A DNA stretch of 64,000 bases from Candidatus Babelota bacterium (GTDB taxonomy: Bacteria > Babelota > Babeliae > Babelales > JABDEC01), in NCBI GenBank assembly GCA_013287265.1, contig JABDEC010000002.1:10105-74104 (forward strand). Direction: 5' to 3'. The notes beneath the pieces were generated by a model. The model was not told the origin of the DNA, made no database searches, and worked only from the letters and a program-made list of their open reading frames with translations. This document shows positions 1-64,000 of this stretch, one piece after another (the first letter of the stretch is position 1; each line of letters starts with the position of its first letter). A program made the position numbers and the translations under genes.

Positions 1-7221: not shown

Positions 7222-9825
7222 ATGAACAAAAAAATATTATCATTATTTTTTCTTATTTTAAAAATCAAATCTAATCAAGAAATAATTACAAATTCTAATG
7301 ACGATCCAGATGGATTCGGATCTCAATTCCATGGCATAATTACCGCAGTTATTTATGCTTCATTAAACAATAAAAAATTTGTTTATACCCCGCTTAAAAA
7401 AATTGATGATACCATTGATTCAGATTTATCAAAAAAAGAATGGTTAATTAATTTTATTAATAATGTTGAAATTAATGAAAAAAATCATGATAATCATTGT
7501 AAATTTTATAAAAAATATTTCGACGAAAATATCTTTGAATGCGCAAACTGCGTTGTATTAAACAATATAAGAAAATTATTTAAAGCTAATAAAAATACTA
7601 AAAATTATTTCCATAATAAAAATCTGAATGTTGCCATTCACATTAACGATATTGATACGTCATCAAATATTATTAATAAATCAAATAATTTTTATCCGGA
7701 TATTATAAAAAAACTTAGAACGATGTATTCTTCAAGAAACATTTTATTTCATATATTTTCTAAAGGAAATAAAGAAAATTTTAATGTTTTTACTGGAGAA
7801 GATATTATTCTTCATTTGGATAAATCAACAGAAGATACTTTTTGTTCAATGGTTTTTGCAGATATTTTAGTGACAGCACCAAGCTCATTTAGTTATGTAG
7901 CCGGAATATTATCAGAAAATTTAGTTTATTATGTTCCATTTCTTTACAAACCATTACCCCATTGGATAGACGTAGACACACTTTTAGGCAATGTTGAAAA
8001 AATAGAATATAACCTTGTTAAAAATTTACCGGATATTTATATTACACCATTCGCTGAAAAAATCGGAACGTGGTCAAATGGTATTGTCTATGATCAACCT
8101 CTCATTCAAAAATTTTTTAACTTATTAAATCTACATCAAAATTTTTTTGTAATGTTAGATTTGGGGGCACAAACTGGAAGTTTTTCTTTATTAGCCAAGT
8201 ATTTTCCCAATTCTAAATGGTATTCATTCGAACCAATTCAGGAAGTTGAAGCAATTTTAAAAGAAAATTTAATTATTAATGATATAAAAAATGTCTCAAC
8301 ATACCAAATGGCGGTTTCAGATTTTTCTGGATCAAACACAATTAAAATGCCGCCAATAAATCGTTGGGGAGGAGCAACATTAGGATCAAATCCAAATTTT
8401 ACAACAGTACTTGAAAGAAAAATTGAATGTATCGATTTGGATAGTTTTATTATTAATGAAAATATCAAAAAAGTACATTTTATGAAATTAGATACCGAAG
8501 GTCATGAATTATTTATTTTACGCGGCGCCAAGAAAATGATCGTTCGTGATAAACCTATAATATTAATGGAATATAATGAATATAATATGAAACAATGCAA
8601 TGTTAAAAAAGACGACATTCACGATTTATTAACTGAGTTGGGATATAATTGGGTAAAAATTAGTGACGATGATATTCTCTGTATAAATTTAGAAGGCATA
8701 ATTACCAAACTCAAAGATGATATTAATATAGACCTCACTAAAATGGAAAATAATATTAACAAAATAAAAAATTTATATAGAGAATTATTGGATTTACAAC
8801 TAAATATTAATAAAACTGAACCATATAAATCAAAAAATGTTGTTCAATTTATCAATACATTGGCAGAAATTATAATAAAAAAGTTTGATCTTCATAATCA
8901 TTTAAATCAATTAGAAGAAACCAATAGAGAAATTATCGTCAATACGAGAAAATTTGAGTTAGACCAAGTTAAAGAAATAGAAATAAAAATTTTAGATTTA
9001 ATTAAAAATATGCAAAATCTAAGTATTTTGAAAAATGTCGAAGAAATTAAAGAAATACAAGAATCATTCGAATCGATAATTAAGAATGAAGATATATTCA
9101 GTTTAGACAGATTAAAAATAACATTAAAGATTCCAGCTGAAATTAAAGAAGCATTAAAAAAATATTTAGATGATTTTCCAAATTTATTTAAGAATATAAA
9201 TGAATTAAGTAAAGATGGTTATACTTTATTAGAAAAGGCAATTGATAATAAAGATTTAGATGCTATAAATTTCATTCTTGAAATAGGTGGAAACATTGAT
9301 ACGAAAGATATTAACGGAAATACACCATTAATTTATTCTATTGCTATGGCTCAAGAACCATTTGCAGTATTTTTAATTAAGAATAATGCAGATATTAATT
9401 TAATGAATAAAAATGGCCAAACAGCATTGTCCATTGCAAAACAAAATAATCTGACCTCAATTGTTCAAATAATTGCTTCTAAGATTCTAGTCAGATATTT
9501 AAAAGATCTCCCACCACTTTTAGAAAATATTAATTCGCAAACGTCTGATGGAAAAAGCGCATTGGACATTGCAACATTTTTATACAATGATATTAATGCT
9601 GTAAGAGCATTAATTGATTTAGGTGCAAATGTGAATGTACAAGATAATAATGGAACAACGCCTTTAATGCACGCTGTTGAATATAATCGGCCTGAAATAT
9701 TAAGGCTATTAATTGCACGTGGCGCAGATATTAATCATAAAAATAAACTTGGTGATAGTGCGTTAATGTATGCAAAATCGCTCGATTATAAACATATTAT
9801 TGATATAATTCACAATAAAAGATAA
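7222..9825 (+). CDS. GT11-like domain / FkbM methyltransferase / coiled coil / ankyrin-repeat fusion protein
   Basis: The first ~490 aa are colinear with 5700..7211, and the methyltransferase domains are near-identical over long runs. aa ~490-660 is a heptad-rich low-complexity stretch. From nt ~9214 there are ankyrin repeats (NGNTPLIYS, NGQTALSIA, DGKSALDIA, NGTTPLMHA, LGDSALMYA). The HxRR motif is replaced by HINDID. Confidence 0.85.
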   Translation: MNKKILSLFFLILKIKSNQEIITNSNDDPDGFGSQFHGIITAVIYASLNNKKFVYTPLKKIDDTIDSDLSKKEWLINFINNVEINEKNHDNHCKFYKKYFDENIFECANCVVLNNIRKLFKANKNTKNYFHNKNLNVAIHINDIDTSSNIINKSNNFYPDIIKKLRTMYSSRNILFHIFSKGNKENFNVFTGEDIILHLDKSTEDTFCSMVFADILVTAPSSFSYVAGILSENLVYYVPFLYKPLPHWIDVDTLLGNVEKIEYNLVKNLPDIYITPFAEKIGTWSNGIVYDQPLIQKFFNLLNLHQNFFVMLDLGAQTGSFSLLAKYFPNSKWYSFEPIQEVEAILKENLIINDIKNVSTYQMAVSDFSGSNTIKMPPINRWGGATLGSNPNFTTVLERKIECIDLDSFIINENIKKVHFMKLDTEGHELFILRGAKKMIVRDKPIILMEYNEYNMKQCNVKKDDIHDLLTELGYNWVKISDDDILCINLEGIITKLKDDINIDLTKMENNINKIKNLYRELLDLQLNINKTEPYKSKNVVQFINTLAEIIIKKFDLHNHLNQLEETNREIIVNTRKFELDQVKEIEIKILDLIKNMQNLSILKNVEEIKEIQESFESIIKNEDIFSLDRLKITLKIPAEIKEALKKYLDDFPNLFKNINELSKDGYTLLEKAIDNKDLDAINFILEIGGNIDTKDINGNTPLIYSIAMAQEPFAVFLIKNNADINLMNKNGQTALSIAKQNNLTSIVQIIASKILVRYLKDLPPLLENINSQTSDGKSALDIATFLYNDINAVRALIDLGANVNVQDNNGTTPLMHAVEYNRPEILRLLIARGADINHKNKLGDSALMYAKSLDYKHIIDIIHNKR

Positions 9826-9857
9826 AAAGATTCTGGAATAAATTTAGAAAAAAATCA

Positions 9858-10826
9858 GTGACAATTAACAATATTTTTTTTTTAATCATTTTCATTTTTT
9901 TTAAAATCTATTCAACTCAAGAAATAATTACTAATTCTAATACAAAGTATTCTGATGGTTTTGGATCACAATTTCATGAAATTATTTCTACTATTATTTA
10001 TGCTGAATTAAATAACAAAAAATTTGTTTATACACCCTTTAAAGAAATGGACCATAATTATAAAGAAGATTCAGATTTCATTTCAAAAAAAGAATGGTTG
10101 ACAAATTTCACTGGAAATTTTGAACTTACTCAACACAAATTCAACAAAACTAATAAAAGAACAGAATTTTTTAATGAAAATATTGAAAAATGCTCCAAAA
10201 GTGAAAGTTTAAAAAAAATAAAAAAGATTTTTAGAGCAAATAAGAATATTAAAAACTATTTTTCAAATAAAGCAGCTGGTGAATCAAGTGAAACTGACCA
10301 AAGCAACCCAGCCTTCGCTCCGTCTACGTGTAAAACTTCGACGGACAGGCAAGGCGGAGTTTATCCTGAGCATGTCGAAGGGGCGGGTTATTCTCCTAAC
10401 ACTAATCCACGAGATAAAGCACGTAGTGTTCTGGCGACGGAGAACAAAAATTTTAATATTGCTATTCATGTAAGAAGACCAAACTCACACGATACAAGAA
10501 CAGAAGGAACTGATTTACCAAATAAATTTTATTTAAATATAATTAACAATTTGCGCAACTTATACAAAGCAGAAAATTTATTATTTCACATTTTTTCACA
10601 AGGAGACATTAAAAATTTTAAAGTTTTTGAATCAAAAGATACAATTTTGCATTTAGATGAATCAATTGAAGATACATTTTGTTCAATGGTTTTTGCAGAT
10701 ATGTTAATAGTTGGTCCAAGTTCATTCAGTTATGTTGCAGGTATCTTATCTGAAAATTTAGTTTATTATATTCCATTTGTTTTGCTTAATCCTTTACCAC
10801 ATTGGAAATCAGTAGAAAAATTTTAA
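9858..10826 (+). CDS. GT11-like glycosyltransferase paralog (no methyltransferase domain) carrying a 57-codon in-frame element insertion
   Basis: DGFGSQFH, IAIHVRRPNSHD, FHIFSQG and EDTFCSMVFADMLIVGPSSFSY are present. The insertion lies between NYFSNK and NKNFNIAIH when compared with the paralogs. Confidence 0.7.
   Translation: MTINNIFFLIIFIFFKIYSTQEIITNSNTKYSDGFGSQFHEIISTIIYAELNNKKFVYTPFKEMDHNYKEDSDFISKKEWLTNFTGNFELTQHKFNKTNKRTEFFNENIEKCSKSESLKKIKKIFRANKNIKNYFSNKAAGESSETDQSNPAFAPSTCKTSTDRQGGVYPEHVEGAGYSPNTNPRDKARSVLATENKNFNIAIHVRRPNSHDTRTEGTDLPNKFYLNIINNLRNLYKAENLLFHIFSQGDIKNFKVFESKDTILHLDESIEDTFCSMVFADMLIVGPSSFSYVAGILSENLVYYIPFVLLNPLPHWKSVEKF
10272..10442. repeat. GC-rich palindromic element, copy C, inserted in frame (171 nt) in 9858..10826
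   Basis: 89/171 G+C by my count. Outer inverted repeat GCTCCGTCTACGTG ... CACGTAG..GACGGAG. Central hairpin ACTTCGACGGACAGG ... CCTGAGCATGTCGAAGG. No stop codon on either strand, which explains track ORFs 10279..10473 and 10284..10469. Confidence 0.75.
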
Positions 10827-10833
10827 ATAATTC

Positions 10834-11781
10834 TTAATATTTTTGAATTGAAATATAATCAGGACCTTTTACTCCATTTCTCTTTGCTACAATTAAACCA
10901 TCTCCAGAACAACTTTCTTTGTGAGTATGTTCAGCAAGAATTATAAAGTTATGATTTTTGAGATAGCTTATGCAATCTAAATGTGTACTATTTATTCCTT
11001 CATACCCATGAGTTGAAATAAAAAAATAGTCAATTTTATATATATTCCTTTTTAATGTTTTTAGCATGTCATATTCAGAACCTTGAATATCTGCATGCAA
11101 AATATGAATGTGTTCGATTTTTTCTTTCTCAATAAAATCCTCTAAGATTACCTGTTCAACATCTTTCAAATGTACAAGATCTTCATCAATTATTTTTCCA
11201 ACACAACCTTGTTTAAAAATCCCTACTTTATTATTTAATGCAAAATTTTTCTTACCAACTTCAAGACGCTTAGGATCAGGTTCAATTAAATAATTTTTTG
11301 CGCCTTTGATTGAAAATGCAAACCATAATGAATAATATGCCCAAAAGGAACCAAGCTCTAACATTGTTGCATTTTCTGGTATGTATTTTAAAACTTCATA
11401 AAAACATTTTTCTTCTTGAGGCTCATGATGCCCTTTGAGTCCATAAATTACGTCAGTTGCCCATTGTACATCGTAATAAGAATTCAGAACGATTTTTACC
11501 CCATTATGCATTAACTGATAAAACAATTCACCATTAAAAAAAATTTCTCCTGCGTCTTTAACTTTAGGAATATAATCACAATCTGTGCCTGAAATTGTTT
11601 TAAGAGCTCGGTTCATTTGATAAGTTGAATCTGACAAATTTAAATTCGCAAGCATAATTTCTTTAGCTCTAATTTTATGCTCTTCTATTTGTGAAGGTGA
11701 ATAAATAATAAATTCATTAATACTTTTTATATTTGATATATACAAAATTATTATAAAAATATTTTTTTTAAATAATTTCAT
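10834..11781 (-). CDS. FkbM-like SAM methyltransferase (module A1; paralog of 13577..14512)
   Basis: LELGSFWAYYSLWFA..NYLIEPDPKRLEVGKKNFALNN..ILHADIQGSEYDMLKTL. I chose the ATG at 11781 because it aligns with the paralog start MKLHKK; the track start at 11796 is TTG. Confidence 0.7.
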   Translation of the reverse strand: MKLFKKNIFIIILYISNIKSINEFIIYSPSQIEEHKIRAKEIMLANLNLSDSTYQMNRALKTISGTDCDYIPKVKDAGEIFFNGELFYQLMHNGVKIVLNSYYDVQWATDVIYGLKGHHEPQEEKCFYEVLKYIPENATMLELGSFWAYYSLWFAFSIKGAKNYLIEPDPKRLEVGKKNFALNNKVGIFKQGCVGKIIDEDLVHLKDVEQVILEDFIEKEKIEHIHILHADIQGSEYDMLKTLKRNIYKIDYFFISTHGYEGINSTHLDCISYLKNHNFIILAEHTHKESCSGDGLIVAKRNGVKGPDYISIQKY

Positions 11782-11802
11782 AATTTTCGATCTCAAAACT
11801 GA

Positions 11803-12585
11803 TTAAACATTTACGCCTTTATCAGTTTGGCTAACTTCTATACGGTTATTTTTTACATAATCTGTAAATTTAGGATTGAAATAAGTTGGATCATAAACCT
11901 GGCTCGAGGTATATCTAATAAAGCCAATACCTGTCATATAATTATCAATATCTTTTTCTGAATTAATTGTATCTTTGTAATGATAATTTTCAGCTTCAAG
12001 AGTAATGTAAATTACTTTTTCTTGAAGATAATTTTGAGCACTTTTAGCTATATTTAAATCTGATCCCTGAGCATCAATCTTAATATGCTCAATAACTGGA
12101 TGAATATCAAAAGGAAATAAATCAAAAAAATCTTTCAATGAAAATACCGGAACGTCTATAATTTTTTCTACTGCCAAATATAATGGCTGGTAAAGGCTTG
12201 AAGTTCCGCAATCATGTGATGTTACATAAAATTTCATCATCGAATTACTATTTAAATTTAATGCGCATGGAATCAAAAAAAAATTTTTTCCAATGAGAGA
12301 TTTATCTAAATATTTCCCGGATAAAATTGAGCTAATACTTGAAGGATTGGGTTCAAATGCAAAAACAAATAAATCATTTTCATGTTTAAGCCAATATTGA
12401 GAAATTGGCGCGCAATATGAAAGACCAATATCTAATTTAACATGTTTAATGCTAGTCGCGATTTCCATTTTTCCATCGGCTCTGAATGGAATTATTTTTT
12501 CTAAGATCTCTTTTAAATTAGAATTAGCATTTAAGAAATAATTTAAAAAAAATATTAATAAAAAAAATTTCCTTAAAAACATCAA
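11803..12585 (-). CDS. FkbM-family methyltransferase (module B1; paralog of 14589..15392)
   Basis: VKLDIGLSY..VFAFEPNP...IKIDAQGSDLNIAKSA..ITLEAE. Signal-like N-terminus. Confidence 0.7.
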   Translation of the reverse strand: MMFLRKFFLLIFFLNYFLNANSNLKEILEKIIPFRADGKMEIATSIKHVKLDIGLSYCAPISQYWLKHENDLFVFAFEPNPSSISSILSGKYLDKSLIGKNFFLIPCALNLNSNSMMKFYVTSHDCGTSSLYQPLYLAVEKIIDVPVFSLKDFFDLFPFDIHPVIEHIKIDAQGSDLNIAKSAQNYLQEKVIYITLEAENYHYKDTINSEKDIDNYMTGIGFIRYTSSQVYDPTYFNPKFTDYVKNNRIEVSQTDKGVNV

Positions 12586-12593
12586 TTTCCTTT

Positions 12594-13559
12594 TTAAAAA
12601 ATAACTTCGATATTATTTATAATTTGATTCATTCTTTTATCTAACCAATTTAAATCAATAGATTTTTTTTGAAACTTTAAATAATAATCGCGCAAAGCAA
12701 CATTTAAAATTAAAAAAGTATTTGTAGTCCATTTGTTGGCCCACCAAGTTATTAAATGCGAGTATAATTTTAGATAATCATAAGCGTTCTCAGACATCTG
12801 ATAAGGAAATTCTTTTAATTTACTAACTAAATCTTTTCTTACGAAAGTAATATTGCCAGTAAAAGATACAGGAACATATCCCTTGTTTAAACCCAATTTA
12901 ATTCCGGAAATAAAACTACAACCACCAGCAACTCTGTTAGAAGAATAATAACTCAATAAATCAATTTTATACTCTTTACATCTATTTTTCGGAAGTTCAT
13001 CAAAAATTGGATCACGATAGGGATTTACTTCAAAAATTACAATTTTGGGATTATAATCGGTTAAATTTTCCCAGACATAGTAATCATCACCATCAATATC
13101 TATAGATAGTAAATCAAAATCATATGGCAAATTTCCCCTTTTTAGCCAAGCATTAAGATCATTGTTTTTATCATTATAAAGGACGGCTCCATGAAAAACT
13201 TTAACGTTTGACAAAGTTCTATAATTATCTAAACATTTTTCATAAAGTAATTTATCTAATTCTATAGAAATGCCCGAAAAATTATGATTTTTAATTAAAT
13301 TATATGTATTGCTTGAAGTAATGCCATCAGATGCGCCGAATTCACAAAATGTTCCATTTTTAATGTCTAATTCTTTAATTAACTGTTCAATAATTCCATC
13401 TTCACCATTTTGAGAATAAATATTTTTACAATATTTATGATAAGTGTTCTCTGGTAATTTAAAGCGATAATCGAATGGCTCATCAGTTATTTTTATATCT
13501 AATAAATCTGAAAAAATGCTGGTGACTGAAAATAAGATTAATAAAAGAAAAAAATTCAT
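12594..13559 (-). CDS. FkbM-like methyltransferase (SQxGED type)
   Basis: YSQNGEDGIIEQLIKEL..FCEFGASDGITSSNTYNL..GISIE is typical of the FkbM N-terminus. The start at 13559 (MNFFLLLILF) has an upstream AGGA and avoids overlap with the neighbouring gene. Confidence 0.6.
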   Translation of the reverse strand: MNFFLLLILFSVTSIFSDLLDIKITDEPFDYRFKLPENTYHKYCKNIYSQNGEDGIIEQLIKELDIKNGTFCEFGASDGITSSNTYNLIKNHNFSGISIELDKLLYEKCLDNYRTLSNVKVFHGAVLYNDKNNDLNAWLKRGNLPYDFDLLSIDIDGDDYYVWENLTDYNPKIVIFEVNPYRDPIFDELPKNRCKEYKIDLLSYYSSNRVAGGCSFISGIKLGLNKGYVPVSFTGNITFVRKDLVSKLKEFPYQMSENAYDYLKLYSHLITWWANKWTTNTFLILNVALRDYYLKFQKKSIDLNWLDKRMNQIINNIEVIF

Positions 13560-13576
13560 TAAATATCCTAATTCTT

Positions 13577-14512
13577 TTAATATTTTTGAATTGAAATACA
13601 TTTTGGACCATAAACAGCTTTTTTCTTGGCTACGATTAAGCCATCACCCGAACAACTTTCCTGTTCAGAATGTTCAGCTAAAATAATATAATTATTTTCA
13701 ATTAAAAATTTTCTACAAGAAGCATGTATTGGTCCAAAACCATGTGTTGATATGAAAAAATAATCAATTTTAATTAGATGCTTTTTTAAAGTTTTTAACA
13801 TATCAAATTCTGAACCTTGAATGTCTGCATGAAGAATATTAATGTGATCAATTCCTTCTTTTTCTATAAAATCATCTAAAATTATTGATTCAGCGCCTGA
13901 TATATCCGGGTCACGATCAACTACATTTCCAATATATCCTCTTTTAAAAACACCAAATTTATTATTTAGAGCAAAATTTTTCTTACCAACTTCAAGACGT
14001 TTTAGATCTGGTTCAATCAAATAATTTTTTGCACCTTTGATTGAAAATGCAAACCATAACGAATAATATGCCCAAAAAGAACCAAGTTCAATCATCGTTG
14101 CATTTTCTGGAATATATTTTAAAACTTCATAAAAACATTTTTCTTCCTGCGGTTCATGATGTCCTTTAAGACCCCAGATTACATCATTAGTCCATTTGCC
14201 ATAATAAGAATTAAGATGAACTTTTATACCATTATGCATTAATTGATATGCAACATCTCCATCTTTAAAAATTTCTCCAGCACCTACTATTTTCGGAATA
14301 TAATCTGAATCTGTACCTGAAATTGTCCTCATTGCTCTTTGCATTTGGTAAGTAGGGTCAGATAAGTTTGCAGGATTGGTAATCATTTTTTCTTTGCAAA
14401 TATCTCTATGTTCATCCATTTGTGAAGGTGCATAAATAATAAATTCATCTACACATTTTATATTTGATAAATAAAGAATTATAATTAAAATACTTTTTTT
14501 ATGTAATTTCAT
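13577..14512 (-). CDS. FkbM-like SAM methyltransferase (module A2)
   Basis: Colinear with 10834..11781 and near-identical across FYEVLKYIPENATM(I/L)ELGSFWAYYSLWFAFSIKGAKNYLIEPD. RBS AGAGGA upstream. Confidence 0.7.
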   Translation of the reverse strand: MKLHKKSILIIILYLSNIKCVDEFIIYAPSQMDEHRDICKEKMITNPANLSDPTYQMQRAMRTISGTDSDYIPKIVGAGEIFKDGDVAYQLMHNGIKVHLNSYYGKWTNDVIWGLKGHHEPQEEKCFYEVLKYIPENATMIELGSFWAYYSLWFAFSIKGAKNYLIEPDLKRLEVGKKNFALNNKFGVFKRGYIGNVVDRDPDISGAESIILDDFIEKEGIDHINILHADIQGSEFDMLKTLKKHLIKIDYFFISTHGFGPIHASCRKFLIENNYIILAEHSEQESCSGDGLIVAKKKAVYGPKCISIQKY

Positions 14513-14539
14513 AATTTCCTCTTTAGATTCCGATGTGAA

Positions 14540-14568
14540 ATCTTAATAATTTTTTTTAAAATTGTCGA
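14540..14568 (-). promoter_or_regulatory. Putative sigma70-type promoter (TCGACA-17-TAAGAT) upstream of 13577..14512
   Basis: The minus strand reads TCGACA attttaaaaaaaattat TAAGAT. An almost identical ~30-nt block recurs at 15427..15455. Confidence 0.5.
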
Positions 14569-14588
14569 TTTATTTATTAATCCAGCTT

Positions 14589-15392
14589 CTAGCGTTGAAA
14601 AATTTTAACAGGATTATTTTTAATATAGCCAGAAAAGCGAGGATTAAAATAAGTAGGATCATCTGTAAAAGACGATCTATATTCAACAAATCCAATGCTC
14701 TTCATATAATTATGTATATCTCTCGCTGAACTCACAGCATTTTGATATTGCCCAATTTCAGCTTCAAGTGTTATATAAATAATTCTTTCTGTTAAATAAT
14801 TTCCAGCACTTTTTACAATATCTAAATCAGAGCCTTGAGCATCAATTTTAATATATTCAATAACTGGATGAGTATCAAAAGGAAATAAATCAAAAAAATC
14901 TGATAAAGAAAACATTGGGACTTCTATTATATCTTCGACGGGAAAATATACTGGAGGGTAAATACTGGAACAACCACAATCATTCTTGGTTACATAAAAT
15001 TTCATCATTGAGTTACTTTGCAAGCCCAATGCGCATGGAATCAAAAAAAAATTTTTATTTACGAATTTTTTTTCTAGTGGTGTTCCATGAGATTCATGTC
15101 TCAATTTAATTTCTGAATCTTGTAAAATAGAACCTATGCATTCTGGATTTGGTTCAAAACCAAACACCATAAGATTTTCTTCATGTGTAAGCCAATATTG
15201 TGAATTATTAGCCCCGTAAGAAAGTCCAATATCTAATTTTATACGTTTAATATCTAATGGAATGTCAATTTTTCCATCTTTTTTAAAGTTAATAAAATTT
15301 TGAATTATTGTTTTTAAACTGGGCATATTTGAATTAGTTTTACTAAAAATTAAAAATAATATTAAAAATATCCAACTGTTTTTTAAAAACAT
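14589..15392 (-). CDS. FkbM-family methyltransferase (module B2)
   Basis: IKLDIGLSY..VFGFEPNP...IKIDAQGSDLDIVKSA..ITLEAE. The start at 15392 has RBS AAGGAAAAG and lies downstream of the predicted promoter; the track start at 15425 would lie at or before the likely transcription start. Confidence 0.7.
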   Translation of the reverse strand: MFLKNSWIFLILFLIFSKTNSNMPSLKTIIQNFINFKKDGKIDIPLDIKRIKLDIGLSYGANNSQYWLTHEENLMVFGFEPNPECIGSILQDSEIKLRHESHGTPLEKKFVNKNFFLIPCALGLQSNSMMKFYVTKNDCGCSSIYPPVYFPVEDIIEVPMFSLSDFFDLFPFDTHPVIEYIKIDAQGSDLDIVKSAGNYLTERIIYITLEAEIGQYQNAVSSARDIHNYMKSIGFVEYRSSFTDDPTYFNPRFSGYIKNNPVKIFQR

Positions 15393-15426
15393 TCTTTTCC
15401 TTTTAATAAAAACATTTTGATGCAAG

Positions 15427-15455
15427 ATCTTAGTAATTTTTTTTAAAATTGTCGA
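15427..15455 (-). promoter_or_regulatory. Putative sigma70-type promoter (TCGACA-17-TAAGAT) upstream of 14589..15392
   Basis: The minus strand reads TCGACA attttaaaaaaaattac TAAGAT. It duplicates the block at 14540..14568. Confidence 0.5.
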
Positions 15456-15519
15456 TGTCTTTTAGCTTGCCTTTTATAAATTGAGATAGTAAAATGCAGT
15501 GTCAAAATTAAAGGAAATT

Positions 15520-16434
15520 ATGAAAAAAATTTTCAAAATATTGTATTTAATATTTATTATTAATAATTGTTTTTCAAATGAAAATAAAAAAAATGATCTA
15601 TACTTTTGCACTGCCGCTGATGCAAAGTATTTTGATCTATTAATAAATCTAATTGGTAGCATACATAAAACAAATTTTGAAAATTTAAAAGAAATAGCTG
15701 TTTTTGACCTTGGGCTTACTGATAATCAAAAAGATTTTTTACAAAAAATAGAAAAAACTAAAGTTTATCAAATTGAATTAACACATCCTGATTTATTAAA
15801 ACAAGTTAGAGTAAATAATGATAACAAACATGTACCTGGCTGGTATGCGTGGAAATTTGTAGTGCTCAAACAAGCTGCAGAAATGTTTCCATATTTTTTT
15901 TGGGTTGATGCAGGAATAGTAATTTTAAATCCTGTGGATAATATTTTCGATATAATTATTGACAAAGGTCTTTTCGTCGGCAATTTACCACACTGCAATA
16001 AATATCAAACAATTCAGCACTTAATAAAAAAATTTAATATTAATGATCCAAAAAATAATTGGATTTTAGAAAAACATACAGTAATTTCAACATTTATTGG
16101 CATTTCAAAAAAAGTTGTAAATAATTTGGTCCTGCCATTGTATGAAATGACAAAAGACATGAAAAATTTTATTGATGATGGAACTTCAGTAAACGGTTTT
16201 GGTTCATCAAGGCCTGAACAGGCTATTTTAAGTTTATGGTGTTATTTATATGGTTTTGATTCATATGAAATAGCACATTCATCTCCTGCTCCAGTTAAAT
16301 TAAATGACAAAGAAGTTCCAATTTACATCGCTATTCCCTGGCATGTAACGCATAGAACACAAATTTATTTAGATGCAAAATCAGATAAACATTATAATGA
16401 AAAATACAAAGAATTTATAAAATTAATTGAATAA
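15520..16434 (+). CDS. Putative nucleotide-diphospho-sugar transferase-like protein
   Basis: The N-terminus LYFCTAADAKYFDLLINLIGSIHK..IAVFDLGL resembles the start of GT-A type transferases (GT77/DUF1647-like). The ATG at 15520 follows AAGGAA; the track start at 15499 is GTG. The family call is weak. Confidence 0.4.
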   Translation: MKKIFKILYLIFIINNCFSNENKKNDLYFCTAADAKYFDLLINLIGSIHKTNFENLKEIAVFDLGLTDNQKDFLQKIEKTKVYQIELTHPDLLKQVRVNNDNKHVPGWYAWKFVVLKQAAEMFPYFFWVDAGIVILNPVDNIFDIIIDKGLFVGNLPHCNKYQTIQHLIKKFNINDPKNNWILEKHTVISTFIGISKKVVNNLVLPLYEMTKDMKNFIDDGTSVNGFGSSRPEQAILSLWCYLYGFDSYEIAHSSPAPVKLNDKEVPIYIAIPWHVTHRTQIYLDAKSDKHYNEKYKEFIKLIE

Positions 16435-16436
16435 AA

Positions 16437-17516
16437 ATGCAAAATAAAAAGTACGCAATTTTATTTTTTATTTATTTTAATATTGTATGCAAAAATTATA
16501 TTACTAATGATGTTTCAGTTCAACTTGGTGATGGATTAATTAATTTCTCCATTGCAAAAATCCTAGCTTTAAAGTACCCAGATAAAATCGAACTTCTTTA
16601 TAGACCATTTATGCATCATGAATTGTTTGCTTTAGAAACATGTGAAAAAAAATTAGATTATAATTCACAATTTTCAAAAACTGTTTTTGTAAGAAGTGAT
16701 GAAGACATTATAAATAATAAAGAAGATAATGTTTTGTTTATTGCAACACTCGGAACTAAGGTAAACTCAATTGATGATTCATTAATTAAAGAATTAAAAA
16801 AAGTAGTTAAACTTAAAAAAATTCCAAAAATTAACGAACTTCCCGATGATTTAATTACTGTAGCCGTGCATATCAGAAAAGGAAATGGTGGCGGAGCAAT
16901 TTATGATGGCGAACAATCTTCTTTGCAGATTTTTGATTTTGAACGATCGCAAGTAAAATATGTTAACGATTTTTTTAATTATCCATTTGATTGGGAATCT
17001 TATCAAAGAAAAGACAATATTTTAAATAATATTCAATTAAAAAATTATAAAGATTATGCAGAAAAATGGACTTGCGAAGGGAAACCAAGAGACAGAGTTG
17101 ATTACTTTCAAGTTAAATTACCACCGGATCAATTTTACATTGATCAGATAAAAAAATTATCACATGATTTAAACAATTCAAAATTATTTGTGCAAATTTT
17201 TACTGATGATAGAAATCCATTTGAATTATTAGAAAGAATAAAAGAAAATATAAATTTACCGAATGTAACAATTTGTTATGAAAACAATTGGCAATTTTCA
17301 TTTCATGAAAGAGTTGAACAAGATTTATTCGGTCTTTCAAGAACGGATATTCTAATACGTCCACAATCTAATTTTTCCAGAATGGCAGAATTAATTGGAA
17401 ATCATAAAATAGTTATTTATCCTTTAGAGTTTTCATGGGTTGAAAACAATAAATTAGTTATGGATAAAATTGTGATTAAAGGCAATATAGATAATCTAAA
17501 AAATAAAAATGCTTAA
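16437..17516 (+). CDS. GT11-like/fucosyltransferase-superfamily glycosyltransferase (divergent)
   Basis: LGDGLINFSIAKILALKY (compare GGLGNQxFqyA), VAVHIRKGNGGG (HxRxG), DLFGLSRTDILIRPQSNFSRMAE (motif III-like). Confidence 0.55.
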   Translation: MQNKKYAILFFIYFNIVCKNYITNDVSVQLGDGLINFSIAKILALKYPDKIELLYRPFMHHELFALETCEKKLDYNSQFSKTVFVRSDEDIINNKEDNVLFIATLGTKVNSIDDSLIKELKKVVKLKKIPKINELPDDLITVAVHIRKGNGGGAIYDGEQSSLQIFDFERSQVKYVNDFFNYPFDWESYQRKDNILNNIQLKNYKDYAEKWTCEGKPRDRVDYFQVKLPPDQFYIDQIKKLSHDLNNSKLFVQIFTDDRNPFELLERIKENINLPNVTICYENNWQFSFHERVEQDLFGLSRTDILIRPQSNFSRMAELIGNHKIVIYPLEFSWVENNKLVMDKIVIKGNIDNLKNKNA

Positions 17517-18345
17517 ATTTAAAATATTCTTAATTTCATTACTTTTTAATTTAAAAATAATATTTAGCCAGGAAGTTATTACTAATGCTAATAGAATAAA
17601 TCCTGATGGCTTTGGTTCTCAATTACAGGAAATTGTTGCTGCTGTTATTTATGCTGAATTGGAAAATAAAAAATTTGTTTATACACCATTTGAAAAAATG
17701 GAACATAATTACGATAGTGATCCGGAATATATAACAAAAAAAGAATGGTTAATTAATTTCAAAGATAATTTTGAAATTAATAAAGATAATAATGCAAAAA
17801 TGTTATATAGCAGAAAACCATTTTTGGATGATAATATAAATAGATGCGCCAATTGTCCGGCATTAAAAAAAATTCGACAAATTTTTAAAGCAAACAAAGA
17901 TATAAATAATTATATTAATTCTGAAGTTTTTAATATTGCGATTCACATTAGAAGAGCATACAATCCAGTTGATAAAGGCGGCGTTCTAAATCCAAATTAT
18001 CCTGATGATTTTTACATGAAAATTATAAATAAACTAAGACAAATATATTCGTCAAAAAATCCATTATTTCATATTTTTTCACAAGGTAAAGATGAAAAAT
18101 TTAAAAGTTTCATTGCAGATGATATTGTTTTACATTTAGATGAACCATTAGAAAGAACTTTCTGCGCATTAGTTTTTGCAGATATTTTAGTAACTTCTCC
18201 AAGTTCTTTTGGTTATTCGGCAGGTTTATTATCTGAAAATATAGTTTATTATGCACCTTTCTGGCACAGACCATTACCAGATTGGATTTCAACAGATACA
18301 CTTTTTGAAAATAATGAAAAAATTTATCTTACTACAGTCAAATAA
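17509..18345 (+). CDS. GT11-like glycosyltransferase paralog (stand-alone)
   Basis: DGFGSQLQ, IAIHIRRAYNPVD, FHIFSQG, ERTFCALVFADILVTSPSSFGY. Confidence 0.75.
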   Translation: MLKFKIFLISLLFNLKIIFSQEVITNANRINPDGFGSQLQEIVAAVIYAELENKKFVYTPFEKMEHNYDSDPEYITKKEWLINFKDNFEINKDNNAKMLYSRKPFLDDNINRCANCPALKKIRQIFKANKDINNYINSEVFNIAIHIRRAYNPVDKGGVLNPNYPDDFYMKIINKLRQIYSSKNPLFHIFSQGKDEKFKSFIADDIVLHLDEPLERTFCALVFADILVTSPSSFGYSAGLLSENIVYYAPFWHRPLPDWISTDTLFENNEKIYLTTVK

Positions 18346-19195
18346 ATTTATTTTAATTTTATTAATGAATTTTTCTTTGGTTAAAGGTTTTACACCAATA
18401 ATCCAACTTCCTTTTGATAACTCTTTAGCTTTTCTTAATTTTATAAAAAAATATTTACCTGAAAATCCAATAATAATAGAGGCTGGCGCGTGTGAGGGTA
18501 ATGATACAATTTTAATGGCGAAAATTTGGCAAAATTCAACTATTCATACTTTTGAACCTGTTCCAAAACTTTATGCGGAATTAAGAAATAAGGTATATCC
18601 AGCCTACGCTAAAGCTTCGGCGGATTCTCCTGCAATTTATTGCACAGATAAAATCCTCGGTGCTTCTGCTCCGGAGAAAATATTTACTTATAATTTAGCA
18701 TTAAGTGATAAAACAGAAGTTACAAAAATGTATATTTCTAAAAATAAGAAACATTCAGAAGAATTTTCTGGTTCAAGCTCACTCTTAAAACCGAAATTCC
18801 ATTTAATTTGCCACCCTAATATAACATTTGAAGAAGAAATTTTAGTACAAGCAATAACTTTAAATGAGTGGGCAAATCAAAACAAAATAGAAAAAGTTGA
18901 TTTATTATGGCTAGATATTCAAGGAAAAGAATTGCCTGTTTTAAAACATGCACAAAATATTTTGAAAAATTTAAAAGTTTTAGTAATTGAAGTTGAAATG
19001 ATTGATTTGTATGAAAAACAAAATTTATTTATTGAAACAAAAGAGTGGATTGAAAAAAATGGATTTACATTAGTAGCATGCGATTTTATAAATCGACTTT
19101 GTTATAGCGGAAATGCAGTTTTTGTAAAAAGGGAAAATAATGATAAAAATTTTGCTCAGCCTGATATTAATTTCAACAAAATTATCTGCAAATAA
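18314..19195 (+). CDS. FkbM-family methyltransferase carrying a 27-codon in-frame element insertion
   Basis: IIIEAGACEGNDTILMA..IHTFEPVP...LWLDIQGKELPVLKHA..LVIEVE. The start is uncertain (18251, 18314 or 18365); 18314 gives the signal-like N-terminus MKKFILLQSNKFILILLM. Confidence 0.7.
   Translation: MKKFILLQSNKFILILLMNFSLVKGFTPIIQLPFDNSLAFLNFIKKYLPENPIIIEAGACEGNDTILMAKIWQNSTIHTFEPVPKLYAELRNKVYPAYAKASADSPAIYCTDKILGASAPEKIFTYNLALSDKTEVTKMYISKNKKHSEEFSGSSSLLKPKFHLICHPNITFEEEILVQAITLNEWANQNKIEKVDLLWLDIQGKELPVLKHAQNILKNLKVLVIEVEMIDLYEKQNLFIETKEWIEKNGFTLVACDFINRLCYSGNAVFVKRENNDKNFAQPDINFNKIICK
18596..18676. repeat. GC-rich palindromic element, copy D, inserted in frame (81 nt) in the FkbM gene
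   Basis: Its ends resemble copy C: CCAGCCTACGCT vs CCAGCCTTCGCT, and TTCTGCTCCGGAGAA vs TTCTGGCGACGGAGAA. Central palindrome TGCAAT-TT-ATTGCA. Encodes YPAYAKASADSPAIYCTDKILGASAPE. Confidence 0.65.
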
Positions 19196-20126
19196 TTTTA
19201 AATCCTTTCCAATTCAATATTCGATTCCATCAATAAAAATTGTTAAAGAAATTCCTAAAAAAACACAAGATTTCGCGAATGCAACTCCTGGAGTTGGTCC
19301 AGGCGGTAATGTTAATAATTATATTTATAATAAAGAAGAAGATTATTATGCAGATTACCAAAGATCTTATTTTGGCTTAACAAAATGCAAAGGCGGTTGG
19401 GATTGCCCTAGGCATTATGAAATTTTAGCAAATGGCTGCATTCCTTATTTTATTGACCTTGATAAATGCCCAAAAAATACAATGCTTTTTTTACCAAAAG
19501 ATTTAATAAAAGAGGCTATGAATTTAGATGGTGTTTCTTATATGAAAATTGATCACTCTAAATTTAATAAAGATAAATATTTTGAACTTTTAAATAAAAT
19601 TTTAGAACACACTAAGAAATATTTAACTTGCGATAAAATGGCAGAATATGTTTTAAAAACAGTAAATTATTCCGGCAAAGGCAAAATCTTATTATTATCT
19701 TTGGAGCACCTTTATGAACCACACGAAAGGGCAGAATATTTAAGAGATTTGGTAACTATAGGCCTTAAACAAATATTAGGCGAAAAATTAGTAGATGAAC
19801 CAAAAATTACATTTTTATATAAAAACTATGAAAAAGATGTAAGTCAACTCTATGGTAGAGGTTTTACTTATACAAAAATTCTTGATGATATTCCAACAGA
19901 TAGAACAAACATAAAAGAAAGAATTAAAAACCATGAATTTGAATTTATAATTTTTACAAGTGTTCATGATGCCTACGGCCAAGCCTTCGATTTAAATTTT
20001 GCGCGACAATATTACAAACCTGAAGAAATTATTTTCTTATGCGGAGTTGAAGGTGGAATCTGGGGTTATAATTGTTGGTTTACTGGACAAGTAAATAATT
20101 TATTTATCAGAGAATATTTTTTGTAA
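19140..20126 (+). CDS. Hypothetical exported protein with an exostosin/GT-B-like motif (possible glycosyltransferase)
   Basis: YFGLTKCKGGWDCPRHYEILANGCIPYFIDLD resembles FCLxPxG....R..EAxxxGCIPV of GT47-type enzymes. Signal-like N-terminus. Weak assignment. Confidence 0.35.
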   Translation: MIKILLSLILISTKLSANNFKSFPIQYSIPSIKIVKEIPKKTQDFANATPGVGPGGNVNNYIYNKEEDYYADYQRSYFGLTKCKGGWDCPRHYEILANGCIPYFIDLDKCPKNTMLFLPKDLIKEAMNLDGVSYMKIDHSKFNKDKYFELLNKILEHTKKYLTCDKMAEYVLKTVNYSGKGKILLLSLEHLYEPHERAEYLRDLVTIGLKQILGEKLVDEPKITFLYKNYEKDVSQLYGRGFTYTKILDDIPTDRTNIKERIKNHEFEFIIFTSVHDAYGQAFDLNFARQYYKPEEIIFLCGVEGGIWGYNCWFTGQVNNLFIREYFL

Positions 20127-20133
20127 TCTTTAT

Positions 20134-21015
20134 TTATCTCTTAATAAACTCCGGAACAATTTCCATATGTGGTGATCTGTTATCTAATTTGTGATACAAA
20201 GAAAAATCTATTTTTAATCCCATGTTGAATATTTCAAGCAACTCTTCATTAGAATAAAGCTTCATGTTTCTATTTAAGCTGTTGTGACAAATATTTAATG
20301 GAATGTTAACAATTTTTGAATCTTTAAAAAATAAACAATTTTTTGAAAAATCTGCTAAATAAGACCACAACAGTTCAAAATCATTCGGGTAGCTCATATT
20401 TAATTTTTCTAAATCAGATTTTATTTCTGATTTTTTATAAATGCTCATATCAACATTATTTGGATATGCCCAAGGGCACCATTGGAAAAATTGCCCATCA
20501 CTTAAATTGTATTGATGCATGTCACTTTCGACTGAAATGTTTTTAGGCAAAGGACATTTTTTTTGTAACATGTAACATTCTTTTATATTCATTCCTAAGC
20601 GCAAAAAAAATGCATATGAATTAGTTTTTTTTAAACTTGAGACGCATTGTGAAATATCAAAGTAATCTTTAACAACAATATCATCTACAGCAAAAACGAT
20701 ATAATCGGATGGTGATTCACTGAAATATTTTAATGTTAATATTTTAAAATCATGCGCAGGAGAATTTCCTTGTTTGTGAAAATTATATTTATTAAACCGT
20801 GAAATTAATTGTTCATAAGCAGTTGAAAACTTCTCATTATCTGAACGATAAATTATATGAACTTCGCCCAAATTTAAAATATATTTTTCAATTGATTCTA
20901 ATAAAGCAAACAGTTGCAAAGGACGGTGGTAAGAGTAAATAATTAAATCTGCTTTATCGGCAAATAAATTTTTAAATAAAATTAAGATTAAGAAAATTAA
21001 TTTTTTGCTTCGCAT
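20134..21015 (-). CDS. Putative GT-A-fold glycosyltransferase (paralog of 2336..3232, inverted)
   Basis: DLIIYSYHRPLQLFALLESIEKY, FAVDDIVV, AFFLRLGMNIKECYM. Colinear with 2336..3232. Confidence 0.55.
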   Translation of the reverse strand: MRSKKLIFLILILFKNLFADKADLIIYSYHRPLQLFALLESIEKYILNLGEVHIIYRSDNEKFSTAYEQLISRFNKYNFHKQGNSPAHDFKILTLKYFSESPSDYIVFAVDDIVVKDYFDISQCVSSLKKTNSYAFFLRLGMNIKECYMLQKKCPLPKNISVESDMHQYNLSDGQFFQWCPWAYPNNVDMSIYKKSEIKSDLEKLNMSYPNDFELLWSYLADFSKNCLFFKDSKIVNIPLNICHNSLNRNMKLYSNEELLEIFNMGLKIDFSLYHKLDNRSPHMEIVPEFIKR

Positions 21016-22241
21016 TGTTGTTGCTGCCTTATGACTTGTCTTGCTTCCATATAAGTTGCTAAATTTCTATAAAGTTGCGCGATATCGGGCCTTGAATTTA
21101 ATGCAGCGCGCGTGGCAATTTCACCTGCTTCAACATCGCCCGCGTACCATGCAGATTTGCTTATAACTTCGTATCTTGAAAAATCATAAACTTCTTTATC
21201 CACAAATAAAAACTCATTTTTTGGATATGGCAAATCTAAAGTTCTTCTTGCAAACACATAACAAAGCGCTTTGTTATCTGGCCAATAATGCTCTGCAATT
21301 TTTAATAACGGTTCTGCTCTATGAGGACGCATCTTAAACGCCGTAGTATAATTTTCATATGCCTGATGCCATGTAAAATTTTTATCAGATTTGGATAATT
21401 CTTCAATAACTCTGGCTAATCTGTAAAAAGTTTCATAATCTTCTTCATCCCACCCTTTTTTTGTTGAGCGGATTTCATAATACTTATGGGAATTTTTTAA
21501 ATCACCAAGACATTCAAAAGTTTGTGCTAAATAAAATAAACTTCTTGTGTCATTTGGATCTTGTTGAACCTTTTTTAATAAAATTTCCCTATCTCTTTCC
21601 CAACGTTTTGTAGATTTTTCAAGACCAAATTTACTTGAACCAAGTTCAAAATAAACTTCTCTGGGAACTTTGATCTTTGTGATTGCGTTTGGTACTTCAT
21701 GAACGGCACCGACAAATCTCACGTTAAAATTGTTTCTGAGTAAACGAACATGATAAAAATCAATTTTAGGGTTAAAAATTCTTATTAAATATGCAGCATG
21801 CGTAATATCATTTTTATTTAATTCACAAAAATCTAAAAGTCCTTTTACATTATGCATATACCATTCAGCATCAGGCATTAAAAAAAAGGTAGCATTTGGA
21901 AATTTTTGTTCTGCAAATTCAAGAGCTTTATTACGAGAGATTGCAAAATCTACAAACGGTTCTTGTACAATATAACCACTTTTTACTTTATTTTTCTCAA
22001 AAAAATCTCTCACAGTTGCTATTGTGTTGTCAGTTGAACCGGTATCTAAAACTAAAAATGAATCAACTCCGGCTTTTACATAAGGGTCTAAAGTTGCATT
22101 AATTACTTTTTCTTCATTTTTTATCATTATTACAACTACTAATAATGGATCATGTTTAGATTGTACATGTAATTTAGTTTCATTACCGAAAATATTATTG
22201 ATGAAAAATAAGCTAAGTAAAAATAAATTTTTGTTAATCAT
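20997..22241 (-). CDS. GT2-type glycosyltransferase with a C-terminal TPR-like domain
   Basis: LLVVVIMIKNEEKVINATLDPYVKAGVDSFLVLDTGSTDNT is the typical MxKNE...DTGSTD GT2 subgroup signature. The C-terminal half is helical repeats (LFYLAQTFECLGDLKNSHKYYE). Confidence 0.75.
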   Translation of the reverse strand: MINKNLFLLSLFFINNIFGNETKLHVQSKHDPLLVVVIMIKNEEKVINATLDPYVKAGVDSFLVLDTGSTDNTIATVRDFFEKNKVKSGYIVQEPFVDFAISRNKALEFAEQKFPNATFFLMPDAEWYMHNVKGLLDFCELNKNDITHAAYLIRIFNPKIDFYHVRLLRNNFNVRFVGAVHEVPNAITKIKVPREVYFELGSSKFGLEKSTKRWERDREILLKKVQQDPNDTRSLFYLAQTFECLGDLKNSHKYYEIRSTKKGWDEEDYETFYRLARVIEELSKSDKNFTWHQAYENYTTAFKMRPHRAEPLLKIAEHYWPDNKALCYVFARRTLDLPYPKNEFLFVDKEVYDFSRYEVISKSAWYAGDVEAGEIATRAALNSRPDIAQLYRNLATYMEARQVIRQQQQCEAKN

Positions 22242-22317
22242 TGATAAATCTCTTTTTTAAAAAATGAATAAAACCATTTATTTAATAACAAAAATTTTGA
22301 AAAAAGAATAGTAAATT

Positions 22318-24171
22318 TTAATATGAAAAACCACCCTGAAGCATAACACCCCATTGATCCAAGGCTTTATTATTATTGCCAAATTCAACTTCTCCGGCAA
22401 TTTGGATAAAATAAGGATGTTTGCATCCGCAATTTTCATAACCAATTGCGCCAAAAATTTTATTGGACAGAGCAGTTGGATGTAATGGTGCAGTAAAATC
22501 AATATCGCAAGCAGTTAAAAATACTGTTGTCGGGCAACCGCTTGAGTCTTCATCAGGCACAAATGGATTTGAAAGTGTTGCCTGGCTTGCAGTCTGGAAA
22601 TTAGATGCGCAAACTCTGGTTTCTTCGCAAGTAAATGGTGTTGATTGTGAAAGAGGCAGATCTGCCTTTATTCCAAAACTATTTTCAGCAAAATTTCTAA
22701 AACAAACTTTGTCGTCTCTTTTTTCTTTGGTACGAATCCAGAAATTGTAACCTAAATTTGCAATAAAATTACAATGCTTGTATTGAAACATAAGCGAGCC
22801 ATCAAACATAATATCTGCACCAATTCCTGTTTCACCAGTTAAAATATTGGCCACTCTGTCTGCACCAATGACATTAGCGCCATCTGTTATTCCGGTAAAT
22901 ACAAATTGTTTTAATAAAAGATATTGACTGCCTGCGCCATTATTTTTTAATGCAAAAACTCTTGTTTGTTTTGATTTAAACAGATGAGTTAAGAAAGAAT
23001 TACAGAACAAAGTTATTTTTCTGTCATTATTATCACACAAAATTGATGAGCCGTAAAAACCAAGACCTAACTGCCACGATTTGTTTGCACCAACAATAGG
23101 TTCAAAAACAAATTTTCCTTTTGGTTTATTACCTGTAGGAATTACTACGTGCAAAAAGAGAGAAAAATCACCGCATTCATTATTTAGAAAATCATAACCA
23201 AGATCAAAATTTATCGCTGCAAGACCAGTTTTTGATTGACTGCAATTTGATAATTTTGCCGATTGAAGGCAAGGAACTTCACCAAACGGTTCATCGCCCA
23301 ATAATGCTTGATAAATATTTTCATATGGCGCCTGTGTCGTAGAACAATCTAAAGTAAACAAGCCTGAAGGAAATTCACATTCAGTTGAATTATCTTCTAC
23401 AACGCAAAGATTTAAATTTGTTTTTGTATGAGCCACAATAAAATCTACTTGAGTCCAAAGACCACAAGTTATTTCATCCAAATTGAATCTCAAATTCAGT
23501 TCCGCAATAAAATTTTTAATTTCAGGATTCATGCAGACTTTTCCTACTAAACCGCTGGTTACAGTCGTTGTAATAGTTGTTGCAAGACATAAACCAAATT
23601 GTTCAGCATCAACATCGAAAGATTCAGTTGGACTTACAATTCCTAAAGTAAAACAGTCTGAACAATTAAAAGAAAACCATTTTGCTAAATCATTTTTATT
23701 AAAAGATTGTTGCCATTCAAAAGTTAAGGCAAAGAAATGGCAGGGATTATCAACTAAAACAATAGATTTGGTTATTTCCTCTTTTAAAACTGGTTGTTTT
23801 TCCTGCACAAAAACTGGTGAATCTGATGCTTCTGCCGTAATTTCAATATTCTCTTCTTTTTCAATTTTTTGCATCACAATTTCTTTTGTAATCGATTTTT
23901 TCTTATTTTTCCAATTGGATAAAGCTAATAATCTTCTTGCTGAATTTGAATCTTGCGGACGAATGGAGAAAAAGGTTTTTCCATAAACATCCGAACCATT
24001 ATTGTTTTTATTTGTATTACAATCTTTAGAACATTTGAACGTGCCATTATCAGTACATTCTGATGGGCATGAAATACAATTATTTTCAAAACAATTGGAA
24101 TTATCCGAATATAAAAGAAGCTGCATATTCAAGATGATAAAGAAAAATAAAATTTTAAATTTAAATTTCAT
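22318..24171 (-). CDS. Cysteine-rich outer-membrane beta-barrel protein (porin/MOMP-like)
   Basis: Signal peptide. Cys-rich N-terminal module (CFENNCISCPSECTDNGTFKCSKDC). Alternating beta-strand patterns. C-terminus ...WGVMLQGGFSY ends in an aromatic residue, as in OMP sorting signals. 29 Cys by my count. Confidence 0.6.
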   Translation of the reverse strand: MKFKFKILFFFIILNMQLLLYSDNSNCFENNCISCPSECTDNGTFKCSKDCNTNKNNNGSDVYGKTFFSIRPQDSNSARRLLALSNWKNKKKSITKEIVMQKIEKEENIEITAEASDSPVFVQEKQPVLKEEITKSIVLVDNPCHFFALTFEWQQSFNKNDLAKWFSFNCSDCFTLGIVSPTESFDVDAEQFGLCLATTITTTVTSGLVGKVCMNPEIKNFIAELNLRFNLDEITCGLWTQVDFIVAHTKTNLNLCVVEDNSTECEFPSGLFTLDCSTTQAPYENIYQALLGDEPFGEVPCLQSAKLSNCSQSKTGLAAINFDLGYDFLNNECGDFSLFLHVVIPTGNKPKGKFVFEPIVGANKSWQLGLGFYGSSILCDNNDRKITLFCNSFLTHLFKSKQTRVFALKNNGAGSQYLLLKQFVFTGITDGANVIGADRVANILTGETGIGADIMFDGSLMFQYKHCNFIANLGYNFWIRTKEKRDDKVCFRNFAENSFGIKADLPLSQSTPFTCEETRVCASNFQTASQATLSNPFVPDEDSSGCPTTVFLTACDIDFTAPLHPTALSNKIFGAIGYENCGCKHPYFIQIAGEVEFGNNNKALDQWGVMLQGGFSY

Positions 24172-24463
24172 ACTCTCTCTTTTTTTATAAATAGTTCAAA
24201 ATAATGCAATAATAAAAATAGTATTATTTTTTTGGATAGGCAAGTTGTTAAAAGTTCTTTAATTATCAAAATATAAAATTTACAACATTTTCACATAGAA
24301 ATAATTTTAATTATTTAAAATATATAAGTATAAATAAAAATTTAAGCAAAGAAATATTTTATAATCATTTTTATTTATTACCGATTAAATTATTGATTTT
24401 ATCTAATTCAATTTATTATTTTATAATAGTAAATATATTTTAAAGAAAGGCGTGTGAGAGTTT

Positions 24464-25492
24464 ATGATTTTAAAAAAATTCCTAATTTTTATTATCAGCT
24501 CTCTTATTGTAGTGACAATTTATGCAGCAAACGAATTAAATAAAATTAAAGAAATAGAATTACTTCAACAAAATTTTAAAAAAGCATTTGAGCAGGGCAA
24601 TGAAAATCGCATTAAGGAATTAGTTGATGATATCGTAAAAAAAGAATTAATAAGGATCTTATTTGATGAAACTAAAGAAATAGTTAAAAAAAATCAGGAA
24701 AATTACAAGGATTTAGTCGCTATATATTTTGATTTGGTAAATCATGGAAAAATAGAAGAACTTCAAAATATCATAACAGATGTTTCATCAAAAGGATTAA
24801 TTAATGCAGCAAACAGATTTGGAAGTAATGCTTTAATGGTTGCCTGTGGGAAGGGATACGTAGATGTAGTTAAATTATTAATTGATTATGGTGCAAACAT
24901 TAATTCACAAAATAATGCAGGTAAAACACCATTTGAATTTGCACTTTCAATAAAAAATAAAGATTTAAGAAAAAATGTAATAAATGAATTAATTTCCAAG
25001 CCGGATTTTGATGTAAATAATAAAAATAAATTTGGCTTAACTCCACTCATTTTAGCTGTTGGTTTACCTCAGAATATAGAAATTGTAAAAAATTTATTAA
25101 AATTAAATCCTAACATATGCGCAAAAGATAATAATGGTGTAACTGCATTACAATGGGCAGTTTATCTAAATAATTTACCCGCAATTAGGATTTTGGTGAA
25201 AGCTGGATCTGATATTTTTATAAAAGGTAAATTTACTGATTTTGCAAAAGGAATACCTAAGTGCGTAAAAAGACTCTCTCCAGAAATAATTAAATTCTTT
25301 GATGAATATGCTAATCAACTTAATGAAATATTTAATGCTATAGAAAAAGGTGATTTAGCAAGAGTTAAAGAATTATTAAAAGTAATAAATGTTAATTCAA
25401 AAAATGAATTTGGAATGGCACTTATTGACGTTGCAGAAAAAAATGGCCAAACAGAAATGGTAAAATTCTTATCAAAACAAATACAAAAATAA
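24464..25492 (+). CDS. Ankyrin-repeat protein with an N-terminal signal/anchor
   Basis: Repeats: GSNALMVACGKGYVDVVKLLIDYGANINSQNNAGKTPFEFA, FGLTPLILAV, NGVTALQWAV. Confidence 0.85.
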   Translation: MILKKFLIFIISSLIVVTIYAANELNKIKEIELLQQNFKKAFEQGNENRIKELVDDIVKKELIRILFDETKEIVKKNQENYKDLVAIYFDLVNHGKIEELQNIITDVSSKGLINAANRFGSNALMVACGKGYVDVVKLLIDYGANINSQNNAGKTPFEFALSIKNKDLRKNVINELISKPDFDVNNKNKFGLTPLILAVGLPQNIEIVKNLLKLNPNICAKDNNGVTALQWAVYLNNLPAIRILVKAGSDIFIKGKFTDFAKGIPKCVKRLSPEIIKFFDEYANQLNEIFNAIEKGDLARVKELLKVINVNSKNEFGMALIDVAEKNGQTEMVKFLSKQIQK

Positions 25493-25552
25493 AAATAAAA
25501 TTTATTCAAATTTTATATGGAAATCAGTTGAATACCTGATAAAATATAAATT

Positions 25553-28500
25553 ATGGATAAACATTTTACGCATTTACATCTTCATACTGAATTTTCACTT
25601 TTAGATGGTGCAATTAGCATAGAAAAGCTAATTGATTTTGGTAAAAAAAACAGCCTAAAAGCACTTGCAATAACTGATCATGGCAATATTTTTGGAGCTG
25701 TTAAATTCTTTCAACAATGCAAATCGGCCGGAATAAAACCGATTTTAGGAATGGAAGCATATTTAACTGAAGATGTTTCCATAAAATCTGTTGATAAAAA
25801 ATATTATCATTTAATTTTATTGGTGCAAAATTCCATTGGTTACAAAAACCTATGTAAATTAATTTCATTTTCTTATCAGGAAGGTTTTTATTTTAAACCA
25901 AGAATTGATTACAAAACATTAAAAAAATATTCAGAAGGTTTAATTGTAACAACTGCTTGTCTTGGTGGCCACATTCCGACCTTATTAATGAATAATAATG
26001 AAAAAGAGGCGGAACAGTATACAAATTGGTTTTTAGATGTTTTCGGTCCTGAAAGATTTTATCTGGAAGTTCAACCTGAAGATCAGAATGAACAAAAAAT
26101 TTTAAATCAAAAATTATTTGATTGGGCAAAAAAATATTCATTAAATTGTGTTGCTGCAGGAGATTGTCATTATGTCAACAAAGAGGATCATGAAGCTCAT
26201 GAAATAATGCTTGCAATTCAAACTCATAATAAAATTGATGATCCTGATAGATTCACTTTTGGAAAATGCAGAGCATATATGCGCACTCAGGATGAAATGC
26301 TTGAAATATTTAAGAATAATCACGATGCAATTTGGAATTCGGGCAAAATCGCTGACATGTGCGATTTTAAATTTGAAACGGGCAAATTATTTTTTCCAAA
26401 ATTTGAAGTACCTATTGAACATACACAAGATAGTTATTTTAGGTATCTTTGCCAATTTGGTTTTGAAAAATTAATTCAAAATGAAAGAATTGATACACAA
26501 GAAAAAGATCATTACCAAAAAAGATTAAATCTTGAAGTTGATTTAATAATAAAGATGGGATTTGTTGGTTATTTTTTAGTTGTTAGTGATTTTATTCAAT
26601 GGGCAAAAAAAAATGGAATTCCTGTCGGACCTGGAAGAGGTTCAGTTGCAGGTTCTTTAGTTGCATGGGCATTGGAAATTACAAATATTGACCCGATAAA
26701 ATACAACCTTCTTTTTGAACGCTTTTTAAATCCTGAACGCGTAAGCATGCCAGATATTGATATAGATTTTTGCATTGATGGTAGAGAAAAAGTAATTCAA
26801 TATGTTCGCGATAAATATGGTCATGATAAAGTTTGTCAGATAATTACTTTTGGTACTATGATGGCAAAAGGCGTAATTAAAGATGTTGCCAGAGTTTTAG
26901 GATTTCCATTTGAAGATGCCAATTCATTAACTGATTTAATTCCGGATCAGTTAAAAATCTCTCTTGAAGAATCTGTCTCGCAAGAACCAAAAATTAAAAA
27001 TTTAATTGAAGCAAATTCAAAAGTCGCACATTTATTTGATATTGCAAAACGATTAGAAGGTCTAACAAGACATGCATCAAAACATGCAGCAGGAATAGTA
27101 ATTTCTCCTGAACCTATTGATGATGTTTTACCAGTTTATATTCCAACAAAAAGCACAGAATTGGTAACTCAATACGCCATGACAGAACTGGAAACTCTTG
27201 GTTTTTTAAAAATGGATATGTTGGGTTTAAAAAACCTGACTCTAATTGATAAAGCACTGCAATTAATTGAACAAAATCACAAAATTAAAATTGATATTGA
27301 TAAAATTCCTCTCAATGATGCAAAATCATTTGAGCTTTTGTGTAAAGGTAAAACTACCGGGATATTCCAATTAGAATCTGATGGCCTTAAAGAAGTTTTG
27401 AAACGACTTCAACCAGAAAAATTTGAAGATATCATTGCAGTCAATGCTCTGTATCGCCCAGGACCTTTAGGCTCAGGAATGGTTGAAGATTTTATTGAAC
27501 GCAAACATGGAAGACAAAAAATTCACTATTTATTTCCTGAACTTGAACCAATTTTAAATGAAACTTATGGAGTTATTGTTTACCAGGAACAAGTAATAAA
27601 AATTGCTTCTGCAATTGGTGGCTACACTTTAGGTGAAGCAGATATTTTGCGCCGCGCGATGGGCAAGAAAAAAGCTGAAGTAATGGCTGAGCAAAGACAA
27701 ATTTTCATGGATAAAGCGCAAAAAAATGGCTTTGATGCGCAAAAAGCAAAAGAGCTTTTTGATCTAATGGAATATTTTGCCGGTTATGGATTTAATAAAT
27801 CTCATTCAGCAGCATATGCTTTAATTGCATATCAGACTGCATATTTAAAAGCGAATTACAAAGCAGAATTTATGGCATGCCTCATTTCATTAGAATCAAC
27901 AAATACTGAAAACATGGCATTTTATCTTGATGAAGCAAAAGATATGGGCATAGAAATAATACCGCCAGATATTAATAAATCTGAAATTAATTTTACTGTT
28001 GTTGATGGAAAAATTTTATTTGGCTTACAAGGTATTAAAAATGTCGGTCTTGCATCATTAGAAAATATACTTTTAGAACGTAATAAGAAAACATTTAATA
28101 ATATTTTAGATTTTTGCATAAGAATTGATCTAAGAACTTCAAATAAACGTGTCTTAGAAAATTTAATTTACGCAGGAGCTTTTGATTCATTAAAAGGAAA
28201 CAGGGCGCAAAAAATTGCAGAGTTACAAAAAATTATGGAAGTCTCTGTTGAGAAGAAAAAAGCTGCATTAACCGGACAAATGGGATTATTTGCAATTTCA
28301 AATGGTGAAAATGAAGTTGAAGAAATTTATGATTTTGAACCAATTGATGATTTTGATGAAAAAGAAAAATTGCAAAAAGAAAAAGAAGTAATGGGATTTT
28401 ATTTAAGTTCTCATCCACTAGATACATATAAAACTTTAAAATGGATAAATGTCAGTTCATTTGATAAGTTTGGGGAAAAATTAAATTCAATAATAAGTGC

Positions 28501-28993
28501 AGAACAAGAAATTGTAATGACCGGTTGTGGAATTTTAAAAAGTTGTAAAAAAATTCTGACAAAAAAAGGCGATAGCATGGCATTCGTACAACTTGAAGAT
28601 AAAAATTCCCATGCAGAAATTATTATTTTTCCCAAACTTTATAAAATTGTTGAAAATTGGCTTTCATCTCATACCGTCTTTGTTGTAAAAGGTGCGCTTG
28701 ATTTAACACAAACAACAAAATGTAAAATTAAAGCTGAACAATTTGTGCCTATTGATTTATTTTTTGAGCATTGGAATTCAATTGAACAAATACAGTTAAA
28801 TTTAGATCAATTTTCTATTGAAACATTAGAAAATCTGAAAAAGAATTTTACAAAAGGAAAAACAAAACTTAATTTTATTTTTAATGAAAATAATAAAAAA
28901 TTAGCATTAAAAACAAATCAAAGTGTAAACATAGATTTTGAAACAATAAATCAGCTTCAGGAGAAAAATATTGAATTCAAATTTAATATATAA
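25553..28993 (+). CDS. dnaE: DNA polymerase III alpha subunit
   Basis: PHP domain (HLHLHTEFSLLDG, ITDHGN), palm/fingers motifs (PDIDIDF, GRGSVAGSLVAWAL, HAAGIVIS, LKMDMLGLKNL, FNKSHSAAYA) and a C-terminal OB region. 1146 aa. Confidence 0.97.
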   Translation: MDKHFTHLHLHTEFSLLDGAISIEKLIDFGKKNSLKALAITDHGNIFGAVKFFQQCKSAGIKPILGMEAYLTEDVSIKSVDKKYYHLILLVQNSIGYKNLCKLISFSYQEGFYFKPRIDYKTLKKYSEGLIVTTACLGGHIPTLLMNNNEKEAEQYTNWFLDVFGPERFYLEVQPEDQNEQKILNQKLFDWAKKYSLNCVAAGDCHYVNKEDHEAHEIMLAIQTHNKIDDPDRFTFGKCRAYMRTQDEMLEIFKNNHDAIWNSGKIADMCDFKFETGKLFFPKFEVPIEHTQDSYFRYLCQFGFEKLIQNERIDTQEKDHYQKRLNLEVDLIIKMGFVGYFLVVSDFIQWAKKNGIPVGPGRGSVAGSLVAWALEITNIDPIKYNLLFERFLNPERVSMPDIDIDFCIDGREKVIQYVRDKYGHDKVCQIITFGTMMAKGVIKDVARVLGFPFEDANSLTDLIPDQLKISLEESVSQEPKIKNLIEANSKVAHLFDIAKRLEGLTRHASKHAAGIVISPEPIDDVLPVYIPTKSTELVTQYAMTELETLGFLKMDMLGLKNLTLIDKALQLIEQNHKIKIDIDKIPLNDAKSFELLCKGKTTGIFQLESDGLKEVLKRLQPEKFEDIIAVNALYRPGPLGSGMVEDFIERKHGRQKIHYLFPELEPILNETYGVIVYQEQVIKIASAIGGYTLGEADILRRAMGKKKAEVMAEQRQIFMDKAQKNGFDAQKAKELFDLMEYFAGYGFNKSHSAAYALIAYQTAYLKANYKAEFMACLISLESTNTENMAFYLDEAKDMGIEIIPPDINKSEINFTVVDGKILFGLQGIKNVGLASLENILLERNKKTFNNILDFCIRIDLRTSNKRVLENLIYAGAFDSLKGNRAQKIAELQKIMEVSVEKKKAALTGQMGLFAISNGENEVEEIYDFEPIDDFDEKEKLQKEKEVMGFYLSSHPLDTYKTLKWINVSSFDKFGEKLNSIISAEQEIVMTGCGILKSCKKILTKKGDSMAFVQLEDKNSHAEIIIFPKLYKIVENWLSSHTVFVVKGALDLTQTTKCKIKAEQFVPIDLFFEHWNSIEQIQLNLDQFSIETLENLKKNFTKGKTKLNFIFNENNKKLALKTNQSVNIDFETINQLQEKNIEFKFNI

Positions 28994-29363
28994 AACAATT
29001 TTATCTCTGCTTTTTGTAATTTCATTTTCGACAAAACCAATAAATTTAAATCCGACTAGTTTAATTTTAAAAGTTACTGGAATTTCTAATAAAATTGAAA
29101 CTTTAAAAAATGGGATTTATTCAGGATTGGCAGGACTTAAAGCTGCTGCATTACCGATGGTGATCTGCGTAGGAATAAGCAAGCAAACAGATAATCAAGC
29201 ATTAATTACGACTGTCGGTGCATCATTGTGGCTTGCAAATTTATATGCTATGAAAAAATTACTTGGCAATAAAAGTAATGATTTTGTCTTAGTAGGTTCT
29301 TCTTTAATTACAATGTATTTTATTGGAAAAGAAATTGAAAAAAGGAAAAATAATGAAGAATAA
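28971..29363 (+). CDS. Small hypothetical membrane protein
   Basis: TTG start, hydrophobic N-terminus, 2-3 predicted TM segments. Architecture similar to the next ORF. Confidence 0.45.
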   Translation: MNSNLIYKTILSLLFVISFSTKPINLNPTSLILKVTGISNKIETLKNGIYSGLAGLKAAALPMVICVGISKQTDNQALITTVGASLWLANLYAMKKLLGNKSNDFVLVGSSLITMYFIGKEIEKRKNNEE

Positions 29364-29724
29364 ATTTTTAATTGCTTTAATAATATTATTTGCACATAAA
29401 TTAGAAGCAAATATTGTTGATAATTTAAAAACAGGTGCAATTTCTGTTGGAGCAGGAACAATTTCAGGAATTATCCCATTTTATTGCGCAATAAAAATTC
29501 ATGAAAATGATTATAACTATAAACCGGTAATTTACACATCGATGCTTGGTTCTTATTTATTGTCTCTAGTTTTGAGTAAACATTTTGCAAAGAATCACAT
29601 CAATGAAAATATTTTGGATCTTTCTTCAATTATTTCAGCATTTTTAACATCCGTGTACGTTGAAGAAAGCGATAGATTCAAAAAAACTACAAAATCTATT
29701 TTGCCTGCTTTATTGCATAAATAG
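29353..29724 (+). CDS. Small hypothetical membrane protein
   Basis: The ATG at 29353 follows AAAGGA. Signal-like MKNKFLIALIILFAHKLEA, then glycine-rich TM segments. Confidence 0.5.
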   Translation: MKNKFLIALIILFAHKLEANIVDNLKTGAISVGAGTISGIIPFYCAIKIHENDYNYKPVIYTSMLGSYLLSLVLSKHFAKNHINENILDLSSIISAFLTSVYVEESDRFKKTTKSILPALLHK

Positions 29725-30115
29725 TACTTTCACAAACGTCTGAAGTTATTTTACATTGCTTAATGCAATCATTACATGCATTTATACAATTAATATCATT
29801 CATTTTACATTGATAAATTACTTTTTTACATTTATCAATACAAATTTTGCATTCCTGAATTGTTTTTTGGCAAGCTTTTTTGCAATTTTCATCTTTGCAT
29901 TCTTTTAAATGTTGTTGACAGTGTTCAATGCATTTTGTACAGGCATTTATGCATTCGTTGCATGCTTTAACTGACTTTCCAACTTGTTCAGAACATTCCT
30001 GATAACTTTTTACACCGCACATTGGTACCAAAACCTGACATGCATCAATTACTTTTTGGCATTTATCAATGCAATCTTTTAAACTGTTTAAATGATTTAA
30101 TGAAGAATGATTCAT
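29696..30115 (-). CDS. Cysteine-rich four-helix-bundle protein (DUF326 / Csp3-like metal-binding)
   Basis: Repeated CxxCxxxCxxCxxxC spacing (ACNECINACTKCIEHC, CKICIDKCKKVIYQC). 22 Cys in 139 aa. The start at 30115 is preceded by AAGGAG. No signal peptide. Confidence 0.7.
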   Translation of the reverse strand: MNHSSLNHLNSLKDCIDKCQKVIDACQVLVPMCGVKSYQECSEQVGKSVKACNECINACTKCIEHCQQHLKECKDENCKKACQKTIQECKICIDKCKKVIYQCKMNDINCINACNDCIKQCKITSDVCESTIYAIKQAK

Positions 30116-30128
30116 TAAAACTCCTTTT

Positions 30129-30554
30129 TTATTTTTTTGACATAAATTCAATTACTTTGGCACAAATATTCATGCAATCTTTGCCCTTTTTAATAAAATC
30201 TTCGCATGCATCTACTGACAGTTCTTCAGTATCTTTGCAATTGATTTCACATTCTTCAGATGCTTTTATACACTCATCAAGATAATATTTAGCTTTTTCA
30301 TGCATAGTTGCGCATTCTTTTGATTTGCATTTTTTTATGTGTAAATCAAAATGATCTTTACAAATTTCACATGCAGAAATTAATTCATCAAAACTGACAA
30401 CACATTTGCCCTGAGAAAGTTCACATTCTGGAAATATTTTTTTTTTGGAAATACAGGATTTATCTACATCTTTGCAGATATCAATGCATTCCTGGCACCT
30501 GTTTAAGCAATCTTTAAAAACATAGAAAAAATGAGGTGAAACATGGTCAGACAT
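30129..30554 (-). CDS. Cysteine-rich four-helix-bundle protein (DUF326 / Csp3-like), tandem paralog
   Basis: DCLNRCQECIDICKD, ACEICKDH. 17 Cys in 141 aa. RBS GGGGAG upstream. Confidence 0.65.
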   Translation of the reverse strand: MSDHVSPHFFYVFKDCLNRCQECIDICKDVDKSCISKKKIFPECELSQGKCVVSFDELISACEICKDHFDLHIKKCKSKECATMHEKAKYYLDECIKASEECEINCKDTEELSVDACEDFIKKGKDCMNICAKVIEFMSKK

Positions 30555-30602
30555 ACTACTCCCCTTTTTTTAATTTTATTTTGATCGATTGAATTTCAAA
30601 AT

Positions 30603-31511
30603 TTAACTTAGATAACTGTCTCTGATATCAGAAGGCTCTGTAATTTTAGATCCAACAAACGAAGTTGCATCTCCAACACCTTTAACAAATGTTCCAACAA
30701 AATAAATAACTGATAATGCTAATTTATTTAAGGATATATTTTTATAGTTAGCATAAGGTATTGCTGCAAAAATAGTTAAGAGTTTTAGAAATTTCATAGA
30801 ATTTTCTATTCCTGAACCTTCAAGTGCTCTCGGCCACCTTTTAAAAAAGAATTCAAATAATTTATTGTCTATTTTTTGGCCAAATTTATAATTAATAGCA
30901 GCAAGTAATGAAATATCGATTAATGTATTTGCAATATAATTTTTCCAATGAATATTTGTTTTATTACCGACAACATCTGTCGAACTCGTCCAAATTTTAT
31001 TGGAAATTGTAGTTCTTAAGCTTTGTTTAGGCTGTGTATCTTCATTGTTTTTTTCTAAAAATTTAGCAACGAGACTAATATTATCATCAGTGTTTCCAAA
31101 AATTTGAAGAAATATGCCTGGATCTTTCATTGCTATACAAGCCTTAAGAACTTTTATTTTTGTATGATTCTGTTCCCTTTCAGTATAATCTGCCATTTTC
31201 ATAGCAATACTAGATTTAGCATGGGTAATTATATTTGTTGAAAGAGAGCCTTGTTCTTTATGTTTTCTAATTTGCTCAAGTATCTGATCAAGACTAGAAC
31301 GCTCAAATATATTAGGTATAGAATGATTTGCAAAAAAATCATTTCTATTCATTCTTGATGCTGAATCGCCATTAGTTTCCGAAGGACCTTGTCTTTGTGA
31401 AATATGAGCTTGAGCTCTTCGGATTTGTTCAGCGTCTAAGCAAAACGTATCAGATATTTGATTAAATAATAATATCAACGTAAAAAGTTTGAAAAAGCGT
31501 AAATTTTTCAT
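30603..31511 (-). CDS. Hypothetical exported protein with a hydrophobic C-terminal region
   Basis: Signal peptide MKNLRFFKLFTLILLFNQISDTFC. RBS GGAGG upstream. No recognisable domain. Confidence 0.55.
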   Translation of the reverse strand: MKNLRFFKLFTLILLFNQISDTFCLDAEQIRRAQAHISQRQGPSETNGDSASRMNRNDFFANHSIPNIFERSSLDQILEQIRKHKEQGSLSTNIITHAKSSIAMKMADYTEREQNHTKIKVLKACIAMKDPGIFLQIFGNTDDNISLVAKFLEKNNEDTQPKQSLRTTISNKIWTSSTDVVGNKTNIHWKNYIANTLIDISLLAAINYKFGQKIDNKLFEFFFKRWPRALEGSGIENSMKFLKLLTIFAAIPYANYKNISLNKLALSVIYFVGTFVKGVGDATSFVGSKITEPSDIRDSYLS

Positions 31512-31742
31512 AGTAAACCTCCTAAAGTCTTATAAATTCTTAACGCTTAATATCAATATAGCAGATTAATAAAATTTTACAATTATACAATAATTACAAT
31601 GTAGCATCTAAGGAAATTGTTACAAATAGAAATTTTATACCTGTAATTTTAAAGCACTTTTAATAAGAAATTTCTGCAGATGTTGCATAAGGCTTTAATT
31701 TTTGCAATTTTAATATATGATCACAAAATAAGGACTTTTAAC

Positions 31743-32849
31743 ATGCAACCAAATAAAGAAATTAACCCTAGAGAAAGTAATCCAGGCCCATTTGTATTTA
31801 GTGGCAATATCTATTTTTTCCACGCATTTGACGTTGGCGAAGATATCAATTTTGAAAAGATTGAGAAATCACAGGCATTACTGAGAAAGCCCTTAGTTTT
31901 GCCAAAATATTTTAAAAGATACCATATTCCACTTTCTGTTGAATTACCTTCAGGACAGGAATCATCGAATTGTATCAGCGCAAAGTTGCATGGTTTTGGA
32001 GTAATTTCTTTAACATATAAAATTCCATTTCAAGAAACATTGGAAGATTTAAGAAAAAATATAAATGATCTTGACCAAAAATATCAGGAACAAAGTATCA
32101 ATGATGCTGCTGCAATTTATAAAAACATAAAGCCATTTATAGTAAACCCAAAATTCTTTCACCTAAGAACTTATTATCCTGTCACTCAGGTCAATCCTGA
32201 ATTAACAAGAATTGATATGACAAAATTGAAGGATCAATACGGCGGAATTATTGCATCACTCTTAAGATTTGAAACAGAATCACTTTCTGAATATCAAAAA
32301 GATGAAATTTTAGAATCTGCAATGGGTTATTATAGAGGCGATTTAGTTGTAATAGATTCTGAAGCCGCTTTTGTAGCTGATGAAGAGTTTGAAGATATTT
32401 TAGATCTTTTTGAATTTGCCAACATACAACAACTTGAATTACAATATTTTGATAAAGTTTTAGATCAACAATTAAATATATTCTATGAGCAAAAGGCTAG
32501 ATCTCTTCCACTAAAAGCGTATTTACCATTTCTTGCAGCTGAAAATAAATCCGGAGTTGATTTAGGAAAATTAAAAGTAGATATTTCTGTGATTACTGAG
32601 CGAATCGAAAATAGCATTAAATTGACAGGCGAAGCTTATTATTCTGAAATTTATTCAATGCTTGTTAGAAAACTTGATATTAATAATTGGAAAGATTCTT
32701 TAACAAATAAATTAAATATTATTGAAGATGTTCAAAAAGTTTATCAGAATGAAATTGATACAATACGCGAAGATTTACTTTCTGTTTTAATTATTATTCT
32801 AATTTTTATTGAATTAATTGTTGGTATTTTAACTTATTTCAAAAAATAA
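31743..32849 (+). CDS. Hypothetical protein with a C-terminal TM helix (possibly DUF155/RMD1-like)
   Basis: The ATG at 31743 follows AAGGA. C-terminal helix LLSVLIIILIFIELIVGILTYF. The overall layout is reminiscent of the DUF155 family, but that assignment is weak. Confidence 0.5.
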   Translation: MQPNKEINPRESNPGPFVFSGNIYFFHAFDVGEDINFEKIEKSQALLRKPLVLPKYFKRYHIPLSVELPSGQESSNCISAKLHGFGVISLTYKIPFQETLEDLRKNINDLDQKYQEQSINDAAAIYKNIKPFIVNPKFFHLRTYYPVTQVNPELTRIDMTKLKDQYGGIIASLLRFETESLSEYQKDEILESAMGYYRGDLVVIDSEAAFVADEEFEDILDLFEFANIQQLELQYFDKVLDQQLNIFYEQKARSLPLKAYLPFLAAENKSGVDLGKLKVDISVITERIENSIKLTGEAYYSEIYSMLVRKLDINNWKDSLTNKLNIIEDVQKVYQNEIDTIREDLLSVLIIILIFIELIVGILTYFKK

Positions 32850-32850
32850 T

Positions 32851-33300
32851 TTAATTTTCTGCGACAATTTCCAATCTCGTTGCATAATCTGCACATATTT
32901 CATGCAAATCAGGAATAAGAAAGTTTAAATCTTTAAATTCTTTTAAAAATTCATCTCTTTCAAAAGAGCGGATAATAGCAAAAGTTAACTTTTTTGAATT
33001 TATCTTTTTATAAGAGCTAATCACTTTTACCATTTTCATTAATTGATTGTAATTCCACGTGGTTTCATAAAATTCATTCTTAGAATGTACTTCTAGATAA
33101 AAGTTTGGATTCTTTATTGATAAATTAATTTCTATAAAATTATTAGGGATTAATGTAAGCAAATAAGATTTTTTTTCCAATTCACTATAAAAATATATAT
33201 ATAATTCTTCGTTTGTTTTATTAAAAAGACGAAAAGATTGAAGATCAAAAATAAATAAAATTAGACCAATAAATAATATAAATTTATTTTGCCACAACAA
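32851..33300 (-). CDS. Hypothetical exported protein
   Basis: Hydrophobic N-terminus. Lies downstream of grpE on the same strand with a 17-nt overlap. Confidence 0.45.
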   Translation of the reverse strand: MLWQNKFILFIGLILFIFDLQSFRLFNKTNEELYIYFYSELEKKSYLLTLIPNNFIEINLSIKNPNFYLEVHSKNEFYETTWNYNQLMKMVKVISSYKKINSKKLTFAIIRSFERDEFLKEFKDLNFLIPDLHEICADYATRLEIVAEN

Positions 33301-33781
33301 CTTTTGCCGGCCTTAAAACACGGTTATTAAATGTAAAACCCTTTTGAGCTACATTAACTATCTGACCTGATTTTTTATCAGCTGATTCAACTTGGGCAAT
33401 CGCTTCATGAATTTCCGGATTAAAGATATTATTGTCTTGAATTTCTTTTACGTTGTATTTATTTAAAAGTTTATAGAGCGACTTATGAATTAATTCAAAC
33501 CCTGAAATCCAATTTTGAAATTCTTTACTAATTTCCTTTTTATGTAATTCAGTGAATGCTCTATCAAAATCATCAACTATATTTAAAATATCCAAAATTA
33601 TATCATTTTGAGCTGAAATCAACCATTCACTTTTTTCTTTAGTGATTCTTTTTTTATAATTTTCAAAATCAGCACTAAGTCTTAAAAATGAATCTTTTAA
33701 AACTTGAACTTCATTTTTGCAACTTTCAAGTTCTTTATTAGCATCTGAATTTTGATTATTTTCTCTTATTTGATCATCCAT
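33284..33781 (-). CDS. grpE: Nucleotide exchange factor GrpE
   Basis: LKDSFLRLSADFENYKKRITKE, then ...HEAIAQVES...GQIVNVAQKGFTFNNRVLRPAKVVVAK. Confidence 0.93.
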   Translation of the reverse strand: MDDQIRENNQNSDANKELESCKNEVQVLKDSFLRLSADFENYKKRITKEKSEWLISAQNDIILDILNIVDDFDRAFTELHKKEISKEFQNWISGFELIHKSLYKLLNKYNVKEIQDNNIFNPEIHEAIAQVESADKKSGQIVNVAQKGFTFNNRVLRPAKVVVAK

Positions 33782-33883
33782 TTTATGATCCTAAATCTTT
33801 TATATTAAATTGAATCAATTTCGTTTTTATAGTATATCATATGTGTCTTTAGTTATGAAGAAAATTAATTAAAAAGGGAAATT

Positions 33884-35137
33884 GTGAACAATAAAAAACT
33901 CCTAGTTTTATTATGCAGCATAACTTTTAAAATCCTTTCTGATGAACCAAAATTCTTTAAAGCTGGTCATTTTTATTCTGAACCAAGATTGGCAGAAAAA
34001 TGGTTGACCACAATAGATTTAGAATTTGAATTTGGAAAAACCACTGTTGGTTACAATAACTGCGGCATGAAAACCAATATTTTAAATATTTATGGAGATG
34101 AAAATATAAAGCAACTTGCTAATGGTGTGCCTGAAACATTTTTAAAAAAATCGCCAAATCCATTTTTAAATACATTGTTTCTTGAAGAAACCGGAATAAA
34201 TTTTGGCAAAATTCAATTTAATGGAAAGTTTAAAGTTTCAGAAATGGTTTTAGATTATTATCAAAATTTTTCAAAAGGTTTTTTTAGCCAAATTTATTTA
34301 CCATATTTCTTTAAATTAAACATTTATGATATTAATTTTGATGATCTTTCAAGCCCGGCAAATTCTAAACCGGATGCAAATTATCAGGATTGGAAAAATT
34401 TTGTAAATAACCTCGAAAAAAATATTGCAAATTATGGTTTATCTATCGGACCAATTTGCAGAAAAGGGCCGGGAGACCTTTTGCTCTTTTTTGGCTGGAC
34501 ATTTAATCATGAAGATACGGAATATATTGATTTTATAGATGCAACATTTAAAGCAGGAGTTTTATTCCCTACGGGCACAAAAAAAGATCTAACAAAAGTT
34601 TTTGATATAACTACAGGTTACAATGGTTTTTGGGGCGTACCCATATCTTTTAAAGCATCTTTTGGCCTTTATGAATGGTTAACTTTTGGCGGACATGCAG
34701 CAGCAATTTTTTTCAAAGATAGAATAGAAACAGTTAAATTTAAAACAGCATTTGAGCAAAATGGATTTATCAAATTAGCAAGTGGACCAGCCAATATTCA
34801 TCAAGGAACAAATTGGAATCTCGGATTATTTATTAAAGCAGACCATTTTATGAACGGAATATCAGTTATTTTGGGTTACAGATATGATCAAAAAAATCGT
34901 TGGGTGATTACGCCTTGCGATTTGGAAACTTACAATTTTGACGTTGTCAATAGTGATAGCATGCTTCAAAGATGGAATATGCATACCATAAATTTTCTTG
35001 CAGAGTATGATTTTGAAAGTGAGAGATGTCATCATCTTCCAAAAATTCAGGTATTTATAGATATTCCGGTGTCAGGAAAATTAATTTTTAAAACTGCAAT
35101 GGCCGGATTTACTTTAGGAATAGATTATGAATGGTAA
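33884..35137 (+). CDS. Outer-membrane beta-barrel protein (porin/MOMP-like)
   Basis: Signal peptide, amphipathic beta patterns, and C-terminus AGFTLGIDYEW ending in an aromatic residue. GTG start. Confidence 0.55.
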   Translation: MNNKKLLVLLCSITFKILSDEPKFFKAGHFYSEPRLAEKWLTTIDLEFEFGKTTVGYNNCGMKTNILNIYGDENIKQLANGVPETFLKKSPNPFLNTLFLEETGINFGKIQFNGKFKVSEMVLDYYQNFSKGFFSQIYLPYFFKLNIYDINFDDLSSPANSKPDANYQDWKNFVNNLEKNIANYGLSIGPICRKGPGDLLLFFGWTFNHEDTEYIDFIDATFKAGVLFPTGTKKDLTKVFDITTGYNGFWGVPISFKASFGLYEWLTFGGHAAAIFFKDRIETVKFKTAFEQNGFIKLASGPANIHQGTNWNLGLFIKADHFMNGISVILGYRYDQKNRWVITPCDLETYNFDVVNSDSMLQRWNMHTINFLAEYDFESERCHHLPKIQVFIDIPVSGKLIFKTAMAGFTLGIDYEW

Positions 35138-35513
35138 GCAATTCTAATTTTTTGTTAATTTGATTAAATAAAAAATTTATTATGGATGATTGTATATTTA
35201 ATTTTTGATAACGATTATTAATATTTTTTAAGGTCTTTGAAACATAAATTAAATCATTTAGAAAAATATTTTTTTTGGATCTGATTGATGAATCAATTAA
35301 AAAATTCAATTTAATCAAATAAAAAAATATTAAATTATCATTTTTAACAAAATAAGGTTGCGAATTTAAATGAATTAATTCATTAATAATTATTATGACT
35401 TTAATTATTATCTCATGTTGACTTACAGGGAAAATACGGTCAAATGATATTTTTTTTTGCGCAAACGAGTTAAAAGAAAAAATTAAAATAATTGCGCAAA
35501 AAAATTTTTTCAT
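35109..35513 (-). CDS. Hypothetical exported protein
   Basis: The start at 35513 gives the signal peptide MKKFFCAIILIFSFNSFAQ. Confidence 0.45.
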   Translation of the reverse strand: MKKFFCAIILIFSFNSFAQKKISFDRIFPVSQHEIIIKVIIIINELIHLNSQPYFVKNDNLIFFYLIKLNFLIDSSIRSKKNIFLNDLIYVSKTLKNINNRYQKLNIQSSIINFLFNQINKKLELLTIHNLFLK

Positions 35514-35678
35514 GAAATTTTTCTCCCCAAATAAATAATACACATAATTTTATACCATTTGTCAATAATTAATTTATTAATGAATAATATTTATTTCTAT
35601 TTTATATTTAATTTAAATAATAATTTAAAAAAATTATTGGATCGTTATAATTAGAATTTATAAAAATGAAAGATATAA

Positions 35679-36002
35679 ATGAAAAAAACAATTTTAATAT
35701 TCATCTTTTTAATGATAGCAAATATAAATTTCACTACTTGCAAAATTAATCTTTTCCCAAAAGTACTTTCAGCCTTGGTAATGTACAAAGTAATTACCTG
35801 TTTAGATCAAAATAAAATTGAAAATTGGCTTATTGGTCTTGAAGCTGGGGAAAACGAAAAATCAGAACAAACAATAAAAGAAAACAAAGAATTTAGAACA
35901 CAATTTGGCATTTTCATAAGAGTTGGATTAACAATTCTTAGTGGAATAATATCAAAGGAAATTTTTACTGCAACTTTTGAAGAACCTAAAATTCTTTATT
36001 AA
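35679..36002 (+). CDS. Small exported/membrane protein (tandem paralog 1)
   Basis: Signal peptide. Shares LSALVMYKVITCLDQNKIENW / RVGLTILSGIISKEIF with the next ORF. Confidence 0.5.
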   Translation: MKKTILIFIFLMIANINFTTCKINLFPKVLSALVMYKVITCLDQNKIENWLIGLEAGENEKSEQTIKENKEFRTQFGIFIRVGLTILSGIISKEIFTATFEEPKILY

Positions 36003-36014
36003 ATTGGAAAAAAA

Positions 36015-36329
36015 ATGAACTACAAATTATTATTAATCATTATCTTCAATTTAACTCTTCAATTAAAAGCAGAAAATGAAACAAAAGCCACCCTCAATTT
36101 CTTAAGTAAAATAATGGCGGCAACCGTCTCATATATGACTTTCAGCCTTTTAGATGAAAAAAAAGTTAAAAACTTATTTGAATCCTTAGATAAAAATTTT
36201 TTTATAAAACAATGCAATGAAAGTAATGAAATTTATGAATTTAAATCAATATTTGTTTGTCCATCTATCAGGATTCTTTTTACAATACTCGCAGGATTAG
36301 TTACTTATGACATTTTAAAAACTAGATAA
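36015..36329 (+). CDS. Small exported/membrane protein (tandem paralog 2)
   Basis: MAATVSYMTFSLLDEKKVKNL / RILFTILAGLVTYDIL are colinear with 35679..36002. Confidence 0.5.
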   Translation: MNYKLLLIIIFNLTLQLKAENETKATLNFLSKIMAATVSYMTFSLLDEKKVKNLFESLDKNFFIKQCNESNEIYEFKSIFVCPSIRILFTILAGLVTYDILKTR

Positions 36330-36338
36330 ATTTTTAAA

Positions 36339-36926
36339 TTAAAAAGGCAAATCATCCTGAAATGGCGGTTCATCTTTAAATTCAGTTTCGGTAAATATAT
36401 TTTCTGAATCATCTGATGATGTTAATTCTTTAGCTTTTTTGACAATGTTTTTCTTTAAATTTTTCTTTTCAGAATCAATGGTTCTTGATTTAATTTCACC
36501 TATTTGGTCCAATAAATCTTTTTCCATCTTATTTTTAGGTTCAATTTTTTCTTCAGAATTTTCATTAGCGGTTACGATATCATTGGATGCTGATGCTGAA
36601 GAAAGGAAAACAACACGATCAGCAACAATTGTATGCTTGCTTCGCGTTTGACCTTCATTATCTTTCCATGAATCAAATTTTAAACGCCCTTCAATTAAAA
36701 CTGGTCTTCCTTTTTGTAAATATTGTCTGCAACTTTCTGCCTGTGGTCCCCAAACGTCAATATCAACATAACAGACTTCCTGAACCATATTTCCTGTCTG
36801 TTTATTTTTAAATTGCCTGTTTGATGCTAACCCCAATTTGCACATTGCCTGACCTGATGTAAGTTGTTTATATTCAGGATCACGGGTTAAATTTCCAGCA
36901 ATAATAATCCGGTTAAAACTAGCCAT
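36339..36926 (-). CDS. ssb: Single-stranded DNA-binding protein
   Basis: MASFNRIIIAGNLTRDPEYK...VDIDVWGPQAE...GRPVLIEGRLKFDSW is the OB fold. The acidic C-terminal tip is FQDDLPF. Confidence 0.93.
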   Translation of the reverse strand: MASFNRIIIAGNLTRDPEYKQLTSGQAMCKLGLASNRQFKNKQTGNMVQEVCYVDIDVWGPQAESCRQYLQKGRPVLIEGRLKFDSWKDNEGQTRSKHTIVADRVVFLSSASASNDIVTANENSEEKIEPKNKMEKDLLDQIGEIKSRTIDSEKKNLKKNIVKKAKELTSSDDSENIFTETEFKDEPPFQDDLPF

Positions 36927-36955
36927 TTTATAATAACCTTTCAAAAAAGTTAAAG

Positions 36956-37318
36956 TTAATTTTTAAATTTCTTTTTTAAAGCAAACAATTTTTTTTTACA
37001 ATTTTTTAAACTCTTATCTAACTCATTTTTCAAAGATTCAAGTTCCTTTAAATAATAATTTTCTTTTTTTACAGAACCGTCAATATTTGAAATACAATTT
37101 TCAACTTGTTTGAATATAAATTTACGTAAATCAATAGAAAATTCGTTTAGTAAAATATCCAAGTCTAAAATTTCATTTGCTAATGATAAAATTTTTTCAT
37201 GGGAATTACCCAAATTTTGTTTTTGTGCAATTTTTTTTGGAATTATGAATTCCGAATCATTAGAAAAACAAAACGGTGCAAACAATAAGAAAAATGAAAG
37301 AATTGTTTTTAAAATCAT
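36956..37318 (-). CDS. Hypothetical exported coiled-coil protein
   Basis: Signal peptide MILKTILSFFLLFAPFCFS, followed by a heptad-like charged sequence. Confidence 0.45.
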   Translation of the reverse strand: MILKTILSFFLLFAPFCFSNDSEFIIPKKIAQKQNLGNSHEKILSLANEILDLDILLNEFSIDLRKFIFKQVENCISNIDGSVKKENYYLKELESLKNELDKSLKNCKKKLFALKKKFKN

Positions 37319-37323
37319 GAAAA

Positions 37324-37929
37324 TTATTTTTGAATATTATTTTGAAAATAAAATTGCTTAAAACCAATTGTAACATAATGAACAAAAGAAGAAAGAACGA
37401 GTACAAAAATAATGCTTAGAAAAATAATATATAAATTGATGTTCTCCAAATTTAAAAAATAACTTAAAAAAATCCAAATTATAAATAATGAATGAGCATC
37501 CATTGTTATTTTGCCTAAAATTGTAGGTTTAATATCCAAATTTCCTTTTAAAACAAATACAATAAATGCTCCAAAAACTAATAATATTTCTTTAAAAAGA
37601 ACTAAAAAAAATAATGAAACTGGAATAAAGTAGGCCGGCGGATGGTCAATTAAAGCATAATAAGTTGAAAGTATAAATAATTTATCAGCAATTGGGTCTA
37701 AAATTGCTCCCAATAAAGTTTGTTCATTCCATTTTCTTGCTAAATATCCATCTAAAAGATCTGATAACGAAGAAAAAACTATGAGAAAAAAAGCCAAATT
37801 CCAATTGTGTGAAAAGATTGAATAAACTATGAAAGGTATGGATAAAATTCTAAAAATCGTAAGTTTTGTTGGAAAAGTAATTCTAAGCTCATTTACTGGT
37901 AAATTCTTTAAAAATGCATATAATTTCAT
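37324..37929 (-). CDS. pgsA: CDP-diacylglycerol--glycerol-3-phosphate 3-phosphatidyltransferase (CDP-alcohol phosphatidyltransferase family)
   Basis: DLLDGYLARKWNEQTLLGAILDPIADKL matches D(x)2DG(x)2AR...G(x)3D(x)3D. Multiple TM helices. Confidence 0.88.
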   Translation of the reverse strand: MKLYAFLKNLPVNELRITFPTKLTIFRILSIPFIVYSIFSHNWNLAFFLIVFSSLSDLLDGYLARKWNEQTLLGAILDPIADKLFILSTYYALIDHPPAYFIPVSLFFLVLFKEILLVFGAFIVFVLKGNLDIKPTILGKITMDAHSLFIIWIFLSYFLNLENINLYIIFLSIIFVLVLSSFVHYVTIGFKQFYFQNNIQK

Positions 37930-38071
37930 ATAATTTCCTTGCTATATCAAATGAATTTATATCAATAAAATTCCCTTTGCAAACCTGATTAATTAATTTG
38001 ACAATATTTTAAATAAATATATAATTAATTATTACTAATAGTAATTTTACTAAAAATGGTGGTTTAAAGAT

Positions 38072-39091
38072 ATGAATATAAAAAGATTAGTAATTTTTGC
38101 ACTTTTAATATTTTCAAAATTAACTTTATCAATGGATGATTTTAAATTTGAATCTGGAGATTTTGATTTGACACAGGAAGAATTAGAAAGAGTTATGTTT
38201 GGTTCTGAAAAATCTTCAGCATTATTCGAAATTCCATTTGATTTCACAGATAAAAATCAATTTTTAAATGCAATGAGTTTAGTTACAGGTAATTCTACTT
38301 TTAAACAATCTCGTAGAAAAACCAAAGAACAAAACCAACAAAAAATAAAATTATTTAAAAAAATTGCTGATGAAGATCAAATTTTAAGTGTTATAAATAA
38401 GCTTATTGAAAAAGAAGAATTAACTGATTTAAGAAAATTATTAGAAATTTTAGAAAATAAATCAAGACTAAATATTGAAATGATCAAAAAAATTATCATC
38501 CAAATTAATGAAAGAAAAAAGACACTCAAGCCAGCCCCATCAAAATCTGACTTAGAATTAGCGATAGAGATTGATTTAAATAAAAAAATTCAAGAATTAG
38601 TTCTAAAATATTTAAAAAAACTAAATGGAAAAAATAAATTAAATAATTTGCGACAAATAGAAGGAAATCAACAAGAACAAGATCAACAACAAGAAGCACC
38701 TAATCGAAAGAAAAAAAAGAGAAAAAATTCCCACAAAGATTTGCTTCAAGCACAAAAATTTATAAAAAGTAAATTTGATGATCTTCACAAGTTTAATTTA
38801 TTTATTTACAAAAAAATTGAAATACTCCAAAAATTATTTATCGACAATAATGACAATAATATAGAAAACGAAGCGGCTAATAAAATTCAAAACATGTATA
38901 AAGCATGCTGTAATGTTCTGGCATTCTTATCTAGAAATGAAAATCAAATTAGGGAACTAATTTTATCAATAAATGATAATAAATATATAGAAAGTTATGA
39001 TGCAATATGCCGAATGCTCAATGTGAACATTCTTCAATTGCAAGTTCTGCATAGAGAATTTTTAGTATTAACTAATAATTCCAGATCCTAA
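38072..39091 (+). CDS. Hypothetical exported coiled-coil protein with a basic NLS-like patch
   Basis: Signal peptide MNIKRLVIFALLIFSKLTLS. Charged helical sequence. PNRKKKKRKNSHK. Confidence 0.55.
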   Translation: MNIKRLVIFALLIFSKLTLSMDDFKFESGDFDLTQEELERVMFGSEKSSALFEIPFDFTDKNQFLNAMSLVTGNSTFKQSRRKTKEQNQQKIKLFKKIADEDQILSVINKLIEKEELTDLRKLLEILENKSRLNIEMIKKIIIQINERKKTLKPAPSKSDLELAIEIDLNKKIQELVLKYLKKLNGKNKLNNLRQIEGNQQEQDQQQEAPNRKKKKRKNSHKDLLQAQKFIKSKFDDLHKFNLFIYKKIEILQKLFIDNNDNNIENEAANKIQNMYKACCNVLAFLSRNENQIRELILSINDNKYIESYDAICRMLNVNILQLQVLHREFLVLTNNSRS

Positions 39092-40120
39092 ACATTCTGC
39101 ATTATTATAAAATACAGCAAATTGTCCCGAAGCAATTCCCTGGTCATTTTTATCAATTTTAACAATCGCTTCTTTGGAATTTTCAAAATTTATTGAACAA
39201 TTATATTTTGTTTCGCCATGTCTTAATTTCACTTGTAAACTGTTTGTTTCCGGCGATTTTCGATTGACCCAATTAAAATTTGTAACTTTAAATCTGTCCC
39301 TAATTTTATCAACAGCATGATAATTTTTTGAAATATAAACGATATTTTTTTCAATATCTTTTGAAACTACATACCAAGGTCCGCCAGAAAGACCAATTCC
39401 TTGTCTTTGGCCAATTGTATAAAACCAATAACCTTCATGATTTGCAATTTTTTTCCCGGTTTCAAATTCAATAATATCCCCCTTTTTTGTTCCTAAATGC
39501 GCATTTATAAAATCTTTGAATTTAAATTTTCCAAGAAAACAAATTCCCTGGCTGTCTTTTCTGTCTTTATTGGCAAGGTCAAATTCCTGGGCTAATTTAC
39601 GAACTTCTTCTTTTTTAAAATGGCCGATAGGAAACATTGCTTTTGCAAGTTGTGATTGAGTTAAATGAGCTAAAAAATATGTTTGGTCTTTTATAGGGTC
39701 TGGCGAAGCAATTAATTTAAAAATTCCATTTTCCTGAATAACCTGCGCATAATGTCCTGTTGCAATTTTTTGAAAAGCAGGATCAATTTTTGAGTAAAAT
39801 GAACCAAATTTAATTCTTGAATTGCAAAAAACATCAGGGTTTGGCGTTCTTCCAGCTTTGCATTCAGCAATTGTATATTTTACAATTTCATCATGATATT
39901 CTTTTTGTAAAGAAATAACTTCAAGTGGAACTTTAAGTTTTGCGCAAACTTTTTCAACAAAATCTAAATCTTCTTGCCATGGACAATCACCAAGATAAGA
40001 AAGTTCATCTTCTAACCAAATTTTTAAATAAAATGCTGTAACTTCATGTCCCTGATCTTGCAAAAGTTTTAAAGCTACAGAACTATCAACCCCACCGGAT
40101 ACTAAAACTGCAATTTTCAC
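39068..40120 (-). CDS. mnmA: tRNA-specific 2-thiouridylase MnmA
   Basis: MKIAVLVSGGVDSSVA (PP-loop), GRTPNPDVFCN, DSQGICFLG, GIASGQFAVFY. Confidence 0.95.
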   Translation of the reverse strand: MKIAVLVSGGVDSSVALKLLQDQGHEVTAFYLKIWLEDELSYLGDCPWQEDLDFVEKVCAKLKVPLEVISLQKEYHDEIVKYTIAECKAGRTPNPDVFCNSRIKFGSFYSKIDPAFQKIATGHYAQVIQENGIFKLIASPDPIKDQTYFLAHLTQSQLAKAMFPIGHFKKEEVRKLAQEFDLANKDRKDSQGICFLGKFKFKDFINAHLGTKKGDIIEFETGKKIANHEGYWFYTIGQRQGIGLSGGPWYVVSKDIEKNIVYISKNYHAVDKIRDRFKVTNFNWVNRKSPETNSLQVKLRHGETKYNCSINFENSKEAIVKIDKNDQGIASGQFAVFYNNAECLGSGIIS

Positions 40121-40137
40121 AGTCCATCCTTTTTGAT

Positions 40138-40932
40138 TTACGAAACTTTTTGTGATTTTGCCGGTGGTTCAACTGGTTCATTATTTTCTAATTCCTGAGT
40201 TAATGGTTCATTTTCATCCGAAATTTTCATTAGCTCGTCATAATTACCTCTCAATCTTGCAATATCTTCAAATGTTAAAAATTGATTACTAAAATTATGT
40301 TCTAAATGAGGTCCGCATATACAACTTGGAAACATGGTAGCTTTTATTTTTTTATCAGCTCCAGACTTAATTAAAATTTTAGCAACATCCAATTGGTTAT
40401 AAAAAACTGCCTCATGTAAAGGAGTCCAATCCTTAACAAGTAATAAAAGACTATCACTAACAATTTCAAATTCAGCAGCCATTTCTTTTGCTTTCTTTAG
40501 ATCAGCCTTCAATGGACCAAAACAAGAATAATCTGGGATAGCATTTGTCTTTATTGAACGAAAACATAATTTTTCGCCAATTGTTATATTAACAATCGCG
40601 CCACATTCAATTAATATTTGCGTAATAGTTGCATAACCATTTCTTGCGGCTATGTGTAAAGGCGTTGTATTATCACTGACATTGACATTAATTTTACGAT
40701 TTTTTATTTCACGTTTAATTTGATCAATTAGTAAAACTTTCCAATTTCTTGAAACATTTTGATTAAGCAATTTCATCAAAGATTTAACTAAATTTTCCGG
40801 TGAAGAATCATCAATTTCAATTAAAAATGGCAAAATTCCATTTTTTACAATTGCATTATTAATTCTTTCAAAAGAATTTAAAGAATTTAAAGAAAATAGG
40901 AACAAAATTAAAAATAATTTTTTAAACATCAA
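40138..40932 (-). CDS. Ankyrin-repeat protein with a signal peptide
   Basis: TTPLHIAARNGYATITQILIECGAIVN and WTPLHEAVFYNQLDVAKILIKSGADK. Confidence 0.8.
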   Translation of the reverse strand: MMFKKLFLILFLFSLNSLNSFERINNAIVKNGILPFLIEIDDSSPENLVKSLMKLLNQNVSRNWKVLLIDQIKREIKNRKINVNVSDNTTPLHIAARNGYATITQILIECGAIVNITIGEKLCFRSIKTNAIPDYSCFGPLKADLKKAKEMAAEFEIVSDSLLLLVKDWTPLHEAVFYNQLDVAKILIKSGADKKIKATMFPSCICGPHLEHNFSNQFLTFEDIARLRGNYDELMKISDENEPLTQELENNEPVEPPAKSQKVS

Positions 40933-41374
40933 ATCTTACCTTTTTCCTATTAAAAAAACCTGATTTTTTAACTTTTCCTGAGCAAATCAATTCTTCAACA
41001 TCCGGTTTTTCTTCTGCAAATCTAATAGTTACGTATAAATCATTATTTTCCGGCTCTTGAAGTATTTTAATTTGAATTAATAAGGCATCATATAAATTTC
41101 TAAATCCATTGCCTCGTGCTATGTCTTTTAATAAGTTAATTTTTCTAATATCGTAATCTAATAAAGTTGAAGTGATATCAAAATCCGGATCTTTTGATAA
41201 AGCTTGTTCCATTGCCTGCGCTTCGCATTGAAGTAGTTGGAATTCTTTTTTATCTGAATAATTGTCAGGATCAAGTCCATTCATAAACATTACTAATTTA
41301 GCATTGCCTAATTCGGCCGTTTGATTAAGTCCAAAACTGAATAAAATTAATATAAAAAATGTCTTTTTTATCAT
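40922..41374 (-). CDS. Hypothetical exported protein
   Basis: Signal peptide MIKKTFFILILFSFGLNQTAE. Overlaps the downstream ankyrin gene by 11 nt, so the two are probably co-transcribed. Confidence 0.5.
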   Translation of the reverse strand: MIKKTFFILILFSFGLNQTAELGNAKLVMFMNGLDPDNYSDKKEFQLLQCEAQAMEQALSKDPDFDITSTLLDYDIRKINLLKDIARGNGFRNLYDALLIQIKILQEPENNDLYVTIRFAEEKPDVEELICSGKVKKSGFFNRKKVRFDV

Positions 41375-41560
41375 TTTATATCTCCGTTCTACATAATTTA
41401 ATCTAATTCAATAATTCATATATTAACATTTTTTTAAAAACTGTAAAATTATGTTTTCATATAGAAATTTTACCACTATTAAATTTTTGAAAAAAAATAC
41501 AAAATAGTATTTCATTAACCATAAAAAAATCATAATCTTAATTTATTGATTATTGGTTAT

Positions 41561-41590
41561 TTGACATTATCTTAATATTTGTGATACGAT
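41561..41590 (+). promoter_or_regulatory. Putative promoter of the argS leader (TTGACA, 18-nt spacer, extended -10 TGaTACGAT)
   Basis: The sequence reads TTGACA ttatcttaatatttgtga TACGAT. Confidence 0.45.
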
Positions 41591-41644
41591 TAATATCAGA
41601 TTGAAATATTTGAAATAAAAACGTTAATAACAACACAACACTTC

Positions 41645-41733
41645 AAATCTAGCTGGTCGCTGTAAAACCCTCTTAGCATTGGTTTTAAATTACTCAATTT
41701 CAGTAAAATCTAGTGACCAGCTAGATTTTTTTT
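41645..41733 (+). terminator. Leader hairpin plus T-run upstream of argS (putative attenuator / intrinsic terminator)
   Basis: AAATCTAGCTGGTC (41645-58) is the perfect complement of GACCAGCTAGATTT (41715-28), and 10 consecutive T (41726-41735) run out of the 3' arm of that stem. The intervening sequence can form TAAAACC...GGTTTTA, and there is a competing local hairpin ATCTAG-tgaccag-CTAGAT. Confidence 0.5.
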
Positions 41734-41795
41734 ATTTAAAAAATCTTTATAATCATTCATATAAATTAAAACGCCTAAAATTCAGGATTTTCAAA

Positions 41796-43439
41796 ATGAA
41801 CTTGATAGAAAATCTTAAGTTATCTTTTAACAATTTTTTAATTAAAAATTTCCCGGATTCACAGCAAATAAAAAATTATGAATTTGAATTAAATACGGAT
41901 GAATCAAAAAAAGAATTCGGAGATTTAAATTCAAATGCAGCTATGATTTTAGCTAAGGAATTAAAAAAAAATCCTAAAGAAATAGCAAACTTAATAACAA
42001 CAAAATTTTCAGATAAATTCGTAAAAAAAATAGAAATTGCAGGTCCTGGATTTTTAAATTTTTTTCTAACTGATGAAGCATTTATTGAATTAACTAAAGA
42101 ATTATATGATCAAAAAGAAAACTTTTTTAAATTAGACAAAAATTCAAAAAAATATAATTACAATGTTGAGTTTGTTAGTGCAAATCCAACCGGTCCATTG
42201 CATATAGGTCATGGAAGAGGCGGAATAATCGGTGACGTACTTTCAAATGTTTTAAAATTTTTAGGGCATAATGTAACAAAAGAATTTTATATCAATGATG
42301 CCGGTAATCAAATACAAAAATTGGGATTATCTTTAAAAATAAGATGCGAACAAATTTTAGGCAAAGAAATAAATCTGCCAGAAGACGGTTATCAGGGAGA
42401 GTATTTAATCAATCTGGCAAAAGAATGTATAAAAGAATTTGGTAAAAATGTAATTGAAAAACCAAGTGAATTTTTTGAAGATTATGCAAAAGAAAAATTA
42501 TTACAAGCAATCAAACAAACATTATCAGAATACGGAATAATATTTGATGTTTGGTTTTCTGAAAAAAGTTTACATGAAAATGGATCTGTTGAAAAATCAA
42601 TAAAAAAATTAATTGAACTTGGTGAAACTTATGAACAAGAAGGCGCACTTTGGTTCAAATCAACAACATATGGTGACGACAAAGACAGAGTTTTAAAAAA
42701 ATCGAATGGTGAATTGACATATGTTGCTTCTGACATTGCATACATGCAAAGCAAAATTGAACGCGGTTCAAATTATCTTGTGATGGTTTTAGGACAAGAT
42801 CATCATAGTTATGTTGTTCGTCTTCATGGCATTCAAAAAGCATTAAAATTAGATAAATATCCACTTGATATAATTCTTTATCAATTAGTAAAAATTAAAG
42901 AAGGCGGTCAATTTGTAAAATTATCTAAACGTGCAGGCAAAATAATAACTTTAAAAGATATTATAGAAACAGTTGGTAAAGATGTAGCAAGATTCTTTTA
43001 TTTAAATAGAAAAGCAGACGCTCAATTAGAACTTGATTTAGATTTAGCATTAAAAAAAACTGATGAAAATCCGGTTTATTATGTCCAATATGCTTACGTT
43101 CGAATCAATAGCATTTTAGAAAAAGCAAAAGATGAAAATATCAAATTTGATATTAATGATGCATCTAATATTGCCAATGAAGAATTTTTTTTGATAAAGA
43201 AAATTGTTTCACTGAAAAACATGCTCGAAAATATTAGCCATAACCATCAAACACATCTTCTTGCATATTATTTAATTGAATTGGCTACAATCTTTCATAG
43301 ATATTATTACAATCACAGAATTATTGATCCTCAAAATATTGAAAAAAGCAAAGCCAGATTATTGACAATTTCCTTACTGAAAGACACATTCCAAACAGGC
43401 TTAAAATTATTAGGAATCTCCCAGCCAGAAAGAATGTAA
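41796..43439 (+). CDS. argS: Arginine--tRNA ligase
   Basis: SANPTGPLHIGHGRGG (HIGH), the class I catalytic core, and a C-terminal DALR-type anticodon-binding region. The start is moved to MNLIENLK at 41796 because the track start lies inside the leader hairpin. Confidence 0.93.
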   Translation: MNLIENLKLSFNNFLIKNFPDSQQIKNYEFELNTDESKKEFGDLNSNAAMILAKELKKNPKEIANLITTKFSDKFVKKIEIAGPGFLNFFLTDEAFIELTKELYDQKENFFKLDKNSKKYNYNVEFVSANPTGPLHIGHGRGGIIGDVLSNVLKFLGHNVTKEFYINDAGNQIQKLGLSLKIRCEQILGKEINLPEDGYQGEYLINLAKECIKEFGKNVIEKPSEFFEDYAKEKLLQAIKQTLSEYGIIFDVWFSEKSLHENGSVEKSIKKLIELGETYEQEGALWFKSTTYGDDKDRVLKKSNGELTYVASDIAYMQSKIERGSNYLVMVLGQDHHSYVVRLHGIQKALKLDKYPLDIILYQLVKIKEGGQFVKLSKRAGKIITLKDIIETVGKDVARFFYLNRKADAQLELDLDLALKKTDENPVYYVQYAYVRINSILEKAKDENIKFDINDASNIANEEFFLIKKIVSLKNMLENISHNHQTHLLAYYLIELATIFHRYYYNHRIIDPQNIEKSKARLLTISLLKDTFQTGLKLLGISQPERM

Positions 43440-43522
43440 AACAGATCCAATTTGATAATTAATTGTTATTTTGGCAAACTAAATAATTAAAACAGGTTAA
43501 ATTACCCTTCTTAAGGATTATT

Positions 43523-44119
43523 ATGGCAAAAATAAGTATAGAATTAATTCAAAAATTAAGAGAAAGAACAGGAGCTGGAATGCTTGATTGCAGAAAAGCT
43601 CTTGAAGAAACTGATGGTGATATTGAAAAAGCAGTTGAAATTTTAAGAAAAAAAGGCGCCGCAATAGCCGCTAAAAGAGCTGGAAAGGAAACCTCAGAAG
43701 GAGTTGTCCATGCTTATATTCATCCGGGCAGTAAAATTGGCGTATTAATTGAAATAAATTGTGAAACAGATTTTGTCGCAAGAACTGATGTAGTACAAAA
43801 TTTAGCAAAAGATCTTTGTATGCAAATCGCAGCTTTAAAGCCACTTTATTTATCGCCTGAAAATGTTGATCAAAAATTTTTAGAACATGAAAGATCAATT
43901 TTTAAAGAACAATTAACAAGCTCAGGAAAACCTGCAAAAATTATTGATCAGATTGTAGAAGGAAAAATAAATAAATTATTCAATGAAATTTGCTTATTAA
44001 AACAATCTTATATCAAAAATGATCAATTAACGATTGAAGATTTAGTTAAAGAAGCTATTGCAAAAACCGGTGAAAATATAAAAATAAATCGTTTTTGCAG
44101 ATTTGAAATTGGAGCATAA
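43523..44119 (+). CDS. tsf: Elongation factor Ts (short form)
   Basis: ELIQKLRERTGAGMLDCRKALEETDGDIEKAVEILRKKG (UBA-like N-terminus), then IEINCETDFVART. Confidence 0.95.
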   Translation: MAKISIELIQKLRERTGAGMLDCRKALEETDGDIEKAVEILRKKGAAIAAKRAGKETSEGVVHAYIHPGSKIGVLIEINCETDFVARTDVVQNLAKDLCMQIAALKPLYLSPENVDQKFLEHERSIFKEQLTSSGKPAKIIDQIVEGKINKLFNEICLLKQSYIKNDQLTIEDLVKEAIAKTGENIKINRFCRFEIGA

Positions 44120-44133
44120 AAAAACGGAATTAT

Positions 44134-44718
44134 ATGATTAAAATTACATTAAATACTACTAATAAAGATTTTGAAAATGCTTTAAAACCCGAAATGGAAA
44201 AAGCTATAGAACATTTCAAAAAAGAAATTTTGAAATTAAGAACAGGAAGAGCAAATACTGCAATGGTTGAAAATATAAGAATTGTAGCTTATGGCGACTC
44301 TGAAATGCCAATAAAAGAAGTAGGAGCAATATCAACTCCTGATTCAAGACTTATAGTTATTCAACCTTGGGATAAATCATTAATTCCAAATATTGAAAAA
44401 GGAATTATGGATGCAGGAATGGGCTTCACTCCCGTTAATGATGGCGAAATTATTCGAATTCAATTACCATTTATGACAACTGCTCAAAGAGATGAGTTAA
44501 TTAAAGTTCTTGGAAAAAAATTAGAAGAGTGCAAAGTAGCAATACGCAATATTAGAAAAGATTTTCAAAATTCAGTAAGAGATGCTGAAAAAGCTCATTC
44601 TCTGTCAATTGATTTCTCAAAAAGATTATTGGCTATTTTACAAGATTTTACAGACAAATACATAGAAATGGCTGATCAAATTTCAACAAAAAAAGAGCAG
44701 GAAATAAAAACAGCTTAA
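44134..44718 (+). CDS. frr: Ribosome recycling factor
   Basis: KKEILKLRTGRANTAMVENIRIVAYG...ISTPDSRLIVIQPWDKS...IRIQLPFMTTAQRDELIK...IRNIRKD. Confidence 0.95.
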   Translation: MIKITLNTTNKDFENALKPEMEKAIEHFKKEILKLRTGRANTAMVENIRIVAYGDSEMPIKEVGAISTPDSRLIVIQPWDKSLIPNIEKGIMDAGMGFTPVNDGEIIRIQLPFMTTAQRDELIKVLGKKLEECKVAIRNIRKDFQNSVRDAEKAHSLSIDFSKRLLAILQDFTDKYIEMADQISTKKEQEIKTA

Positions 44719-44772
44719 TTATTTCTTTATTTTTAAGAAAAGCTATTATAAAATTATAAAAATTTAATAATT

Positions 44773-44845
44773 GGGCCGCTAGCTCAATTGGTAGAGCAGT
44801 AGACTCTTAATCTGCGGGTTCTTGGTTCGATTCCAAGGCGGCCCA
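44773..44845 (+). tRNA. tRNA-Lys (anticodon CUU)
   Basis: Folds as a cloverleaf by hand: acceptor GGGCCGC/GCGGCCC, D arm GCTC-AATTGGTA-GAGC, anticodon arm GTAGA-CTCTTAA-TCTGC, T arm CTTGG-TTCGATT-CCAAG, discriminator A. CCA is not encoded. Confidence 0.95.
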
Positions 44846-44870
44846 TAAAATGTAATGAAAGCAAAAGTAC

Positions 44871-44957
44871 GCAAGAGTGGCGGAACTGGCAGACGCACTG
44901 GACTTAGGATCCAGCTCCCGAAAGGGAATGGGGGTTCGACTCCCTCCTCTTGCACCA
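44871..44957 (+). tRNA. tRNA-Leu (anticodon UAG), class II with a long variable arm; CCA encoded
   Basis: Acceptor GCAAGAG/CTCTTGC, anticodon arm CTGGA-CTTAGGA-TCCAG, variable arm CTCCCGAAAGGGAAT, T arm GGGGG-TTCGACT-CCCTC, then ACCA. Confidence 0.93.
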
Positions 44958-44975
44958 AAATTAAAAAAGGAAGTA

Positions 44976-46289
44976 ATGATGATATCAAAAACAAATATCA
45001 CAGATCTCAAATTTGATATTGGACAAATTCAATCCAACCAAACAAAATTAGGATTATTTTTAATTACTGTTCCTTCATATTTAGTTAATAAATTGTATAA
45101 ACAAGCTGTAATCTCACAAAAAAATGAAATTTCAACTCATGGTTTTCAAAAAAATAATGTTCCAATTGCTTATATAGAAAAAAATTTTAAATTAAACATA
45201 ATTGAACATTTAAAAGAATTTATTTTAAAATATTTTGTAATTAGTTTTTTATATAATGAACTTAAAAAAAATAAAATTGTAATTGCTGGAGAACCACGCT
45301 TAAATAAAATAAATCTGGATTTAGAAAATGATGCTGAATATTATTTTGAATTTACGCCAACAACAAAAATAAATCTCGAAGATTGGAAATTTTTGCCATT
45401 CAAATCACCTAAAAGAAAAAATTATAAAGATTTAGACAAACAAGCAACTGCATTTATAAAAGAAGAAACTTATAAAGTAAAAAAAAATGAAGCCGTGGAA
45501 ATTGGAGATTGGGTTTGCTTTGACATATATCCAGTGGATGACAACAAAAATCAAATATTTGGAGATTTTAAAGATAATTTATGGCTTCAAATTGGGGATG
45601 ATGAACCATGCATACCATTTCAGGAATTGTTTTTAAATAAAAAACAAGGTGATAAATTTTATTCAAATTCACATTGCCTGCAATCATACTTTGATAATCA
45701 AATAAATTCATATTATAACTTTTTTATTGATATAAAAGACGTTTTGAGCAAATATTCGTTTTCAATTGATTACTTGAAAGAACATTTTAAATTAAAATCA
45801 AATAAAAGCATTCATCAAAAATTAATTGAAGTTTTTTCATTCAGAAATGATTTATCATTGAGGCGAGCGATTGTTGAGGAATTATTTGATTTATTTTTTT
45901 CAAGAATTCAATTTGAAGTGCCAGCTCCCGCAGTTTTAAGACAACAAAAAATTCTTTTAGATTTAGTTCAAACTAATCCAGATTATCCTGTTTACAAAAT
46001 GCAAAAAGAATTTGATGAAAAAATAAAAATGTTAGCACACAAACAAATAAAAGAAATGATTTTAATTGATTATTTAACTCATTTTGAAGAAATTGATTCT
46101 ATGCATCAGGACATCAAATATTATTTAAATTTGGCAAACAGGCCTAGAACAAAAGAGTTTATTTATTTTCAACATCCGATTATTAAAGCAAATGAACAGG
46201 AATATCCTATTCAATCAGAAGTTTTAAAGCAATATTGTTTAAGAGAAAAAACGTTAAACCATGCAATTAATTATTTAACAAGAATGTAA
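44976..46289 (+). CDS. tig: Trigger factor (divergent)
   Basis: N-terminal GFQKNNVPIAYIEKNF (compare GFRxGKxP). FKBP-like segment CFDIYPVDDNKNQIFGDFKDNLWLQIGDDEPCIPFQELFLNKKQGDKF. The start at 44976 follows AAGGAAG; the track start overlaps tRNA-Leu. Confidence 0.72.
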   Translation: MMISKTNITDLKFDIGQIQSNQTKLGLFLITVPSYLVNKLYKQAVISQKNEISTHGFQKNNVPIAYIEKNFKLNIIEHLKEFILKYFVISFLYNELKKNKIVIAGEPRLNKINLDLENDAEYYFEFTPTTKINLEDWKFLPFKSPKRKNYKDLDKQATAFIKEETYKVKKNEAVEIGDWVCFDIYPVDDNKNQIFGDFKDNLWLQIGDDEPCIPFQELFLNKKQGDKFYSNSHCLQSYFDNQINSYYNFFIDIKDVLSKYSFSIDYLKEHFKLKSNKSIHQKLIEVFSFRNDLSLRRAIVEELFDLFFSRIQFEVPAPAVLRQQKILLDLVQTNPDYPVYKMQKEFDEKIKMLAHKQIKEMILIDYLTHFEEIDSMHQDIKYYLNLANRPRTKEFIYFQHPIIKANEQEYPIQSEVLKQYCLREKTLNHAINYLTRM

Positions 46290-46291
46290 AA

Positions 46292-47218
46292 ATGGAAAAA
46301 AAAATTTATTCATTAATAATTATAGGTTCAGGTCCATCAGGTTTGACTGCTGGAATATATGCAGGCAGAGCTCAGTTGAATCCATTAATAGTTGAAGGAC
46401 CAAATCCTGGTGGCCAATTAATGGGTACAAGTTATATTGAAAATTGGCCCGGAGAAATAAAGATTTTAGGTCCCGAATTAATGAAGAAGATGAAAGAACA
46501 AGCGGAATTTTTTGGCTGCACATTTTTAGCCGAGTCAGTAGAAAAAGTAGATTTTTCAAAAAGACCTTTTACATTATGGACAAAAAATAAAGAGATTCAA
46601 GCAAAATCAATTATTATAGCATCCGGAGCGTCATCAAAAAAATTACAATGTCCTGGCGAACAAGAATATTGGGGTAAAGGAGTCACTACTTGCGCAGTTT
46701 GTGACGGATTCTTGTACAAAGATAGACCAGTAATAATAGTAGGTGGCGGCGATAGCGCGATGGAAGAAGCATCATTTATGACAAAATTTACCGACCAGAT
46801 AACTATTATTCAAATATCAGAAAAATTGAGCGCCTCCAAAGTTATGCAAGATAGAATTTTAAAAAATCCTAAAATAAAAATTTTATATAACAGCACAATT
46901 ACAGAAATTAAGGGTGATAATAATCACGTAACTGAAGCCATAATTTCAAATTTAAAAACTAAAGAAACTCAGAGTTTAAAAACAGACGCAATTTTTGTAG
47001 CAATAGGATTAATTCCAAATACTAAAATTTTTAAAGATCAAATCGAACTAGATAAAATGGGATATGTAGCTTTTAAAGATTTTACAAAAACTTCAGTTGA
47101 AGGCGTTTTTGTAGCCGGCGATGCTTCGGATTATAAATATCGTCAAGCAATTACTTCAGCCGGTTCAGGTTGTGCGGCAGCACTTGATGCTGAAAGATAT
47201 CTAAGTCATTCAACTTAA
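46292..47218 (+). CDS. trxB: Thioredoxin reductase
   Basis: IIIGSGPSGLTAGIYAGRA (FAD), the redox-active CAVCDG, VGGGDSAMEEA (NADPH), and GVFVAGDASD. Confidence 0.95.
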   Translation: MEKKIYSLIIIGSGPSGLTAGIYAGRAQLNPLIVEGPNPGGQLMGTSYIENWPGEIKILGPELMKKMKEQAEFFGCTFLAESVEKVDFSKRPFTLWTKNKEIQAKSIIIASGASSKKLQCPGEQEYWGKGVTTCAVCDGFLYKDRPVIIVGGGDSAMEEASFMTKFTDQITIIQISEKLSASKVMQDRILKNPKIKILYNSTITEIKGDNNHVTEAIISNLKTKETQSLKTDAIFVAIGLIPNTKIFKDQIELDKMGYVAFKDFTKTSVEGVFVAGDASDYKYRQAITSAGSGCAAALDAERYLSHST

Positions 47219-47232
47219 TAATTTGAGTATTA

Positions 47233-47640
47233 TTATTTTATAAATTTTTCACTTAATTTATAAATTCCAAATGCTGAAATAAAACCACTAAATAATAAAT
47301 TTAGAAAAAGTGACTTTTCTAACTTATTTTTATAATAATTAATTATTTTATTAGCATTATCCATTTTTGCCAAATAATCATTTTTTTGCACAAGTTTAAG
47401 ACTTACATCGGTTGTAAGGTTGTAATATGTAATGTCAGTATTCAAATCATGTTCGCCTCTAGGCGGAAGTGTTTTATTAATGAAATAATGTAGGGCTTTA
47501 ATGGTTGAAAATCCCCCAACCAATGCCGCTGAATATTTTAAAGCTTCTTTCTTTAATTCAGGGCTGAAATTGAAGGGTTTAATTGGTTGAAAATTCAATA
47601 AAAATAAGAAGGATAATAATAACATTTTTTTAAATATCAT
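47233..47640 (-). CDS. Hypothetical exported/membrane protein
   Basis: Signal peptide MIFKKMLLLSFLFLLNF. C-terminal hydrophobic helix LFLNLLFSGFISAFGIY. Confidence 0.45.
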   Translation of the reverse strand: MIFKKMLLLSFLFLLNFQPIKPFNFSPELKKEALKYSAALVGGFSTIKALHYFINKTLPPRGEHDLNTDITYYNLTTDVSLKLVQKNDYLAKMDNANKIINYYKNKLEKSLFLNLLFSGFISAFGIYKLSEKFIK

Positions 47641-47757
47641 ATTTTACACCTATAATTTATAATAAATAACTCAATAGTTCAATTTGTATTTATAGATATA
47701 TTATCAAATATGTTATTATTTGCAAGTAGAATATTTAATTGGAAAATAGTCTATTAG

Positions 47758-48309
47758 TTAATTTATCCTCTGGCGCTTTGGCGCACCTGGACAAGTTGGT
47801 GGCAATCTACGTCTTTTGGGAGTTTTGGCATTAGGAGATGGTAGACCATATTCACTATCTTCTTCATCATCCCCTTTATTTGAAGGCAATTTTGAAGCAG
47901 TAGTTTCAGAAACATAATCCATAACAACGCTATAAGGATCATTTGTTAACACATTTTTTAAAAAAGCTATTAGCCCATCTTTTTTTATCAATGCCGTCTG
48001 TAAAAGATCTATAATTTTGGGATATTGATTTTTATTATTAAATAATTCATGAAAATGGACATGTGTTTCCAATCCACATAATCCGCCTTGTTCATGTGGC
48101 TTATTTAAATCTTCATACGTTTTTTTTGCCTCTTTCAAAGCTGTTTCTACACCATTCAAACTGGCATTACTTGCTAATTGTTTTACGTTTTCAAAATTTC
48201 CAAGTCTAGCATTAGAAATTAATTGTTCATCAGATAAAGAAATTTCCATATCTGCAGAATAATTAACATTGAAAATTATCATAAATATTACTAAAATAAA
48301 CTTTTTCAT
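47758..48309 (-). CDS. Hypothetical exported protein with a C-terminal bipartite NLS-like tail
   Basis: The start at 48309 (after GGAG) gives the signal peptide MKKFILVIFMIIFNVNYSA. The C-terminus is KTPKRRRLPPTCPGAPKRQRIN. Confidence 0.55.
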   Translation of the reverse strand: MKKFILVIFMIIFNVNYSADMEISLSDEQLISNARLGNFENVKQLASNASLNGVETALKEAKKTYEDLNKPHEQGGLCGLETHVHFHELFNNKNQYPKIIDLLQTALIKKDGLIAFLKNVLTNDPYSVVMDYVSETTASKLPSNKGDDEEDSEYGLPSPNAKTPKRRRLPPTCPGAPKRQRIN

Positions 48310-48399
48310 TTTTAAAATTCTCCATTTAAAATTATACATTATCTATATTATATTCTAATTGAAAATATTTAGAATTTCAAGAGTTTTATAAAATTAATT

Positions 48400-49740
48400 T
48401 TAATCCAATATTGAGCTTTCTCTTTCAATCTCTCTTATTCTTTCTAAATGTTCCTTTTCTTCAATTTTGCTGATTAAATCAACGATGTTTGAACGACCCC
48501 TATTTTTTGCTATATCTTTAGCTGTCTCTCCATTAATATCTTTTAAATTAATATCAGCTCCTGCATCAATAAGAAGTTCTGCAATATCCTCTTGTCCCGT
48601 GAATGCAGCTATCATCAAAACTGTTTTTCCAATTTTACTTTGCAAATTAACATTAGCTCCATTTTTAAGAAGCATTTTTACAATATTTTCATTTCTTGAT
48701 GGTATTGTTAAAAATAAAGCTGAATGTCCCTCTTTATTTGTAATATTAACATCAGCTTTAGCATTAAGAAGAAGCTTTATTATTTCTTCATATGTTTTCC
48801 AATATCGTCCTGAAGATAATTTATCAATAGTTGTTATTAAAGGCGTATCTCCATTTGCATTTTTAACATTAACATCGGCCCCAGCTTTAATAAGAAGATT
48901 TACCATTTCTGGAAATCTATTTTCTATAGCTGCAGTTAAAGGCGTACTTCCAAATTTATTTTGCGTATTAGGATTAGCTTTTGCATCTAAAAGAATTTTT
49001 ATAATTTCTAAAATATTTTTATTTTCTTTGTAATTTGCAAGCCATTTTAAAACCGTATCTCCAAAATAATCTTGCAAATCAACAATTGCTCCATTATCAA
49101 TAAGAATTCTAACTATGTCTGGCAGATCTCGACTTGCAGCCCACATTAAGGCAGTAAGTCCTCTGCCATCTCTAATATTAACATCTGCTTTTGCCTGAAG
49201 AAGCATATTAATAATTTTAAGATATTGTTCAAATCTATCTGAATTTGAATTTATCATTCTTAATGCCGTAATTAAAGGCGTAGCATTATAAAAAGGAGCA
49301 TATGAATGTATTGTTTGATAATTAACATCAACAAATCTACTTCTTAAAATTTCTGCAACTTTTTTTGAATCACCTATTAGAGCAGCAGCAACTAAATCTT
49401 CCCCATTTTGAACCCATAAATCTTCATAATCCTGAAGTAAATCACCAATTTCTCCTGATTTTGCTAAATCTTTTGGAGTTTTGCCTTCTAAATTTTTAAT
49501 CCATGGATTTGCACCAGCTGTTAAAAGCAACGCTACAATCCATTTATCGTTTTCATTCACTGCTTTATGTAATGGAGTATTTCCAAGCGCATCTTGTTGA
49601 TTAACTATTTCACTTTGAGTTTGCGGCGATCCAAATTGTTGTCCTTCTATTTCTGCTGACATTTTCCGTTCGCCAACATCTTTAACTTCAGCTGCAAAAC
49701 AATTAGATATAAAAATTAGAAATAATAATATTTTCTTCAT
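48400..49740 (-). CDS. Ankyrin-repeat protein with a signal peptide (~10 repeats)
   Basis: LGNTPLHKAV, RGLTALMWAA, FGSTPLTAAI, NGDTPLITTI, EGHSALFLTI, IGKTVLMIAA, NGETAKDIA. Confidence 0.9.
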   Translation of the reverse strand: MKKILLFLIFISNCFAAEVKDVGERKMSAEIEGQQFGSPQTQSEIVNQQDALGNTPLHKAVNENDKWIVALLLTAGANPWIKNLEGKTPKDLAKSGEIGDLLQDYEDLWVQNGEDLVAAALIGDSKKVAEILRSRFVDVNYQTIHSYAPFYNATPLITALRMINSNSDRFEQYLKIINMLLQAKADVNIRDGRGLTALMWAASRDLPDIVRILIDNGAIVDLQDYFGDTVLKWLANYKENKNILEIIKILLDAKANPNTQNKFGSTPLTAAIENRFPEMVNLLIKAGADVNVKNANGDTPLITTIDKLSSGRYWKTYEEIIKLLLNAKADVNITNKEGHSALFLTIPSRNENIVKMLLKNGANVNLQSKIGKTVLMIAAFTGQEDIAELLIDAGADINLKDINGETAKDIAKNRGRSNIVDLISKIEEKEHLERIREIERESSILD

Positions 49741-49823
49741 AATTTGTCCTATTAATTCTAATTGTAATGTAAAAATACGTGAAAATTCAAGAATTTAGCG
49801 ATTTAAAGCTAAATTACCCTGCT

Positions 49824-49893
49824 AATTTACAAAATTTAAAGAAAATTATATGATATTTACTGTACAATTAAGTGAAACTTAAGGAAAAAAATG
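49824..49893 (+). repeat. 70-bp direct repeat, copy 1 (a duplicate of the rpmH promoter/5'UTR/ATG)
   Basis: 69/70 identical to 51208..51277. Contains TTTACA-17-TATGAT (49826..49854), AAGGAA and ATG, but here the ATG opens only a 12-codon ORF. Confidence 0.9.
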
Positions 49894-49897
49894 CCTT

Positions 49898-51124
49898 TTA
49901 ATCTGTTTCCGGGCCTTTTCTATTTAAAAATTCCTCAAAATCATGTTGATATATCAATTTTAAAGCAAAACTTCTCTCAGGAGATTTAGGTGAATTAATA
50001 ATAACTTGCGCTATTTCATTTATAGTTTCTAAATCGGAATATTTAAAAATTAATTTAAAAACCTCTGCTACTTGGTATTCAGAGAAATTATATAAATAAT
50101 ATGGCCATCTAATACTTAATTTGATAAGATTATTTCCACCTCTTTCAATGAGAAATTTAATAATTTCCAAAATTTCATTTTGTCGCTTAGAAAAATGCTT
50201 CAAATTTATAATGGCGATTTCTAAAATTGAAAACCCATTAAATATAATGAAAATATCTGCTCCATGTTGAACTATTAATTCCACAATTTGTTTATTTTCT
50301 GAATAAATTGCTGCAACTAAAGGACTTTCTCGATATCCTTCAATATTTACTTCATGGTTAACGTTCACAAATTTATTATTCAATATTTTTAAAATTTCCG
50401 GAATATTTTTTTCTCGAATTGCAAATATCAGGAGCCTAGAATTCTCATTAAAACGTTCTATATATCTTGATATAGTTAACATGATTTTATATTCATTTTC
50501 AGAGGAGAAAAGTGTTGGAGAAAGGCTTTCGTGAAATCTATCATAAAATAAATCTCTAATACTTTTTCCATTATTATTTTTTATAAATGGATCTACAATT
50601 CCAAAATCTAAAAGCAATTTCACTATTTTCGCATTTCCATGAAAAACTGCATGATGAAGTGCTGTAAAACCTGAAATATCTTTATTATTAATTATTTCAT
50701 TAATTCCTTTAAATCCTAAAACTGCTTGCACAATTTCCGGATTTTCTGTAATTACAGCTTCAATTAACGGATTAACATTATCATTATCAGAAATTTTTAC
50801 ATCTGCACCATTTTCTTTTAACAATCGAATTACTTGTAAATTACCCATTCTTGTTGCCCGAATTAAAGGCGTATCTCCGGTTAGTTCATCCCGAATATTC
50901 GGGTTTGTCCCTTTTTTAAGTAATTCTGCAATCTTTTCTAAATTTCCTTCTTCGAGCGTTTCACTTGCAGAACTTAATAATAAAAGAGTTTTTTCATCAG
51001 ATGTTTTTGCCAATCTTGCCTGTTGTTCTTTTAACTCACCTAAACTTTTTCGCTCAACAACATCTTTAACATCGGCCGAAAAACAATTAAATATAAAAAT
51101 TAGAAATAATAATAATCTTTTCAT
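49898..51124 (-). CDS. Ankyrin-repeat protein with a signal peptide
   Basis: TGDTPLIRATRMGNLQVIRLLKENGADV, SGFTALHHAVFHGNAKIVKLLLDFG. The N-terminus MKRLLLFLIFIFNCFSADVKDVVERK is nearly the same as that of 48400..49740. The start at 51124 follows GAGGAAAA. Confidence 0.85.
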   Translation of the reverse strand: MKRLLLFLIFIFNCFSADVKDVVERKSLGELKEQQARLAKTSDEKTLLLLSSASETLEEGNLEKIAELLKKGTNPNIRDELTGDTPLIRATRMGNLQVIRLLKENGADVKISDNDNVNPLIEAVITENPEIVQAVLGFKGINEIINNKDISGFTALHHAVFHGNAKIVKLLLDFGIVDPFIKNNNGKSIRDLFYDRFHESLSPTLFSSENEYKIMLTISRYIERFNENSRLLIFAIREKNIPEILKILNNKFVNVNHEVNIEGYRESPLVAAIYSENKQIVELIVQHGADIFIIFNGFSILEIAIINLKHFSKRQNEILEIIKFLIERGGNNLIKLSIRWPYYLYNFSEYQVAEVFKLIFKYSDLETINEIAQVIINSPKSPERSFALKLIYQHDFEEFLNRKGPETD

Positions 51125-51207
51125 AATTTTCCTCATTATTTCTAATAGTAATTAAATATTAATTGAAAAATCAATATTTTTGCATTATTTTGCATTAATT
51201 GCCAGCC

Positions 51208-51277
51208 AATTTACAAAATTTAAAGAAAATTATATGATATTTACTGTACAATTAAGTGAAACTTAAGGAAAAACATG
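51208..51277 (+). repeat. 70-bp direct repeat, copy 2 (the functional rpmH promoter/5'UTR)
   Basis: See copy 1. This copy ends in the rpmH start codon. Confidence 0.9.
51210..51238 (+). promoter_or_regulatory. Putative sigma70-type promoter of rpmH-rnpA-yidD (TTTACA-17-TATGAT)
   Basis: The sequence reads TTTACA aaatttaaagaaaatta TATGAT. It sits ~37 nt upstream of the rpmH ATG, with AAGGAA in between. Confidence 0.6.
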
Positions 51278-51427
51278 TCAGTTACATTTATTTTAAAACG
51301 TAAAAAACGTAATAGAAAACACGGTTTTAGGGCTAGAATGGCTACGCATGATGGTAGAAAAATAATCAATAGACGCCGCTCAAAAGGCAGAAAAAGATTA
51401 GCTGTTCGCGCAAGAATGGGTAAATAA
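51275..51427 (+). CDS. rpmH: 50S ribosomal protein L34
   Basis: Not in the ORF track (50 aa). Translation: [50 protein letters not shown], with the L34 signature HGFRxRMxT..GR.....RR.KGRKRL. Followed by rnpA. Confidence 0.95.
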
Positions 51428-51436
51428 AAAGAATTT

Positions 51437-51766
51437 ATGCCATCAATTGCAGGCCTAATTTCAAGTTTTAAAAAAGAAGAAGTAGAGCAGATTTTTAAAA
51501 GGCCAAAAGAAAGAATAAAAACTGAATGGTTTGATATTCTTTTGGCATTAAAAAAAAATGATTTTGGGCGTATTTTGGTGATAACATCAAGAAAAATAGG
51601 AAATTCGCCAAAACGAAACAAAATTAGAAGAAGATTGAAATCTATATTTTACGAAGACAAATTGTATGAATTGCCTTATGACTGCGTTGTAATTGCAAAA
51701 AAAGAAGGCATCGTATTACCCTTTGATCAGTTAAAAAATATGTTTATTTCAATATTGAAAAAATGA
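51437..51766 (+). CDS. rnpA: Ribonuclease P protein component
   Basis: ILVITSRKIGNSPKRNKIRRRLKSIF (RNR motif region). Conserved rpmH-rnpA-yidD order. Confidence 0.85.
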   Translation: MPSIAGLISSFKKEEVEQIFKRPKERIKTEWFDILLALKKNDFGRILVITSRKIGNSPKRNKIRRRLKSIFYEDKLYELPYDCVVIAKKEGIVLPFDQLKNMFISILKK

Positions 51767-51981
51767 AGATCTTAAGCAATTTGCTCATTGGTTTAATAAT
51801 TGGATTAAGACCATTACTTGGACCAAGTCCAAGTGGTTTTTGTAGGTATAAAATTGGTTGTACGGAATTTGCAATAAATCAGCTGGAAAATCAAACTTTA
51901 TTTAAAGCAATTTATTTAATAATAAAAAGATTATTTTCCTGCAATCCATTTAATAAAAATTACCTAAAATTTAGTGAATAA
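51763..51981 (+). CDS. yidD: Membrane protein insertion efficiency factor YidD
   Basis: CRYKIGCTEFAINQLENQTLFKAIYLIIKRLFSCNPF matches CRFxPTCSxY...G...G.....RIxRCxP. ATGA overlap with rnpA. Confidence 0.85.
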   Translation: MKILSNLLIGLIIGLRPLLGPSPSGFCRYKIGCTEFAINQLENQTLFKAIYLIIKRLFSCNPFNKNYLKFSE

Positions 51982-52002
51982 TTCATAAGCAAAGGAGTTA
52001 AC

Positions 52003-52695
52003 ATGTTTAATAATAGCGACTATAAAATTGTACAAACAAGTAGTCCAAATTTTTTCAGAAGAGTTTATGGCTGGCTTACTCTGCAATTAGTCTTAACGGG
52101 AATTGTTGCGGGTTATGTTGTTCAATCACCATCAATTTTAACTTTTTTATTTAAAAATAGTTGGACTGTTTTATGTTTAGTTTTATTTAAATTTCTTTTA
52201 GTTGGAACTCTATCAACATTTGCATTGCGCTTAAGTCCAATGATGTGTGTGGCATTATCAACAGGATTTAGCGTTTTAACTGGTATTACTTTATCAGCAA
52301 TTTTCTTTATTTATACTTATAATTCGATAGCAACAGCATTTATTGTTGCTGCTTCAATGTTTGGTTTTATGTCAATTTATGGATACGTGACAAAAACTGA
52401 TTTATCCTCACTAAGAAGTTTTTTCTTAATGGCATTATTTGGGTTATTTGTTGCTGGAATTGTAAATATGTTTTACAGTAATTCGGTTTTTGAATTTATT
52501 TATTCAATAGCTGGCGTAATTATATTTACTTTATTAACCGCTTATGATGTGCAAAAATTAAAAGAAATTTCAACTTTTGTAAGCAATGAAGAAGAAGCTA
52601 GTAAAATTGCAATTGTGGGTGCATTACAACTTTATCTTGATTTCATCAATTTATTTTTATTCTTACTAAGATTATTTGATAGAAAACGTAAGTAA
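52003..52695 (+). CDS. Bax inhibitor-1/YccA family membrane protein
   Basis: FFRRVYGWLTLQLVLTGIVAGYV, seven hydrophobic segments, and TAYDVQKLK...GALQLYLDFINLFLFLLRLF. Confidence 0.88.
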   Translation: MFNNSDYKIVQTSSPNFFRRVYGWLTLQLVLTGIVAGYVVQSPSILTFLFKNSWTVLCLVLFKFLLVGTLSTFALRLSPMMCVALSTGFSVLTGITLSAIFFIYTYNSIATAFIVAASMFGFMSIYGYVTKTDLSSLRSFFLMALFGLFVAGIVNMFYSNSVFEFIYSIAGVIIFTLLTAYDVQKLKEISTFVSNEEEASKIAIVGALQLYLDFINLFLFLLRLFDRKRK

Positions 52696-52704
52696 GATTA
52701 TCAA

Positions 52705-52735
52705 CTGAGCAAAGACAAGATTTGTCTTTGCTCAG
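52705..52735. terminator. Perfect 13-bp hairpin between convergent genes (probable bidirectional terminator)
   Basis: CTGAGCAAAGACA-agatt-TGTCTTTGCTCAG, starting 10 nt after the BI-1 stop. The T-tract is weak. Confidence 0.55.
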
Positions 52736-52767
52736 TAATCTAAAAATTATAAAAAAATTTTAAAATA

Positions 52768-53010
52768 TTATCTCGTGCAACAAATACATTGACATTGTTG
52801 ACCGGTACTGCATATAACGCCTTGAACTATTGGTGCATTTTCCATACAATGTCTTTCTTTGCAGCCTCTCAAAAGTCTTTGAGTTTCACCCCATGTGTCA
52901 TTTCTACGCATAAATCTTGTATTAACGTTGTAGCAAGTTTGTGAAAAAACATATTGCGATTGAAAAATAATGATTATTACTGTGACAAAAATAAATCTGA
53001 TTAATTTCAT
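52768..53010 (-). CDS. Small secreted cysteine-rich peptide
   Basis: Signal peptide MKLIRFIFVTVIIIIFQSQYVFSQ. The ~56-aa mature part has 9 Cys and ends CQCICCTR. RBS GGAGGA upstream. Confidence 0.55.
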   Translation of the reverse strand: MKLIRFIFVTVIIIIFQSQYVFSQTCYNVNTRFMRRNDTWGETQRLLRGCKERHCMENAPIVQGVICSTGQQCQCICCTR

Positions 53011-53064
53011 AAATCCTCCATTTCAATCTAATTATAATTGATCTAAAAGCTTTAAATCAATAGT

Positions 53065-53709
53065 TTATAAAATTGCGCAACTTTCACAGAAATTGCAACC
53101 ATATCCATACAATTCCCGTAATTCAATTGCCACTTCTAAAATTAAATTATCATTTTCATCTGTATAATTTTCTTTTAAAGAAGAAATCAGTCTATAATTT
53201 ATTTTTCCCTGCAAAAATAAAGACAAAAGAGCCGTTGGTTTTCCCACTTTAATTATCTTAAGAATTTCTTCTTCTTTTTTTGCAACAGAAATTAATCCAG
53301 CGATAAAGTTTTTGAATGCACTATTTATTTGTTCTTTTTGATAATCATTTCTCGTATATTTTTTTAAAATGAAATCCGGGATAATATAATCTTTGTTTTT
53401 AGATAAAAAATCACAAAACTCTCTATTTCCCAATAAAGCCTGATCAAGAGAAATACCATAATCAGATCCCTTTAAAAATAAATTTAAATTATGATATTTT
53501 CTAGGCATTCTATTAAAAATTTTTACGAACAATCTTGCCAATGAACCTTGAGTGATTGACAATCCAACTACTTCTTTTTTAGAAATTTCCTCAAATTCAT
53601 TTGAATCCGGTTGTCCTTCAATTTGCACTTCCATGCACACCAATCTATTTAAAGATAGTAAAAGTAATAAAGATAAAGACTTTTGTTTGATATTCATATG
53701 CTGTTGCAT
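53065..53709 (-). CDS. Hypothetical exported protein
   Basis: Hydrophobic N-terminus SLSLLLLLSLNRLVC. No recognisable domain. The start is ambiguous (53709 or 53697). Confidence 0.45.
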   Translation of the reverse strand: MQQHMNIKQKSLSLLLLLSLNRLVCMEVQIEGQPDSNEFEEISKKEVVGLSITQGSLARLFVKIFNRMPRKYHNLNLFLKGSDYGISLDQALLGNREFCDFLSKNKDYIIPDFILKKYTRNDYQKEQINSAFKNFIAGLISVAKKEEEILKIIKVGKPTALLSLFLQGKINYRLISSLKENYTDENDNLILEVAIELRELYGYGCNFCESCAIL

Positions 53710-53764
53710 CCAATATTATGAAAAGATTTATAATGTTTAAAATTTTACCACTAATTCTTGATTT

Positions 53765-55159
53765 TTAAAGTAATTCGCCAGCTAATCTACTTATTTCGCT
53801 TCTTTCAGTTGTTTCTAAAAATACTGCGCCAAATAATGATTTTCCTCTAAACCTATTGCTAGCAACAACTAAACCATTACTGCTAAAATCAAGATATGGC
53901 GAATCAATTTGATAAGGGTCGCCGGATAAAACAATTTTACTGCCTTCTCCTACCCGCGTAATTAGCGTTTTTACTTCATGCGGAGTTAAATTTTGTACTT
54001 CATCAATAAAAATATATTGAAATGGAATAGATCTTCCACGCATATAAGTTATAGCCTCTAAACTTATTTTTCCTGAATTAATCATATCCTGAAGAGGTCT
54101 GAGCTCCATTTTGCGTTCTTTTTCCCACTTACCGCCTCTTTTTCTTTTGTGTCTTTGCTTTTCAATAACTTCCTCTCTTAAATTTTCTAGATGTTGTCTG
54201 CTTAAAGAAGAATGGACAATTAATTCTAAATTATCATAAACCGGTTGCATCCAACTATGTAATTTTTCCTGAATATCACCTGGCAAATAACCAATATCAG
54301 GACCTAATGGAATTACTGGTCTTGAAATTAATATTCTGTCATATACTTCTTCTGTTATAACTTGTTGTAATCCAGCCAATAATGCTAAAAATGTCTTACC
54401 TGTTCCTGCCGGACCAATTAAAGAAACCAATTGAATATCTTTGTCTAACAATAAATCTAAAGTCATTAATTGTTGCGGATTTTTTGCTTCAATTGGCCAT
54501 CTGAACTTTGGCGATTCAACTATTTTATAATTATTCCCACCCAAATATCTAAAGATTCTGTAATTGAAAGGATTGTTTGTACTTTCAACTAAAACAAATT
54601 CATTAATTTGCAATATTTGTTCTGATAATAATTCATTTAAAACTTCCGGGAAATCTTTTTTTAATTGCAAAGCGGGCGCGTGAACTTTCAGCCAACCTTT
54701 GTAAAGATCATATTCAGCAACCCTACCCTTCATATAATCTTCAGTATTTATTCCTAAAACATCTGCTTTTACCCGTGCATTAATGTCTTTTGAAACAAAC
54801 ACAACATCATATTTATCTTTTAAACTTAAGGCAGTCAATAAAATTTGATTGTCTTCACTTTTTAAAATAAATGGGAAAGATGCGGGAATATCATGATGAG
54901 AAAGAAAAATAACTTTTATTGTTCCTTTACTTTCAAGTGTTACTCCATCTTTTAATGAACCTAATTTTCTTAATGAATCAAGTTGTCTTGTTACTTCTCT
55001 TGCATTTCGTCCTCGATCCGTAGATTCAGTTTTAAATTGATCTAATTCTTCCAAAACCATTGTAGGAATACCAATAAGCGAACCATTAAAAGCGAATAAG
55101 GATTGCGGATCGTGAATCAATACATTTGTATCTAAAATATATATTTTTTGCTTAGACAT
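53765..55159 (-). CDS. PIN-domain / PhoH-like ATPase (YlaK-type)
   Basis: N-terminal PIN (IYILDTNVLIHDP). Walker A GPAGTGKTFLALLAG. Walker B IFIDEVQNL. PhoH C-terminal motifs GDPYQID. Confidence 0.9.
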   Translation of the reverse strand: MSKQKIYILDTNVLIHDPQSLFAFNGSLIGIPTMVLEELDQFKTESTDRGRNAREVTRQLDSLRKLGSLKDGVTLESKGTIKVIFLSHHDIPASFPFILKSEDNQILLTALSLKDKYDVVFVSKDINARVKADVLGINTEDYMKGRVAEYDLYKGWLKVHAPALQLKKDFPEVLNELLSEQILQINEFVLVESTNNPFNYRIFRYLGGNNYKIVESPKFRWPIEAKNPQQLMTLDLLLDKDIQLVSLIGPAGTGKTFLALLAGLQQVITEEVYDRILISRPVIPLGPDIGYLPGDIQEKLHSWMQPVYDNLELIVHSSLSRQHLENLREEVIEKQRHKRKRGGKWEKERKMELRPLQDMINSGKISLEAITYMRGRSIPFQYIFIDEVQNLTPHEVKTLITRVGEGSKIVLSGDPYQIDSPYLDFSSNGLVVASNRFRGKSLFGAVFLETTERSEISRLAGELL

Positions 55160-55338
55160 ACATTTCCTTGATTTTTTTTACAACTACTACTCTCACCATA
55201 AACTACTAAAAAAAATAAAGATGGTACAACTTGGGCAAACATCAAGATTAATGGTTTTTTTCATAAATATTGTTATATTTATTTTCATGTAAATAATGCC
55301 ATTATTCAATTTTTTTAAAAAAGGTCCAAAGGATTGTT

Positions 55339-57039
55339 ATGGAATCAGAAAAAGATCTTAAAATTTTAAGACATTCGGCTGCACATTTACTGGCTCACGC
55401 TGTTATTGAACTTTTTCCTAAAACAAAACTTACAATTGGACCAGCAACAGAAGAAGGCTTTTTTTATGATTTTTTACCCGAAAAAAATTTTAAAGAAGAA
55501 GATTTACCAAAAATTGAAGCTAAAATGCATGAAATATCTCAAAGAAATTTAAAAATTGAACATAAAGAAATTTCAAAAGATGAAGCACGTAAAATTTTTA
55601 AAGATAATCCATTTAAAATGGAGCTAATTCATGAAATACCCGGCGAAACCGTTGGATTATCAACTCAGGGCAATTTTTATGACTTATGTCGTGGCGGACA
55701 TGTTAAATATACAAATGATATCAAATACTTTAAATTATTTTCAATTTCGGGAGCATATTGGAAGGCAAATAAAGAAGGTACGCCTTTACAAAGAATAAAT
55801 GGAACAGCATTTTATTCTGAAAAAGAATTAATTGATTATGAAAAAAGAAAAGAAGATTTACTACGATACGATCATAGAAAAGTTGGAAAAGAATTAGATT
55901 TATTTTCATTTCATGATGAAGGTCCCGGTTTTCCATTTTTTCACCCTAAAGGAAAAGTGGTATTAAATTTATTAATTGAATATATGAGAAAATTACAACA
56001 GGAATTACGATATAAAGAAATTTCCACTCCAATAATTTTAAGCGATGAATTATGGAGACAATCTGGACATTATAAGCATTATAAAGAAAATATGTATTTT
56101 ACCAAAATTGATAATAAAAAATATGCAATAAGGCCAATGAATTGCCCTGGTTCAATATTAATCTACAAAAATAAGCCAAAATCCTATAAAGAATTACCAT
56201 TGAGATTATCTGAATTCGGATTAGTTCATCGCCATGAACTTTCCGGAGTCTTACACGGTTTATTAAGAGTGAGATCATTTACCATAGATGACGCTCATAT
56301 TTATTGTACAATCAATCAGGTAGAAAACGAAATTTTTAATATCATAAAATATATAAACATTGCTTTAAATCGATTTGGCTTTGATAAAATCAGTATTAAA
56401 TTATCAACAAGACCTCAAAAAGCAATGGGAAGCATCAAAATTTGGAATCAGGCGATAGATTTATTAAAAAAATCATTAGATAAGTCAAATATTAAATATG
56501 ATATAGCGGAAGGAGAAGGCGCATTTTATGGTCCAAAAATTGAGTTCAAAGTGCAAGATTCAATGGGAAGAGTTTGGCAATTAAGTACCATACAGATAGA
56601 TTTCTTCCTACCAAAAAATTTTGAATTATCATATATAAATTCAAAAGGTGAAAAAGAAACACCTATAATTATTCACCAGGCAATATATGGTTCACTAGAA
56701 CGTTTTTTTGCAATATTATTGGAACACCACAAAGGCAATTTACCAATATTTATTGCACCCGTTCAAGTTAAAATATTAACAATAACAGATGACCAAAAAG
56801 AATATGCTATCAAAACCTTTAATGAATTAAAATCAAATCAAATACGTATTGAAATCGATGAAACATCTGATCCAATATCCGGAAAAATAAAAAATGCATT
56901 AAATGAAAAAATACCATTGATGATTATCATCGGAAAAAAAGAAGTTGAAAATAACAACTTAACAATTAGATATTTGGATGGAAAACAAGAAACATTAACA
57001 ATTGAAAATGTAATTAAAAAGTTCCAAAATATAAATTAA
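55339..57039 (+). CDS. thrS: Threonine--tRNA ligase lacking the N-terminal TGS domain
   Basis: Begins at the editing/SAD-domain motif LRHSAAHLLAHAV. Class II motifs FRHE-like HRHELSGVLHGLLRVRSFTIDDAHIY and GAFYGPKIEF. C-terminal anticodon-binding domain present. Confidence 0.93.
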   Translation: MESEKDLKILRHSAAHLLAHAVIELFPKTKLTIGPATEEGFFYDFLPEKNFKEEDLPKIEAKMHEISQRNLKIEHKEISKDEARKIFKDNPFKMELIHEIPGETVGLSTQGNFYDLCRGGHVKYTNDIKYFKLFSISGAYWKANKEGTPLQRINGTAFYSEKELIDYEKRKEDLLRYDHRKVGKELDLFSFHDEGPGFPFFHPKGKVVLNLLIEYMRKLQQELRYKEISTPIILSDELWRQSGHYKHYKENMYFTKIDNKKYAIRPMNCPGSILIYKNKPKSYKELPLRLSEFGLVHRHELSGVLHGLLRVRSFTIDDAHIYCTINQVENEIFNIIKYINIALNRFGFDKISIKLSTRPQKAMGSIKIWNQAIDLLKKSLDKSNIKYDIAEGEGAFYGPKIEFKVQDSMGRVWQLSTIQIDFFLPKNFELSYINSKGEKETPIIIHQAIYGSLERFFAILLEHHKGNLPIFIAPVQVKILTITDDQKEYAIKTFNELKSNQIRIEIDETSDPISGKIKNALNEKIPLMIIIGKKEVENNNLTIRYLDGKQETLTIENVIKKFQNIN

Positions 57040-57094
57040 AAGTATTTTTTATAATTACTTTTTTTAAAAAATTAAATAATTCAATTTCAAACTG

Positions 57095-57124
57095 TTGACT
57101 TTCTTAAACAATAACTAGTAACAT
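57095..57124 (+). promoter_or_regulatory. Putative promoter (TTGACT-18-TAACAT) followed by a 20-bp palindrome (57131..57150) upstream of the small basic ORF
   Basis: The sequence reads TTGACT ttcttaaacaataactag TAACAT. ATGAGTAA-ataa-TTACTCAT starts about 7 nt after the -10 element. Confidence 0.4.
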
Positions 57125-57191
57125 TAAATTATGAGTAAATAATTACTCATAGAAAAAAAGGTATGTTTAATCCTCAAAAAAGGAGGTCGTA

Positions 57192-57293
57192 ATGGCTAAA
57201 AAGAGAAAAGCAGTTAAATCTAAAAGAAAAACTGCTAAAAGAACAACAGGAAGACGTAAAACATCAAGAAGAACAGCTAAAAAAAGACGTTAA
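57192..57293 (+). CDS. 33-aa extremely basic protein (candidate ribosome- or nucleoid-associated)
   Basis: Not in the track. A strong SD (AAAAGGAGGT) lies 5 nt before the ATG. Translation: MAKKRKAVKSKRKTAKRTTGRRKTSRRTAKKRR. A hairpin follows. Confidence 0.6.
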   Translation: MAKKRKAVKSKRKTAKRTTGRRKTSRRTAKKRR

Positions 57294-57307
57294 TCCTATA
57301 AAATTAG

Positions 57308-57334
57308 GGCATCAGACATAAAACGTTTGGTGCC
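57308..57334. terminator. Hairpin between the convergent small basic ORF and nth
   Basis: GGCATCAG-acataaaacg-(T)TTGGTGCC forms 8 bp including G:U pairs, followed by TTAATTATTTT. Confidence 0.4.
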
Positions 57335-57351
57335 TTAATTATTTTAAATAT

Positions 57352-57978
57352 TTACAAAATCTTATATTTTTCAACTATGGGCATTATTAAGCGGTTATTT
57401 TGTCCCCATATGACCAATAATTTATTCCATTCAGACCAATATTTTTTTGGTAAAATTTTTTGAAGAGAAAGCTCAGATTCATAGGGAGTTTTTGTATTTA
57501 TTAAGCCAATTTTATTTGAAATTTTATGGACATGAGTATCAACGCAAATGGCAGATTTATTAAAAGCTTCTGCTAAAACTAAATTTGCAGTTTTTCTTCC
57601 AACTCCCTTAATAGATAATAAAGATTTTTCATCAGATGGTACTCTTCCATTAAATTCATCTATTATGATCTGGCTAATTGCATGCAAAAGTTTGGCTTTT
57701 TTTTTGTAAAAACCTATAGGATAGACAATTTGTTCCAGTTCCAATAATGGAATTTTTAAAAATTCTTCAGGTGTTTTTGCAAGTTTAAATAATGTGCGGC
57801 AAATAGGAAGAGTGACTTTATCTCTTGCCCGAAGACTTAAAAGACAACTGATCAAAATTAAAAATGGATCCCGCCCGTATTCTTTGATTATAGTATGAAT
57901 CATTGGTTCAGCCATATTTTTACTAACTTTTTGCAAAATCCTGATGATTTTTAATGCACGCAAAGTTTGCAATTCCAT
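57352..57978 (-). CDS. nth: Endonuclease III-like HhH-GPD DNA glycosylase without the C-terminal Fe-S cluster loop
   Basis: LLSIKGVGRKTANLVLAEAF (HhH with the catalytic Lys) and ICVDTHVHKI (catalytic Asp). The C-terminus WGQNNRLIMPIVEKYKIL has none of the four Cys ligands. Confidence 0.85.
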   Translation of the reverse strand: MELQTLRALKIIRILQKVSKNMAEPMIHTIIKEYGRDPFLILISCLLSLRARDKVTLPICRTLFKLAKTPEEFLKIPLLELEQIVYPIGFYKKKAKLLHAISQIIIDEFNGRVPSDEKSLLSIKGVGRKTANLVLAEAFNKSAICVDTHVHKISNKIGLINTKTPYESELSLQKILPKKYWSEWNKLLVIWGQNNRLIMPIVEKYKIL

Positions 57979-58011
57979 ATGATTAATACTAGATTTATGA
58001 AAATTTAAATT

Positions 58012-58143
58012 TTAACCATATGGAGGTATAGAAAAACCACGAACATTCGCCAATTGCATAAGGAATACAATAAAAACTATGATAAGTATGCGGTAATCAA
58101 ATATACAATTCACAAATTTTAAGAAATATTTATTATTGATCAT
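58012..58143 (-). CDS. Possible 43-aa single-TM protein upstream of nth
   Basis: Not in the track. AAGGAG lies 5 nt before the ATG. Translation: MINNKYFLKFVNCIFDYRILIIVFIVFLMQLANVRGFSIPPYG. Ends 33 nt before the nth start. Confidence 0.35.
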   Translation of the reverse strand: MINNKYFLKFVNCIFDYRILIIVFIVFLMQLANVRGFSIPPYG

Positions 58144-58214
58144 ATGAGCTCCTTGATTAATAATGCTTTTTTAAAGTTATTATACCTATGTAATGAAGTA
58201 ATTTCAATATCAAA

Positions 58215-60953
58215 ATGAAAAATTTAATTTTACAAATAAATCAATTTCTAGGCGACTATCAATTTTTACTAGCAGCAGAAATATTAGCTTTATTTTTAAA
58301 AAGCTATGTATTAGTTTCAATTACTGTATGGGGATTAAGATCATCTAAGATTCAAAGAACCTGGATATATTTCGTTTCAATGATAATTGGTTCAATTGTA
58401 ATTGATTTTGGATGGGTTATCAAACTAATTGAATTATTATTTATTGCAAAAATGGATTATCGTGTTCAGATATTTTTCATTAGATTTGCCTGGATTTTTG
58501 CAATAGTTCAATATCAATCATTAGCGCTTTTTATTGAAAATCTTATTGAAAGAAAATCAAGATTAAATATCAGACAAAAAATATTTTTATCAATAAGTAG
58601 CTCGATTGCATTAATTTTTTTATATTTAACAATCTTTAAAACACATTCAACATTTTCAATCCAAGATAGACCCGAAATTGAATTTTTAATTTTAAAGTAT
58701 GCAACATATTATTTATTTTTATTAGTACTCCCCAGCATATTTATTGCTTCTTATAAGTTGTTCAAGTCTGAACTTCCAAAAATATTAAAAAAACAACTAA
58801 AAATATTAATCTTGGGATTAATTTGTCCATGGATTATTTTAGATTTTATTCAAGTCTATCCATTCAATATTATTCCAGGATACATTGCAAGTAATTATGC
58901 AGTAGTAACAATCTCAACTCTCTTAATAGCTTTTGCTGCATTTTATACAACAAAAAAGTTAATGTTATTAAGATTATTTAATTTTATTGCGCATGTTCAA
59001 TCCAAGAAGAAATATAATTTTATTAATAACTTTAAAGATATACTAGAGCAGCTTGGGCAATCAACAAGCTTAAATGAATTAATTCATATAACAAAAACAT
59101 TTTTTAAGGATTCATTACATATTTCAACCGGTCGGACTTCATTGTACATTCGCAAACTTGATTCTGCTAAAAATAATGATGCACAAATAATTCAAAATGG
59201 GGATAATGCCAATAAAATCCATGAAGCAAAAATAGAAATTATTGAAAATTTTATAAATTCAATAGACAATTCTGAAACTAACAATCTATTAAAACAATCC
59301 AAAGTATTAATCTACGACGAAATTGATTTTAGTAATTTTTATGAAGAAAACGACACCAGAACGAATATTTTAAAATTTTTAAATCAAATTAATGCTGACG
59401 TTTTTATTCCTATTTATAAAAAAAATACTATTATCGCTTCCATAATAGTTGAAAGAGATATAAGAAGTAATGAGCTTTATACAAACCTGGAACGCGATGA
59501 AATGGTAGTTTTTTCAAGTTATCTTTCTAACATCATCAATTTATTACAAAATAGAAATCTAGAATCAATTATTCAACAGGAAAAGGAATTAAAAGAAGAG
59601 CTTTATCATAAACATCAGGAAATTGATCAATATAAAGAAAGCATAAGATCTTTTTTAAAAAAATCACAGTATAAAAAAATAGGAATTCTATTTTATAAAA
59701 ACAGAAAATTTATTTATGGAAATCAGGATGCAAAAGAAATAATTCCAATTAATATAAATAGCCAGGAAGGTCATTCTTTATCAAAAGATCTAAGACAAGT
59801 CGCAAAACAAGTTGAAGATTATAAATCGTCACAAACCGTCTATTCAAAAGATCCAAATGGAAATAGGCTGGTTTTAACAGGTATTCCGAATTTGGAATCT
59901 AATAATGTAATTATTACAGTTTTCTATCCTGATATTTCTGACGTTATAAAACAGCAATTAGATTTTCTGAAAGATCCATCAAAATGGGATTACTTACTTT
60001 ATTTAGAAACAACAAGATCTGGTCAATTAATTGATCAATTAATCCCCGGTTCTGGCGAATCTTTATTAAATTTTAAAATCAATCTTTTAAAAATTGCTCT
60101 AACTAAAAAAGCAATTTTGTTAGAGATGCCTGAAGAAGATTTGGCACCTACAGTTGAAATAATTCATCATATTAGTTTAAGAGAGAATTTACATATTCTT
60201 AAATTGCAATCATTTTCTAAAAATTTTGACGTAGCCATTAAATTATTTGGTATTAATCCCATTTTTGGAAAAATGGAAAATAAACCATTATTGCAAAAAT
60301 TGGATGGTACTGGAACTTTATTTATACAAAATATTCATTTTCTTGATCCTGAAACACAAGGATATTTGGCAGATTTTATTAAATATAATTTCTTTAAAAT
60401 TTTTAAAAGCGATCAAAAAATTGTTAGTGATGTAAGAATAATTTGTTCGACAAATTTAAATCTTAATAATTTAGTACAGGAAGGAAAATTTTCAAAATCT
60501 CTATATGATGAACTGAGAAAAACATCATTAAGTATGCCTTCTTTATTAACATTATCGGAAGAAGAATTAAAAAATCTAGCACAAGGTTTCTCTGATCAGG
60601 CTATCCAAACTAATGAGTTTAAAAATTTATTAGAGTTCACAGATAAAGAAAAAATAAACCTTATAAATAAACGACCTGTAAGTCTTCAGGAATTTAAAAC
60701 AAAGGTTCAGCAAATATTAACAGAAAAATCCAAAAAGAATCATGTATTCCAGGAAACACAATTTGATCCGGCTTATAATATTACCGATCCAAAACTAATT
60801 GAAGCAGCAAGATTAGGTAAGCATGCTTTAAAAGATCCAAAATTAGTTGCATTATTATGGGATAAATTCAAAAATCAAAATAAAATCGCGACATTCCTTG
60901 GAGTAAATAGATCATCAGTTCATAGAAGATGCAAAGAATATAATATCGAGTAA
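58215..60953 (+). CDS. Polytopic membrane protein fused to a degenerate sigma54-activator (AAA+) domain and a Fis-type HTH
   Basis: About 250 aa with ~7 hydrophobic segments. The C-terminal part is colinear with the NtrC central domain ([44 protein letters not shown]). Walker A is replaced by EMPEEDLA, Walker B DE by QN, and GAFTGA is absent. C-terminal HTH: [22 protein letters not shown]. Confidence 0.7.
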   Translation: [912 protein letters not shown]

Positions 60954-60975
60954 ATTGGATTAAAAAAGGGATGGT

Positions 60976-61896
60976 ATGTTTATAAATGAATTTCAAGAAA
61001 AAACGGGTGAATTTCTTATTTATATAGACGTCGAAAAAAATCTCTCAGAACATACACAACGCGCATATAAGAATGATATTGATCAATTTATAAAATTCTG
61101 GGATAAGATTGCCAGCGAAGAAAAAGAACAAATTTCATTAAAATCTGCAATAAGCAAATATCTAATTTTTATGTATCATAAAAAAATAGACAAAAGCTCC
61201 ATAGCAAGAAAAGTATCATGCTTTAAATCGTTCGAAAAATTTTTATATACTCATGGCATTAAAACAAATTTAAATCTCATCCGACCTAAAATTGATAAAA
61301 AATTACCAATTTTCTTAACCATAGATGAAATTTTCAACTTATTAGACAATATTAATGACAATGATTTACCCACAAAATATCCCCGTCGAGACAAAGCAAT
61401 TTTTGAATTACTTTACGCAACAGGAATCAGATGCTCAGAACTTATAAACATCAAACTAGCCGATATAGATTTTGAAAATAAAATAATCAAAGTTATGGGA
61501 AAAGGTAAAAAAGAAAGATTAGTTCTTTTTGGAGAAAAAGCTAAAGAAAAAATTATTCAATACATAAATGAAGAAAGATTAATTAGCAAAAATTTAGAAG
61601 AAAAATTATTTTTAAGTTTTAGGAATGAATCATTTAGTTCAAGATCAATTCAACGAATAATTGCAATGTTTAGAAAATTTTTAAAAGTCGAAAGAAAAAT
61701 TACTCCACATAAATTAAGACATTCATTTGCTACGCATATGCTTAATCAGGGAGTTGATTTAAGGGTTGTTCAGGAATTATTAGGCCACAAAACATTATCA
61801 AGCACTGAGAAATATACACATGTTACAACCTTGGAATTAGCACAATTATGTGATAAACTTCATCCATTTAACAATATGATTAAAATCAAAAAATAA
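60976..61896 (+). CDS. Tyrosine recombinase, XerC/XerD family
   Basis: ATGIRCSELINIKLADID (Arg I) and HKLRHSFATHMLNQGVDLRVVQELLGHKTLSSTEKYTHV (H-x-x-R ... H ... Y). Confidence 0.92.
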   Translation: MFINEFQEKTGEFLIYIDVEKNLSEHTQRAYKNDIDQFIKFWDKIASEEKEQISLKSAISKYLIFMYHKKIDKSSIARKVSCFKSFEKFLYTHGIKTNLNLIRPKIDKKLPIFLTIDEIFNLLDNINDNDLPTKYPRRDKAIFELLYATGIRCSELINIKLADIDFENKIIKVMGKGKKERLVLFGEKAKEKIIQYINEERLISKNLEEKLFLSFRNESFSSRSIQRIIAMFRKFLKVERKITPHKLRHSFATHMLNQGVDLRVVQELLGHKTLSSTEKYTHVTTLELAQLCDKLHPFNNMIKIKK

Positions 61897-61899
61897 TAA

Positions 61900-63624
61900 A
61901 TGTTAATAAATTATCTAGATCAAAAAATCAGACAATTATTTATTGGAATTTTAGTCTTAATATTTATTATTATTATTAGATTATTCTACCTTCAAATTTA
62001 TAATACAGATCTCTTATGCTCAAAAAGTAAGAAAAATTTTATCAGAATCAAAAAAATTTTATTGCCCCGAGGAAATATAGTTGACGCAAATAACCATATT
62101 TTAGTTACTAATCGGCCAGTATATAATATTTTTTGGCAAGGAACAGGTAACAAAAATTTAAATGAAAATCAATTCTTATTATTAAAAAAAATTGAAAAAA
62201 TAATTGGCAAAGAATTTTTAAATGAAGATTTATTAAAAATAAAATCTACTGAAAAATATTCCAAAATATTGCAGATTCAAACTGATATAACATTTGAACA
62301 ACTAAGTAAAATCCTGGAACAAACATCACATTCTAACAATATATATATTGAAACAAATTTCAAAAGATTTTACCCACATGAATCAATAGCGTGCCACATT
62401 GTTGGTTATTTGAGTCATATGAATTCTGAAACAATTGGCAAAATGGGCTTGGAAAAACTATTTGAAGATCAATTAAAAGGTCAAGCCGGAGAAATTTTAA
62501 ATACAATTAATTCTGTAGGAAAAAATTTATCAAGGGAAGAAATAAAACAGCCAAAGCCGGGGAAAAATATAATTACAACAATAGATATACATCTTCAAAA
62601 AATTGCTGAAGCCGTTTTTCCTGAAAATTATAAAGGTGCATTAATAATAATGGATCCAGAAAATGGAGCAATAAAAACAATTTTATCCCGACCTACATTT
62701 AATCCTGCAACATTTTTAAATCAATTAACTGATGAAGAATGGAACGAAATACAAGAAAAACAACCATTTTTAAATCGCGCATTTAATGCATGTTATCCAC
62801 CAGCTTCAATTTTTAAATTAATTACTACGAGTGCAGCTTTAGAGTTGGGAATTACACATCAGGATTCAAAATGGTTTTGCCAGGGTTTTATGAATTTTGG
62901 AAATAGAAATTATTTTTGCTCGAAACAACATAATCATGGACTAATAACAACGCAAGAAGCAGTTGCCAAATCTTGTAATACATTTTTTTACAATATTGCT
63001 AAAAGATTACATATCGATGATCTGGCTGCATATGCAAATAAATTTGGCTTAGGAGAAAAAACAGGGATAATTTTTGCTGAAAAAAATGGACTTGTTCCAA
63101 CTCCATTATGGAAATATCAAACATTTAAAGAACACTGGTGGCCAGGTGAAACTTTATCTGTAGTGATAGGTCAGAGTTATCTGTTGGTAACTCCAATTCA
63201 AATCGCAAGATTTATATGTTCGATTTTTACAGGTTATTTGGTGAAACCAAGACTTCTGGAGGAAGAAGAAATTAAAAAAGTTCCTTTAGATATAAAACAC
63301 GAAACACTAGAATTTTTAAAACAATCTATGAAAACTGTTGTCACAACTGGAACTGGTCATATAGTCAGCAAAATAAAAGATATTATAATTTATGCAAAAA
63401 CTGGTACGGCGCAAACATGCGCATTGTCAAAAGGAGAGTCAGAGCAAAAATATATTGCACATGCCTGGTTTGTAAGCAATTTTGCATATAAAAATCAAAA
63501 ACCATATATCATGGTTATTATTATTGAACATGCTGGAACATCAAGCATCCCGATTGCCACAGCACGCAATCTGCTTTTAGAATACAGAAAATTGTGCAGA
63601 GAAAATGAAAATATAAAAAATTAA
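61900..63624 (+). CDS. mrdA: Penicillin-binding protein 2 (class B transpeptidase)
   Basis: N-terminal TM anchor. PASIFKLITTSAALE (SxxK), KSCNTFF (SxN), AKTGTAQ (KTG). Confidence 0.9.
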   Translation: MLINYLDQKIRQLFIGILVLIFIIIIRLFYLQIYNTDLLCSKSKKNFIRIKKILLPRGNIVDANNHILVTNRPVYNIFWQGTGNKNLNENQFLLLKKIEKIIGKEFLNEDLLKIKSTEKYSKILQIQTDITFEQLSKILEQTSHSNNIYIETNFKRFYPHESIACHIVGYLSHMNSETIGKMGLEKLFEDQLKGQAGEILNTINSVGKNLSREEIKQPKPGKNIITTIDIHLQKIAEAVFPENYKGALIIMDPENGAIKTILSRPTFNPATFLNQLTDEEWNEIQEKQPFLNRAFNACYPPASIFKLITTSAALELGITHQDSKWFCQGFMNFGNRNYFCSKQHNHGLITTQEAVAKSCNTFFYNIAKRLHIDDLAAYANKFGLGEKTGIIFAEKNGLVPTPLWKYQTFKEHWWPGETLSVVIGQSYLLVTPIQIARFICSIFTGYLVKPRLLEEEEIKKVPLDIKHETLEFLKQSMKTVVTTGTGHIVSKIKDIIIYAKTGTAQTCALSKGESEQKYIAHAWFVSNFAYKNQKPYIMVIIIEHAGTSSIPIATARNLLLEYRKLCRENENIKN

Positions 63625-63633
63625 ATGATAAAT

Positions 63634-63906
63634 TTATTTGCTTTTTTGATAGCTTGAAACTTTTTTTGATAATCTGCTAATTTTTCTAGCTACTGCATTT
63701 TTATGAAGTAATTTATTTTTTGATCTGCTTATTTGAGATTCAGCATTTCTCATTAAATCTTTAACAGTTTCAATATTTTCGCCATTTGATATAGCAGTCA
63801 AAACTTTTTTTACAGCAGTTTTAACAGCAGTTCTACGAGCCAAATTAATTTTGTATCTTGCATTACTTTGACGTACTTTTTTCTTTGCAGATTTTGTATT
63901 TGCCAT
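63634..63906 (-). CDS. rpsT: 30S ribosomal protein S20
   Basis: MANTKSAKKKVRQSNARYKINLARRTAVKTAVKKV. Confidence 0.95.
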   Translation of the reverse strand: MANTKSAKKKVRQSNARYKINLARRTAVKTAVKKVLTAISNGENIETVKDLMRNAESQISRSKNKLLHKNAVARKISRLSKKVSSYQKSK

Positions 63907-63923
63907 TTTTTTTAATACCTTAA

Positions 63924-64000
63924 ATTAAATTACTTTCTTAACTTTACCAGCTTTTAAACATTTAGCGCACACTGAACCTCTTTTAACTTTATTAGAATTA
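63924..64000 (-). CDS. rpmB: 50S ribosomal protein L28, 3' end only (the gene continues beyond the window)
   Basis: The minus strand translates to ...NSNKVKRGSVCAKCLKAGKVKKVI*, which matches the L28 C-terminus (RV.VSA.ALKSGKV.KV). Not in the track. Confidence 0.7.

Follow-up and report, generated by a model that had tools for sequence, protein, structure and literature searches.

In a Babeliales (Dependentiae) bacterium, an intracellular organism with AT-rich DNA, two genes of sugar pathways contain GC-rich segments, hereafter inserts C and D, and the question raised by this locus is what these segments are, by which route they entered the genes, and whether they become part of the encoded proteins. 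All positions refer to the 64-kb stretch of DNA that was analysed (the window).

Insert C and the Glycosyltransferase Gene

The host gene of C (9858..10826, + strand) was identified from its open reading frame, its translation, and 97 homologs as a member of the HxRR glycosyltransferase family, which has four paralogs in the window including this one. Its fold is that of a fucosyltransferase-like GT-B enzyme, and FUT1, POFUT1, and FUT8 with bound GDP match it weakly. The translation reads NYFSNK, then 57 codons, and then NKNFNIAIHVRRPN. At this site 78 residues are found here versus 16–24 in all 97 database homologs (exactly 19 in 92 of them), a net gain of 59 codons (177 nt) that places C at 10272..10448 or, equally well, at 10266–10442 (+ strand, in frame, and free of stops in the host frame). 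The comparison with homologs from other genomes, proposed in the earlier note as a check, agrees with an insertion: C is absent from 97 of 97, none of which has an equivalent segment at its position. Removal of the 177 nt gives back the ancestral NYFSNKNFNIAIH, and all family-invariant residues are kept in the C-bearing protein.

The G+C content of C is 52% (counted over 171 nt) or 51% (over 177 nt), compared to 22.6% in the rest of the host gene. The description of C as an in-frame, GC-rich insert of 52% G+C with inverted repeats thus stands; the additional statement that it has no stops on either strand was wrong, as C is open in + frames 0 and 1 only and has 1–3 stops in each minus frame. 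The insert is flanked by a 6-nt direct repeat, AATAAA on the left (10266..10271, + strand) and AACAAA on the right (10443–10448), which is imperfect (5/6 positions match) and, judged by its sequence, may be a target-site duplication or mere ambiguity in the placement of the junctions.

Several parts can be distinguished within C, all on the + strand: a degenerate hairpin module found by pattern match (10308..10345), the inner loop of which is 14 nt longer; a core with sequence vocabulary of the type seen in elements A and B, described below (CAGGCAAGGCGGAG..CCTGAGCATGTCGAAGGGG..CACTAATCCACGAG; 10346..10411; 16/17 match to B); and a right block in common with D (10391..10444; TTCTCC..AGATAAA..GTG.TTCTG..CGGAGAA). 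The left arm of an outer inverted repeat (GCTCCGTCTACGTG, 10317..10330, + strand) has its partners in CACGTAG (10420–10426) and GACGGAG (10436–10442), a pairing that recurs in the minimum-energy fold.

Insert D and the FkbM Gene

The host gene of D (18314..19195, + strand) encodes an FkbM-family methyltransferase (PF05050, E = 2.8e-19; TIGR01444). The GC-rich stretch of about 81 nt (18598..18678, + strand, in frame, 49% G+C) that the earlier note had reported here, together with a central palindrome (TGCAATTTATTGCA, 18631–18644, + strand, within the right block), is present, and comparison with homologs converts it into a net gain of 23 codons. The spacing between the H.FEP and ALSDK motifs is 56 residues here, 33 in 142 of 150 FkbM homologs, and 32–36 in 148 of the 150; the FkbM protein from the syntenic island of a relative likewise shows a gap of 23 residues at D. 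Since the stretch of 81 nt exceeds a gain of 23 codons, either the boundaries of D have a leeway of about 12 nt or the insertion cost the gene a few target codons. D seems to have replaced about four target codons. No target duplication was found in the sequence around D. One FkbM homolog (P0139) has a different, AT-rich insert in the same loop.

D consists of an intact hairpin module (CCAGCCTACGCTAAAGCTTCGGCGGA, 18599..18624, + strand, found by pattern match and by profile with E = 2.8e-9) and a right block (18625..18678, + strand) homologous to positions 10391–10444 of C. Both inserts are foreign to their genes in composition: host-gene G+C is 23–25% and that of C and D 49–52%, and third-position G+C is 0.37 in C and 0.59 in D versus 0.15.

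Assembly Support

The sharply foreign composition could also point to a chimeric assembly, or to contaminating DNA in a metagenome-assembled genome, as the origin of the segments. The independent Logan assembly of SRR8432293 contains D as a whole and reproduces the left junction and the first 90 nt of C; its contig stops within C at 10361, which would fit a chimera. The NCBI/JGI contig and the Logan assembly nevertheless give the same sequence, wholly across D and at the left junction of C, and both flanks of each insert carry on one reading frame of one gene, so that we regard an artifact as scarcely credible.

Relationship of C and D to Each Other and to Elements A and B

The grouping of C and D as one family, suggested in the earlier note, is supported by a common module and homologous right halves. 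The hairpin module CCAGCCTTCGCT..AGCTTCGGCGGA is present in both, as is CCAGCCTNCGCT..ANCTTCGNCGGA (0 of 100 shuffles were as good). The 55-nt right block that they have in common scored at z = 6.3 (0 of 2000 shuffles) and above 987 GC-matched control windows. Compared to C, D is without the first 36 nt, a 12-nt piece of the loop, and a 43-nt core.

Two related elements were located elsewhere in the window. Element A (1235..1337, + strand) lies in frame near the 5′ end of the open reading frame 1183–2319 and has the terminal inverted repeats CCGTTCGTCCTGAG and CTCACCACGAACGG, whereas element B (4498..4581, − strand) is intergenic and reads CCGTTCGTCCTGAGCTAGTCGAAGGA..GGTTCGACAGGCTCACCACGAGCGG. 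The core of C (CCTGAGCATGTCGAAGG) matches positions 4557–4573 of B at 16 of 17 positions. Overall homology between C and A was rejected (z about 1.3), the part in common being the 17-nt core alone; the proposed link to A and B therefore holds at the level of a common sequence vocabulary and fails as overall homology. Pattern and profile searches of the 64-kb window found no copy besides A, B, C, and D, in agreement with the inspection by eye that had preceded them. Two copies of the C/D type are known.

The Hairpin Module in Other Genomes

The pattern common to C and D was scanned in species-representative genomes, a set to which the source genome does not belong, and the module was found at at least 60 loci in Babeliales, Patescibacteria, Rickettsiales, and other bacteria, compared to roughly 3–10 expected by chance. 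Copies lie beside tRNA genes, nested inside other repeats, and in frame within genuine genes. The module consensus is GTCCAGCC-TTC-GCT..AGC-TTC-GGCGGAC; G occupies the position left unspecified in the pattern (AGC) at 55 of the 60 loci. Inner stems differ in length yet stay paired, and the flanks GT..C lengthen the stem. A profile built from the other genomes alone recovered D (E = 2.8e-9) and C (E = 0.006) and matched nothing else in the window. The module of D is identical to that of locus L060 at 28/28 positions and to that of L019 at 31/33. Beyond the module, C is colinear with composite elements at L008, L021, and L060 (z = 4.1–6.5, 0 of 300 shuffles), as scored outside the pattern by which these three loci were found. 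C seemed to resemble L045 at its right end (CACGTAG..GGCGACGG), but the likeness was not significant and was dropped.

The module is an imperfect palindrome across loci, with 88% of cells pairing versus 32–43% in slid controls; counted from the outside in, stems of at least 4 pairs numbered 22 versus 13 expected from shuffles, a modest excess. Formal covariation of pairs in the module alignment was not significant, a test that was uninformative because the search pattern left few columns free to vary and MAFFT aligns the loop wrongly.

Searches for further copies of C and D were negative: a metagenome scan with the 3′ block, in a collection that likewise does not include the source genome, returned three chance matches in archaeal proteasome alpha genes, and a viral scan one chance match in a GC-rich contig. 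A word-index search found the C peptide in no other protein, a weak negative in that it missed the host protein as well.

Fate of the Inserts in RNA and Protein

GC-rich segments with hairpins, as the earlier note had already considered, might be excised from the RNA or passed over during translation, acting as a tiny intron, ribozyme, or bypass element and leaving proteins without them. The fold of C is no better than that of shuffled sequence (z = +0.46), and a special thermodynamic fold was accordingly rejected for it; that of D is weakly better (z = −1.85). An Rfam search of C and D with E-values up to 10 gave noise only, and the same search of 18 other module-bearing loci gave tRNA and rRNA matches and none at the module. 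The candidate of a known structured RNA, self-splicing intron, or ribozyme was set aside, as no curated RNA family matched. The intragenic A, C, and D are moreover all multiples of three and free of stops in the host frame, which would be needless if they were excised, and seven other genes carry the module in frame, in one orientation or the other. Against this evidence we consider removal very improbable.

The proposal that the inserts add surface loops is supported by AlphaFold2 models with deep alignments, which place C and D in low-confidence loops. C corresponds to residues 139–197, between a helix and the strand bearing H204-x-R206-R207, with block mean pLDDT values of 38–68 (below 60 over most of the insert) and flanks above 90. 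D corresponds to residues 96–122, with a pLDDT of about 50 (also when taken over residues 100–120), between helix 84–94 and strand 123–126, and thus lies inside the methyltransferase fold, again with flanks above 90. C and D are probably translated as floppy surface loops.

Such loops could have been exapted, i.e., held by positive selection for altering acceptor specificity or partner binding, an idea to which the position of C next to the HxRR donor-binding motif and that of D inside the methyltransferase fold lend themselves. In other genomes the module lies in frame inside Pfam-confirmed genes for DnaG, SecA, CCA/poly(A) polymerase, a GDP-sugar epimerase, a heptosyltransferase, ManC, and PGA_cap, and four of these seven are cell-envelope glycan genes, as exaptation might predict. 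The strands and frames of these copies differ, however, so that no single peptide is conserved among them; the inserts are modelled as disordered; 97 homologs manage without C and 148 without D; and the AT-rich insert of P0139 suggests that the FkbM loop is simply permissive. We therefore judge exaptation unlikely.

Origin of the Inserts

The explanation that we prefer, to which we assign a probability of about 75%, is that C and D are selfish repeats of a REP/RPE-like, non-autonomous kind that entered the genes as DNA. They would be two copies, C being the long one, of a lineage-specific composite of GC-rich hairpin modules. The modules, which have no coding capacity of their own, would stem from a large pool of REP-, RPE-, or MITE-like palindromic miniature repeats that spans phyla, and from this pool the composite would have inserted into the glycosyltransferase and FkbM methyltransferase genes. 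The inserts would then be transcribed and translated with the host gene and form disordered surface loops that affect the fold little or not at all. Both would have survived because their lengths are divisible by three, because they bring no stop into the host frame, and because the loops that they entered are permissive. Translation of C and D would accordingly be actual and the cost to the host near neutral, and mobility would presumably depend on an enzyme supplied in trans, which might be specific to hairpins of single-stranded DNA. An unsystematic look through the window and the fetched loci found no transposase, parent element, or empty-site allele.

Alternatively, the segments could be filler copied from repeats elsewhere in the genome during double-strand-break repair or gene conversion. 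The mosaic of modules in C, the lack of a clean target duplication around D, and the apparent replacement of about four codons there would suit such a process; it would still need the same repeat pool as its source, and we think it would be surprising as the main route.

Returning to repeat insertion, a broader reading would make the modules and their partner modules an undescribed cross-phylum pool of nested GC-rich mini-elements that spread horizontally among host-associated bacteria, insert into the hairpin loops of repeats and the 3′ flanks of tRNA genes in fixed orientation, colonise coding sequence in frame, and are moved by an enzyme specific for single-stranded DNA hairpins. We offer this only tentatively and hold it to be rather doubtful. 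The pool in this reading is common to Dependentiae, Patescibacteria, Rickettsiales, and other Alphaproteobacteria.

Is the Glycan Island a Preferred Target?

All four elements lie within the first 19 kb of the 64 kb, and the earlier note had asked whether the glycan island there tolerates or attracts them; these are just four events, noticed after the fact. No such elements are present in the syntenic glycan islands that lie upstream of dnaE in the closest relatives available (72–73% identity in DnaE), which indicates a lineage-specific gain. Elsewhere the module occurs in dnaG, secA, and the gene for the CCA-adding enzyme, next to tRNA genes, and also in glycan genes. Given its presence in housekeeping genes and by tRNA genes, it has no strict island specificity, and tolerance is a simpler reading than attraction.

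Comparison with Known Repeat Families

The Rickettsia palindromic elements (RPE), of which RPE-1 to RPE-8 were reportedly described by Ogata and colleagues (summary in PMC3733652), are palindromic repeats of an AT-rich bacterium with an obligate intracellular life; they lie in frame in functional genes and are translated as additional surface segments, and further RPE sites are found between genes and near tRNA genes. C and D resemble them in their in-frame insertion into genes that are otherwise conserved, as seen against homologs. When the host proteins and the open frames of C and A were compared with NCBIfam, a library that we take to include RPE domain models, nothing matched. On this basis C and D appear unrelated to RPE in sequence, and they differ further in that the host belongs to another phylum, Dependentiae, and that RPE are single units of 100–150 bp, whereas smaller nested modules make up the mosaics C and D.

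Insertions of REP and RPE sequences in frame, coding for 20–82 residues, are on record (PMC3733652), and REP, BIME, and REPIN sequences, including the CGTC-tagged REPs of Alphaproteobacteria, have been described (Di Nocera et al., 2013; PMC3733652). The module is REP-like in being an imperfect GC-rich palindrome of 26–33 nt, within the REP range of 20–40 bp, and in that dimers are frequent and copies are often transcribed downstream of genes and sometimes intragenic. It differs from REPs in its symmetric, conserved TTC/TTC internal loop with a bulged A, and C and D are without the GTAG/CGTC tag, the A-T pairs at the stem base, and the CCA tail: TAT stands before D and AAC before C, and only some of the copies elsewhere read CGTCCAGCC. 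In the Babeliales genome MFD05580 the module lies inside a CGTC-type REP and is thus a separate unit. We know of no RAYT gene for the module.

MITEs such as Correia/NEMIS, ERIC, and Nezha are small, non-autonomous elements with inverted repeats that occur between and within genes (PMC10969869, PMC2229807). The present elements are like them in all these respects and unlike them in that the inverted repeats of C are internal; the AATAAA/AACAAA pair flanking C (5 of 6 positions) is an uncertain target duplication, and D has none. Neither the window nor the fetched loci showed an autonomous insertion sequence whose ends match those of the inserts.

The GC clusters of yeast mitochondria are mobile GC-rich palindromes of a genome that is otherwise very AT-rich, and some of them lie in frame in the protein gene var1; being organellar and unrelated in sequence, they are alike in behaviour only. 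Cyanobacterial small dispersed repeats (SDR), said to have been described by Elhai et al. in 2008, are very small hairpin units inserted into other repeats in nested “Russian doll” architectures, a design that the present elements have in common with them, although the sequences differ.

Implications

Dependentiae are a phylum of protist parasites known nearly only from metagenomes, and a literature search that included Dependentiae genome papers found no account of such elements. Repeat DNA turned into protein in frame was so far known mainly from Rickettsia and a few REP-rich proteobacteria, to which Dependentiae would now be added. For genome annotation this calls for caution, since GC-rich “loops” in the proteins of AT-rich metagenome-assembled genomes may be repeat insertions. 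The occurrence of a near-identical 26-nt hairpin in far-apart lineages, most of them host-associated, and often immediately 3′ of tRNA genes, implies either horizontal spread or a shared function, and with a defined motif in hand the choice between the two becomes directly testable.

Genomic Background and Assembly Support

The window belongs to a metagenome-assembled Babeliales (Dependentiae/TM6) genome, as judged from its G+C content of 27%, its DnaE (25553-28993), which shares 68-72% identity with proteins annotated as Candidatus Babeliales or Dependentiae (closest relative only 79%), and the Babeliales entries among the homologs of the glycosyltransferase hosting insert C (a GC-rich in-frame segment in ORF 9858-10826). 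The window proteins were placed on a 77,057-bp contig in NCBI and JGI, and the sole difference in the JGI copy of the C protein is the GTG start codon, written V instead of M. Insert D, the same kind of segment in the FkbM gene 18314-19195, was found identical to the window on a 34.8-kb contig of an independent Logan assembly (run SRR8432293), and a 5.3-kb Logan contig of the same run, ending at window position 10361, covers the left junction of C and its first 90 nt. The inserts are not an assembly error, the independent support covering all of D and the left junction only of C. Independent Logan contigs break in the region of the four HxRR glycosyltransferase paralogs (5700-7211, 7222-9825, 9858-10826, 17509-18345), two of which carry fused FkbM domains, in one instance with ankyrin repeats as well, and of an FkbM-like gene pair in tandem duplication (10834-12585 and 13577-15425).

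In-Frame Insertions in Two Glycan Genes

The ORF hosting insert C reads ...NIKNYFSNK-[57 codons]-NKNFNIAIHVRRPN. The distance from NYF to RRPNx is exactly 19 residues in 92 of the 97 other proteins found using the C-host protein as query and 16-24 in the remaining five, compared with 78 in the C protein, a net gain of 59 codons (177 nt). With AATAAA (10266-10271) and AACAAA (10443-10448) flanking it, the insert can be assigned equally to 10272-10448 or 10266-10442. The G+C content is 51-52% vs. 22.6% in the rest of the gene (third positions: 0.37 vs. 0.14), and together with the extra codons this bears out the earlier note's description of C as an in-frame GC-rich insertion; AAGESSETDQSNPAFAPSTCK is an example of the predicted insert peptide. 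The inverted repeats described there are likewise present and paired in the predicted fold, whose stability was no better than that of shuffled sequence (z = +0.46). The statement that C lacks stops on either strand had to be dropped, as C is stop-free only in plus frames 0 and 1 and the three minus frames hold 1, 2, and 3 stops.

ORF 18314-19195 encodes an FkbM methyltransferase (PF05050). Of the 150 top-ranking homologs retrieved by exhaustive search, 142 have 33 residues between H.FEP and ALSDK vs. 56 in the D host, and the FkbM from a relative's syntenic island likewise lacks 23 residues at D in the alignment. The GC-rich stretch (18598-18678, 49% G+C, third-position G+C 0.59 vs. 0.16) does comprise the 81 nt previously reported as inserted, but the net gain is only 69 nt, so that the insertion either displaced some four codons of the target or has ends that can be placed only to within about 12 nt. 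D folds slightly better than shuffled sequence (z = -1.85). One FkbM homolog (P0139) has about 42 extra residues in the loop occupied by D, encoded by an unrelated, AT-rich insert; the loop is thus a permissive site that tolerates insertions.

In the structural model of the C protein (mean pLDDT 85; 85-sequence alignment) the insert (residues 139-197) had block mean pLDDT values of 38-68, mostly below 60, with flanks above 90, and was located between helix 116-127 and the strand 199-204 that leads into H204-x-R206-R207. All nine of the nine family-invariant positions are retained, and the fold gave weak matches to GDP-bound GT-B fucosyltransferases. The D protein was modeled at a pLDDT of 88.5, dropping to about 50 over residues 100-120, with the insert between helix 84-94 and strand 123-126. 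Because pLDDT is low between well-modeled elements, both inserts are best read as disordered surface loops, in line with the proposal that they add such loops near HxRR and in the methyltransferase fold.

Relationship of the Inserts to Each Other and to Elements A and B

The pattern CCAGCCTNCGCT-N(2-14)-ANCTTCGNCGGA, representing a short two-stem hairpin module, is common to C (10308-10345) and D (18599-18624) and was found neither elsewhere in the window nor in 100 shuffles. Outside this module the right halves of C and D align from TTCTCC to GGAGAA (z = 6.3), scoring higher than any of 2000 shuffles or 987 GC-matched control windows, and D resembles C minus the first 36 nt, a 12-nt piece in the module loop, and a 43-nt core. 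Comparison of C and D by single-sequence nhmmer gave a weak result (E about 0.2). The earlier suggestion that C and D belong to one family is hence supported by the common module and the right-half homology, though not proven.

C is a mosaic. Beyond the module it runs CAGGCAAGGCGGAG-TTTATCCTGAGCATGTCGAAGGGG and later CACTAATCCACGAG, a stretch colinear with elements at three loci (L008, L021, L060) of an uncultured bacterium, for which z-scores computed solely on sequence outside the search pattern were 4.1-6.5 (0 of 300 shuffles). The related GC-rich elements A (1235-1337, in frame near the start of ORF 1183-2319) and B (4498-4581, intergenic) both have the ends CCGTTCGTCCTGAG and CTCACCACGA(A/G)CGG. 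A link between the core of C and A/B was retained for a 17-nt core with one mismatch to B (4557-4573), but the overall similarity of C and A was not significant. A and B translate to PFVLS, VRPE, and TTNG-type peptides, of a kind seen in numerous spurious ORFs of metagenome-derived genomes. Other Babeliales loci contain GC-rich modular elements of this sort at a density of several per 8 kb.

The Hairpin Module in Other Genomes

A database with one genome per bacterial and archaeal species was scanned using the pattern common to C and D, which returned at least 60 loci compared with a chance expectation of about 3.5 at uniform composition, rising to perhaps 10 once GC-rich genomes are considered. 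Some five to seven of the matches are without the inner stem or resemble chance occurrences in coding sequence (L029, L046, L053, L024, L038, also L006 and L016, the latter two having AAC instead of AGC). The remaining loci have features beyond the pattern, namely G (AGC) at the free position (55 of the 60 loci listed), GT before and C after the module, and an inner segment forming a small hairpin of variable length (GCTaaAGC, GCTCttcGAGC, GCTCCtaGGAGC, GCTCGTaaACGAGC). The consensus is a two-stem hairpin, GTCC(A)GCC / TTC / GCT..AGC / TTC / GGCGGAC. Carriers include Babeliales, Dependentiae or TM6 (L007, L009, L010, L028, L031, L035, L042, L045, L055), Rickettsiales, other Alphaproteobacteria, several Patescibacteria, and a few others. 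A profile derived from the loci of these other genomes alone recovered D at E = 2.8e-9 and C at E = 0.006, with no further match in the window at E up to 10. The module is intact in D (28/28 identity to L060, 31/33 to L019) and degraded in C.

A tRNA gene lies within 200 nt in 16 of the 60 module loci listed (two more at 201 and 226 nt), including L003, L009, L010, L019, L022, L033, L041, L043, and L049. Most of these modules follow the tRNA 3' end by 30-230 nt and lie on the opposite strand, and that of L003 is in a 16S-23S spacer adjoining tRNA-Ile. The tRNA-adjacent module may be a terminator or processing signal, or may mark a preferred insertion site. Nesting in other repeats was observed at L018, L028, L055 and in Babeliales MFD05580 (L007, L031, L035, L042). 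At one site in MFD05580 the module replaces the loop of a CGTC-type short palindromic repeat (REP), CGTCGTTGCGAT[module]GAAGCAATCCAGG. In another case A/B-type elements have it in their arm, GGTTCGACAGGCT[module]CAGGCACCACGAGCG, a hairpin-within-hairpin architecture.

At least seven modules are in frame within Pfam-confirmed genes, the hosts being DnaG (Minisyncoccia), SecA (Doudnabacteria), CCA/poly(A) polymerase, GDP-sugar epimerase (Babeliales), GT9 heptosyltransferase, ManC, and PGA_cap. Since these intragenic copies are read on both strands and in several frames (PAFAEASAD, SAEALAKAG, PPKLSLSEGW, QPTLSSFGG), it is the DNA and not the peptide that is conserved among them. The epimerase gene (L055 ca. 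279-427, Babeliales SO_2017_GW1_1) has a long composite insert of GC-rich DNA, module included, read on the opposite strand (..SAEATQSEGWEPVEG..), a second such insert in a Babeliales glycan gene.

Distribution of the Elements

All four elements are within the first 19 kb of the window, in the glycan-gene island to which the earlier note assigned them. With four events in the window, a preference for the island is conjectural, and the occurrence of the module in dnaG, secA, and tRNA flanks elsewhere argues against strict island specificity. No A-, B-, C-, or D-type elements were found in the glycan islands upstream of dnaE in the nearest relatives examined, and the insertions are therefore specific to the lineage of the window. 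The sister Babeliales genomes carry intergenic palindromic segments of their own that are also GC-rich but of other kinds (L068 6794-6898 and L067 19316-19445; e.g., CCAAGGGTCCTTGG and CCTAAGGTGT..ACACCTTAGG), none of A, B, C, or D type. ORF 132-1190 contains a DOT1-like histone methyltransferase domain (PF08123, E = 4.5e-21); because this is a eukaryote-type domain in an intracellular bacterium, the product may be a host-directed effector.

Putative Origin of the Inserts

C and D are foreign in composition; both are in-frame insertions made up of repeat modules, and both are located in loops. Either mobilization of non-autonomous repeat DNA or repair-templated copying of repeats of this kind would have brought them in; their retention would be due to preservation of the frame, and they are presumably translated with their host genes. 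By a rough estimate, random insertions of the C and D sequences would both keep the frame open in about 1 in 50 cases. Removal of the inserts at the RNA level is unlikely because neither insert matches Rfam, neither has special stability, and the preserved frame would be left without a reason.

C and D behave like the Rickettsia palindromic elements (RPE) and intragenic REPs (PMC3733652). Membership in the RPE failed the sequence test, and membership in the GTAG/CGTC REPs failed the tag and stem rules. In the Dependentiae papers searched, such elements were not described. The hairpin module could possibly be part of an undescribed cross-phylum element family.
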